Assembly (NCBI RefSeq): GCF_004010195.1
Contig: NC_057751.1
Coordinates: 6,831,934 to 6,895,933 of the forward strand
Source of the DNA: Chiloscyllium plagiosum
Taxonomy: Eukaryota
Direction of reading: 5' to 3'
Length of the DNA stretch: 64,000 nt
Position 1 is the first letter of the stretch. Every line of letters starts with the position of its first letter. Below, in pieces: positions 1 to 64,000 of this stretch. The position numbers were made by a program, and so were the translations under genes. The notes under the pieces are model-generated. The model was not told where the DNA came from. It did not search any database and saw only the letters and a list, made by a program, of their open reading frames with translations.

Positions 1-1345
1 CTGTCAGACAAATAAGGTTGTAGTAGTTGGTCATATCAATTACCATAGGGTAGACTGGGGAAAAAAAAAAAGTGTTGGGTGCACAAGGGGAGAAATTCCT
101 GGAGTGCGTTCAGGAGAGCTTTCTGTAACAGTGCACTTCTACTCCTCCCAGGGAGGAAGCTGTGCTGGATCTGGACTTGGATCTGACCCTAAGAAAATGA
201 GGCAGACCAAACTGAAGAATGTCAGAGTGCAGGATCATATGGAAAATACTGATCATAATACAATTAAGTTCAACATAAAGTTAGAAAAGGATGAAAGCCA
301 GTCAAGAATTAAGATTCCACGCTAGAAAAAAGAAGGCAGACTTTAGGGGTGTCAGAATTGTACTTGAGCAGTTTGATTAGAAACGTATTTTGGTGGATAA
401 AACAGTGCATGAAAAAAAACAAAGAGACTTTCAAAACAGAAATGAACGGGATGCAAGATAGATACATACGCTTGAGAAATAAACCGTATCCAAAGCTAGA
501 GTATCCTGAATACCTAAGGATGTTTGAGATAATAAGGAAGAGAAAAAGGAGGTATACAACACATTACCTAATTTCTGGTGTGATGATTATTCTGTTGAGT
601 GTCCTAAATTCAAGAGAGAGACTAAGGCTAGAACATGGAAGACTAAGAGGAAACATGATGGAAGGATGGCAAACTGCATTGAGACAAAGAGTACAATATT
701 TTTCAAACATCTTAGTGCTAAAAAATTAGCAAAGGATAGAGTGGGACCTTTGAGGAACAGACATGGTCAGCTGCTTACTGAAACAAGAAAAGGTATGACA
801 GTCACTAAATCAGTACTTCACTTGTGTCGTTACCACATCAAAAAATGATGACAATGGCCCAATTGAAAAATCTGGGTATTGAGCAACAGAGCACGTTATT
901 AAGAGATTGTCAAAGAGGAGGTGCTAAAATGGCTGGTCACATTCCACACAGAGAAGACACCAGACCTGGGATGCATCTCAGATTGCTGAGATAGTTCAGA
1001 GAGAAAATCCGGGAGCCCTTGACAGAAATGTTCAAAGCCCCTCTGAACACAGGATTAGTCCCTGCCGACTGCAGAATTGCAAATGTGATACTGTTCTTGA
1101 AAGAACGGGCCAGAGGATAACCTGGGAAACTACAGACCTGTCACCTTGACATCAATAGTGCAAAAACCGATGGAGACCATAAAATGAGACAAGATAAAGA
1201 TGCAGTGAGCTAAGAATAAGCTAATACAAGAGTCAACAAGGCTGTGTCAAGGGTAGGTCATGTCCGACAAATGTTATTCATTTCTTTGAGGATCGTGCTG
1301 TGGATGTTGGTGTTTGGACTTTTAGAAAGCACCTTTTAAATGTTT
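1..1345 (+). mobile_element. CR1-clade LINE ORF2 fragment (endonuclease end through start of RT), decayed
   Basis: Frameshifted motifs: VVVG(D)xNYxxxDW near 19-58; PGNYRPV(S)LTS near 1121-1155; xGxxKGRSCxTN near 1237-1272; LDF..KA near 1314-1332. Confidence 0.85.
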
Positions 1346-1439
1346 TGGACTGATGGTGCTTAATTCTTAAATTAAAAGTGAGCTAAAAATAGGAAACAGA
1401 GGTAGGAGGATGCTGCTCCTTCAACAAGGTTAAGTTGTC

Positions 1440-1835
1440 CTTGTCTCTTTCAGAGCGGTGAGCTGCAGCTTGTGGGTTATCTGGTTTGGCTCGGTTTTTG
1501 GGGCCAATTTGATGACAGTTAACAGCTACTGCCTCAGGCTGTAAGCTTTCAAGTTAAAAAAACGACTTGTACAATGAAAGGGGAGTGACCAGTTCTCAGA
1601 GGTCAGCTTTTCTCTGGCTTGGTTTGGTTTTAGCAAGTATCGGTTTTTGATGCTACAGGTCAAAGAAACAGCTACACAGGCGAATGTGTTCCATGCTGAA
1701 TCCCCCTGCCATTTCTCTCTCCAGTAAGGTCCGGTGTTTGATTTTACCTTTTTTGCCAAGGGACGTTTTTGGGGGTTGTTGAAGGAATGCAGAACAGCAT
1801 CATTAAGTTGAGATAGTCTTTTGGGTTTTTGGTTT
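1440..1835. repeat. Unclassified interspersed repeat, possibly an LTR fragment
   Basis: Shares short motifs (ccttt..tgccaag, ggttttagc/ttttagcc) and style with 33850-34200. Boundaries not resolved. Confidence 0.3.
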
Positions 1836-3129
1836 CATTCAGAAACAAAGCAGAAATGGTGTTAAAACTCAGCAGGTCCTACATGGACAAATTGGACTGA
1901 AAAGGTCTGTTTCTGTGCTCTACAACTGTATGCACAATTGTGAAAATAAAATTTCAAACCAATTTCAAGATGATGATGTCTCACTTTCGATTTTACCCTA
2001 GGTTGACAAAGTCTGCATAAGGCTTACGATTTAATTTTACCATGACATTTTTGTTGCAAAGTGCATTATTATTAGGTATCATTGAAATTAATTAAACATT
2101 TATTAGATTCCATTTCATGTTTACAGAACCTTGAAGATTTATTCAATACATTTTGTGCATTTTCATTATTTAAAGGGTAGATTTATGCAATCATGCTTGC
2201 AAGTGTGGACATTTGTAAATGTCAGATTTACATTTATTTTTTAATAAAAAGAACATCTTATTTATTGTGCATTCTTGGGTGCGAGTAGCAAAGGTAGAAC
2301 ATGTGCAAGGCAGCACTTTTCAGGAAATGCTTAATGAACTCTTTTTTACAGCCAGCTTTATTTTCGTGATAAAACCACTGCAATCACTGATCTCCACATG
2401 GAAATCTCAACCAATACAGGTACATTCATGGTTATCTACAGTTGTTGACAAACTCACATTGGAGCCTTTAAAGATATTATGATGCAACCATGGGACCCAA
2501 CTGGTTTTGACTCAGGGACTATGGCAGATATTGCTAGATGCACTCAAACCCCTGTGAATATTGATTGAAACACGCATCAGCCACAAATTCAGTAAATTAT
2601 GTCCTTTTTGAGGCTGTCATACTGCGGCCTTTTTTGCCATGAGAAAATTTGTCGTCAAATTGCAACTAAAATTGTCTGAAGCGAAGCAATCAACTAAGTT
2701 AACGTATTGGTGATTTAGGGGCTATTCTATCCGACTTCCATTGCATTTCTTTAGTTGACAGAACAATGCCATTCAAGTCAGTGTCTCAAGAATAGCACTG
2801 AATTTCCTGTACTCACTTCATGCATTGATTTGTGTTTAGCCAACATAAATTAAATTTGCATTTCACTTTGTTTGTTCACAGAAACCGAATGTTATTTTAG
2901 GGCTCAGTGAGAAGTAGAGATTGGAACTTAGGACAGGTGACTTAGCCATTGCTCAAGAATCAAAGACTCGACCCTATATACCTGCCATCGTGATCAATGC
3001 ACGATAATGTGATGATGGAGATGTTGACGAAGTTTAGATGAATCACAGCAGTTAGTCAATAATAGACAAGATGTAAGACAAGGAAATCTGCAAGTGTCCA
3101 GATGTAAAGATCTGACAGCAGAATGACTG

Positions 3130-3266
3130 CTGAAGAGCTGATGAAGGGCTTATGCCCAAAACATTGATTCTCCTGCTCCTTGGATGCTGCCTGACGTGCT
3201 GGGCTTTTCCAGCACCACACTCTTCGACTCTGATCTCAAGCATCAGCAGTCCTGTCTTTCTCCTAT
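3130..3266 (+). mobile_element. Solitary Penelope-like pseudo-LTR with decayed hammerhead motif
   Basis: ctgatgaagggcttatgcccaaaac...ggatgctgcctgac...ttttccagcaccacac closely matches the terminus of the GIY-YIG element at 4330-4424. Confidence 0.8.
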
Positions 3267-3427
3267 AGACTGACTGCTGACTAGGGTTCATTAATCCTAA
3301 GTTATCGCAAGTCTTGGAGGAAAGTTAAAAGTTGTCTTGTTGCTTTCATTTTAGTGTTCCTTATGAAAATATCAGAACACATTGCTCATTGCAATAACCG
3401 TTAATTGTCTGAATCAGTTAAGTATCT

Positions 3428-4424
3428 AGGAGAAAGTGAGGACTGCAGGAGGTAGAAATGGGCAGTGTGGGATTGTGGGACTGAGGTTGGAGGCGGTGGA
3501 TGGGAGATCCCCTGAGGTGATGAGGTTATGGATGATCTGGCAGATGATGGTTTGGTGGTGGGAGGTGTAAATCCACGAGCTGGCATTTACATTGCTGAGG
3601 CTAAACGCCAGCTCGTGGACACCACCTCCTACTGCCCCCTTGACCATGACCCCGCCTCCACCGCATCTGCTCCCAGGAGGACCAATTCCAATACCGAACA
3701 ACCCAGATGGCCTCCTTCAAAGACCGCAAATTCCCCTCAGAAATGCAAAACCTGCGCCCACACGTTCCCCCCTCACTTCCCTCCAAGGCCCCAAGGGATC
3801 CTTCCATATCCATCACAAATTCACCTGCACCTCCACACACATTTACTGCATCCGCTGCACCCGATGTGGCCTCCTCTACATTGGGAGACAGGCCGCCTAC
3901 TTGCGGAACGTTTCAGAGAACACCTCTAGGACACCCGCACCAACCAATCCAACCGCCTTGTGGCTGAGCACTAACTCTCCCTCCCACTCCAAAGACATGC
4001 AGGTCCTTTGCCTCCTCCATTGCCAGACCATGGCAACACGACACCTGGAGGAACAGCGCTTCATCTTCCGCCTAGGAACCCTCCAACCACAAGGAATGAA
4101 TGCAGATTTCTCCAGCTTCATTTCCCCTCCCCCCACCTTCTCAGTCCCAACCTTCGGACTCAGCACCGCCTTCTTGACCTGCAATCTTGTTCCCGACCAC
4201 TCCACCCCCACCCCCTCTCCGACCTATTACCCTCACCTTAACCTCCTTCCACCTATTCCATTCCCAACGCCCCTCCCCCAAGTCCCTCCTCCCTACCTTT
4301 TATCTTAGCCTGCTTGGCACACTCTCCTCATTCCTGAAGAAGGGCTTATGCCCGAAACGTCGATTCTCCTACTCCTTGGATGCTGCCTGACCTGCTGTGC
4401 TTTTCCAGCAACACGTTTTTCAGC
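3428..4424 (+). mobile_element. Penelope-like element (GIY-YIG endonuclease C-terminus plus pseudo-LTR), internally deleted, with an inverted 5' segment
   Basis: IYCIRCTRCGLLYIG and ETGRLLAERFREHL (two frames), and EEQRFIFRLGTLQPQGMN. The 5' end (aggagaaagtgaggactgcag) is the reverse complement of the pLTR end. Perfect 14-bp TSD TCAGTTAAGTATCT at 3414-3427 and 4425-4438. Confidence 0.92.
4330..4365 (+). ncRNA. Minimal type-I hammerhead ribozyme motif within the Penelope pLTR
   Basis: CTGAAGA (4334-4340), extra A, stem II GGGC-TTAT-GCCC, GAAA, then C-GTC (palindromic ACGT helix III, GUC cleavage triplet). Stem I is weak. Confidence 0.7.
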
Positions 4425-4854
4425 TCAGTTAAGTATCTGTTCCTTTCCCGCAGTAATCTGAATGGAGACCAGTAACTTTATTACTATTTTAATTCCTAGT
4501 GTGTAACAAAAAATTCCTAGTGTGTATGCCACAAGATTGTAATCTTCCAAAAGTTGTACTGTGCATAGATGTATGAGTATTGTGAATTTAATACTATGTA
4601 TTGTACAGACAAGAGTTTTAGAACATAAATCTGAGCAGACCACTTCTGTTCTACTATTTCATATCCTCAAGAGTTCCCAAATACTGGTCAGGACATTGTT
4701 CCTTCTCTTACAACCAAACCATATCATGCCACACAGTTCAGGAATATGCTCTGATTCATCTCCATGTTGTCTTTTTCTGTGGTATGATTTTTCTTGGGAT
4801 TTTTATTCGCAGCTTCTCTGTGGGCAAAGCCCCAACACTCCTCCATTACCTCAT

Positions 4855-5557
4855 GTTTGTTGACACCCCATGCTTGAAAATGAAGTTAGTTTGTTCGCGA
4901 AAGCCTGGGCCGAAGAAGCTGATAAATATCAATATCTCAACGAAGGAATTTTCAATTTAACAAGTGGAACGGAACTTTTTTTTGGATTGGTCACAGATGC
5001 TCGACGCAAATGGCCGAGTCGAACAATAAATTTAAGAATCAGTTAGTTTTCAAAAATACCAGTCCTTTGCCCAAGAAATATCAAAACTCAATCTCTCTTT
5101 CTTTAGAAATGCTGCACATTTTTAGCGATGACTGAGACACTTTCTCTATGCATAAGAACTTGCATGACATTCTAAGGATGGATATTTTATAATTCATACT
5201 TTTTAGCTCTTTAGCATTTGAACACTTTAGTGTTAAGATTAGTGTTAAGATATTTTCACAGTTGTAAGTATATTTTAATAATTTAGAATTTGTTCATTTA
5301 AATAATTAAGATTTAATTTTAGATCAGCACAATGCAAGATGGTGGGTAATGTTCGGTGTTCATTGTTAAGTTTCACCAGCTACACAGATGTTAATATCAA
5401 TGGTCCATAAATTTAGCAAATAGTGCTACCCAGCTCTGTGTTTCTTCAAGCCCATTATGTCCTTAACTGCCTCTGTACCCCCAGCTGTAAGATAGCTACA
5501 TTGAGGCGACGCATACATTGACGAGTGTTAAAATAGTATAGTAACAGTGTATTAAAA
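4855..5557 (+). mobile_element. R2 non-LTR retrotransposon 3' remnant (restriction-like endonuclease C-terminus plus 3' UTR), decayed and 5'-truncated
   Basis: Frameshifted FVD..xENEVSLFAKAWAEEADKYQYLNEGIFNLTSGTELFFGLVTDARRKWP...SFAQEISKL...SLEMLHIFSDD* (stop 5133-5135) matches the vertebrate R2 pattern VD.TVR.E...A.EK..KY..L...LT....F.GF..GARGKW...S....L.S......F. Ends ...attaaaa immediately before 28S TAGCCAAATGCC. Confidence 0.85.
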
Positions 5558-6490
5558 TAGCCAAATGCCTTATCTAATTAGTGACTTGCATAAATGGATG
5601 AATGCGATTCCCACTGTCCATATCTACTATCTTGCAAAACCGTAGCCAAGGGAATGGACTTTGAGACAAAAAAACTGCAGATGCTGAAATCCGAAAGTAG
5701 ACAAGCAGAGGGCTCGAAGAACACAGCAAGCTGGGCAGCATCATGAAATCAATGTTCAGTAAACAGGCTTGGCAGGATCAGTGAGGAAAGACAACCCTGT
5801 TGAGCTCGATTCTAGTCTGGCATTGGGAAGGAGAGACACGAGAGGTGTACAATGAGTGGGAGACCTTGGCTCTACTGAAATACCACTCCTCATATCTTTT
5901 ATTCATTGAGGTTCAGAGTGAGGGTGGTGATGGAAAAGGCCTTTCATTTCTGGTCAGAAGTGGTCGGGCATGACTTCCTCCGGGGACAGTGGCAAGTGTG
6001 AAGTTTGACTGGGGCAGTACATTTGTCACACCCTTTATGCAGGTGTCCTCAGTTAAGCTCAGGGACGACAGAACCCTCCCGTGGAGCAGAAGGGCAAAAG
6101 TGTACTTGATGTTGAATTTCATAACACCTACAGACCAAGAAGGCAGTGCCTTGCGATCCTTTTGACCTTGGAGATTTTAAGCAGGAGGTTTCAGAGAAGT
6201 TACCACAGGGACAACTGGCTTGTGGCAGACAATAATTCATAGCAACGCCGTTTTTTTGATCCTTTGATGTCAGCTTTTCCTACCATTGTGAAGCAGAATT
6301 CACCAAGCGTTGGATTGTTCACCCACTATTAGGGAATGTGTGCTGGGTTCAGACCATTGTGCTACAGATTAGATGTACCCTACTAACAATGTGTTGTTGC
6401 AATAGTAATCCTGTTCAGTATGAGAGGAACCTCAGGTTCAGACATTTATTGTATGTGTTTGCCAAAGGAGTCAATGGTGCGAGGCCTCCA
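5558..6490 (+). pseudogene. Dispersed, decayed 28S rDNA fragment starting at the R2 insertion site
   Basis: Colinear 28S motifs with many CpG transitions: tagccaaatgcc..tctaattagtgac; accctgttgagct; gtttgactggggc; gaagggcaaaag; aagttaccacaggga; gcagaattcaccaagcgttggattgttcacccact; gagaggaacc..aggttcagacatt. No 18S, 5.8S or upstream 28S sequence nearby. Confidence 0.95.
5662..5761 (-). mobile_element. Short Penelope-pLTR-like insertion inside the 28S fragment
   Basis: actgcagatgctgaaatc...aacacagcaagctgggcagcatc. Flanked by two differently decayed copies of 28S AACGGGCTT (aatggactt 5653-5661, aacaggctt 5762-5770), i.e. a TSD. Confidence 0.75.
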
Positions 6491-7789
6491 GGTCTGATTC
6501 CCACCTAAACATAATGGGGGGAGGCGGGGACACTGCGAGTGTCAGAAATGCATGGAGGTTGGATGTCTTCCAACGCTATGACTTAGCTTGCTACCTTGAC
6601 ACGCTGGTGTTTGTCCAGTGGAGTGCGCGTCGTGCCACCCAATGGTCAGGGTGCATGACATGCAGGAAGCTGAGTGCGGATCTCTGCCCATTCACCCTTT
6701 TTGTCCTCCCTCTCTGCCACCAAGCTTCAACATTCCTGAGTTTGCACGGAGTTTCCCACCTTCATTCTGGGAAATTATCACATTCTGTTTTTGTCAAGCT
6801 GCTTTTCAGCTCCAACCAAATATTTAAAAAAAAAAACATCATACAGATCCAAATCCAAAACAAAAAAATGATACTTCCTCCTTAAAATCTACCCCAACAG
6901 CAACCTGGGACACCTGGGATGTTCCATGTGGAGATTTAAACAATTTGGTGTTTTACACCTCAGGCATCCCTCGGATCTGGGACCCATTCCAAAAGGCCAA
7001 GTTTATCTAGCTGGAGGGGATAACTGATCTCCCACACACACTAAGAGAGAATAACCAGACCACCTATTGTTGACTTTTCCCACTGCCTGTTTTTAACTCT
7101 AACCTTATTAAATAAACAGACTACCCTTGTGATTCAGCTGTTTTCTCAGCTTCTTTACTCATCTTCCATTGTAAGTGCGTCTGAGATCTTACAATTAAAA
7201 ACATCAATCCCCGTGAAAAGTTATGCTCCCACAATATAAATGTCAACAATGCAAAAAAGTGGGCACATTGGACAATTGAATGTAGATTTGGCAAAGATAG
7301 CTGGGGCAGGAGATGCCATGCAATCTCCAGAAGTCTAGATGTTCATATTTGGCAACGTTATAACTGACCTATTTCAGTCAGAATGGAGACAGAAGAGTTT
7401 TTTTTAAATAAACCTGACTAGGAGAGAACCAGAACCAGGATATTGATGGCCAAGCAACGGACCCATAACTGATTTACCTACTGTAAATGATCAGCAACCA
7501 GGTGTCAGAGATAATGGGGAAGCTACTATGTGGAGGTAAAGCAAAGATTTTACCAGTGGTAAGAGTGAACCTGGATGATTGTCTCCGGAGGTTGGTTTTT
7601 AAGCATGCAGGCATGAATTGATTGAGCAACAGTGGGATAACAAGATGTAAATATCAGCTGCAATGGCTTTGATCATACAATTGTTCATAATCCTTCCTTC
7701 CCACGTCTTGGCTGTGTTGGAATAAAACCTAATCACACACAGTCACAGGTGGATATCAAATATCCCTTGGCACGACTTCAAACATGAAC

Positions 7790-8020
7790 AAGGGAACTCC
7801 CCCTGGTTTCTGAACCAATCTTCATCCCTCAGCCAACAGCATGAGAAAACAGATTATCTGGTCATTATCACATTACCATTTTATGCTACCTTGCTGTGCT
7901 CAAATTGGCTGCTGTGCAGCCAACATCACAAAATTTCAATGAAATTGCTACATTGACCTGTAAATCATTGAGTTGTCCAGAGGGCATTTAGGATGATGCG
8001 TAAATGCAAAATTTCTCTTT
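7790..8020 (+). mobile_element. DeuSINE (SacSINE1/AmnSINE1-like) fragment
   Basis: atccctcagccaac..aaaacagattatctggtcattatcacatt...cttgctgtgctcaaattggctgc...taaatgcaa, recalled as Deu-domain and tail motifs. Confidence 0.75.
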
Positions 8021-8692
8021 ATTGTTTGTTCTGAACTGTATTTTTTTTAGGAATCCATAGCTGTGTAATATTGATGTAATTCAGTGTCTTGGCTCTTACA
8101 GCATAATATTGCAAAGAAACAGCAAGTTTACCCAGCCTCCTGAAGGGAAGTTCCAGACCTGACCATCTGGAGTACAAAGGGAATACCATTATTATTTTAC
8201 AACTAAAGCAAGGTTAATTTGTAATTGCCATGTGAATATCTTGCCTTTATATTTGTGTCAAAGAACTGGCAAATTGTGTGGTATAAGTTTTGTTCTAGAT
8301 TGTCTGGACCTTCAGCTGCTGTGCTCATTACAAATCTTTTAAGAGTCAGTTGTAGCCTGTTCCTCAAAAGGTATCAATAATTGTTCTCATTCTCAGAATG
8401 AGGTTCCTTGGTTGTATTGCAGTCTCCTGTTTGGTCTCAATGTTGCTGGACATTATTTCCATCTGATCAGACGAACCAAACATATCTTTGTTCAGAATGG
8501 TCAGAAACCTGGATGTATATCAATTCTATCCCTTGCAGAATTTGTCTGTATTGTTGATGTCTAAAATGTTGCGGAGGAAACCATTTCATTAGTAAGTCTC
8601 TGCTTCCCTTCCATTCAGTCTGCCGAATGAATGATTTGTCAATTGAGGAGAAAGATTTGTAAAGCTAACTTGAGGGAAATACTTGACAAGTG

Positions 8693-8886
8693 TGTCCATC
8701 TCACCTACCTTCCCCCCAACTCCACCCTCATCCTCTATTTATCTCAGCTCCCTTTCCCTTCCACATTCCTGAAGGGCTTATGCCTCAAATGTACTGCACC
8801 TTGGATGCTGCCTGACCTGCAGTGCTTTATCCAGCGCCACACGTTTTGACTGACTCTGCAGCATCTGCAGTCCTCACTTTCTCCTC
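8693..8886 (+). mobile_element. Penelope-like 3' end / pseudo-LTR fragment
   Basis: tatttatctcagctcc...attcctgaagggcttatgcc...ggatgctgcctgacctgc...gcatctgcagtcctcactttctcct. Confidence 0.8.
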
Positions 8887-10559
8887 GTGTTAAACTTGGC
8901 AATGACCATCACTGCAAGCAGACAGAGTTGAGTTTTCTATGAATGCAACAGAGTGCGTACACATGCTCAGTATTAGTAATAGATTTATTTTTCTAGTACC
9001 AGCTATTTTCTCAGGTCCTAATCGTGTGGGAATGATCTCCAGGTTTGCTCAATTGAGACTCACTGTTGCTACAACTTTATTAGACCATCCATTCCTTTGT
9101 AAAATATCTTTGTGGCTTCGGGATAACATGCATTCCAATTATGAATTTTCTCAAAGCATTTAATCTTTAATTATTATTTGGTACTCATCTCCACAAACAA
9201 ATTAGTTGATTAGTTTTAAATAATGGTTTAGGGAGTGACAAAGGTCCATTAATGTTGACATTGTGGGAGATAGAAATGGACAATATGTCCCTAAAATCCC
9301 CCTGTAATTCCCAACTGCCACCATGTGTTTCCAAACTTCAAGAGCAACCTCCCAATTCTCGAATGATTCCCGATCTGCAAGTCCGACTTTTCCTCCAAAA
9401 CCAAAATTTCCTTGTTCACTGATCCAAATCCTAAGAGCTAGGTACAAACCATTCTAAAACAGCTGAAACCACAACCACCTACTTTCCAGTTATCAGAATT
9501 TCTGTTCCTGCAGCTAACTGACATCTGTCACATTATCTTTTCCACCTTCCTTTTGTCAAGCAGGACTTTATGAATTATTCAAGCCATTTTGTTTTAAGTA
9601 GTGATTAATTTGAATCCAAAGTTCATTTGGTGGTGCTTTGAAGAGTTTTTGCCCCTAACTCAGTTACATGAGATGTGTGATCCTGTAACAGAGAGAAAGT
9701 TGATTGCTTGCTTTGAGTCAGCATGTGTGATTCTGCATAGGGTAGTCATTCATGTGTTCAATTCCAAAACACAAACAAACAAAGTTTGAGGTATACATGT
9801 AGGCCAAAGCACCATGAAAAGCACCCCTACCCTTGTTCAAAATGTGGCTGTGTAACTTGTCCATCCTTGTAGGAATGGCCTCTAATGTCCAATTGACAGG
9901 ATTCCCTCAATACTGCAGTTGTAGTGTGAGGCTAGCTTGTTGTTCTGGAGCATGCTTTCATCCAGCAACCTTCTAATTCATAGCTCTGAATCTAACCAAG
10001 TGACAATGGTAAAGAGTTGAGGTACAGATCGAGGATCTAAGAATGGCTGAGCAAACTCTAAAGGAGACAATTAGTCTACCAATGCCATGGGAAAGCAGCA
10101 AGTTTCTGATGGTACTGATTATCGTCCATGATAATGATAATGGATACATTAAAAATCAAAATGATTTATATAGTAAGAGAGCAAAATACCAAGTTCGTGC
10201 ACCAATTATTTGACTAAGCAACCACAAATTAAGCACACACTGTTCATGTTTATTGTCTGAAATTATCCTGTACTTCAGAAGTAGCTCTGGCCTTCCAGTC
10301 TGCAAATGCTTGAGGAAAAGTGGATCAGTGTTTTCCTAACACTTCTCTCCCTATCTTTCTCATCGCACATTTTCCTTCCACTTGGCAATAAAAATTGCTT
10401 CCATCTTGAGTCAAATAAACCCAGTGCAAATATAGCCACCATCCTCCCTCTACCATCCCAAAATGTGTATTGTCATACCTAGAAGGCAGGTAGAGAAATT
10501 CCAAAGACCAAAACAGTGTTTGCCAGCTTGTGTTTTAAATCTGTTTCTTCGACAAAATG

Positions 10560-10890
10560 GACAACTTCCCTGGACTCAAAAATGTCTCTGAATAGTAACA
10601 TGATTTCCAGAAGCTTCTGAAACCCATACATTGTATGAGCATTCCAGCTGAAGTGGGCACAGAGGACTTGGAGATGACCCATCTGCTTCAAGGCAGATCT
10701 GGATGAAGGAAAACATCAAGACCCATGATGTAGAATTGAGCAAAGCTTTGATGGTTACCTCAACACTTCACAATGCAATGTGTAACAAGGGCCAACCAAC
10801 CTTCCATTTAGCACACAGACGGGGCATCAACACATGAAATGTCTCCATCACATGACAGATCAGAACAGGTTGATGTCAATGTACAACTCT
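10560..10890 (+). mobile_element. Probable RTE-clade LINE 3' fragment, highly decayed
   Basis: ccagaagcttctg...ggcacagagg...cccatctgcttcaagg resembles the RTE PK.LL..G.R..G.P..RFKD region. Confidence 0.35.
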
Positions 10891-13391
10891 GAGATTCTAA
10901 GTCTGTGCTCTCCAGAGAGAGGGGGAGAGGGACAGACTCCACACCAATTCAGCAGTCTAACTCAGATCCTTAGTTTCTGTCTCCATATTTCTGGTTGCAA
11001 AAACCTCATTTGACTTGCAAGGAGAAAGAAAAACCAGACTCCTCCCCCCCACCCAGGCTCAAAGAAGAAATGACTCTTGGACACTGGACTTCCAGGAAGT
11101 TTATAACCCTGATGAACTGACCTAAAAATTGCACTCTTTGGATTTATCCAAAACTCCAAAGTTACGCCTCCTTTCCTTTGGTACTTAATTTGCAGAGTGT
11201 TTCGATGCACAAAATGCATCATGCAACAGTTCCTTTGCTTTGTTTAATGTTCTGTCAATAATCCAAATCCATAATTTCTCATTTGTTTCCACTATAGACT
11301 TATTTCACAAGTTTAAATCTAAACCTTCTGTCACATCTGACAATTAATCTGCAATCTACCTTGGAGACACACACAATATCGTCACCGTATCATAGCACAT
11401 GACTTATGGGATAGAGGCCTCAGTCTGCACCTGCGGATACTTGCAACAGAACCTTTAATTTCTAATCAAATTGATCAGTGCAATTCCAGATAGAGTGGCA
11501 CTACTGAGTTGTCACATTGGTTGATTATGGGAAAAGTTTGTTGCAACTTTCAGGAGGCGACTCGTGTCTAGTGTGAACATTTGGTAGCGAACATAAGTAT
11601 TACCTAATCAGGCATAAATATCTTGCTGAGGATTAAAAACCCACCACTATTTCCATAACAGATCAAGAGGACAAGTGAGAAAGCCAAAAAAACCAGCATT
11701 TTGGGAACACACTTTGGCCCACATTCATAAGATACGAGAACAAAGAGCTCAAGATTCAAATCCAACAAGACTTAGCTGTTTCAGGCTTCAAGAGGTAAAA
11801 GCAGTCAATTTAAATTCACACTCAACTCCCCCCTCACATTTAAATTTGCAGCATTTGGTGTGCCAGTGATTGAAAGCAAGCACCTACTTTGCAGTTGCAA
11901 TAAATAAACTATTTGATAATAAAGAAACTGGAGATAGAGAGCAAATTAATCTACATCTCCAAAGCAAAGTGGACCTTTAGCCACAATCTCAGGAACCAAA
12001 CAAAGTGTGTCAGTATTGTACAGGACCTCAACATGTTTTACAATTTGCTGGGAATCACTGGAGGGAGGTTGATGTGGATCTTTGGTGTTATGACCTTGTG
12101 GTATCCTGTTGAGTGGTAATTGGAGGCTAGGATGAGATGTTCTGTCTTGGGGAAATCCAGAATTGAAGTTATTTTTCTGACCTGAGCTTGGCTGCTGAGA
12201 ACACAGCATGTAAATTTGAAAGCTGTCTGCCAGATTTGGCATACCATGTTTTGCAAGGCCAAGGAGTACAAAACCAAGTTTCAAAACTTTGCTGCTTTGT
12301 TTTGAGTGAACTGAGAAGTTGGCCTTGATCGGCAGTTCCAGAAAAGTAACAAAGGAATACACAATATCACTAAAACAAGGCACCATGGAAACTTCAGGAA
12401 GTCTGGCCAGTTGTTATTAACTTCATTTATCCCTTAGCTGTCTTTCATATGAAATGGGGGCCAAAAACAAATATTTTAGGGTTAAAGCAGACATGAATTA
12501 GAGGACTATTTTGTTTCAGTTTCTCTGCTAAAGTCATGGTCTATTTCATAAGTAGTCAAGTGTGTTGTTTAAGATACAAAACTGTCTGGAAATTAATTAT
12601 TTGCAAAGCCTGGAATTGGTTATTGAGCAAGGTCTGGCGAGAAGTCATGAGGGGAACCATTTAGAATTTTGCGATTTAATTCTACCATTTTGTGAATGCA
12701 GAGGTAGAAATGCTCAGGAGTATCTCAGCTGTCTGCCTCGATGGCATGCAAAGATGCCTTTCTGAATAACTTTGCCATGTCACTCATTCCCAACTTTACC
12801 TGTTGTGCATTCTTTTGCCTTCCAAAGGCTGTCTTTTCCAAGTATTTGAGACAATCTTGTCCCTGAAGTTGTAATTTCTTTTCCTTCACTTAATACTAAA
12901 GATTGAACTGATTGTAATCTGAAGTCATGAGTTTACAGTAAACTTCAGTGTGATCCATTCAGAAAAATGACATTTTGACTGACTGAGATCCCATTTCTTT
13001 GACTAAGTGTAACGCTTGGCTGAACGTCATGGATACAGCTGAGTTGTCACAGCTGCTACCAATTTCAGTTGCAGACAGAAGCAAGAACAGATGAACTCTG
13101 TGCCTTAACTGAAATCTCATTCAGAACTTGTCATTTTGATTTTTTATGTTGCGTATAAGTCCACTAAACGTCTTGCAGCCTCTGTTTATCAACTCAGCCA
13201 AGCTGTTAAGTGGAATGTGTTGGTCTAGGTTGTATTGACTTGCACAAGTCTGACCTTTTGCTGTTGGGGGCAAATGCTTTACAGGTGGGCAGTTGTGTAC
13301 CGCCTGGTCCATGCTGCATCCAGAGATGCACCTCTGCTAGCATGTGTCCAATCAACGTGGAGTAGTAGCACAAAAAGAGAAGTTCACATGC

Positions 13392-13419
13392 AACAGTGAA
13401 CAGTGAACAGTGAACAGTG
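13392..13419 (+). repeat. (AACAGTG)4 tandem repeat
   Basis: Read directly from the sequence. Confidence 0.95.
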
Positions 13420-14664
13420 TCATGAAATAGAGATTGTAACTGACATGTTTAGCATGAACAGTAGGCTGAACTGTGGGAAGACCAGGCCACTCCTTGATCA
13501 CTGTGTCCACTTTTGGCCACAAAGTCAGAAGTCAAGCCCCTGAGAGTGCACAAAGAGTTTGATCTAAAGTGTTGACGAGAAAGGAAGTACTGAATACAAT
13601 GGGATCCATTCACTTTGAAAGAGTGTTTTCACAGAGACAGATCAGTTAAAAATAAGTGAACCAGACAGGTTTATGTGAAGACAGCTAAAGCACAATGAGG
13701 TAGCAGAGGTTTAAACTTTGGCCATTTGTGCTAATTGTGGCCAGTATTTGGAATGCTCTTCAGGACAAGGCAAAGATGAAACCTTATTTGTATTGTAGAG
13801 ACACAATTTGCCAGGACCTCATTTCTAAAGTGAGCCTGTAAAGCACTCCACAGACTACATTGGCTTATTATTTCTTTAATTTTTCTAAATTTTGTTCCCT
13901 TTAAGAGCTGAATTTGAATCTGAACCTAGGTACCTTTTTCAGGATCTTATGTTGGCTCAAGCTGTGATCTTAAACAGAACTGAAGGGTTCAAAAACATAA
14001 TCCACAATCCCTTGACCCAAATTTAATCCAATGACATTTGAAATTTGGATCTTTAGGTTTTTGAGACAAAAGATTCCAGTGACACCTTGTTACTTAGCAG
14101 TTCACCTTATTTTTAAAAGGCACGATGTGTATTCATGGGAGATGTGCATTACTGTTTTGGCCTGCATTTTTATTGCCTATCCCAAATTGAATTTTCTTGC
14201 AGATTTTTGGCAATTATAATGACAAATGATTAGCTCATATCATATAGTGCTTGGAAACTGGGATAAATTGGGTAAATAAACAATTTAGATCAAGAGAACT
14301 TCGTTTCCCTCAAAATTCACCATTACCAATCCAAGATCTGAGTAAGGACAGTCTTTTTAAACACTGATGTGTGAGCCCAGTTCAAGACTGCAGTGTCAGC
14401 CTAAACGTAAATATACAATTTGCTGATAGTCAGCCAGGAGTGCTGCCAAGGTGACAAATAGCACATGAACAAATGAGGAATACGCTACAGAAAGCCAGCA
14501 ATATTTCAATGAGAAAGTGGCTTAAAAGAAAAGGAACACTTGTTCCAGCTCTTTTCTTATGTTGAAGTCGTTCTTGTATCCTCTCACCAGGAGGAAATAG
14601 ATTCAGGTACACACTTATCGAAATAAATAACTGAAGCTTATTGTAAATGCTGATCTTGAATAAT

Positions 14665-15147
14665 CACCCCATTATGGGAAGGATGTGGAAGCATTGGAAA
14701 AGGTGCAGAGGAGATTTACCAGGATATTGCCTGGTCTGGAGGAAATGTCTTATGAGGAAATGCTGAGATACTTGGGTCTGTTGTCATTGGAAAGGCGGTG
14801 GCTAAGGAGGGGATTTGATAGAGACATACAAGATGATCAGAGGATTAGATAGGGTAGATAGTGAAAGTCTTTTTCGTAGGATGATGACATCAGCTTGTAT
14901 GAGGGGGCATAGCTACAAATTGAGGGGTGATAGATTTAAGACAGATGTCAGAGGCAGGTTCTTTACTCAGAGTGGTAAGGGCATGGAATGCCCTGTCTGC
15001 TAATATAGTTAACTCAGCCACATTAGGGAGATTTAAAAAATCCTTGGAAAAGCACATGGATGGTGGGATAGTGTAGGAGAATGTGCTTAGTTTAGTTCAC
15101 AGGTAGGTGCAACAGAGGGTCTGTTCTGCACAGTATTGTTCTATGTT
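14665..15147 (+). mobile_element. CR1 LINE 3' fragment
   Basis: KDVEALEKVQRRFTR.LPG, IETYKMIRGLDRVD and RGHSYKLRG motifs; ttctatgtt tail; same subfamily as 41059-41663. Confidence 0.92.
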
Positions 15148-15149
15148 TT

Positions 15150-15254
15150 AAGGAGCAGTGCTCAAAAAGCTAGTGCTTCCAAACAAACCAGTTGGACCAT
15201 AACCTGGTGTTGAGATTTTAAAACTTTGTCCACCCTAGTCCAACATGGACACCT
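15150..15254 (+). mobile_element. Terminal fragment of a second Penelope-like family
   Basis: ggagcagtgctc-aaaaagctagtgcttccaaacaaaccagttggaccataacctggtgttg. Resembles a shark PLE terminus with a decayed hammerhead-like stem (gagc-agt-gctc) and AAAGCT. Confidence 0.55.
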
Positions 15255-16449
15255 GGGCCAATGCATTAACTGGGCTGAACAGTGTAAATGATGTTAAAAT
15301 TACTTTTACATTCACCTTTTAGGAATATGACTGATGCAAACACCTCTGTACTAAACAGTGATAAAAAGTCAGGAAATTGACTTTGGATCCTTCTGTTTAT
15401 TTTCAGTGAACTCTTAGGAACTGATGAAGTCCAAGATTCACTTTTTTTTACCTAAACAGAGGAGAATCATGTAATCGAAATTCTGTGAACTAAAATAATT
15501 CACAACTGTCTGTGAAAGTTGCTAAGACCTTAATTGATCAGGAAATACCCAGTTACATAATCTTATTGTACAGATTTGAGAATTTGCAATCTCAGTTTGC
15601 AAATTATGCAGTAATAGTCTTGGAGTGGTGGTGTCACAGAGCTGGTTAATTCTCTCGAATTGTGTGTTTTGTTTTAAAAAGCACTGGTTACAGACAGATT
15701 CTCACAGGAGAAGCAAATTGCCGAGTATGTGCCTAAATCCACTCTTCATGAGACAACACCGATCTTGATAGTCAACCACTGTTCTTTGTACTGAACATTC
15801 ATCCATCAAAGCAATGCAAACTCCCTTGTGCATTCGTGGTCACTGGACAGCCATCATGTTTTAATTAAAAACAGACGAATCATGGACTCTTATGTAAATT
15901 CTGCTTTCTTCCTGCTCATGCTGCCTTCCTCCAGCTATCCCTGGTTTTATTTCAGATTCAAACATCTGCAGTTCCTAGTTTTGCTTCATCTTGTTTAATT
16001 GACCTACCACTCAGCTCATTGCCAATATGCCTTGAAAGAACTCTCAATGGGGAGGACATTGCATTCTGCCCAGGGAATAGCAGTGTCTTGAAAAACACTA
16101 ACCAGTTTCATGGAAACTTGTAGACGCAAGGGAACTTTTGAACACTTAAGCTTGGTTTGACCTACATTAGTTGCATGCCTCATGTCAGATCACTTCACAT
16201 GGCACTGCACCCTTTGTGATAGCTTTCCTTTGGGCTCTTACTCTGGTTCCTGCACCATCCAGTCAGGATGTGACTGAATCACCCAGTGAAACAAAAGCTA
16301 ATTACATGAAGACGGCGAGTTTTCTACAAAAAGAGACAAACCACATGTTGGAAATACTCAACATACCTGGCAGCACTAGAGGAGAAAAAAAAAATGCAAC
16401 ATTTTGACGAGTATAGGACTTCACTATGCCCTACATTTCTCCCTCCTCA

Positions 16450-16800
16450 GAGTTGCTGACTCACAAGGACTCAGACCCACAGTCAGTAGCAGTCTTCACC
16501 TGCATACTCGGATGTCGTATCTGAGCTTCTCCCCCATGATCACCACATGAAGAACTCAACTAACCGTAAGCCTCCCAAGTTTCACACTTGGAAATGCTTT
16601 CATGACCAAGGATCGTGTCTGATGTTTTCACTGCACCATATCTCAAGTACAGAGATCAACTGTAGAAGCCCTTACACAGATCAATGATCTTGCTGTCCTG
16701 CATGGTTCTTCATCGTGTGACATACCACTATTGCATAAAAACATTCTGGACTTGCACAAAGAACTTCCTGTTCAACTGCAGGTGGAAACTTTGCAAGAAT
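16450..16800 (-). mobile_element. Possible RTE-like LINE fragment, decayed
   Basis: Loose resemblance on the minus strand to the RTE region seen at 47715-48310. Confidence 0.3.
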
Positions 16801-17229
16801 CTAACATAAAAGGGCTACACTTTACTTGGATGTGGCAACTCAAGGTATTCCTCACAGGTTTGACTGGCACTAGTGTGTTCAAATTGACTGTCTACAAATT
16901 TGTTACACATGCAAGGGTGATAACAGCACAACAAGGATGAGAGAATATTTCAGACTCTGGTGAATAACATGGCAAACAGCACGTATCCTTGACAAGTTTT
17001 AAGGATTGAGAATTAAGCAGAGGAAGAACCGAGAATGGATGGTAGGGGGATGAATTGAGAGTTCAAAAGATAAGACAAAACAATTAAATTTGATAAAAAG
17101 ATTGAATTTTAGTATTTAACACCATGTCTTCTGAAACAATTTACAATCTCAAGCAATGAGACACCATAATTGTAATTGTTCATCTTCTGGTGGCAATAAT
17201 CTGAAGTTTGATAGAGACAGAGCATTGAC

Positions 17230-18010
17230 ATCCAGAGTTCGGCCGACGAATGACATTTGCGTACACAAGTTCCAAGGAATGGTCATCTCTGACAAGAGAA
17301 TCTAACCATGTCCCCTTGTTATCCAGTGACATAACTGTTGTTAAATTTCCCGACTGTCAATCTGGGAGCTCCTGTGGCTTACTATTTACCAGAAAGTGAA
17401 GTCGACGAGCAATAATCAATACATTGGCGACAAAACAAATTAAGATCAAGATCATTGCAATTTTGTGGTAAGGAATTAATCTGACTCCCAGAAGCCTGTC
17501 CACCATCTTTCAGGCACAACTTAGGACTATGGTGAAAGCATCCCCACTTAGCAGCTCCAACAGCACTCACCAAGTTTGTGGGAAGCAGCACACTCGATTA
17601 GTCCACCACCCACCATCTTAGTTGTGCTCACTCCACCAAACGCTGTGGCAGCGTACGCTCTACAAGATATGCTACAACAGTTCACCAAAACTCCTTTGAC
17701 AACAAATTCAAAACCTGCTAACTCCTCTACTAACTTGACGGACAAGCGCAGCACATACACAAGAACAGCAAGGACTTAAAAGTTACCCACCAGGCTATGC
17801 ATCATTGCAGACTTGGAATGAAACCTCCATCACTATTTCCTTTGCTGTCACTGGATCCAAATATTGGAACCGCTTTCCGAAATGGTGGGCGAATCTACCC
17901 CATTTGGACAATAGCTGTTCAAGGTGGCAACTCATCACCACCTTCTCTAGGACAGCCAAGGATCAGCAATAAATGCTAGCCTAGACAAAAATGCCACATT
18001 CCATGAAGTA
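17230..18010 (+). mobile_element. CR1/L2-clade LINE 3' portion, decayed
   Basis: Tail gttcaagg..gcaactcatcaccaccttct..agga...gcaataaatgct.gcc recurs at ~19490-19580, ~32270-32370 and ~46800-46990. Confidence 0.7.
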
Positions 18011-18724
18011 AGAGAACCATGTTATTTCTGTTTGCAGTGAATTCCAGTGCTCTTCCCATTGTTGATACTGAGTGAGCTTGGAAGATGTAAAGGCAGATAA
18101 TGGTGAGTGGAGAGTATATTGATTGACAAAATTAGTGTTGAGCTTATAAAGTGAGAAGTGGATTGCATACAGGGAAAAGCTGGTGCATGAGTTAGTGAAG
18201 CAATATGGGGTGGTGGAGCAGTGGCATTGTTGTGGCCCGAGAAAACATGTGGGTTGAGTCGATGGGCAATATCAATGTTGCTGTCAAATACATAACAGCG
18301 CACCTCTTTGCCCCCCCAAGCCCACTTTCTCTTACAGCCAACTATACAACATTTCCAGGGTGAGCTGTTAGGACTCAGGAACACTCTCTTGGGTACCTCA
18401 CGATTGAGCTGAGAGTTCCCCCAACTCGTGAAGCAATTTCTTCCCAAGGTCAGGTTTGCAGAGCTGGGCACTGGCACAACTACACACTGCTGACCCAGGA
18501 ACAAATTTCCAGGCCAGATTTTGAGTTCAACTTAAATGAGGAGACTTCAACCTTCTGTGGTGGGAACTTAATTAATAATTTCTGTTCCCGTTATCACAAA
18601 TCTCAAGGTGGTTCAGGGCAAAGTGCGGTGCGCTCAAAGTGGAGTTCAAAATAAGCACCAACAAAATGACAGTTTTACAATTGGCTGGCCAGTTACTACA
18701 TTAGTCGTGGTGTTACTAATGGTT

Positions 18725-18980
18725 AAGAAAATGTCTCATTTATATGGCACCTTTTTCAATCCCTCAGTGTGTCAACACACTTGCCAGTTTCTCAGGTATT
18801 TCTGCAGAGTTTGTCTGCTCTTTTTGTGACAGCCAGTTTGCACTCAGCAGGCTCCGCAAACAAGCTTATAGCCAGACGATCAAGTAACCTGCTTTTGTCA
18901 TGCTGGTCGATTGGCTCAGATACTACTCAGAACTCTGCTGCTTTTCTTCAAATAATGTAATGTGATTTTACGTCTCTTCC
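18725..18980 (-). mobile_element. DeuSINE-like fragment
   Basis: catttatatggcacctt...cagcaggctccgcaaaca...gatcaagtaacctgctttt...ttcttcaaataatg is the reverse complement of the family at 7790. Confidence 0.6.
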
Positions 18981-19769
18981 AAAGAATAGCCTGCAGTTTT
19001 GTTTTTAGCAAAATCTGGCCCTTCAGGTTAGAGGCAATGTTTAATCTGTGTGGGAGGTCTGGCTTCTAAACATTTTTTGACCATATGACTGTTGCAATAT
19101 ACTTTATTGGCACCATGTCATTAATCCTAATGATGTTCTCATGTGGTGATTCTGTTCATGCATCTCTCTGCTCTCGTCCATACCAGCTTCAAACTAATTA
19201 TCATTGCTCAAACACAGTTTGACTACAGCAAATGCCATGTCCCATTATTGCATTTGTGTTTCTTGTTTTTGAAATGTGCTAAAATTCTTATCACCGACAT
19301 CATTGTGTAGCATTAACCTGCCAGGGTTCTCAAACATGCGATCTCTGTTGCCTACAAGGCCAAGAGCACTGAGTGCATTGAGAAAGCACCATCTTCACAT
19401 CGTATGCTGCTTCTTCATTGTAGTGATGTCAAATTTCAGGAGCCCCCAGCCTAACTATACTATTGGTGTCCCTTCACCGCTTTGACTGCAGTTCAAGAAA
19501 ACAGCTCATCACCACTTTTTCTAAGGGAAATTGAGGTTAGGCAGAAGCTGGCTGAGCCAGCAATGCCTATGTGCCACAAAAGAAAAAGCAAGTGCATTGA
19601 TAGTCTTGCTGTGTTGGGTTCACTGTCAAAACATAGTATGGGTTAAGGAACAGTCTGAGCTGGTTTGTCCTAACCAGTCATATGCATGTTGTTAAAGGCA
19701 ACAGCTCACAGGAACTGGTCAAAAAGAACCGGATTTGCCTCTTGTGGTCTCAGATGCCTCAGTGAATCA

Positions 19770-20260
19770 AATTACTTTGAGATGCACTCACTGTGACAAC
19801 ATCGCATCCCATTTTTAGACCAAGCTCCCACCAACAGCAAATACAAGGTAACCTGCATTAGTGACGTTGGTTGATTGATCAACAGTGTGCACACTGGGTG
19901 AACTCAACTTCTCTTCCACAGATTGTCGTGTTACTCCTAATGGCTCATTTGGAACGCAGAATTTCAATATAGTACACTGAGGTGCCAGTCTAGATTACAT
20001 GCTATGTTTTCTGTAGGGGATTTTGAATTTGTTCGTTCAGAGATAAATACAAGCCAGGATGTTGAGGAAAACTCCATTGTAATTTTGAGCAGAGCAATCA
20101 TGAAAATGTTTCACATCTATATGGGTTCCTGGTTTAATATCCTCTGTGAAAGGCAGTATCTCTGCAATGCAGCATTGCCTCAGTAATGTGGTATCGAGTA
20201 CTGGGCTGGAATATGCCGTCAAGTAGTTTTAAAAGGGACTTGAACTCCCTTCTGAATGGA
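19770..20260 (-). mobile_element. DeuSINE-like fragments, probably two
   Basis: ttactttgagatgcactcactg..caagctcccaccaacagcaa; tttaatatcctctgtgaaaggcagtatctctgcaatgcagca...gggacttgaac. Confidence 0.5.
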
Positions 20261-21009
20261 GGAATTCATGCCCATTAATTCAGTGGATTAAGACTTCATT
20301 TTGAGTTGCACAAAAGACTCAAACAGACAGTCAGAGATTAAATCAAATAATCAGTTTCATGTACACAGCTTGCATTTCAAACAGGGACAGTGGAAATTGT
20401 TCCATTGTATACCTGATGGAACTTTTTTTTCCTATTCATTTAGAGTATACCAGGTTCAAAGTGGTTTGAAATTGCAGCAGACCTGCCCCATGTGTCAAAT
20501 TTTTCCTTGTGCAGAATTTTTCCAGCAACTAAAATGTCTGCCACAATCATGTAGACACAAGTTGCCTCAGTTAGTCATTGACACTTTAACAATTATTGTC
20601 TGTGCACTGTGATTAAAGTAGCATTTTCAGTAAACATTGCTAAAACTTTGGGAAAGGGTGACACATGACAACCAGTTCTTGTATTTGCTGTATTTTCTTA
20701 TTTGTTTTTGAGTTGGATAAGAGGGAGATGGAAAACGACTACATAAAAATGGAAGTAGTCCCATTTGGCACCGCGCCAACGTAAAGTGTTTGAAAACTTA
20801 CTTCATTCAGAAAAACATGTTGTCCAACTGTCTTGTAACAACTTAACATGTAGAATTACATCTACTTCCTGCAGAAAAAAAAGACCATTAGACCTATGCT
20901 GGTGCTTGTGCTCCTCACGAGCATCCTGTCATCAGGCTTCATGCCATCCCATTATTTTTGCCTTATGTTTTGATTAGATTTTTTGTTTTAAGAAACAGAG
21001 ACACTTCTG

Positions 21010-21640
21010 TACGACTAGACTTGTTAGCTTCAGTTGCAGACAGTTGTCCGATGTCATCAAGAAAATCTGCAATGCTGTGCCACTGATGGAAGTAATCCTG
21101 AAATCCCAAATGGGTCACTGAGGAAAAACATACAACACCAAATCCAACATGTTCCAATTTGAGAAGCATATCAGCCCCAATACTGAATTCATACAAATCA
21201 GGCAGCACTTATGCTCAAGGTCTTGAATGTTGGATGATCGGAGATGCCGAGGCATATCTTGAATTACATCCTCTTACATAGTCTGAAAAGGATCGTGTGA
21301 ATCAAGTGGGAAGATGAGAGTCCTGCAAAACACACCAAGTACTGAGTCCAGGATAAGCACACATCAGCTACAGATTCTAGGGCATGTCATCAGAATGCTT
21401 GCTAAAAACTGCCAAACAGGATCTTTAGTCAGCGGTCCATCCAGAGGGCCATTCACATGGAAGCCGAAGCAAATGTTTTACATGTATGTCAGCTTCCACA
21501 GAAGTCTATTCTATTAACACCATCACATGGGAAGCAGATGCCCAATCTCAAACAAATCGATGATCAAAAATATTAAAGAAATGGTGTTGAGAGCTCTCAA
21601 ACAAGAGCTGCGATGGAGATAGAGCAAGACAGATGGAAAA
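21010..21640 (+). mobile_element. RTE-clade LINE fragment, decayed
   Basis: LGHVIRM..KNCQ motif (ORF 21314-21517) followed by acatgggaagcagatgc (TWE.A-like). Confidence 0.5.
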
Positions 21641-22417
21641 GAGTGCAGCTGCTCAAACTAATATTCTGTCTGTACCTGTCCCAGTCCCAGTCAAAAACCA
21701 TTGTCCTCTACATGAGGGCCCATAAGACTAAACAAGTTGCGAAGTGAACAGTTCGATCAGACTTACAACTCTGCCATCTCCAAGGATGGATCATCCTGGT
21801 CATGAGGGACTGTCAATATTTAAAGAGAGAAACAGCACAAAATTTCCATTGGTGCATCTTTGGAGGATTATCAAACAAACTTTGGACACCCAAGAAGATC
21901 TGGAACAAAGGTTTCAAGGTAGAGCTTGAAATACCATGATTTAGCAAGAGAATATCAGAGCCCAAGGCAGAGACAGCCAAGTGCACAGTTGTTATTGCAG
22001 AATAATTTAAAACAGCACGGATGTGCTCAAAGCCAACCTTGGAAGAGTAGAAAATCTAAGTTTGAAAACTTGGAGAGTTTACAAAAAACAAGCAAGGTAA
22101 AAATCACTGAAAGATTTGCCAACTCTCAAGACACTTCTGCGTAATAGTTGAGACTCAAGAGTGCTTGGGACATTGCAATCAGGCCCTTTCACAGGGCTTT
22201 GTTTTTCCCATCTCCAGTTCCATTTCCTTGACAGAACAGTGGGTGCTAAACAGCCAAAAAAATGGAGTTCATGTAGCAGATCAGTCCTGATTTTATTGAA
22301 TGGCAATAGTAGAGAGGCTGTTTCATAGGACCAACAAAATCTAGCAGTGAGCTATAGAATGAGATATTCGAGCAGTTGAGTAAAAGCTTGGCCAAATGGA
22401 CAGGTTTTTCTTTAGAT

Positions 22418-22605
22418 AAGATTAGATTACTTACAGTGTGAAAACAGGCCCTTCGGCCCAACAAGTCCACACCGACTCGCTGAAGCGCAACCCACCCAGA
22501 CCCATTCCCTTACATTTACCCTTTCACCTAACACTACGGGCAATTTAGCGTAGCCAATCCACCTAACCTGCATATTTTTGGATTGTGGGAGAAAACCCAC
22601 GCAGT
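22418..22605 (-). mobile_element. HE1-like V-SINE, partial
   Basis: acaggcccttcggcccaacaagtccacacc...ggcaatttagcgtagccaatccacctaacctgca..tttggattgtgggag (V-domain plus CR1-type tail). Confidence 0.85.
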
Positions 22606-24627
22606 TTTAAGGAGCATCTTCAAGGAGGAGAGCAAATTAGGAGGTGCAGAGAGCCAAGGGGAAGGAATTCCAATGCTTTGGGCTTTGGCAGTTGAGCTAC
22701 AGTTGAGTGTTGGAGCAAGGAACATCAGGGATGCTCAAGTTGCCAGAATTAAATTTCTGTTTTGGGGCTGGAGAATAAATGACAGAGATAAAGAGATGGC
22801 AAGAGCACAATGACAAGTGACGTCATCTTTTGGTGAAATTTCAAATTTACTGAAAGTTCACTTTCCACTGCTTGCATTGATGGAGTGGAACACAACAGCC
22901 AGTGGGCTAATAGTTGCGTTTGCACAGGTGCAAGCTGTACCATCTGTGAAGCAATAAACCTAAAATTAGAAATGTGAATTGCAGCTCCTCGACAGTCTCA
23001 TGTTCTTTGTACCTTGGTATCCTTTCCACCAGCCACTGATCATTTACATTCAAGCCATATGTACAGAAATGTCATCTACATTTACTTTAATGGACAGTTG
23101 CTGAGTTCTATAAACAGTTCTGGATGGATAGGTTTGCCTTCTAGGCATGATCCTCAACCACTGTCACTTCTGTTCCATTATCACGCAATATAAATACTTC
23201 TAATAAAAATGTTGCCTGAGGTTGTCTTTCGAAATAGCCATGGTAAAGTTAGTCAGTACATATATATTGTATCGTTTAACAAGAAATTGATCTTGTCCAA
23301 ATTGGATGAACTTTTCTCGAGTTTGATTTGGTCATATAGCTCAAGCCAATTTCACATCCATTGTTGGAGTTTGTGCAGATTCTGAAAAAGAACAACAAAT
23401 CTACAACAAACAGCTGATTAGATTCAATAGGTTCTGACACTTGACTGATAGACATAGCCACTCACCTTCTCTGCTACAGTGACGTGTGGACATGACTCTT
23501 GTACCAAAAGTTGCCAGTAGACTAAAAAAGTACACAGATCCACATGATGACAGAGTTTTCACTTTGGGTAGAGATAGATTTTTCCTAAATGAAGAGAGGG
23601 AGCACATTGCAGACACAAGTAAAGTAAATGGAGGTAGACTTGTGCTAAGGCAGCTCAAGCAATGGTCTCTGGTGGTGGAAGGGTCAAGGCCATGCAAAGT
23701 GTTTGAGAGCGAGGCTGAGCACTTACTAATTGGGCTGTCAGTAGAACTGACAGCCCACTGCAACCTATTGAGTACAGGAGTTTGGGATGCAATCGGATTT
23801 ACAATGCAGTAATACATTGGTTGAACTGAAACTGCTACCAAAAGGAAGAGGAATCACGTTAAGGCTGGAGACCAGAATTTTTGGCAGGAATGAAAGGCAA
23901 TTGTGGCTGTCTTCCCAGTAATTAGCTTGAGGAAATCTCTATTTATCAATTTATGGATGTTTGTACAACACACAGGAAGGTCCCAGCAAAAAGGTTATGG
24001 TGAGCTTTAACTGGTGGCCACTGGCCTGTATGTGGAAGCGGATGTGAAAGATAGCCTCTTCCTTGTATTGGTGTGCTGTTACTCTGTTAACCCACTTATG
24101 CATTTCCTCGTGTTCCTGAACTTGTTCTGCACATTCATCCGTGCAACATATTGCAAATATCCCTCCCTGCCTTCCCTTCTTAAACCAAAACAGAGTCAAT
24201 AGAGTGGAATTTTACATACCATCACCCATCCATTGACACTTACGAGCATGGCGAAATTGAATGGATGGGATGCATTGGCCAACTTGCCTCTGCTGATATT
24301 TTAACCAGCATTGGAAGAGTTGTTGGCCAGACTCCATTGAGCTAATTGACACCCTCAAATCAATGACTAATGGCTACTTATGGTCATCTCTCTGCCACTG
24401 CTTTCATTTTACCAGCAGCTTAACGTATATAATGCAACTTCCACATTAACCTTTGCAAGTTGGTCGGGAACTAGCAATGAGGAGGTTTCCCCAGAGGTTA
24501 GGCACTCTGTGGGCAATGGAACACCATCCCCTCTCCCACGACACTGTTCTTGCATCCCAATCACGCTTCCAAATCCCTTGACTGGGGCTTGCCCAGTTGT
24601 GCCCAATTCTCATTGAAACAAAAGTAA

Positions 24628-24970
24628 ATGCTGAGAGGAAGTTTCCCCTTCATGGAGAGTCTAGGACCAGAGGGACACGGTCTTAGAATAAAAGGGGTGC
24701 CAATTCAAGACTGGGATCAGGAGGAATTTCTTCTCTCAGGAGTGAGTGTTGTTGCAACTCCTCGCCACAGAGAATGCCTGGGTGGTGGTGGTGCGGGGGG
24801 ATGGCGGGGGTGCAGAGTCTGTTATTTCAGGCTGAGATTCATTCTTATTCAGTAGGACAATCAAGGGTTGCAGGGAAAGGGTCGGAATGGGAATGTGAGC
24901 AACATCAGATCAGCATGATCCTTATTGCATGGAAGAGCAGGCTTGAGGGGCTGAACAGCAGCTCCTGATC
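24628..24970 (+). mobile_element. CR1 LINE 3' fragment
   Basis: FPFMES..GHGLRIKG motif; atcagcatgatccttattgcatgg..gcaggcttgaggggctgaa tail. Confidence 0.75.
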
Positions 24971-25934
24971 TTAATACTTAGTATGGTGGTCGTCTGACCT
25001 GGCTCCAATATGGATGATTGATGGGACCAGCTACATTCCCAACTGTGGCAATGAATTGTGGTAGCATTACCGGGCCTAGCTGCTGGCTCTAGCAAGAGCA
25101 CTAGTTGGCAGGTGTTTTGCACTGAATCAGTTAACAGCCTCATAGCAATAAAATCACATCCTCGTTTTCCAGTTACTGCCTTTGCATAATGTTCCAGCCT
25201 ATGTTAATTAGTCTTGTATGATGATTTTTGAAGGAAGACTAAGCACCAGATAGCACCTGAAATGTATTGTCGCTTTCTACAGAGTTCATCTCGAGACAGA
25301 TTCCAAATAGAACAGTCTGCTCCAAAATCTGCCTGCAATTATCACTATTTTCAGCAATTGGCAACTAATTAAAGTTGGCAAACTTTTCATTGTTTTTTTT
25401 TATTCCCCATGATAAAACAGTATGGCACAGAAGCCAAACATTTCGTTCAAGTGTTATTGGCTCTTGCAAAAATCAGTTCATGTTGTCCTATTTCCCCATT
25501 TCTTGACAACCCTGCAATTGTTTTTCTTCTTCACATATTTGCACAATTCCCTTTTCAAAAACTGCTCCTGAATCTATTTGTATCACCCTTTCAGGCAGCA
25601 CTTGGCAAGTCTTAATGACTACTTGAAAACAAATGCCTCATGTGACCCCAAACAAAGAAAAAGTCTGTGCCCTTGAGTTGCTGATCTTGCAGCCATTGGA
25701 AAGCATCCTTTGTTGACCCTGACTAAACCCTGCATAGTTTCAAACAGCTTGTGTGCCAAGGTTAATGATCTTGCATGGTTTGTAATTCAGCCAGCCAGAG
25801 TCAGAATCAAACTGTTCCAAGGTCTAAATAACAGCTTAAAACCATTTGAAGGAAGCAAACTGTCAGAAAGACAGTGTAGAACATAAGGACATTGCCACAC
25901 TGGTGGGGTGGACAGATAAGTGACAAGTGAAGTT

Positions 25935-26734
25935 GGTTACGATGTGGGTGTCGAACGCCTCTACTAATTAAAACTAACACTCCAGAAAAACTCGCCTCAC
26001 CATGTGCTACGAGTGAAAGAAAGCCCTTGATTTCCACAAAGAAAAACACAATTTATTTTCCTCATTAACAGTGAGCAATAAACAAAATTATGAACAAACT
26101 CCAGCTTAATTTTTGTTAACTAATCACTGTCTGACCTCAACTCGATCAAAATGCTGCTCTAGTAACAAGTATCAAGCATTACATTGACAGATTAAGTTAA
26201 AGTCCAAGCAGTCTCTTATACTGTCTTCCTTCTGGTCATCTGAACCTGTTGCTTTTCTCCATCCTTCAATTCTGCCACCTTCTCCCTGGTTCATTACTTT
26301 TTTTTTTACTGGAAAAGGTACCTTTGATAGATAATGCCTTCTGACAGATTCTTTTTGAGAGCCCCTTTCAGATGATGTGTGCTCTCATGATCAATGGCAG
26401 TTGTTCTGACCCATTCTCAAAATGCCATCATTTTTATACCCCTGATTACACCTGAAATTCTTAATCTGACTGGTTTCAGGCTGTCAACATCATGAGATTT
26501 TAAATTCGATTGGTATTGAAGGGTTGAGTGTTTTGTTTAAAATCAACTGTTCTGATTTAAATAGTGGTCAAAACAGCAACCAAAACTCAGGTGTCCATTG
26601 AGCAACTAATTGTTACATGTACCCATTTTGGAACATCCTGTCTCCAAGCTGCAGTAGATACTGGCAGTATATGCTGTCCCTTAAACTCAAACACACTGTC
26701 TTAAAGTGACCTACACGGTTTCAAATTTGGAACA
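25935..26734 (-). mobile_element. Solo LTR (Gypsy-like), 800 bp
   Basis: Termini (g)GTT...AACA, i.e. TGTT..AACA with one change. 4-bp TSD AGTT at 25931-25934 and 26735-26738. On the minus strand TATAAAA (26432-26438) precedes AATAAA (26052-26057). Confidence 0.6.
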
Positions 26735-26785
26735 AGTTCAATGCAGAGAAGTGAGAAGGGATACATTTTGCTATGGCAAACATTG

Positions 26786-26835
26786 GAGAGAGAGCGAGAG
26801 AGAGCGAGAGAGAGAGAGCGCGCGTGCGAGAGAGT
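26786..26835 (+). repeat. Imperfect (GA)n/(GC)n microsatellite
   Basis: gagagagagcgagagagagcgagagagagagagcgcgcgtgcgagagag. Confidence 0.9.
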
Positions 26836-26929
26836 GCAAATTAATAAGGTGTGACAGAACAGAGATACCTGGATATTTTTGAACACAAGTCATTTAAAAA
26901 AAGATTCCAGGACAGGGAGAGAGCACTAC

Positions 26930-27400
26930 AAATAAAGCATGCAGTATTGTAGCCTTCATTAACAAGAGCAGGGAGGTTATGATGGACTTATGTATGATGA
27001 CATGTCAACTGCAGTCACGTGTACTGTTCTGGGCAGCACACTTGAAGAACATGCATGCATTGGAGTGCAGAAGAAATTTACAAGAGGAAAAGCCTCAGCT
27101 ATGAGGAAAGATTAGAGAACTTGCAACTATTTTCCTTGACGAGGGGAAAGGGAAAGCAGCAATTTGATACAAAATTCCAAATAAACTTGTAAAATCAAGA
27201 ATAGGGTGCAGTCATTACGTGTTCTGCACAAGAATGAAATAGGAGATAATGAACTGTTTCACACTGGAGTAGTTGGGAATTGAATGCACTGTTGGGAATT
27301 ATAGTGGAAGCAACTACAATTGTAAGAATTCAAGAGGGCATTAAATTATTATTTAAACAAATGACATGCAGGTTTATGGGGAAGACGCAGGAGTCTGGCA
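26930..27400 (+). mobile_element. CR1 LINE 3' fragment, old
   Basis: aagagcagggaggttatgatgg; ttggagtgcagaagaaatttacaag; agctatgaggaaagattagag; tggaattgaatgcactg. Confidence 0.7.
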
Positions 27401-28084
27401 CTAAGCTAACATTGAGCCACTGCAGACAATGTCTGAATTGCATCCCAATAAACCAAAACAATTCTTGAATTCGGTGGAGCCCAGCACAATTTCAATACTG
27501 CACCTGGTTTCTCACATCCATTGTGTCCTGAGGAAAATAGGTGCTCGTTTTGTGACCATGCTCATTTGCTATATTTAATGTCCTGAAATCAAATTTAATT
27601 TTCTTCAACAGGGACCAGACCAACATACTCTCATTTTCCTGATCCAAATACAAAACAGCATTCAGGTGGAAGGGGGGGGGGGGGGGTGTGTGGGTGGGGG
27701 GAGATAAGGCAGTTCACTCACACCCCCAACGAAATGATATTCAATTCTTTTTGGTCTGAGTATTAAATATAAAGGTTTGCACAGTATTTGTCTAAAGACA
27801 CTCTTGCATTGTATACAGTTTTTCACAGATAGCAAATGTCTTGACCAGCACTGGAGCACTTTTGAACTGCAGTTATCATTGCATTACAGAACATGCAGCA
27901 GGTAACCAGTGATCAAACTTGCAGAAACAGTGATGTGATAAGAATTGTAACTGTATTTGTGATATTGATAGAAGGATAATTATTACCCAGGACAGCAAGG
28001 ATAAATAAGATGTTGTTTTTCTGTTGTTGGGACTAGATGGCTTTGTGGAGATGAGGCCATGAACAGATAAGCCATGATTAAAAT

Positions 28085-28405
28085 TAGAATCCCTGCAGTG
28101 TGGAAACAGGCCAGTTGGCCCATCAAGTCTATGTCGACCCTCCACAGAGTAACCCACCCAGACCTATTCTTCTACATTTCCCCTGACTAATGCACTTAAC
28201 CTACACATCCCTAAAGACTATGGGCAATTTAGGCTGGCCAATTCACCTAACCTGCACACCTTTGGACTGTGGGAGGAAACTGGAGCACCCGGAGGAAATC
28301 CACCCAGACATGGGGAGAATGTGCAAACTCCCCACAGTTACCCAAGGCTGGAATTGAACCCGGCCCCATGGCGCTGAGGCAGCAGTGCGAACCACTGAGC
28401 CACCA
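28085..28405 (-). mobile_element. HE1-like V-SINE, near full length
   Basis: tRNA-like head on the minus strand (ggtggctcagtggtt...gggttcaattcc), V-domain and CR1-type tail. Confidence 0.88.
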
Positions 28406-28769
28406 TGATCTTGTTGAATGGCAAGCCAAGCTTGAGGGACTGAATAGCATGCTCCTTCTATTTTCCTAAAATAGTGCCATAATATCTTAGATTGGCTCTG
28501 AATAGGCAGATGGAGCTTACATTGAATGTAGAAAGCACCTTTTGTAACATAGCAAGAATTCACCACTGATTTGCTTCAACCTCTTAAATGCAGAATTTTG
28601 TAGCGCACTTCTGTCAATGACAAACAGACACAGCTGAACCCAATGGAGTTGCTCTGCACGCACAATGCACAAAAAGTAGATTAAGCTTGTTTCAGAACCA
28701 TGTCAACAAAGTTCTGATTTGAAAAGGATAGGCATGATATATCTGCAATGACACTGGATGAACATTTCA

Positions 28770-29050
28770 TGACTCCAGCCTAATATTCTGGGTATGACTG
28801 TTCGAATCCCGCCCTGACAGATGGTGAGACTTAAATTCCATAGAAACCCGCAGTATCAAGTTGACCTCATGGCAACCACGTAGCTAAGGATGGTGATCAT
28901 GAAGTCTACTTTAGGGAAGGAAAGCTACTGTTATGACCTGGTCTGGCTGACAAGTGACTCCAGATCCACAGTAATGTGGGTGACTCCTAACTGTGCTCCT
29001 GGTCAGTGAGGGGTGGGCAATGAAATCAATGTCCACGTCCAATGAACAAA
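28770..29050 (+). mobile_element. tRNA-head SINE sharing its 3' tail with the CR1/L2 family
   Basis: B-box-like gttcgaatcc, then tttagggaaggaaa..acctggtctggc..gtgactccagatccacagtaatgtgg..gggcaat. Confidence 0.7.
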
Positions 29051-29479
29051 AATTAAAAAAGGAAACACAACAAGGGATATAATGGGTCAGTGTGCACAGA
29101 TGAAATTGGATTGAGAGACAAAAAAAAAAATTCCCAATTTGTATTCAGAAAGACTAAGATGCACAGGTGGCAAAGTACAGCTTGCTGGGAATAAACTAAA
29201 TGGAAAGTTGAGGACTTTGAAGAAGTCCACAATGATCTGTTTAATGCATACACTATACCCTGTATCTGGAAACTAGCCATTTTATTCCAAATTAAGCAGG
29301 AAACAGATGCTGTTTAAGACTATGCAGGTAGCAGCATAACTGTCAGTGTTATGCACATGCTGTGAGAGAGCATCTGTCCCTCAATTTTTGGTGCCAGATT
29401 GGAGTTAAATACACGCCAGAAATTAACACTGGGTATAAGATGACTCAGGGGAAACGTTATCCAAGTTTTCAGGATTTCA

Positions 29480-29870
29480 AGGGGTAACAAATGATTGTAT
29501 GCAACCACTGACTCGAACAGTGGTCACAGTTAAAGCTCGAGAAGAGGCATAAACATTGGTTCGGCGCAACTACTACACAGTGGAATGGGAAAGCGCATGT
29601 AACGCACTTCCTGAGAGACAGTGAGTGAGTGCAATTGCATTTTAAAGTGAAAATTTCAATGAATGAAATGACCGAGGAGTACTTGAGCTCATTACAGCAG
29701 CATTTGTGTTTCACGACAGTGTTACAAATCTCGAAGAATTGATTCCTGAATATGCTGGACCTCAAGATTCTCTCGTATGAAATCTTCACTCTGCTGAACA
29801 ATATGAATAAATTATGCATGATTCAAATTCCCAGATGAAGTGAAGTGAACGAATCACAAGAAAGCCCCTT
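29480..29870. promoter_or_regulatory. Candidate conserved non-coding element / enhancer
   Basis: Repeat-free block that retains more CpGs than its flanks; no credible ORF. Confidence 0.3.
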
Positions 29871-30299
29871 CACCTTAAACCATGACACTAATGATCCATA
29901 TGTAACAAAGGAAAGAAGATAAACTACACACTTGTGATGAAGAGTCTTCTGTGCATAGTTGGCTGTTCTTTAAATAAATTTTCAGACACAGTTGAGTGAA
30001 TGATCCATTGCAACCTTATTCCCAAGTTCCACATTCTTCGTGAAGCTTAATGCAATACATCAAGATTGCATTGGATATAGAAAAAGCTATGGGCCTCTCT
30101 CCAACAATCGCAACAATTGTGGAGAACGAGTTTAGCAAAGTGAAATGCCATGAGCCAGTGCAGCTGCAATATTGGAATCTATCCACAGTGACAAATTTTC
30201 TCTATGATCCATCCACGTAAGGCAGGATATATCTAATCTGGCCAATTAATACCTCCCCAATCTACTCAATGATCCAAAACATTGAAGACAGTGTTAGCA

Positions 30300-30690
30300 T
30301 CGCTACCAAGTCCATTCCCAGGTTTGCCACCTTGTGGTGAAGAGGATTGTACATACTTAAGAACCCAAGAACTAAACCATCTTGGGCACAGCTCCTGGTA
30401 GAGTGACCCATGACACTAAGAGTCAAGGGAGAGGTTCCAGATAAAGCACCATCTATGAAGACGTCAGTGGCGGAGCAGGTGGAGGATGACAGCTGAACTT
30501 GATTAAGGCATCACAAATGGTTGTGAAGGCAAAAGAAAGCTGCAGAAAAGGGCAGCCAGTCATCTGTCTCCATGCCACTGGGCTTCGACCTCTATCTACC
30601 AACGGCCGTGTGGTGGCTGTCTACCAGCCTCCCCATGTTAAAAGATGTCACACACAAAGAAGTCCTCCCAAGATGTACCTGCCCTACTGA
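30300..30690 (+). mobile_element. Probable RTE-family terminal sequence
   Basis: ccaccttgtggtgaagaggattgt...agctcctggtagagtgacccatg...agtcaagggagaggttccaga resembles an RTE-type 5' region. Confidence 0.4.
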
Positions 30691-33600
30691 TATAGCCTTG
30701 CCAAAAGTCCAATGATACTCAGTGGCAAAGGAGGCAGGCAATTGATATCTGGAGGCCCAAGTCACAAACTGACACATAAGGTAGTGGGAGTCAGACTCAC
30801 TTGTCTTGCTTTTTGGGAGAGGCAGATAGAGCATTTTGGTAGCTGCACCCATGACTGAACAGGCCTGTTTAGGTTTTCTTTCTGCTCAAGCCAGTAGCAG
30901 AGGGGACTGGAAAAGATTACCTCAACGAAAAAATAGCCTGCCTCGAAACCCCTGACTGAACATGGTTGCAGGATTGAGGGTAGTAAAAGTAAAAGTCTGG
31001 CATCAGGCATGGAGATCCATTCTCAGCTCATTCATCTTTAATCTCCTTGGCAGCATCAGGTCAGAACTGGAAATGTCAGCTGCATTTGCATATTATTTCA
31101 GCTTCACTGGAAACTCCTAAGATAATAAAGTGGTCTATGGTGGCTTGCTATAACTCCTGGACAATGTTTGAAACTTGGGTTGATAACAAGATAAATATTG
31201 AGAAGCCAACTTTGCATGGCACTTCAATTTACACAATGATCATCTTCAGCAACAAACATTGCTGTGAATTTCAATTGCATTACTATTGTTAAATCCTCTG
31301 CCATAATATCCTGGCACCACCATAGGCTGGAAAGCTGTGGCAGAACTACTTCTGACAAGTTGCTGCTTCTGTTCAGTTTTCCTCATCCTCAGTTGTCTTT
31401 TAATTAATTCGCTTCCCTTCTGAGGCCTCTACACTGTGCAGTGCCGTCAGTTCCATTTTAAAGTTTGTTTGTTTTGGCTGTCACCATCTGCTACAGCCCC
31501 AGTGCCATGACTACTATAGCACATGTTTCTTAAAAACTGCCAATCATGTCAATGACAAACTTGCTGAAAAGCCCTTGCAAAGAACTACATAGTTTTGCAC
31601 ATTGTTCCCATCTTGTGTTTCCTTGCATGTTTGAGAGCTGTATCGTCTCTGAAAGTGCAACTGATGGGGTCCATGGAATTTTCTGCAAGCACTCTATTCA
31701 CAACTTGGAGACACACATGCAGGCTCTTGACAATGTTAGAGCAGAAATAGAAGTTCTATCTAATTGGTTATTAACACCAATATCTTTTCCATATTGTGGT
31801 GCTGTTGTGAGTATTATGGTATATGATCCTGGTTCAGGAACAGTCCATTAACTGGTGGAGGTGGTTTTCATGCAGGAGATCCTGATTTTGGTAGATCAAT
31901 CTTCTCAAAGACTAAAATATGGTTGACAACATATGTAGGTAGTTTTGATGGGGAAAGATTCTAGTGGTGGGTTTTGCTCTAATCAAGAAATTATCTTGAA
32001 TTATTATTTCAAAGCAATGTATGGCCACATTCACACGCACAGATTTCAGATCTGTCGGTTTGCATGGATGTGTCAAAATTGCCACGTCTAAAAACATTAG
32101 TTGGCTCGGAACTAGTGTATTGAGAACAAGAACTCATGTAAGTGTGTCTGGGTCAGTTTTTCAAGGTCCCCTAGAAATCGAGAAACTGAAGTGTGGCTAA
32201 GTTTTGGATGTTGTTCATCACCAAGAGCCTTTTCATCAACTCTTAAATGTTGCCTTCTGTTAACTTGTGGTTCAAGGTGATTTCTTACCACCACTTTCTG
32301 AAAGGCAATTATGGATGGGCACCAAATGCTGACTTCCCAGTGACATCCAGAATCTGCGAATGCATGAAAATATAAGCATTACCCATTGGATTCCAGGGTT
32401 ATCTTTCAAGGAACTAACCAACTGTGTGACCGTCTCCTATAAAAAGGTTGTACAATTTAGAGGAAAGGTAATTTGATAAAATCAGTAGAGCTTGAGAATT
32501 GATTGAGTTGATAGGTGAAAAGGCAAATGGATTAGATGATGTTTCATGGTGTGAACGGCACTCCATGTGGAAGATTTTGAAACATGACAAGCTAACTTAG
32601 CAAATTGTGTTTCATAGTCAAGATTGGAGAAATGGTCCTGTTCTCCAAAGACTCAACTCAGGGCCCAGTTCTTCAACTGAAACCCGATCAACCTGAAAAC
32701 CAAAGGTTTTCTAATATTACTGAGCAGTTTTTAAAAAAGAAAAATGTTGACTCCTTGCTACTGATGGCACAAGTCAGAAGATTACCACACAGTGGACTTT
32801 GATCACATTGATAGAATGTCAAAGCTGGGGTTGTTCTCCTGAGAATATTACATTCAAAGGAATTTGGACAAGGGTGTTCAAAGTCATGAATGTCAAAAAG
32901 AAAAACAGTTTCCAATGGAGCAAGAAGTCAGTAATCAGAAGCTGCAGATTGAAAGCGGTTTAGCAGAAGAACTAGAGATGCAGTTGGAAATTCATTGCCT
33001 TATGGAGTGGCAACAACACATTGAAAAGAGTTGAATAACTAGTTCAAGATAAATTTTACAGGCTGCAGAAGAGGAGAATCAATTGGGACCTCTGTGTCAA
33101 CAAGTTAACAGAGCACAATACATTGAACATTTTCATTCTGACCAATGAAATTTCCAGAAATGAAGACTCTATGCATGATGTTTGGCTGGGAGATCGAAAG
33201 AATTAATGCGTTGGATACTGTGGAACAACATTCATGCTTCTGGCTTTGTAAAAGCCATTCCAGGATTTCAGCACATACTCTAAATTAAGTCTCCCATGCA
33301 GGAATAAAGGAAAGGACGTTCTGTCAGAGGTATTACACACTAAAATATTTTATAACATTTCTTGAATCAGGTTTCCCAATGCCCCAATGAAGCAATTCAC
33401 TCAACCAACATGAGCTTTGAATGATGACCTAGTCATGCAGCTCATTGCAGAGAGATTTTCCTTAAATGCTGCTTCTGACGTAACAGCAGTAACTGTACTG
33501 CCAAGTAGCTCATTTGTATGGAAAACGACTTGAAATGTAATGAGACAATAACCATCCTTTCCATCTATGCAGTGAGATAATACTACAAGCAAGCAATGAA

Positions 33601-36017
33601 AAGATGTCAGAATCCCCATATCTCTGTCACCATAAAACCAGATTGGAAGAGACTTCGCAATTAATAGGAGTACGTTGAAGTAAATTCTAACAGCTGGCAC
33701 TCAGTTTTATGCTGACAGTTTGAGTGATAATTGTCTTTATTCCACCTAATGAAGTAGTCATGGAATCAAGTAAGCACCCTTGCCTCCCAATTAACCCCTT
33801 CCCGTTTGTGGCCATACTCTGGCTTTCAGAGGTGTATTTTGTCCTGATTTTTGAAATGAACAAAGGTTGTTAAAGAGATGGAGAGACATCCGTTCCAAAG
33901 CCAAATAAACAGCTTGAGAGAGGCCTATTTTCCTTTTTGCCAAGTTAGAACAACAGAAACAGCCCGAACAGGTGGCGTACAGCTCTTGCAGAACCAGGAT
34001 TGTTTTTAATTTTAGCCTTCAGTAGTAATTGCTGGGGTCTCGAAGCAAGTTGTGCAAGCTCTTATTTCTCTGTAACAGCGAAATGCTGGGCTTCACCTCC
34101 TGCTGCTAGAATTGCATGGGAGACAATTTTATGAATTTGCCTTTGCCACACGTTTGATGATTTGATCAACTTTTGTTTGTCCTGTGAGGAGAATGGGTTT
34201 GCTACTATTTTGAGGTGATATGTACAACGTACTCAACTAGTCATGCATGCAATATACACAACTGAACTTACATTCCCATGGAAAAAAAAGGGCAACTAGT
34301 TTCATCTTTTTAGAACTTGAAAGGAATTGAAAACTTGGATTTTTTTTTTCCCTCTTCACTGAGCCAGCGGTCAGATCATGTGGAGGCCACCTGCGCTGGT
34401 CTACTGCTGAGCGCCTTTGAAGAGTGATGGTGATGTTTGTCTTTTTAACTTTGCTCCCGGTTTTTCTGATCTGTGGTTATACAGTGTATAGCTGTCAAGT
34501 TCATTTTTTTCCCTTCACTTCTCTATTCTGTAACCAAGGATTGTGCCTCAGTATCCTTAGACCTAAGGTGGTGCTGTCAGTGGCAATTGAGATACTTTTC
34601 ACTGTACATGTCAATAAAGCTAATACAATTCAACTGAATTGATAAGCCACCTTTTTTTGAAGCTGCAATCCATGTGATGGAAGTACATATACTGTTGCTT
34701 CAAAACAGCACTGTGTGAGAGATCATTTCTCCTTCACTAAGGTATGGCTTGGAGGGGTACTTGCAGGTGGTGGTGTTTGCCTGCACATACGGTCCCTTGT
34801 TGGTCCAAAACACCGGTTTTGGCTTCTGCTTATTTTGTGTCTTTTTGTAAGGTGTGATTAAAAGTATGTAAGATGGGACATTTTTATTCAGTGTCATGAT
34901 CATGTTCAAGATGGGTCAGAAAACATTGTACACTAGAGAGAAATCCCAATGTGTGTTTCAAAAAATTTGGTCTGCGAATTCAGAAGGGAGAATACTTTAG
35001 GGAGGGATTTCAGCAAGATAAATAAAGAACTGCATTATATTATGAATTAAAAGTAAACTTCAGAACATAGATAATTAAGTCAAATTGCAGATCATGATTT
35101 AATATGAGTGCAACATAAATCCAATCAAGGTATATGAAGTGCAACTTCACTCAAGGAACTATAAATGATTGCAGTAATCTCCCAGGGCAGGGGAGCGGAG
35201 ATTTATTTGTCGAGTTGTGGATTTTTTTTCATGTTGGAGAGGGAGCAGCATGAGTGAGCCTAATAGTTTATTCCGATCCTTGACTTTTCTTATGTTCTTA
35301 GAAATGAAAAAGTGCTACAGACTGTGTGCTACTCAGATCTAATTTTCATGCCACATTGAACACTGTTATAGGATGGTGAAACAGTGATGTACAGGTAGTC
35401 TGATTCCTTGTCTCCACTGCAGCATAACTGTACATGGAATCTAGATCCATCTTGGAAATTGGCTTCATCCTTTATTTAATTCTACTCCACCTGACAAGGC
35501 TGATGTTGCTTTTGGTTCTTGAGAAATTTGAAACATCTTGTCCTGACTTTTGAAATCCAAGATCTATTGACCAGATTTTTTTTCTTGATCTTGCATAATG
35601 ACATCCAGTGGAAACATGAAATTGATAACATTGATATCTTCTCACCCGCTGTTTGCATTTTACCTGCTTTTAAAAATCTGCCCGATGGGAGCTTGAAGAT
35701 AGATTTGCAGAATTTGATGGACTCCAATCTGGTCCTTTGTCTACTTGGGAACTGTTGTATCACTATACTGTAAACCTTAATTCGTCAAAAATTTACAATC
35801 TTTCACAGGGGTGAATGGTACAAGGGGCAAAGCCTGACTATTGACTGTTTTCTTATGGGACTTGGTACCTACCCTTCCTGAGAAAGGGCAACAATTCTGT
35901 TCCATGCACTTCATTTTCAAACACGAACAGCAATAAAATCATCTAATGCTCAGGTGTTAGATGTGAGCAGAGATCGTGGGAAGCGTAAATTGTTCAGAAT
36001 GGCCTAACATGAAAACA

Positions 36018-36186
36018 AAGGTGAGTGGGATGCTGGAAAAGAACAGTAGGTTGGACAGCATCCGAGGAGAAGGCTAATCAACATTTCAGGCATAAGACCT
36101 TCATCAGGAACGAGGCCGACTTGTTGTGCTTTTCCAGCACCCCACTCAAATCTGATCTCCAGCATTTGCAGTCCTCACTTTCTCCT
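36018..36186. mobile_element. Penelope pLTR fold-back (inverted pair)
   Basis: Minus-strand pLTR with decayed hammerhead (36080-36107) followed by a plus-strand pLTR end. Confidence 0.75.
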
Positions 36187-36618
36187 GAAAAAGGAGAATC
36201 AGTCCAACCTGACAGGCTTAAATGCTTTGAGATTTGATGAGTTACTTTGCTAAACAGCACTGACGTGCTTGGTTGCAGGTTCAATCATCTCATGTGTTTG
36301 TAGTCAGCCATTCATGGGATGTGGGCCAGCACATTTTGGCCGTCCCCAACTGCCCATAACTGTCTTTCCTGACTTGTTCAGAGGAAAGTTTTGGAGTCAT
36401 GTGCAAACCAACTGGGAACAGCAACTACATTTCCGTACTGAAAAGCTGCTGGCACACCAATAGAATGTGGATGATAATCTGGAAACCTGAAGGGCACTAT
36501 GACCAGTATCAACTTTTCCTTCCAAATTATGGAAGAAAGTGACCAGAATCATTTTCTCTAACAGCCATCTTCATATTTTACCGTTTCTTTGGACCATGTC
36601 TGAATTATTAGTCAAGTC

Positions 36619-38095
36619 AGGAGAATGTGAGGACTGCAGATACTGGAGAGTGAGAATTAAAAAGTGTGGGGCCAGAACAGCGCAGGTCAGGCAGCATCTG
36701 AGGAGCAGGAGAGTCAAAATTTCAGGCATTGGCCCAACATCAGGAATTGGGGGGTGGGGTGGGGGAAGGAAGTTGGGCGGGAGCGCAGTGATAGTCATAG
36801 GCCAGTGGGGAGGGTGGAGTGGACAGGTGGGAAGGAAGGTGGACAGGTCAAGATGGCAGTGCTGAGTTGGAAGATTGGATCTGGGATTAGGTCGGAGGAG
36901 GGGAGATATGGAAACTGGCCAAGTCCATGTTGATGCTGTGTGGTTGAAGGATCCCAAGGAAGGTGTAGATTGTGGGTTGGTAGGGGAGGGGGGCATGGAG
37001 CTAGCAAGGAAGTCTCAGAAGGAATGATCTATGTGGAATGCAGAAAGGGGTGGGGAGCTACTTTGACTATATGTCCTCTCACACCCCCTCCAATAAAAAC
37101 ATGATCCCTTATTCCCAATTCCTCTGCCTCTGCTGTATTTGCTCCCAGCAGGAGCAATTCCACTCCGAGACATACCAGATGGCCTCCTATTCTAAGGACC
37201 GCAATTTACCCTCCCATATAATTAACAATACCCTCCAGCACATCATCTCAACTTCGCACACCTCTGCCTTTGAACCACACCAGTCCAACCGCAACAAGGA
37301 TAGAATCCCCTGGTCCTCACCTTCTACCGAACTAATCTCCGGAGACAGCCCATTATGTTCTGCCAGTTCCACCACCTACAATCAGATCCCACCACCATAA
37401 ATATTTCCCTCCCCACCCCTATCAGCATTCCACAGAGACCACACCTCCCCACTCACCACCATCCAAGGCCCCAAAGGAGCCTTACACATTCGGCAAAGAC
37501 TATCCTGCACGTCCACTCACCTCATCTGTGTCCGTTGCTCTCAATGTGGTCTCTTCTACCCACATGTGGGAGACATGATGCCAATTCATGGACTGTTTCA
37601 GGGAATGTCTGAGACACACGCGCCAAGCAACCCCACTGCCCTGTGGCCGACAACTTCAATTCCCCCTCCCAAAGACATGCAAGTCCTGGGCCTCCTCCAC
37701 TGCCAAATCCAGGGCACCTGACGCCTGGAGGACGAAAGCCTCATTTTCTGCCTTGGGACCCTTCAACCACACGGTATCAATATTGACTTCACATCTCCCC
37801 TCCCCCCCCCCCACCTCATCCCAGATCGAACCCTTCAACTCTGCTCTCTTGAACTGTCCTACACCTGTTCATCTTCCTTCCCACTTATCCTCTCCACCCT
37901 ATCACTATTATCCCCCACCTGCATCCACTTAGCACCTTCACAGCTACTTTTTCCCCTCAGCCTCACCCCATATTTATCTCTCAGCCCCCTTTAAATCGCC
38001 CACATTCCTGATTAAAGGAATATGTCCCAAATGTTGACTTTGCTGCTTCTTGGATGCTGCCTGAACTGCTGTGCTCCTCCCAGTGCCACACTTTG
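36619..38095 (+). mobile_element. Penelope-like element with inverted 5' pLTR block, decayed
   Basis: 36619-~37020 is a minus-strand pLTR/3' end. Plus-strand part carries IPYSQFL.L..ICS, LICVRCSQCGLFY (GIY-YIG) and FCLGTLQPHGIN motifs and a terminal pLTR. Confidence 0.85.
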
Positions 38096-38477
38096 GCTTA
38101 ATGGTCGTCACCCAACCATGTGATATTTGTTATTTTTCAAGGCTTAAGGGAAGACTCCAGGAGAAGTCCCGTCACTACCATGTTATGACAACTAACACTA
38201 ACCAGGAAGACATGTACAAACTATTGTCTAACTCATTCATGGATCATTGTTTTAATGTTGGGTAATGGTAAAGATTTTCCCATTATGGTATTACACACCT
38301 CAGTAGCTCTAGTTTCAGGCAGATGGCAGTCTTGAGTTAGATAAACTCTGGCATGGTCTTCTGCTGAAGACACTTTGCAAGGTGTCTTACCTTCCTCACG
38401 TCAGTACTGGTTCAAATGCTTAAGGGTTGATGCAACATGTATGTGGTCCCTTGTCTAACAAACCACCTCTTTTTGCT

Positions 38478-38778
38478 TAGATTTCTTACAATGTGGAAAG
38501 CAGCTATTTGGCCCAACAAGTCCACACCAACCCTCAGTTAACCCACCCAGACCCATTCCCCTATATTTCCCTGATTTAATGCACCTAACCTACACATTCC
38601 TGAAAACTATGGACAATTTAGCGTGGCCAATTCACCTCACCTGCACATCTTTGGACTGTGGGAGGAAACCGGAGCACCCAGAAAAATAAAGGCATACAGA
38701 CACGGGAAAATGGGCAAACTCCACAGTCTTCTGGCACTCTGAGGCAGCAGTACTAACCAGTGAGCCACCGTGCCACCC
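38478..38778 (-). mobile_element. HE1-like V-SINE
   Basis: Same motifs as 28085-28405. Confidence 0.85.
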
Positions 38779-38914
38779 GTTGCTGAGATTTCGCAGTGAT
38801 GCGCCCGAGACCACACGACTGGAGAGACCCTTGAATGACCCCAGGAAGGATGTTTTGTGGAAGCATTCTGCCCCAGAAAAAAGTCTATAGGTAGTATCCA
38901 GACATCACTTAAGG

Positions 38915-39240
38915 GTGGTATGGTGGCTCAGCAGTTAGCACTACTACCTCACCATGCCAGGGACCCAGGTTTGATTCCAGCCTTGGGAAACTGTGAAGTT
39001 TGCACATTCTCAGTGTCTGCATGGGTTTCCTCCAGATGTTTTGGATTTCCTCCCACAATCTAAAGATGTTTAGGTTAGGTGGATTGGCCATACTAAATTG
39101 TCCATAGTGTTCAGGGATGTGAAGGTTAGGTGCATTAATCGGCGAGATATAGGGGAAAGGGTCTGGGTGGGTTAACTCAGTCGGTGCAGATTTGTTGGGC
39201 CAGTGGAGTGTTTCCACACTTTAGGATTTCTATGATTCTA
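38915..39240 (+). mobile_element. HE1-like V-SINE
   Basis: A-box-like ggtggctcagcagttagc, B-box-like ggtttgattcc, V-domain ggttaggtggattggcca, tail ttctatgattcta. Confidence 0.88.
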
Positions 39241-39639
39241 AAAACAAATATACATGGATGGATTTTTTTTTAAAAAAAGTCATTGAGGGAAAAGCGGTCT
39301 GAAGACATGTTCCTCGGCAGGTGCACCGACTCATTATGCAAGTCAGTTCCAACCCAGAAGTTGGAACAAGAGTCAGCAGTTTCATGGTTGCAGCAACAGA
39401 ACTTGGACTTCATTTGTGTGCACAAGATACACAAGAAAAGAACATTTTCTTTGTTCAGATTACATATTTGACTTCTGAGTTACTTCCAAGAAAGGCAAAG
39501 CATGAGGTTTCACTGCCCTTTGAATAATGCACATGTTTCATCTCTTGGGTGAAACTGATATCTTTGATCAACAATGTCTTCTTCCAGCCATAAAAAAATC
39601 CCCACTCAAGTGAGTAGGTACTAATTTTTTTGCGTTCCC

Positions 39640-40500
39640 CCCTCCTGCAAATGTCTGTCACATTCTGCTCAAGTAGCTCGGGTTTAATGACCCATAATGA
39701 ATAATAATTATTGGACTCCCAAAACTCCGTTTGGCCAACTTATATTCGTTTTCTGTTTTAAAGCAAAAAGAATGATGCTTAACTGAATTAAAAACTTGGT
39801 GAAATGCACGCTCAGATTCTCATCATAAGGATTTCATTTTCTATATCTTCAATGCCACGATGATTGGCTGATCTCTGACTCAGTGCGGGGGAACTCATTA
39901 AATGTATCCCTACAGATAACGTGAGCAAAGAAGCGCTCTTGTACGATCGTGCAGATGGACTCAGAAGAAGCTGTGCCTCTGTGGGACGTGGCATCAAAAA
40001 CAATATAAAAGGCAGGAAATTGAAACAGTAAGCTGTACAAGAGCGTGGCAGCGCTAGAACAAAATGGGTTGATCTGTCAGAGATAATGTCCTGAAGCTCT
40101 AATCCCCAAAGGTGTTTAAAGCATTGTTCAATTATAAATGGGATGTTTATTGCATCATAAATTAATGCTTAACAGGCAACATTCATGTAAATTAGATTTT
40201 ACAGTCTGAAAATACGGAGAACTGCTGCTCCGAGCAAAAACAAGGAGGCGTGCAAGGCCACACTGTCCGGCTTGTTTCACTATCAGCAAATTTAATCTCT
40301 CCTTCCTTGCGGCACAAGGATTTGCGTATGAAATACACCAAATGGCGTGGAGTTTTGCAGGGCTTTGAGCGCACTCAGGTTGTTTCGATGAGAAGCCTGG
40401 AGCACGTTGTAAACTTCAGCAGACTCTTATGTGAGCCACGAAGTCCAACACCAGAGTTCGTGGACTGGCTCTGTTGTTATCAGTGTTTCGGCTCCCAGTA
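39640..40500. promoter_or_regulatory. Candidate conserved regulatory block (enhancer or promoter-like)
   Basis: No recognisable repeat; CpG-retaining; clustered TAAT/ATTA and TCATAAATTAAT homeodomain-type sites; TATAAAA at 40004-40010. Confidence 0.4.
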
Positions 40501-41058
40501 AGGAATTTTTTTTTTTTTAAAAAAGTCAGTTGGTGGGGTTGGAGAGAGGCTGCGATATCACAGTGGCACTTCATCTGCTCACAGTAGTTGGAAGGGTGCC
40601 TTCACCTAATTAGAAATGAATTGATCCACTTTCAAAACTAATAATTTGCCTATATAGTTCTGAAGGCATCCCAAGTTTCTTCATGGGAGCATTGTCAAAC
40701 ATTAAGGTCAAGTAGCCACTGTCTTTATCAGCCTAACCAGAGGGCCACCCACTCGGTTGAGGGGACAGGTTGAGAAAGACAGTTCTTCATGATAACCTCA
40801 GCTGGTGGCAAATTTTAACCCACACTGCTAGCTTCGCAAACCAACCGAGCACCAACTGATGCACCAATGAGCGACAGAAATAGGAAGTAGGGAAGGGACG
40901 TAGGTTTTTAAAAAAAAAGTCTTAGAAGGTGGAGAGGTTGAGAGGGGTGGGGAGAGAATGCTGGTATCATGCAAAATGAACCAGTGAGGGAGTAACGAAA
41001 GACAACCAGAGAGAGCAGGACGAAGATGGTGCAGAATGTCTTGACTGCTTCAGATCTC

Positions 41059-41663
41059 TTATTGGTAGAGGAATGGCTTTTATTGGTAGAGGAATTGAGT
41101 TCCGGAGTCCTGAGGTCATGATGCAGTTGTATAAGACTCTGGTGCGGCCGCATCTGGAATATTGTGTGCAGTTTTGGTCGCCATACTATAGGAAGGATGT
41201 GGAGGCACTGGAACGGGTGCAGAGGAGGTTTACCAGGATGTTGCCTGGTATGGAAGGAAGATCGTATGAGGAAAGACTGAGACACTTGGGGCTGTTTTCA
41301 TTAGAGAAAAGAAGGTTTAGGGGTGACTTGATTGAGGTGTACAAGATGATTAGGGGGTTAGATAGGGTTGACAGTGTGAACCTTTTCCCACGTATGGAGT
41401 CGGGTATTACAAGGGGGCATAGCTTTAAATTAAGGGGGGGTAGATATAGGACTGAAGTTAGGGGTAGGTTCTTCACTCAGCGAGTCGTAAGTTCATGGAA
41501 TGCCCTGCCAGTAGCAGTGGTGGACTCTCCCTCTTTATGGGCATTTAAGCGGGCATTGGATAGGTATATGGAGGATAGTGGGTTAGTATAGGTTAGGTGG
41601 GCTTGGATCGGCGCAACATCGAGGGCCAAAGGGCCTGTACTGCGCTGTATTCTTCTATGTTCT
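41059..41663 (+). mobile_element. Young 5'-truncated CR1 LINE with uninterrupted ORF2 C-terminus
   Basis: ORF 41073-41591: LYKTLVRPHLEYCVQFWSP...LERVQRRFTRMLPG...WNALP. Tail ttctatgttctat; candidate TSD ATCTC at 41054-41058 and 41664-41668. Confidence 0.95.
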
Positions 41664-41982
41664 ATCTCGTAACCCCACCTGGGGTCCCAACTCTCTGACC
41701 TAGGGAATTAAAAATAATCTGATCCTACTCCCAGCCCAATGTCCAGAAGGATGCATGGCTGCATTACTTGAGGAACTGAATTCTTAGCTCATCCTCTCCT
41801 GTGGCGGTGCTCAGGTTTCTCAGAATGACCAAAACATTTCTGCAGCAAATCAGCAATGTTACACAGACTGGACATGGCCCCACACCGGTCTCCTGTGCAT
41901 GAAGCTCTGGTGATATGCTTTTACTCATGAGCTGTTAGGCCTCAAAGTGCAACTTAAGCAAATGGATCTTGCATTGAGGCTG

Positions 41983-42377
41983 AACAGGCTGGGGCTGTTT
42001 TCCCTGGAGCGTCAGAGGCTGAGGGATGACCTTAGAGGTTTACAAAATTGAGGGGCATGGATAGGATAAATAGGCAAAGTCTTTTCCCTGGGGTCAGACA
42101 TAGGTATAGGGTGAGAGGGGAAAGATGAGAGACCTAAGGGGCAACTTTTTCATGCAGAGGGTGGTATGTGTATGGAATGAGCTGCCAGAGGATGTGGTGG
42201 AGGCTGGTACGATTGCAACATTTAAGAGGCATTTGGATGGGCATATGAATAGGAAGGGTTTGGAGGGATATGGGCCGGGTGCTGGCAGGTGGGACTAGAT
42301 TGGGTTGGGATATCTGGTTGGCATGGATGGGTTGGACCGAAGGGTCTGTTTCCATGCTGTACATCTCTATGACTCTC
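41983..42377 (+). mobile_element. CR1 LINE 3' fragment, second subfamily
   Basis: aggctggggctgttttccctggagcgtcagaggctgagg...tggaatgagctgccagagg...ggaccgaagggtctgtttccatgctgtacatctctatgactct. Confidence 0.92.
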
Positions 42378-43499
42378 ATTACATTGAGTCAACAGCACAG
42401 GTTGATGTTTACACTGGATTTGTGTTGCTTGTAGAATAATCAAAAAAGGTGAGCAACAGTAATGTTAGTTACTCAATGTAATGCACAAGAATAATGAGCA
42501 CTGAGTGAACATTTGGTGAAAACCATTTAGAATTTCATTATTGCAGTTCCCTAGGACAGTATTCATTGTCTCCATTTCACTTTTGCCTCTAATAATTCAT
42601 TGTCATTTCTGCATTAATGAATCTCGATAGTTACCTCCCGTCATAATTTCCGTTCACATAGACCAAATGTGTTTGTAGTCCAGGGGAAGTCAACAATCAT
42701 CTAATACCTTGTATCTAAGTGTATTTAAAAACAAATGTGGGAACGACATTCAGCTTGTATGAACAAACTAAGTCCATCAAACACAAATAGTACAGAAATG
42801 CTTTGCCGAAGGGAATCAGTTCTGAAATTAATTGAGAATACTTTCCAAAAGCTTGTGATATTAAATTTGGTTCTCAATGAATAAACTCAGCAGGAAGAGC
42901 ATTCTGAACTTCAGTCGGGAGCAGAGTGGATCTTCATTAGCCAGATGAAGGAGACAATGATTAAAAACACTTATTCCTGTTCACATTGAACTGTAGTTAA
43001 TTGCAACAGAAGCTCCTATTATTTTGCAACATTACCTTGTTCATGTGAAATAAACCTGTTACTAAGCACAAGTCTTGGTATTATCCAAAATAATAATGAA
43101 TGCATGCTTGCAATTTATGTTGCGAAAGATGATCAGTTGCCTGCTTTGTACAATTAAAATTTAGTTCTTGTTCCTTTTAAATGGGGGATAAACATCTGAG
43201 TGCAAGTGTTGCGCAGCACAGCTTCAAAAGCTATTATGAAGAAACTCTGCCATTTCTTGAGTAGAAGTACTTCATTGATGAAGCACTTTGGGGAACATGG
43301 ACAGAGTACAGTATCACTGAGTATTGTTGACATGCTGACAAGGAAGACTACTGCAGTTCATTATCCACAAAGAAAAACAAACTGTTTCTCAGCACACATC
43401 ATCAGGCTGAATGGTAATTACAATGTCTCAATTTATGTGCTGTAGAAATTTGTCAAGTACAACGAAGACAATTTTCAGTCTTGAACATCGTTGCAGTAT

Positions 43500-44530
43500 A
43501 CATCCAAGGATTAGGACATCTGGCCCTTTGAGCTTGCCACACCATTCAACAAAGATTATGACTCAGCTGCCTCCAGCATCTGAGGAACAGAGAGAGCTAC
43601 CAAGACTCCAACTCCCCAATTTCTCATCTAGCTTAACTCAATTACCCTCGATTTTTGAACTGTGTCCCCTGGTTCTCAATTCTCCCACAGGAGGAAACAT
43701 CCTATTGATATGCACCCTGTCAAAATTGTCCATGTTTTAAAAGACCTCAATCTTCTAAACTCCAGTGGACACAAGCCCAACTTTAAAATCTTTCCTCAAA
43801 GGCAAGTACCATTTCAAGTCTAACTGCTTCCAGTTTCAGTTTAGCCATGAATGATGATTCCACCCTTGCAATTTCTCTTGGGAATCTGCCTGCTCTGTGT
43901 TCTGAAATATCCCCTTCAAATATCTGCCACAACATCTCTTGACCTATCCTGTGCCTTAATTTGACAATTCACTTCAGCTAGCTCTCCATCCACACTCTTA
44001 TAAATGGCCCTCATTTAAATTTAACACACTAGGCTTGGGCCCACTTCACACAGAAGCTAAAGTTTGATCATGTTAATGATTACTGCTACCTCACAACACT
44101 TTCACGAGTTGATCCAATGTTGTTGCACAATACCAGGCCTAACCCTAGCCTGCTCACTGGATGGCTCCAAATTATCCTGTTCTTGTAACAGACTGTCTTG
44201 AAAATATTCCCAGACTCCTCATCTTGGCTATCTTTCCCCATTTGAATTTTTCAGTCCATGTTGAGTGTATGTCTCATGCTGTCTGTTTCTGACAAACTCA
44301 ATTAATTTCTTGATTTATACTCCAGCCTAACAGGGGGCCTCTACACCATTCCCAGAAGTAACTTTTTGCCGTAGGTCATTTCTCACATCTTCCAAAACCA
44401 GTTAAACACCCTAGTTTTTGTCAACTTGAGTCATCCCTTTCTGTTGCACTCATGATGTAATTTATTAGCAAAGCCATTTCTCCAGCTTTCCATTCTGGTC
44501 TTTCCTACATGACCTGTATCCTTAAATTTT
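43500..44530 (-). mobile_element. Old CR1 LINE fragments (3' end and endonuclease region)
   Basis: tgtcccctggttct..ggaaacatcct..accctgtcaa; aatccttaatcttctaaactcc-like segment; aggcctaacc..gcctgctcactggatggctc. Confidence 0.6.
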
Positions 44531-47164
44531 TTGGTTCCAATCAAAGCGATTGAGCCAGATTTTTTTTTTGTAATTCCTATCAGATAGTGCTTTTGATTTC
44601 TTCGTGCAGTTGTTTCAAGTTTTACTTCAGATGTGAATAGCTTTAGTTCCAGGCATTACGGGATGATCTCGGTGTTTTACAAAATGACGTCCAAGATTTC
44701 TGCCTTCTTTGCCCTCCCTGTAAGGCTTCTTCCACACAATGGTATGCTCAGAATGACCATCGCCGTGGCTTGGGCTGGGGTATTCGTGTGCTGCTATAAT
44801 TCGGCACCATCACAGAAGTAGGGAGGTGGTGAGCAGAGGAAAAGACTAAGTCGAAGGATACAACACACCATTTGACGGAAAGACTCATAACAGTTTAAGA
44901 TTTGTCTTGCTTATCCCTCATTTCTCCTCTTTGACAAACATGCCTTCTTCATATTGGGAAAGGTTATGTTGCAGGCCTCTGACTGCTCCATTGCTGCCTG
45001 ATGTTATAAGTCTATTTCTCATTTAATATCAGTTAGTGCGCTTTGGTGAGTAATTTTGATCATGACAAAGTGTGGTGCTGGAAAAGCACAGCCGATCAGG
45101 CAGCATCCAAGGAGCAGGAATGCTTTGGGCAGAAGCATTTCTGATGAAATGGCTGTGGAGGCCAGGTCATTGAGTATGTTTGAGACTGAGATACACTGAT
45201 CCCTTGATACTCAAGAACCTAAGGTTACAGGAAGAAAGTAGGAGAATTGGATGAGAAACTCAGCCATGATTGAATGGCAGAGCAGACTCAATTGGCTGAA
45301 TGGCCTAATTTCTGCTCTTATGATTTTAGGTAAAGTTAAGAGATGAATTGCCAAAACCTCTGAACTGATCCACCCCCCCCCCCCCCCAGCTGATGGCAGC
45401 AATGTTGCCTGGAAGGTCTGGGCTGCCAAGAGGAGCACACTCTCCTGTCCATCCATTACCTACATGGGGTTTTCAACAATGCAGAGAACCTCAGTGGGAC
45501 CCCTCTAACAGCCTGTCGTGACTTTGAAACTGTTGACAATGTCCGTACCATCTGCAACCAGAGTGTGCTTTTCCTTCAATATGTAATCTGCGCTAGCTGG
45601 TCCTCAGAAGTGAGAATTCCAGTTTCCTACCAATAAGTAACATGACTAACATTGGCTGTCCATAAAATGCAAAATCACGTTAACCCAGCACCAGCTACAT
45701 GTGGTCTCTGCCCTGAGTTGAGGTGAGCGCAACACATCCAATATGGGCAGTGTTCCAGGTCAGCATTCCTCTGGCCTGACACAATGGCAAGCCAGTTTGG
45801 CCTGTCCCATCTTAACATGCTGAACAACTTGCCACTGCCAGAATGGACTAGCCTCCCTGGTAATAGTGCCACATTGGCATAGCCATCATATACCTGAACA
45901 AGTATAGTCACTCCAGAACTCTCCTGCACGATTCTTGACATTTGTCCCTGGAAAAGGCAGTGAAGGGAAGTTCTGTCTAATAAGGAGCTCCAGGATAAAG
46001 ACCTTAAATTCAATTCAGTAATAATGAACAAAATGACAACTGATTATTGCCAAAAATAAATAAAAACACCATTGCTTAATGCATTCTGCAAAAGCTATCC
46101 AACAATTCAGTGAGGCGAGCAAAACAAAAAGGAGGAAAGCTATGAGCATGCAGTTAGGCGGAGATTCAGAATACTGTGGCAGCAAGCCAATAGGCTTGAG
46201 ATGCAATGCAGTTGAGTCCATTAACTGGGGACATGTTCATGAGTGCAGAGCATGTCTGTTGCAGCAGCAAAATAACAGTTGCTGATGCAGCCTGAGCAGC
46301 AGCATTCAAGTGTTGAAGCATGTTTTCAATGGACCAGACAAGTGTCAGAGCGTTCTTAGAGGATGGCACTTGGGATGCCCATGTCTGTGGATTGTATGTG
46401 ATCCATGCCCATGGACTGTGACCAGAAATGAGTCCAACATGGGAGGTCCTTAAGACCATGCACAAACTGAGGTCCCAGGATCCCTGCCAATTGCCCACTT
46501 TACTTCCAGGATGACAGAGCTTGTTTGGCGTGTTTGCTAAGACTGGAAGTTGATATCAATGCCACAACTTGCTTCATGACTTAACATGTTCAGCAAGCTG
46601 CAATCCTTCTGAATAGGCAACCTGCTGCTGCCTCGTGAAAAACTCTCCTTGCCACACAGAGTGGAGGGTTGCAGCAAGTTGTTCCTGATATTGCTGAAGG
46701 AACCCCCCAAACCACGAAAGATGAGCGGAGCACATGCATGGGGACACCTGCCAGTTGCCTACAAGCCGCATCCCCCATCCTGGACTTCAAAATATGCCCT
46801 GTTCCTTGACTGTCGCTGGGTCAAATTTGTCGAATTCCTGAACACCAGCATGGTTGCGCATCTGCGGCAAATGGATGCCAGCAATTCCAAAAACACATCA
46901 CCACATTCTCAATAGCAATTTGAAAGATTGAACAAAAATGAAAGATCTGACTTCACCAGTGATGTCCCCATTCCAAGAATGAGTTAAAGTTCCTCTATTT
47001 TCTTGGTCACCGCCAAGTTTGTCTTCATTTTTTTTTAGAAAAAGTATTAACCAGCATTTGTGGTAATTGTGTAATACAGAACAACCTCAACAAAGCAAAA
47101 TTAAATTTACTTCTTTTCACAGCCATTCCTGGAGAAGCTAGGGCAAATCACATTGAGTAAATGA

Positions 47165-47310
47165 CCCATTCACAGGCTGAGGGCATCGCTGGCAAAGGCA
47201 GCATTTATTGCCAATCCTATTGCCCAGGGATAGAGGCAAGTTAAAAGTCAACCTCATTGCTGTGGGTCTGGAATCACAGCTCGACCAGACGAGATAAGGG
47301 TGGGTGACCT
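47165..47310 (-). mobile_element. SINE fragment, family of 28770
   Basis: gggcatcgctggc..cagcatttattgcca...gttaaaagtcaacc.cattgctgtgggtctggaatcaca. Confidence 0.7.
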
Positions 47311-47714
47311 CCACCCCCAGCATTTCCTTGCATTTCATGAAGTCGGAGTCTATTAGTTTACTTGGACGTGATTACTACTGGCTCTGACATGTTCCCCTTT
47401 TTTTCCCCATGTGTAGTTATTATGAAGACTCTCTAATTTAACCTGTCAATCACTATCAGTGCCAGGCCAGCAACATTACAAAATCCACCTGCCCACCTAC
47501 AAACCAGAAACAGTGGGTAACATTGTGCCACCCTCACCTATTCATGAAGATCACCCCTATCCCAGCTTCTGGTTCCTTCCAAGTGCCTTGGGTCCCCAAA
47601 GCTTGGGCACAGGACATTCATCCTCATTTGACCATTCTCTGAATGGCGATGGCTTAATTTCAACCAAAGCAAAGCAGTCATTGATGAAAACACCCTGCAC
47701 TGCCTTCAATGTGC

Positions 47715-48310
47715 TAGCATTTGTGTTCAGCCACCTGAGGAAAACAAAGAGTTCAAGGACATCAGATGCAACATCAGTAACTCTGTATAAAGAGTTGTGG
47801 TGGTTCCCATCCTCCTAAATGGCTCTGAGACATGTTCTGTGTGCAGACATCTCAAGGTGCTGGAGCAGGACCACCAAACTCCCCTGTGCAAGATCCTGTG
47901 AGTCCTCTGCATCAAGGGCACTGACCACCCTTGATTGGTGATGGTGGGCTTGGTGTATTGTCTCCATATCTGACAAGACTCCCCATTGCACCCTCCACTC
48001 CCAGCTTTAAAACAGCACTTCAGTGATACCCTCAAGGCTTCAGCAGTATTCCCACCAACACCTGGGAATCACTGGCCCAAGACTGTCCAAAAAGTGGAGC
48101 TGGATGATCCGGGAAGGTGTCGTGCACTGATATCACTGTGGGGAAAATGCAGAAGCCAGTCGAAAACAGCTGCCTTACCAACGCCCAATCCACCCCTTCC
48201 ACCCCCCAAGGCTGGAAGAGTGTGCAGAATCAACATCGAGCTGTACAGCCACCTACAGATGTGCCCGAGTGGAAGAGAGTCATCCTCTGGGATGGACCGC
48301 CAATGAATAG
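47715..48310 (+). mobile_element. RTE-clade LINE 3' fragment
   Basis: LL(N)GSET(C) from ctcctaaatggctctgagacatg; cacttcagtgataccctcaaggc (F.D.LK.); C-terminal zinc-knuckle-like GRVCRINIELYSHLQ. Confidence 0.7.
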
Positions 48311-50364
48311 AAGTTTCATTTATTCAATGGTATCCTGCAGCATTGCTCAGCAAACAGATGCACTTTAACAAGGTTCAACAACTACTGGTTATAGCAAAGC
48401 ACACCTTCAACTCTGTGACATGATATGCTGCAAACGAGACTGGGCAATGGATGCTGCTTTCCACTTCCTGGCAGTTTCCTTAATCAGCATATTCCAATCA
48501 TCACTTGATACATTGAAGCATGTCACAGCTTAAGAAAGTGATATCTTATTCACCACTAAATTCATACCACACGTCAAACTGTAATTGGTCTCAACAGGAA
48601 CTAGGGAAAGTAAAAAAAAAACCTGGCCTTGCCCAAACTGGGCATTGATACAATAAGAACTGCTCCTCCAACTCTCAAATCAGTGGATGATCTCGCACTA
48701 ATGGACTTGTAATTCCTTTTGCCTCGCCTAAACCCATATCAATATTTCACAGGCACTGACAGAAAATATGCCAAAAATGAATGATTTTTTTTTCTTGCAA
48801 CCTAAGAAAGCTCTGAGCACAGCATGATATGGAAAGAGTCAAGCATCAAGCATGGAGCCTCAGCTAAGCCACCAGAATCAATATCTGCCACAGGGAAATC
48901 AATAGCAAAAGAAAACAAACAATGGAATGATATATACATGTTCTCTTTCTGTATTTGGTGGATACATCACTTTTCACTTCAAAAGGACATCATTTGCTGT
49001 CTGCTGTTCTTTTTCCAGTTATTGAATCTAATTTGCTAATGCCTTGCAGTTAGTTTCATTGGTCTTCTGACAGCCAAGAACAAGTCTTCAAATGGAAAGA
49101 GGAAATTGTGTTGTCCAGCTGTGCTGCTTACATATTAAATTGAGAAAATGTGTCGTTATGTCTTTGAATACACACCCCTTTCATGGTCCAGGAATGAACT
49201 AGGAAGTCTCTTAAAACTAATGTTAAACTCCTAGGAATACAAAGTGTTAACTTTGGCAGAGAACCTGATGGACTTGTTTGGGCAATGTTTACAAGACAGA
49301 AGGAAACTTATGGTTTTATTAGATTGAATAAGGACATGACACATTCTGACCAGAGTTAGATAACTTCATCCATTTTGGAGACTTTAAAGGCAAAAAAATA
49401 GTAGTATTAGAAATATGATGCCCAGTCTTTCTGGGCTGAGGGAAGCAATCTGAAAAGGTCACGTTGTTCTCATCTCTCCATTTTCAGCACAAGGTAGCAG
49501 TTGCTTGCGAGAAGTAACATGGAAATGTTTCCAGCAAAAGCAGCTGAGGTGATGTATGCTGAGTGAGTTACAAATTAGACCATTTGGTTTAGAGTGACTC
49601 ACATTGGAGTCACAGTAATTCTGGTTTGCTCCAGTTGCCAAAGCTGCTGAGTTCATCTGGCATTTTGATTTTGCTTCACTAGCCCTTTTGATTATTTTCT
49701 GCCTTTGTTGGTGACATTTTAATCATGTGCTTGTAGACACCCCAGCAGTGATTCTTCTCACATTCTTCCAAAAAATATACACAAATTAAGCTTGCATTTT
49801 GCAATACAAAAGTGCAAGTTTCCATGTGACAAAGCTTAAATTAATTCTATTTTCCTCAAATTAAAGCTATTAGAAATTCCAAGTTCCCAGAAATGGAAAG
49901 CTTGACACTTTATGTTGACTGGTTTTTAAAATTGGCCTGTTTTAAGTGATGATTATTATGAACTTTACAAAGGCCAACTTCTTTTCTTGAAATTACAGCC
50001 TTGATTCTTGAAAAGCAGCAGGTACCCTGTTCAAAAAGATGCCCTGTGGATAAAGTTGGAGAAGGGGAAAGCCTGGAGATTCAGATTTTTACTTAGATTG
50101 CACCTGTCATTACTGGTTTTCTTCATTAACAATTATGGCATTATATAACAATGGTTGTCAAATCCTTTGAGTTTGAGGCAAGTTATGATATAGAAGGCAA
50201 ACAAGTTGCCAGTGGTGATTCAAAACGCTAGTGACCATCAAGCTACTTTCACCTGAATCATGACAAACTTCTTCTCTCCACCTGGAATGCACAGTTCAGA
50301 CAACTTTTTTCATTACATTTTTGTACTGTAACAATTATTGTACCTATACAATAATTCAATTACT

Positions 50365-50580
50365 ATCTGGAATTAGGAGTCTAATTGTGACTATGAAATC
50401 ATCGATTGTTGGGGGAAGAAACCCTATCTGGTTCACCAATGTGTTTTACAGAAGCAAGCTGCAATCCTTAACTGCTCTGGCTTACACATCATTCCAGATC
50501 CACAGCTATGTGGCTGATTCTGAACTGCCAGGTGGGCAATAAATGCTGGTCTGACCAGTGATACTCTTCAGGAAAAATAA
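50365..50580 (+). mobile_element. SINE, family of 28770
   Basis: atctggaattaggagtctaat...tctggttcacc...ccagatccacagc.atgtgg...gggcaataaatgctgg. Confidence 0.75.
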
Positions 50581-51879
50581 ATTCCATCTTTTCAGAAAAC
50601 CAAGTTCTCTTTGAAAGACTACTGGAACTAAGTTGGATATTGCAGGAGCACCTTTAATGACCTGACTTGCCAGGTAGACAGGGTCAGATTTGTCCCTCAT
50701 ATTGTTTGGATTGACTGACTTAATGACAGATTCTTTAAAGCCATGAATCAGACTCCAAGTGGAATAAAAGCAAAAGATTGCTGTCTCTCTCTCCCAAGGA
50801 CCTCATTAGTGCTGAAATGAGATTATTTTACAGAAACCTTTACAAGTGATTACTTATCAGCTTGATGGATGAGAGTTAGTTCCTGCAGAGGCATATAAAA
50901 ACTGATTGTGGTCAACCTGAGTTGTTTAAAATTGCATTCCTCAGTGACTACATATGTAGCTTTTACCTGTCATGTTCAAGTATCCGGGAATGTAACCAAG
51001 TCCAGACTCCTGTCAATGTTATCAAACACCACAAAAGGTTTTAACTTGACAAAGACTTGAACTCGCACCTCAAGTAAAAGCCACCAACAACTTTAACAAG
51101 GAAAGTTAAAACCATAATGCTTGCCAAACACAAGGCATGTATACCAGAGTTGTAGGCCAAAAGTTCTGTTTCAGCTCTTAGTTTGTACAGTTAGCTCTCA
51201 GACAAAGCTAGTTCCTCCAAATGATAAGATCATCTTGTTCATGTGCAATCAGTTTCAGTCATTTACTTGTAACAAAATCCATGTTCTTTTAATTATTGCA
51301 CCACGTTTGTACTCAATAAAAAGCCGACATATATCGCAACTGCAACTGTGCAGCCAGCAATAACTGTGCTATGTGATTTGTGGCTTGAAACCTCTGGCTA
51401 CTAAAGGTCACTGAGTGGGTGCCAGGGCATCCTCCTAGGCCTTGACTACTGGAGGCAATGGAAGCAAATTCGAGAGGAGTCACTCACCCGAGTATGTCCC
51501 ATTGGGGCAGCTGAAATACTTCTCTCCATTTCTGTGTACAATGGCACCTTCTGGTCTCTGAGGAGAAGGGACACAGATGTACAAGTGTCCCATTTCCTCT
51601 TTCCACTGTTGTGTGGATCCTTTAGCTAGAGTGGCGAAGTGAAGTCAAAGCATATGTACGTCTTCTGATAGAATGCCATTACACCTTTCCAGGGCGAAAG
51701 CCACTGCATACACCTGAGACGTGGTAGAATTCATGGCTTGCATAGTTGTGAGATCTGTTGAACTCAAGAGGACAGTTGCCCATTAGGCTCTTGAGTCGTA
51801 GGAAGGTGAGAGCAAGAGCGCCAAAGGCAGTAAAATGTAAAAAGAAATGCAAAAACAAGAGGAGTGGAAGGCCAAGGTC

Positions 51880-52045
51880 GGATGACCTTCATGGAAGGAA
51901 ATTGCCATCCTTGTCTGGTCTGAACTACACATGACTCCAGAGCCACAGCGATATTGTTGTCTCAACTCCCCTCTGGGCAATTAGGGATAGGCAATAAATG
52001 CTGCCTTTGCCAGCAACATCCTCATCCTATGAATGAAACAAAAGA
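51880..52045 (+). mobile_element. SINE 3' part, family of 28770
   Basis: ggaaggaaattgccatcctt.tctggtctg...gggcaattagggataggcaataaatgctg. Confidence 0.75.
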
Positions 52046-55000
52046 TCAAAGGCTAAGGGAGAATCCATGCCAAATAGCAGCTAGTCTTTTGACTTGGTCA
52101 CACAGCATGGAAGCAGAATTTTGGTCCAACTGTTCCATGCTGATCTAGTTTTCCAAACTAAAAGAGTTTTATTTCCCATGTTTCTCCCATACTCCTCTGC
52201 ACCTTTTAAAAATGTTGTAACTGTACCTGAATTAGGAGAAAGATTTTCAGAGACAAAGCAAATCTTAATGATGTGCTCAGAATCCAAAAGGTGTATGGAT
52301 GAAATACATGTTTCATCCTGTGACACCAATTCTACAATGGACTTAAACTTACAGGATGAACAACGAATTACAGTTGATTATGCTCTTTCATATCTGGGAT
52401 TGACAAAAATGGAGAGTGTTGAATAATCTTCTGATCAAGATGAGCATGGATACAATTTGGGTGACTGTATTCAGGAGATGGCCATGTGAGTATTTCTTGA
52501 AACATGGAAGCATGATGTAAGGGTCGAATCGATTCAAGTTGCATTGTTGCTGGACTCTTATGTTCATTTCCAGGTCTGTCTTGACTATGCCACTTTGTAA
52601 CTCATGACAATGTTATCGCAATTGAACCATTATGCAGACAGTACCACAGCAAGTTCTGGAGTTCTCAGGAAATAAAGCTTGTCACAATCACAATTGTTGT
52701 TAGTGAGATGCTGTGATGTATTGTTTTCCCAATTACTTGAAAACATTCCGCAATTAGTACTGGCTCACAATTTCTAACAATAGCCCAAGGTTTTATGATG
52801 AATGACATTTTTATTTCTTGTAAGCAGTCACTTTACAAAGTACAGCATTGATCTCCAAAGACATGACCAGCTGTAATGAGGCAGTGACAAACGTACTGCT
52901 ATTGCTCACCTCTGCTCTTTCTGCAGACCTACTTCAAGAGATGCTTCAAGCTGAGCTTCAAGCATGGCTTTCATCAAAATTAGCAGCACAATTTGTTTTG
53001 CCAGTCTGTCTTTTGACAAGGGGATCAAAAGGTTCTAGTAGTAAGAACAGGAAAAGCTGAGAAGATTTCCATCGTTGCAATGTCAAATAAAGATCAGAAA
53101 TCCATTGAAAGAGAATTACAAATCATCATTTTCAGCTGTACAACCTCTGATGTCTTTTGTGCTCTGTCGGTTCTGGACCCTTTAGAGTTTGAGATTTTAA
53201 CCAATTGGTGTTCGTCTTTCAGGAGCCTGGAACCTCATCTGTGGAATGCCCTCTCTACATTTCAATTCTTTACTTCTTTAAAAGAACTCTTCAAAACCTC
53301 TAACCACATTTTTGGTCATCTGGCTAGGTATATGAGGTGGTTCAATCTCTTAACTTTTGTGAAATGTCTTGATATATTTTGACATGAGAAATGTACGTTT
53401 GGGATGATTAACTTAGTGACACATGCTGCACCTTGGAATTCTCTGTGAACCTCGAAGAGATCAAAGAACTAAGTCAGTAGTAGACTTGCCAACTTCAAGG
53501 GCATTTAATAAGTCATTGGATAGTCATGTGGATGAAAATGGAATTGTGGAGATTTGATAGGCTTCAGATTGGTTTCACAGGTCAGCACAACAGAGGGCTG
53601 CAGGGCATTTACTGCATTGGAATGTTCTGTGTTGTAACTCTCAGGACAAGTAGTAATCAAATGGGAGTAATCAAATGGGCATAATGGGGTGAACACAGTC
53701 TTTCCTTAAAATTTGTTTTGAATTTTGTGCCTTACATGATGAACATGGTGGATGTTTCTTATGAAAACGTTTGCAGCTGAACACTTCACATGAAGACAAT
53801 TTTCTCCAAACATTTTTCCCCCTCCAGAGCCCAGAGTCATTCTCTGATACACACATTGTGATCACCCTGTGATGATGTTTCTTTTTGCATTACATCCATG
53901 GCAGCCTGGACCGTGGTGGTTCAGTCTAGCTTATCTGATCAGCCCACTTACCTTGTGATGAAACACAAGTATTCAAAATGCTGAAAATACGTTTCAACTC
54001 TCCACATTCAGGCCACAAAACAACTTGCCTCTCTTTTGGTTTTTATACTGCTCTGACAAGCTGGAGGCTAAATATTTTCCCTTCAGTACATAAAGCGTTT
54101 TGGAAATCAAGGCATGCCTTGGTGGTGCAGCAACATTTAATGCGATCATTTAAAGTTCCACCGTCACAGACTTGAACCCGTCCAAACAGCAGTTTCTTTT
54201 AAATTGTTGCAAAGAGAGGAGGGGAATTTGGTGGCAATGCTTCAAGAATCTATATTTTAATGCTTTGTACCAGCTCTGATCGATTATACTTCACAACCTC
54301 TGAAAAGCATGTGATCATTCAATTCACTGATAAGGCAGCTGGTTAGGCTGTTTTGGTAAACAATTGCAGATTAAGAAACTTCCTGAAGTTTCGATTGGGA
54401 AACAGATTTGTGGAAGCCTTCACTATCTCCTCAGCCTTGTCCTCTTCTTTGGCTGCACAACACAGCTCCAATTCTGGTGAATTCAGCATCCCCTGTTTCA
54501 CTGTCATTAGCGGTGTTGTTAGTTTCCGGGTCTTAAGCTTTGGAATTTCCAGTCCAAACATCTTGACCTCTCTTTCTGTCCACTTTTATAAAACCGACCT
54601 TTTTAACCGTGTTTATGTTGAGCTGTCTCGTTAGATCACTGTATGGCTGTGTGTCATTTTCTTTTTGATAATGCTCACGAGAATCACCCTATTACTCAGT
54701 TGATATAAGAGTTATTGTTGCTTAATTGCCTGTTGGTTAGCCATGATCTTCTCAATGCTATTTGACAAGTTAATGCTCTGAATTCAAGAATTACTGATGT
54801 GCAGAAAGATAAGCGCATATTTCAGGAACTAGGTGAGAATGTTTCAGTGTATGACTTGAGATTTCACCGCTTCACTGGGTGCAAAATTCAATTAGTGCAA
54901 CGATCATTTTTGTCATTTGCCAGCTCAGCTATCAGTTGGGCAACGTCAGATTGTACAGAAAGTGACACCACTTCAAGTCTTCCCTCTCCAAATGAGATGT

Positions 55001-57309
55001 GGTGTTGAAATTTTTCCCCTGACTAATTTGCCTACAGTCCTGAGCATCTGATGGATGCAACCAGTAAGTTTTTGTGATTGTTGAAAGTCTTTATACCCAG
55101 GGGGATTTTACTTCATTGTTCCTGTGAATCCCACTTCAATTATGATTAAATAGGTTATCTTAGAAGTGGGTTTTGTTACCTTGGTAATAAAGCAGATATG
55201 CATTGTGTCACATCCCTCAGCCAACTCTTAAAACATCAGCAAAGTATGGTCGAGGGGGCACGATGGCTTGATAGGACAGGAACCAGGAAATATAAATAAT
55301 GGCAGGACCCAGTTATAATTTTGTGTTTGTTTTGTTTCCCATGAGAGCTGATGGAAACAGAAACTGCAAAGTGTTGGGTCAGACTTTCACCAACTAGAGA
55401 ATGGGGAATCTGCAGCTGACTTATCAGCTGAAAGATTCGAGGGCAAGAGATTGGATGAGTGGGTGGAGGGGCAAACGCGCCATCTTTAGAGCCTACAGCC
55501 ATGCTAAACAAATCTCTGCAGTCACATTCCAGTCTTCCCTTTTGGCTGTCAAGTTCAAACCCTGAAGAAATCCAGGTGGCAGCCATGACATCAGGTCCAA
55601 CCAACCTCACAGTCAGCTGTTGATTTTAACTATTTTCATGTGTACTTACCTTTTCAATTTAGAACACATGCATGGACCACAAGATACTTGTGCTGTATCT
55701 TCAGTAATTTATAGCTAAACATCAGTGTCACGCTATTGAACAAAGCTAGATTGCTGTTAAGTCTTTCATCTTTTAGAATGGATTGTTTACTTGACAGGAG
55801 ATGGTTGCATGTCTCAGGTTCATGCTTATGATTGGGTTTTTCCAGGGTTCTTCACATCCCCCAACCTCCTCCTCCTCCTCCTCCCCCCCCTCCCTAGCAT
55901 CAAGGCAACAGAGTCACTTGTAATTTTACCGATTGCTAGATTGGACAATACTGATTGCCTGCACCAACCAGTAATGAGGCAAATGAGCACTTGCTGTCAT
56001 CTTGGCAACATTGGTGGAGGGAAGAATGTTGGCCTGTAACCTAAGAACCTTTTGCACAGTGTCACAGAATCATTTCAGTTACTGGGTTTCATATTACAAC
56101 TAAAACATTGCACAGAGTGTATTCTTGTTTGAGATGCCATGTCCAGTGAATGAATGCACATCCTGGTAGAAAAACAAGATATCATTTAACACGTCCTACC
56201 TTTCTTTTCAGCCTTACACACTGGCAATTTAACAGTTGAAAAAGACTTGGAATGAAATCACCATGATTGTTCAAAATTGTTGGTTGGGATTCACTGACAA
56301 AATTTAGTTGGCTGTAATGTGATAATTGAAGTGTGGCGAGACAGCTAAATGACTGAGTCCATCAAGTGATTGCTGTGTGTCAGTCAAGCAGTTGTCTTGT
56401 TTCCCTTCGAATAAGCCCACCTTGTAAAGTACCAATCTGAAATGCAAAGTGTCAGAACAAAACGCAGAAGGCTCTGAAATTTAGGATTAGACATCGTACA
56501 AAAACCTTTTAGTTGCAGGGGCTTGTAATGTTTCAATGGATGTTATTTATAATTGCATGAAAGTGCATAGAATTGATAGAAATTATCCCTTGAGCTAAGC
56601 ACATCCATTAATGAATGAATTAGTTTTATTGTCACATGTACTCATTTCAGTGCAATGAAGGATTTACAAATTGTAGCATCTTGGGTACCATCTTGGTACA
56701 AAGCAGAAAAAAAACTGTTCAAAGTTAGAATTTCCTATCCATTTTTACTAAAAAAAAAAGTAGAAAAACAACAAATTGCAATTAACAGTTCAGTCCAAGA
56801 ACGCCTCACCATACTGGGCTCCCACTCCTCACAAGGGCTTGACATCACCCCTGCCAGATCCCCCGAGTTGGCCTGCTTCCACACTCATCGCTGGTCACCT
56901 GGGCTACATGGTCCTGGTCAAGATGACTGCCATCAACCCCAGGGACGCCTCGCTACCTCGTGGGGAGGCTGAGCCCAAAATGCCAGCTCTAATTTTCTGT
57001 GCTGCACAAACTTACCTCACACAAAAATAGATTAAACTAAGATTTAAAAAAAAAGAGGGTAGTGAAAGAAAAACAGGGCATTGGTGATTCTGTATCAGGA
57101 GTGTACAAATTTTCATGTTTAAATTCTGAATGATTCTCCTATCCATTTCTGCTCATTTTGTCTTAATCCAATATTCCCTTAAAATTCATTAGCACTATTT
57201 GTTTCAACTGCTGTTCATGTTAGTGAGTGCAACATTTGAAACATCTTGGGTTACAAAGTTCCCTCCTGAATTAGTCAGTAACTATCTTTTCCTTGTGCCA
57301 TATCTTCAG

Positions 57310-57998
57310 TAACTTATAGCAAAAGATCACTGTCATGCAACTGAAATAATATTTAGAACAAATCTAGATTGCTGTTTAGTCTTTCATCTTTTAGAATGGG
57401 TTGCAGGTTTTGGTTCATTATTATGTAAATCCCAGAACTTCTAAGTCACATTCGAGATAACTTCAGGTTTTATAAAAAAGGTGACATCTCAGCTCAGAAA
57501 ATGCATTAAACTTATGAGGTTAGATTCTGCCTGTATCCCAATCTTGAGCCAGACTGGTTTTGTTTTCAAAGTGCAAATTTATGAAATGTTATATGGACTG
57601 ACTGCCTGCAGATTGTGCTCTTTTTGAAAAAGATAGCATGTATCTGCAATTAGAGCAACAGCACACACATATATGCGCACATGTGTACACAGGTGAGAGA
57701 GTGCATGTGAGTCTAATGGAGTAGAAACCTGTGAGAGGGTGTGTATGAGAGAGGGTCTGCCTGAGAGTGTGTATATAAAAAAAAAAGAGGGTGTGGGGGA
57801 TGTGGGTGTGTCTGGGCACAGTGTAGTAGGGTCGCCTGTAGTGTGACAATGAACCAGAAGTCCCAGTTGAGGCCATCCTCACCAGGTACCGAACTTGGCA
57901 TTCAGTCTCTGCTCGGCCACTCTGCATATCCCGAAGTCAGCCTTTGAGGATGGTCACCGAAAGATCTGAGGCCAAATGTCCCTGAGCGCTGAAGTGTT
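57310..57998 (-). mobile_element. Penelope-like element (second family) 3' fragment
   Basis: Minus strand reads HFSAQGHLASDLSVTILKG, then (other frames) KFGT.EDGLNWDFWF..HYR, typical of a GIY-YIG PLE C-terminus, followed by a CA-rich UTR. Confidence 0.75.
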
Positions 57999-58759
57999 TG
58001 GCAAGAGAAGGTGCGAAACCAACTCAGTCTAATAAGAACAGGCAGGCCCAGGCTGGTGAATATCGTGGTAAGAGTGGTCTGAAGTGTGATTTTTTTCATG
58101 TAAGGGGTATAACAGATAAGGCAGGTAAGCCAAGACCCTGGTTTGGTATGTGGACTGTGATAGATATGACAGTAACTTGGGTGAAAAAGGAAAAAAAAAA
58201 AAGGAGGACTGGCAGCTTAACATTCCAAGGTTTGCTGTTTCAGCCATGTTGGAGGGCAATGTCAGTGGTTGGAGTGTTTTATTACTGATTAAGGAGAATG
58301 TCACCAAGCTGTATAAACATTAGACATCAAGGCTGTGTGTCGAGGTTCAGAATGAGCAAGGTGCAATCACAATAACAGGGTTTTACTAAAGGGCTTCCAA
58401 TAACTGGCAGGAAATAGCAAGATCTTACCGCATATCGGTCTAAGTTTAACCACTGGCTTGTTCTGGGTAATTTTACTTTCCTGAACGTTCACTGGGAGTG
58501 CCTTAGGTCAGGGGCTTAGATGGGGTCAGAAGTTAGGTGGCATCTAGGAGATTTGAGGAAAATAAAAAGGTCTCGACCAATCATGGAAGGAACCATCTTG
58601 GACCTTGGCCTGGGCAATGGGTCTGGCCAGGAGATTAAAAGTTTCGGGTGTGGGGGGAAGCATTTTAGAAACAGTGATCACAAATTTCTAACTTTTAAAA
58701 GATAGTTACAGAAAAAGGATAAAGACAGGTCCTTGGGTGAAAGTGCTAAATTGGAGCAA

Positions 58760-58936
58760 ACGTGGTCCTGGGAAAATTACAGGTCAGGCAGCATCTGTGT
58801 AGACATTCCTGATGAAGAGCTCGTGCCTGAAACATCAACTCTCCTGCTCCTCTGATGCTGCCTGACTTGCTGTGCTTTTTCAGTGCAAAGTTTTCAACTC
58901 TGACTCTCCAGCATCTGCAATCCTAACTTGCTCCTG
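58760..58936 (+). mobile_element. Penelope pLTR fold-back nested in CR1
   Basis: Inverted caggtcaggcagcatc / gatgctgcctgacttg flanking a hammerhead-like ctgatgaagagctcgtgcctgaaacatc (58809-58836). Confidence 0.78.
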
Positions 58937-59289
58937 AATTGGACTGAGGCTAATTACTGGAAAAATTGGATCAGGGCAGCAGCTTGAAGGTAAATTCACA
59001 TCTGACTTGTGTGAGTCTTTTAAGAGCCAGTTGACCAGTGTTCTGAACGAGCATAGTCCTGAGGGAATGAAAGAGAAGGATACCACGATTCAGGATGGTT
59101 GGATCACAAGAGATGTTTGAAGTTTAGTTAAAATGCAAAACAAAAAAGGAGACCAATCTAAGGTTCAAGAAACAAGTCAAACCCTTTAGGAGTATTAAAA
59201 GGAGACAGGAAAAAAGTTAACAAAATCAGCAGAGATTAAATGGGAGGCAAAGACAGTGATATTATTGTTAGACTTTAAATCCAGACAGT

Positions 59290-59620
59290 GAAAGTGAGGA
59301 CTGCAGATGCTGGAGATCAGAGTCTGGGTTAGCGTGGTGCTGGAAAAGCACAGGTGGTCAGGCAGTGTACAAGGAGCAGGAAAATACATGTTTCGGGCAA
59401 AAGCCCTTTATCAGGAATGAGATGACCAAGATGATTTTAACCCTACTATGAATCCTCTTGCAAGGATGCCTACCTTGAAGTTCTCCTCCTCTCTCTACAA
59501 GAATCTCAGTGAATCTCTTTCTTTCACTGCAACCCTCCTGAAGGGCTTTTGCCCAAAATGTCGATTTTCCTGCTCGTCAAATGCTGCCCGACCTGCTGTG
59601 CTTTTCCAGTACCACTCTAA
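59290..59620. mobile_element. Penelope inverted pLTR pair with ~120-bp spacer, nested in CR1
   Basis: Minus-strand pLTR 59290-59418 and plus-strand pLTR 59536-59620, each with a decayed hammerhead core. Confidence 0.8.
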
Positions 59621-59629
59621 TCTAGGCCT

Positions 59630-59905
59630 CAGTTTTAATACAGACACCCAGGTAATGTTCTCGGGACCTCGGTTCAAATCCTGCCATTGCAGGTGATCAT
59701 TGAAAAGGTGGAATTAAGACTAAGACGATGCCCATGAATCCATTGCCACTTATCTGGTTCACTAATGTCCTTTGGGGTAGGAAACTGTCATCCTTAACTG
59801 GTCTGACCAACATGTGACTCCAGACCTACAGTAATGTGGTTGACTCAACTGCTCTTTGGACAATAAATAATGATCTAGCCAGCGACACCCCCTACGATTA
59901 AAAAT
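59630..59905 (+). mobile_element. tRNA-head SINE, family of 28770
   Basis: acccaggtaatgttctcgggacctcggttcaaatcc...tctggttcactaatgtcctt...gtgactccagacc.acagtaatgtggttgactc. Confidence 0.8.
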
Positions 59906-62900
59906 AAAAGTCATGAAATATCTTTGCCGAGTAGGATTACAGAGAATCCCAAGGCATTGTGTGTATATTAGGAGCATTGGGTATGTGGTAAAAGGATAGG
60001 TACACAAGGACAAAATGGGTGTGTGCATGTGAAACCAGAGGAAGTGGGAGAGATCTTCAGCGTCAGTATTCACTGTGAAGAAAGTGATATAAGGAGGTGT
60101 ACTTATTTGCAAGTTGTTTTGCCACAAAAAACAGCATAAACACTTATTGCTTTGCATCTGAAATGACAGCATGAATGGCAATGTCAATTCTGAGGAGGTA
60201 GTGTTGAGTATCTTGAAAAACATGAAAGTTGGCAAGTCCACAGGGGCTCGGGATCTATCCCAGGATAGTGAAGGAGGAAAGGACAAAGATTGCTGGGGCC
60301 TTGACACAGATCTTGGTCTCCTCATCAACAGGCTTGGTCTCAGAAGACTGGAGAATAGATAATGTTGCTTCTTTTTTCAAGAAAGGGAAACAGGGATAAT
60401 CCAGGACATTATAGCCAATGAGCTTTGCATTAGTGACAGGGAAATTTGTAAAGATTGTTAGGTACAGGATTTACTCACATTGAAGGAGGATTTTATTTAG
60501 GGATATTCAACGTGACTTAATGCATGGGGAGGTCTGGCCTCAAATTTGTTTGAGTTTTTTTTTGCAGGAGGTGATGACAATGTCTCAAGATGTTCAGGCA
60601 CTGGATTTTGCCACCATGGACTTAAAAGCATTTGCAAGGGCCCTCATGATAGTCTGGCCAAGATGATCAAATTGCATGGGATCCAAGGGGTGTTGACAAA
60701 CTGTCAACAAAAATTGGCTTGGCCATAGAAAACAGAGGGTATTTGTGAGGCATGTTTTTCTGACTCAAGGTCAGCGACCAGTGGTGTTCCACAAGGAACA
60801 GTGCTCAGACATCTGTTGTTTATAATATGCATAACAATGATTTGTATAAAAATGCCGGTTTCTAAGTTTGCAGATGACTAATATTGGTGCAGTTGTGGAT
60901 ATTGATGAAGGATATCAAACAAACAATGAAGCAACATCGAGATCAGCTGTTAAGTTGGGCACAGAATCAGCAAATGAAGTTTAATCTGGACAAGTGTGAA
61001 GTGATCCTTTTGGGAGGTCACATGCAAGAGTACTCTAAATGGCTGGACACAGATTGATCTGTGAAGGGATTTTGTGAGCCAAGTGCACAACTCCCTGAAA
61101 AGTAGCAACACAAATGGCTAAGATGGTAAAAGCAGCATCTCTTGCGCTTGCCTTCATTGGTTGGGGCCTTGAATGAAGATGACAAGTCACGTTGCAAGAA
61201 CATGGTCAACCTCTCCCTATGTCTGCAAATTCAATGGGAATATTAAATGAGGAGACTGAGTGTTGACCTGCCAACTTTCGACTGTATCTCCCTTAGGATC
61301 CAGGCTCGTTTGAAATATTCCACCTTTATCTGGCCTATAACTAAGCAAGTGTTTCATTTCACTGGAAAAGTTCAAAGCAAATCACAACACTTCTATTACA
61401 TTTCTGATTTGAAAATGTACGTAACTGATGTCAGCCTGCCACTATCTTATAGTGATTCATCATTTTGCAATTGCAATTGTTGCACGGACAAAATTGCAAC
61501 AGTTTTTGAATAAAAAAAAACTCCCATTTAAGGATATGTTTTCACGAATGCCCCTCTTCCCAGACTACTCAATTTTCACTCAAAAGCCAGCATCTTTTAT
61601 CCAGTAACACATTCTGTTTATTTACGTGGAGTGAAACAGACCTTGTCTGCAGCTCCAAAGTGGACAAATTGGCTAAACTTGTCAGTATAGATGCTGCACA
61701 AAATATTTTCCTGTCTGACTGACTTTCACACTGTTGATGCATCACTGATGATTTTAAAATGGAGTTATGTCATCTGAAATGTGTGTTTGTGGACTGAAAT
61801 GCAGAAAGGATGTACAAAAACAAGGATTAAGAAAAGATTTGCTCTGCTCTAACCATTTGGTAACATTCAATTCTGTCAGATTTACACTGCTGCTTGGTTC
61901 AGGTCATGATAGAAGTGGTTCCTGGATGGGCCAGCACCAGGGAGCTTTGGCTTGCAACAGGTTGCTGACTATTTAGAGTTGTGACCAGATGTGGATGCAG
62001 ACGACAGTGATTGGAATGGCTGGTGGTTTTGCTGACCAGTTCATGCATGTGAACAGTATTGGCAGAAGCCTTCAGGACCTCTGGAAAGGGAGATTGTCCA
62101 TCTTATGTCCAGGAAAATACCTAAAGCCTAAAAAGACAGCCAGTTTATTTTTCCTCAACACTAGCTATAAGCGGTTGCTAGAACCAGTAACTGAGACTGG
62201 TCAGTTTAAATGGACCAAAAAACTTGAAGAAATTGAAGAGTAGAGTAAAAAAAACTGTCAAGCAAAGAGATTCTGTGAACCTTGTGGATTGAGGCAATTT
62301 AACTGCTTCCACAGAATCTGTGTGGGGGAGACGGTGTAATTTGAACATTAACAAGTTATGGTGGTAGATTGTAGATTCTGTCTGCAGGTTAGCAGTTATT
62401 ACAAAAACATCTATGCATTGTTAACACGTCATGTTGACATGGAAAAATCATGAACTTGTGTACTTGGACATCTGAGACATGTGTAATAGCTGACAATAAT
62501 GGACTTGACTTCTGACCCACGGCCCTGTGAGGCATGACAATTTTATGTACTCTGGTGAAGTGTTCCACACTCCAGGAACTCTCAGGGTGACCAAGGTTTT
62601 GTTTTTAGAAGTTTCTGTAGATTGAACTGCTGGGATTTGTTAGTGACTACATTATATCTGTGACCTTGGACTTTAGACTTACCTCGAGGTGGCAACATCT
62701 GTTGGCCAATCAGCCCATTTAGGAGCTGAAGTTCTATCAGCTTGCCCTTCAGGTCTTCCTTCAAGAGAAAAAAAAGAGGAGCCACCTGTCCAATTTAAAT
62801 ACCACTACAACAGTAACATTACTGGAGGAGATTAGTTTGCTTACAATCAGAATTAGGGCAGGGGACTGTGCTAAAACTCCAAAGCAAAGGATGTGTGGGC

Positions 62901-63705
62901 AAACTTGTTTTTTTTTGCAGGTACTCCAACACAGGCTGTTAGACTTGCCTTGTCATATTTACTCCTCCACAGCCAAGTTACAGTGACAACTTGGTTTGAT
63001 GAAGTCTCAGTGTGCATTCAAATTCAGACAGTGTGCAAACATACAAGATTGAAACTCGGGAAAATTAAAGCAGCACAAATTGGAAGAGGCATGCTGTTTT
63101 GATTAATGATTCCAGAAGGGAATGGCAGCACATTTAAAAGGCATCCACAGATCAGATTTGTCCTTCGGCTAAATTTCTGGTGCCTCAAAATTTCTGCTGC
63201 AGTTTAGCTGCCTGGCAATCAACCAGTTGATATTCAGCACTGAACGTGGCTTAGTTTAAACTCACCAAAAAGCGTATCCTTTGCAAAAAAAGGATACAAG
63301 ACATGAATTAAGTGCAGGCAGAGGCTATTTAGCCAAACTCCAGTTTACTCTGCTGTTCCATCTGGTTATGCCTGATATGTTTGTGTTTTGAATCCCATAC
63401 ACAAAATTTCTGCTGAACCATGTAATCCCCTAACAATCATCTACCTCAAATATTTCATGGACTTGGCCTCTATTTGCTTGACGTGGAGTGTTCCAAAAGT
63501 TGCACTAGTAAACGAAAAATTCCCTCATCTGTCCTAAAAACAGTGACTTAATTTTTTTTTTAAAAATACTAGTGCCTTCTAAACGTGGACTTGTCTACAA
63601 GAACCAAACAGACTTTCCTCATTCACCATTTGATACATATTTCCTCAACTGTTGGAGATTGTTGTGAAAAAAACCAAATCATTACACCCAAGGTCAAAAA
63701 AAAAA

Positions 63706-63885
63706 AAGTGTGGCGCGAGAAAAGCATACCCGGTCAGGCAGCAGAGGAGCAGGAGAGTCAATGTTTTGAGCATAGGCTCTTCATTAAGCGTCAACTCTCC
63801 TGCTCCTCTGATGCTGCCTGGGCTGCACTTTCCCAGCACCATGCTTTTTGACTCTGACCTCCGGCATCTAAGTCCTCACTTTCTG
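63706..63885. mobile_element. Penelope pLTR fold-back
   Basis: caggcagcagaggagcaggagagt ... actctcctgctcctctgatgctgcctg inverted arms around a decayed hammerhead core. Confidence 0.8.
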
Positions 63886-64000
63886 CTAATTGTTACACCC
63901 ATTCCTTGGGAATGTGGAGATAAGCCTGGTATTCTAAATTCCATATTATTGATGGCTCTTATTGCAGAAGAGCCTTCCTGCTCTTGGGATAAAAGGAGGA

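Follow-up and report, generated by a model that had tools for sequence, protein, structure and literature searches.

R2 retrotransposons insert into 28S rDNA between the G of TTAAGG and the T that follows it (PMC6795142). Among sharks they have been described in the angel shark, as R2Sqj of Squatina (Kojima et al. 2016, PMC5035012), and in Chiloscyllium together with many other chondrichthyans (Hassan et al. 2026, PMC13188248, Table S2). In Drosophila, R2 is described as seldom present outside the rDNA locus, and the downstream 28S that accompanies off-target R1 copies amounts to 14 nt at most (Stage and Eickbush 2009, PMC2718515).

Here we analyze a locus in the bamboo shark Chiloscyllium plagiosum, contained in a 64,000-nt stretch of DNA that we refer to as the window. 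The locus is almost certainly a long-dead, 5'-truncated R2 3' end joined to about 850 nt of decayed 28S in single-copy DNA, the whole fossil spanning about 4873-6515 of the window (Table 1). It is one of dozens of R2/28S strays in this genome and is ordinary individually.

An R2 3' end and its 28S tail

The 28S-like sequence begins at 5558 with TAGCCAAATGCC, which places the junction at 5557|5558, and in uninserted 28S copies of the genome TTAAGG precedes the base that matches 5558. The window copy therefore joins 28S at the same base as the uninserted copies and the other R2 junctions, as expected of a canonical R2 3' junction. No upstream 28S was found within window 1-16000, in agreement with the preliminary description, which had the 28S starting exactly at 5558 with none upstream and some 420 nt of non-coding sequence before it; the latter measured 422 nt (5136-5557). 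Neither a target-site duplication nor poly-A was found at the locus, although age could have erased a short duplication, and a processed pseudogene made by a TSD-forming LINE was rejected on these two absences. No stable structure is left in the fold of the R2 3' UTR (z +0.89).

Table 1. Features of the fossil and its flanks, in window positions
Feature	Position	Strand	Remark
Left flank, single copy	4425..4872		no upstream 28S, no target-site duplication
R2 ORF C-terminal end (endonuclease end and linker), 5'-truncated, 2 frameshifts	4873..5135	+	stop codon at 5133-5135
R2 3' UTR, 422 nt, first half AT-rich	5136..5557	+	common to the C9 and C3 sister copies
28S rDNA, +1 to about +106 from the R2 site	5558..5660	+	sequence comparison
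104-nt repeat insertion within the 28S piece, later event	5661..5764	+	imperfect 5-nt duplication
Remaining decayed 28S tail, end near +876	5765..6515	+	Rfam RF02543, 409 bits, E 6e-108
Right flank, single copy	6516..6900		no poly-A

The core of the fossil lies where it was first placed, at 4855..6490, while both of its ends have moved. R2 homology sets in at 4873/4874, and shuffled sequences reached the score of a leftward extension to 4855 in 88 and 105 of 1000 trials. On the right, the 28S tail continues past a deletion of about 28 nt near 6482 to about 6515 (0/300 shuffles), where it stops inside the mature rRNA; the Rfam 28S end at 6588 is unsupported, since 6517-6620 scores no better than shuffles. 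The reading of the fragment as 28S stands, but the 104-nt insert within it, which is 72-86% like repeats at other loci and which we label Penelope-like by assumption, had been overlooked. An abundant repeat at window 3400-4426, about 91% like its copies elsewhere and presumably also Penelope-like, ends 450 nt left of the fossil and has no Pfam match. Elsewhere in the window, a 109-aa open frame at 23483-23812 reads like an exon and likewise lacks a Pfam match, and Pfam gives nothing for the 15 other ORFs.

Only the last ~85 codons of R2 survive, frameshifted and with a lysine of the catalytic motif changed. The remnant peptide lies in three frames, at 4864-5040 (59 aa), about 5054-5098 and about 5088-5132, consistent with the frameshifted peptide with no piece of 60 aa reported previously. 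When the 59-aa piece was searched against 177,635 PDB sequences (E<=10), the sole match was the R2 protein 9nl2 at E 1.3, with the window peptide aligning to residues 1026-1071. The peptide also matches an R2 ORF of the same genome, on C26 (E 2e-4, whole-window search) and the Mustelus R2-like protein P0001 (E 9e-8, pairwise). The R2 identity is carried by paralogs, the 59-aa piece being weak by itself. Over 4873-5661, two R2 copies at other places in the genome share about 70-75% DNA identity with the window copy; the sister copies, C9:63.53 and C3:11.10, show 75% identity over the last 700 nt and reach into the endonuclease and RT regions, and a 707-aa piece of the C26 paralog matches solved R2 proteins at E 1e-157. 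The EK..KY-type pattern noted earlier at the ORF end holds as an R2 end, except that the first K of K..KY is now E in the window copy. Together, the two frameshifts, the truncation and the changed motif lysine mark the copy as a fossil, which bears on its activity and not on its descent. N-terminal zinc finger(s) and the Myb domain set the R2 clade; a young paralog has zf-C2H2 and Myb matches, both sub-threshold, and these domains are absent from the window copy. The copy is truncated 685 nt from the R2 3' end, and full-length young copies show 28S 5' junctions.

A second copy of 5136-5557 adjoining 28S had been set in advance as a test, and the C9 sister has the same UTR and junction, followed by 189 nt of 28S; the C3 sister is tail-less. 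As the preliminary description proposed, the locus is a true R2 3' junction that lies beyond the rDNA array, between single-copy flanks, but with many similar copies it is not unique. There is next to no probability that the locus is an assembly artefact: a sister repeats the junction, each of the two parts differs from all other copies by 18-25%, a private insert is present, and six runs from two studies, one of which may be the source, contain at least half of the sampled words of 4400-6900. Runs of two other organisms contain 5-16% of these words, which provides no evidence for orthologs.

Subfamily and age of the window copy

The inference of an R2 family in a shark lineage was borne out, while its possible novelty was not. 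A copy on C101626 has 5' junction letters identical to those of R2-1_CPl of Chiloscyllium plagiosum, so the young R2 family of this genome has already been described, and shark R2 in general is published (PMC5035012, PMC13188248). Membership of the window copy in the R2-1_CPl family was rejected, since it groups separately in both DNA and protein trees. The window copy represents an older, dead subfamily that includes two or more sisters; published entries were compared with it over their first 400 characters. Within the last 700 nt its identity to non-sister copies is 48-55%, against the 75% that it shares with its sisters, and its UTR is 62% identical to that of the young family over the last ~350 nt plus junction.

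The DNA tree sets the old group apart from the young Chiloscyllium-type copies (100/100). The protein tree shows the same separation (100/98), with the window row 23% filled and with decayed rows that may attract each other. In the protein tree, which is unrooted, the Mustelus protein falls with the old group (100/98), and identities over the window's 70 protein columns are nearly equal (49% vs 41-46%); for these two reasons we do not claim a second deep lineage. A homolog search returned 3 proteins out of 4755 candidates, which is not enough to place the clade. A remnant at C13:76.04 (L086) comes from another R2 family, whose 5' UTR resembles R2-1_STig by eye (PMC13188248), and four other loci (L055, L006, L020 and L085) have the same type of 3' end.

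Compared with the majority 28S of 12 young copies, the window tail differs by 18.2% over 790 columns, with a divergence of 14% at non-CpG and 51% at CpG positions, as is typical of neutral decay. The corrected (JC) divergence of 0.21 matches the terminal branch of 0.22 for the R2 part, so the R2 part and the tail arrived together. Among 31 tails compared, one is clearly older than that of the window copy and one is equal to it.

This shared age bears on whether R2 inserted into a 28S pseudogene already at the locus, with the upstream 28S deleted afterward, which we consider very unlikely. Dispersed uninserted 28S targets do exist, and one copy has an upstream deletion of ~580 nt at its truncated 5' junction; but the R2 part and tail are equal in age, upstream 28S is absent throughout window 1-16000, and an identical loss would be required in 18 copies.

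Dispersed R2 and 28S copies in the genome

A 27-nt 28S motif at +1 of the R2 site, with at most 1 mismatch allowed, has 36 matches genome-wide, of which we viewed 34, leaving out C55741 and C80873. Twenty-nine of the 34 places sit after the 3' end of an R2 or R2-like copy, and the remaining 5 have no insertion. On large scaffolds, 19 of 22 follow an R2 3' end, 2 of these 19 junctions being assigned solely by weak 3'-end likeness, and 3 are uninserted. The rarity implied by the preliminary description is therefore not upheld, as the large scaffolds hold at least 25 tailed R2 copies and there are many tail-less ones besides. Of the 25 whose ends could be used, 18 are broken within R2, as the window copy is, and the other 7 retain upstream 28S, from 75 nt to >2.3 kb of it, which reaches past the -28 ribozyme cut; the vertebrate R2 ribozyme leaves ~28 nt (PMC13580325). 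The upstream 28S piece at C3:34.89 (L112/L157) ends at about -30, beside this cut, and in this one case may have been copied from the 5' product of cleavage.

A search with the young R2 3' end yielded 156 candidates, of which 40 were scored and 20 fetched. Among these 20, chosen for their lack of the 28S motif, 15 have a precise end with 0-9 nt of 28S-like sequence. Eight of 12 independent tail-less copies match TAG or more (6% expected by chance), and five tail-less copies are full length without upstream 28S. Off-target insertions by avian R2 have a primer-complementary flank, as in these tail-less copies (PMC11371274), and the short TAG matches can derive from the target instead of the RNA. 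The tail-less off-target copies L089-L105, several of them full length, belong mostly to one young subfamily, toward which the sampling is biased, and four of them on C8 have an identical flank.

Where a tail is present, its length is graded from 39 to >1000 nt, with extremes of >5000 nt (355 nt in the copy at C16:18.61). All but one of 18 class-B tails stop within mature 28S, and two copies extend >5 kb into repeats past the 28S end. Target-site duplications in 39 copies were no better than in 1482 mismatched (shuffled) pairs, and tail ends did not recur significantly (4 close pairs of 22, p 0.12). The tails decay independently: three loci alone share many derived changes, and the window copy, not among them, shares 2 with its C9 sister, where 1.1 would be expected, and no more than 9 with any copy. 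Since tailed copies also derive from many subfamilies, no master element with a built-in tail lies behind them.

It is accordingly extremely unlikely that an R2 lineage or a SINE-like element carries the 28S piece as its own fixed 3' end, which would also conflict with the variable tail lengths and with the tail-less C3 sister. There is precedent for such an end in fish R2 families with 28S-like UTRs (PMC5035012). An inherited 28S-derived 3' end was rejected as contradicted by the variable lengths and independent decay of the tails. SINE28 is another type of element with an inherited 3' end of this kind.

Several other arrangements were observed among the dispersed copies. The last ~64 nt of R2 form a very short insertion in 28S at four loci (L111 at C1:3.80, L118, L131 and L060), which share a distinct 3' end. 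The 28S tails of L064, L006 and L020, one uninserted and two after an R2-like end, have 28-53 derived changes in common and represent a duplicated or variant rDNA lineage. At L116 (C89898), TAGCCAAATGCCTC precedes the R2 5' junction as an apparent 14-nt duplication of the downstream target. On the window's own scaffold, about 700 kb away, L154 (C42:6.13) is a 28S piece from +19 to +369 without R2.

The dispersed pieces are unevenly distributed around the R2 site. Counts of 27-nt motifs on large scaffolds were 5 (5.8S), 8 (-1550), 8 (-87), 22 (+1) and 16 (+320), so that 28S pieces lying directly downstream of the site outnumber those upstream about threefold (22 vs 5+8+8, p 3e-4). The contrast between +1 and -87 is weaker when all contigs are counted (36 vs 21, p 0.06). 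R2 3' junctions outnumber 5' junctions with upstream 28S by 19 to 4 (p 0.003). Of 25 tailed copies, 20 have an R2 arm that exceeds the 28S arm in length (p 0.004). The window copy goes against this trend, with a 28S arm of 876 and an R2 arm of 685. Arm lengths were entered by hand, leaving out C24 and C47 (N gaps) and all small contigs; the arm test also left out C7:47.49, C2:41.02 and C27:24.92, whose left end is undefined. These polarity statistics are post hoc and use small counts and one motif per position.

Random rDNA fragments predict equal numbers of 5' and 3' junctions and symmetric arms, so the observed skew favors a polar route driven by R2. This matters for a passive origin, in which the locus arose without R2 enzymes, either as a chance piece of DNA from an rDNA unit with an R2 insertion or as a copy of pre-rRNA that had not been cleaved. 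Breaks inside a 4.6-kb element would be frequent for a fragment of 1.5 kb, rDNA far from the site is dispersed too (5 and 8 matches), and the 7 of 25 tailed copies that include upstream 28S fit such an origin. With 4 junctions against 19, a longer R2 arm in 20 of 25 copies and no more than 3 uninserted among the 22 large-scaffold pieces that span the site, we nevertheless regard it as unlikely for the window copy. Independently of R2, each position has a background of 5-8 rDNA pieces, and the counts point to passive fragments plus an excess, roughly two thirds, that is tied to the R2 3' end. The choice left by the preliminary description between a DNA-level orphon and a read-through retrocopy is thus decided in part: the population favors an R2-driven, polar route, and a single locus is not assignable with certainty.

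Possible routes out of the rDNA and relation to known systems

Our leading reading, to which we give a probability of about 0.45, is that the window copy was made by R2 reverse transcriptase from an R2-28S read-through RNA, with every step of the route inferred. R2 would be co-transcribed with the rDNA unit, yielding RNA that continues into 28S. The reverse transcriptase, bound to the 3' UTR, would start about 876 nt down the 28S tail at a break outside the rDNA, and cDNA synthesis would cross the junction and halt 685 nt into R2. The ends would then be joined without duplication, and R2 would in effect have transduced rDNA at its 3' side. Whatever the route, the copy entered single-copy DNA as one unit and has undergone neutral decay since, with no present activity. 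The read-through route is supported by the single unit of a single age, the step at the site, the polarity, the graded tails, the 17 of 18 class-B tails that end within mature rRNA, off-target insertion and the absence of duplications, and the short 28S tails of off-target R1 copies are a precedent (PMC2718515). Insertion by R2Ol increases with longer 28S tails (PMC6530143), and R2 RT switches templates without homology (PMC12203849). On the other hand, avian R2 proteins left rRNA tails of 3-20 nt uncopied into cDNA during on-target TPRT (PMC11371274), and a non-standard start would therefore be needed. The 7 of 25 copies with upstream 28S, the two that extend >5 kb past the 28S end, the R2-independent background of rDNA pieces, the longer 28S arm of the window copy and the lack of significantly recurrent tail ends also count against copying of read-through RNA.

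TPRT leaves the new cDNA attached to the 28S DNA downstream of the cut. If such a cDNA stalled in 5'-truncated form, it could have been copied or moved to a break elsewhere together with the cut rDNA end and a downstream rDNA stretch of variable length. Such DNA-level capture predicts the same polarity and step, the absence of duplication and tails that pass beyond the transcript, and it fits the observation that the tail is not copied from RNA (PMC11371274). It could also account for five 28S pieces that lack R2 and have a boundary no more than 13 nt from the site, three ending at about -3 to -6 and two starting at about -11 to -13, which may be captured ends of R2 cuts. Against it, 17 of 18 class-B tails stop inside mature 28S, one of the five R2-free pieces ends exactly at the 28S 3' end of other copies, which is a signature of RNA, and no precedent was found in the literature searched. 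We therefore judge capture at the DNA level unlikely for the window copy, though well worth considering. The R2-free pieces are L155 (C1:150.79), L156 (C12:8.74), L130 (C101263), L065 (C7:27.82) and L072 (C9:87.40). The last is an uninserted 28S piece that stops at about +1130, which we take to be the apparent mature 28S 3' end, and continues with A-rich bases, like a processed rRNA copy.

Beyond the single locus, and returning to R2 as the agent, we put at about even odds that bamboo-shark R2 has leaked off-target across many successive subfamilies and is the main source of dispersed 28S downstream of the site, carrying tens to >1000 bases with it. The locus itself is without function and adds nothing new on R2 in sharks; its interest is the population to which it belongs. 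The formation of R2 transcript 3' ends and the frequency of missed targets in the germline are hard to observe in collapsed rDNA arrays, and dispersed copies freeze both, while also retaining extinct subfamilies that concerted evolution has erased from the array. If the leakage is real, this genome would preserve, as a natural record, the 3' ends of R2 RNAs or else insertion intermediates, together with the rules of off-target insertion, with relevance to R2-based gene insertion, and the window locus would be among the oldest entries of that record, from a lost subfamily. The same copies are a trap for surveys that assign R2 to rDNA by flanking 28S alone. In the literature searched, we found no account of dispersed R2 copies that carry long 28S tails.

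Compared with the chondrichthyan elements R2-1_CPl, R2-1_CPu and R2Sqj, the window copy has the same 28S site and the same ORF end, and its AT-rich UTR is of similar length (422 nt, against 478 characters in R2-1_CPu; PMC13188248). It differs from them in being from an older, dead subfamily, outside the array and 5' truncated. The vertebrate R2 proteins with structures (PDB 9nl3, 9dou R2Tg and 9nl2) are matched by the paralogous ORF at E 1e-157. The R1 and R2 copies outside rDNA in Drosophila and the PRINT off-targets have short 28S-like ends or primer-complementary flanks, as do the tail-less shark copies (PMC2718515, PMC11371274). Tails of Drosophila R1 are at most 14 nt (PMC2718515), whereas those of the shark run from tens to thousands of bases in dozens of copies. 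In fish, R2 with a 28S-like 3' UTR and R2NS resemble the shark copies in that 28S travels with the R2 end or the site is non-canonical (PMC5035012). In these fish elements, however, the 28S piece is inherited or specificity is lost, whereas the shark tails vary and decay independently, and the same shark lineages also occupy the canonical 28S site.
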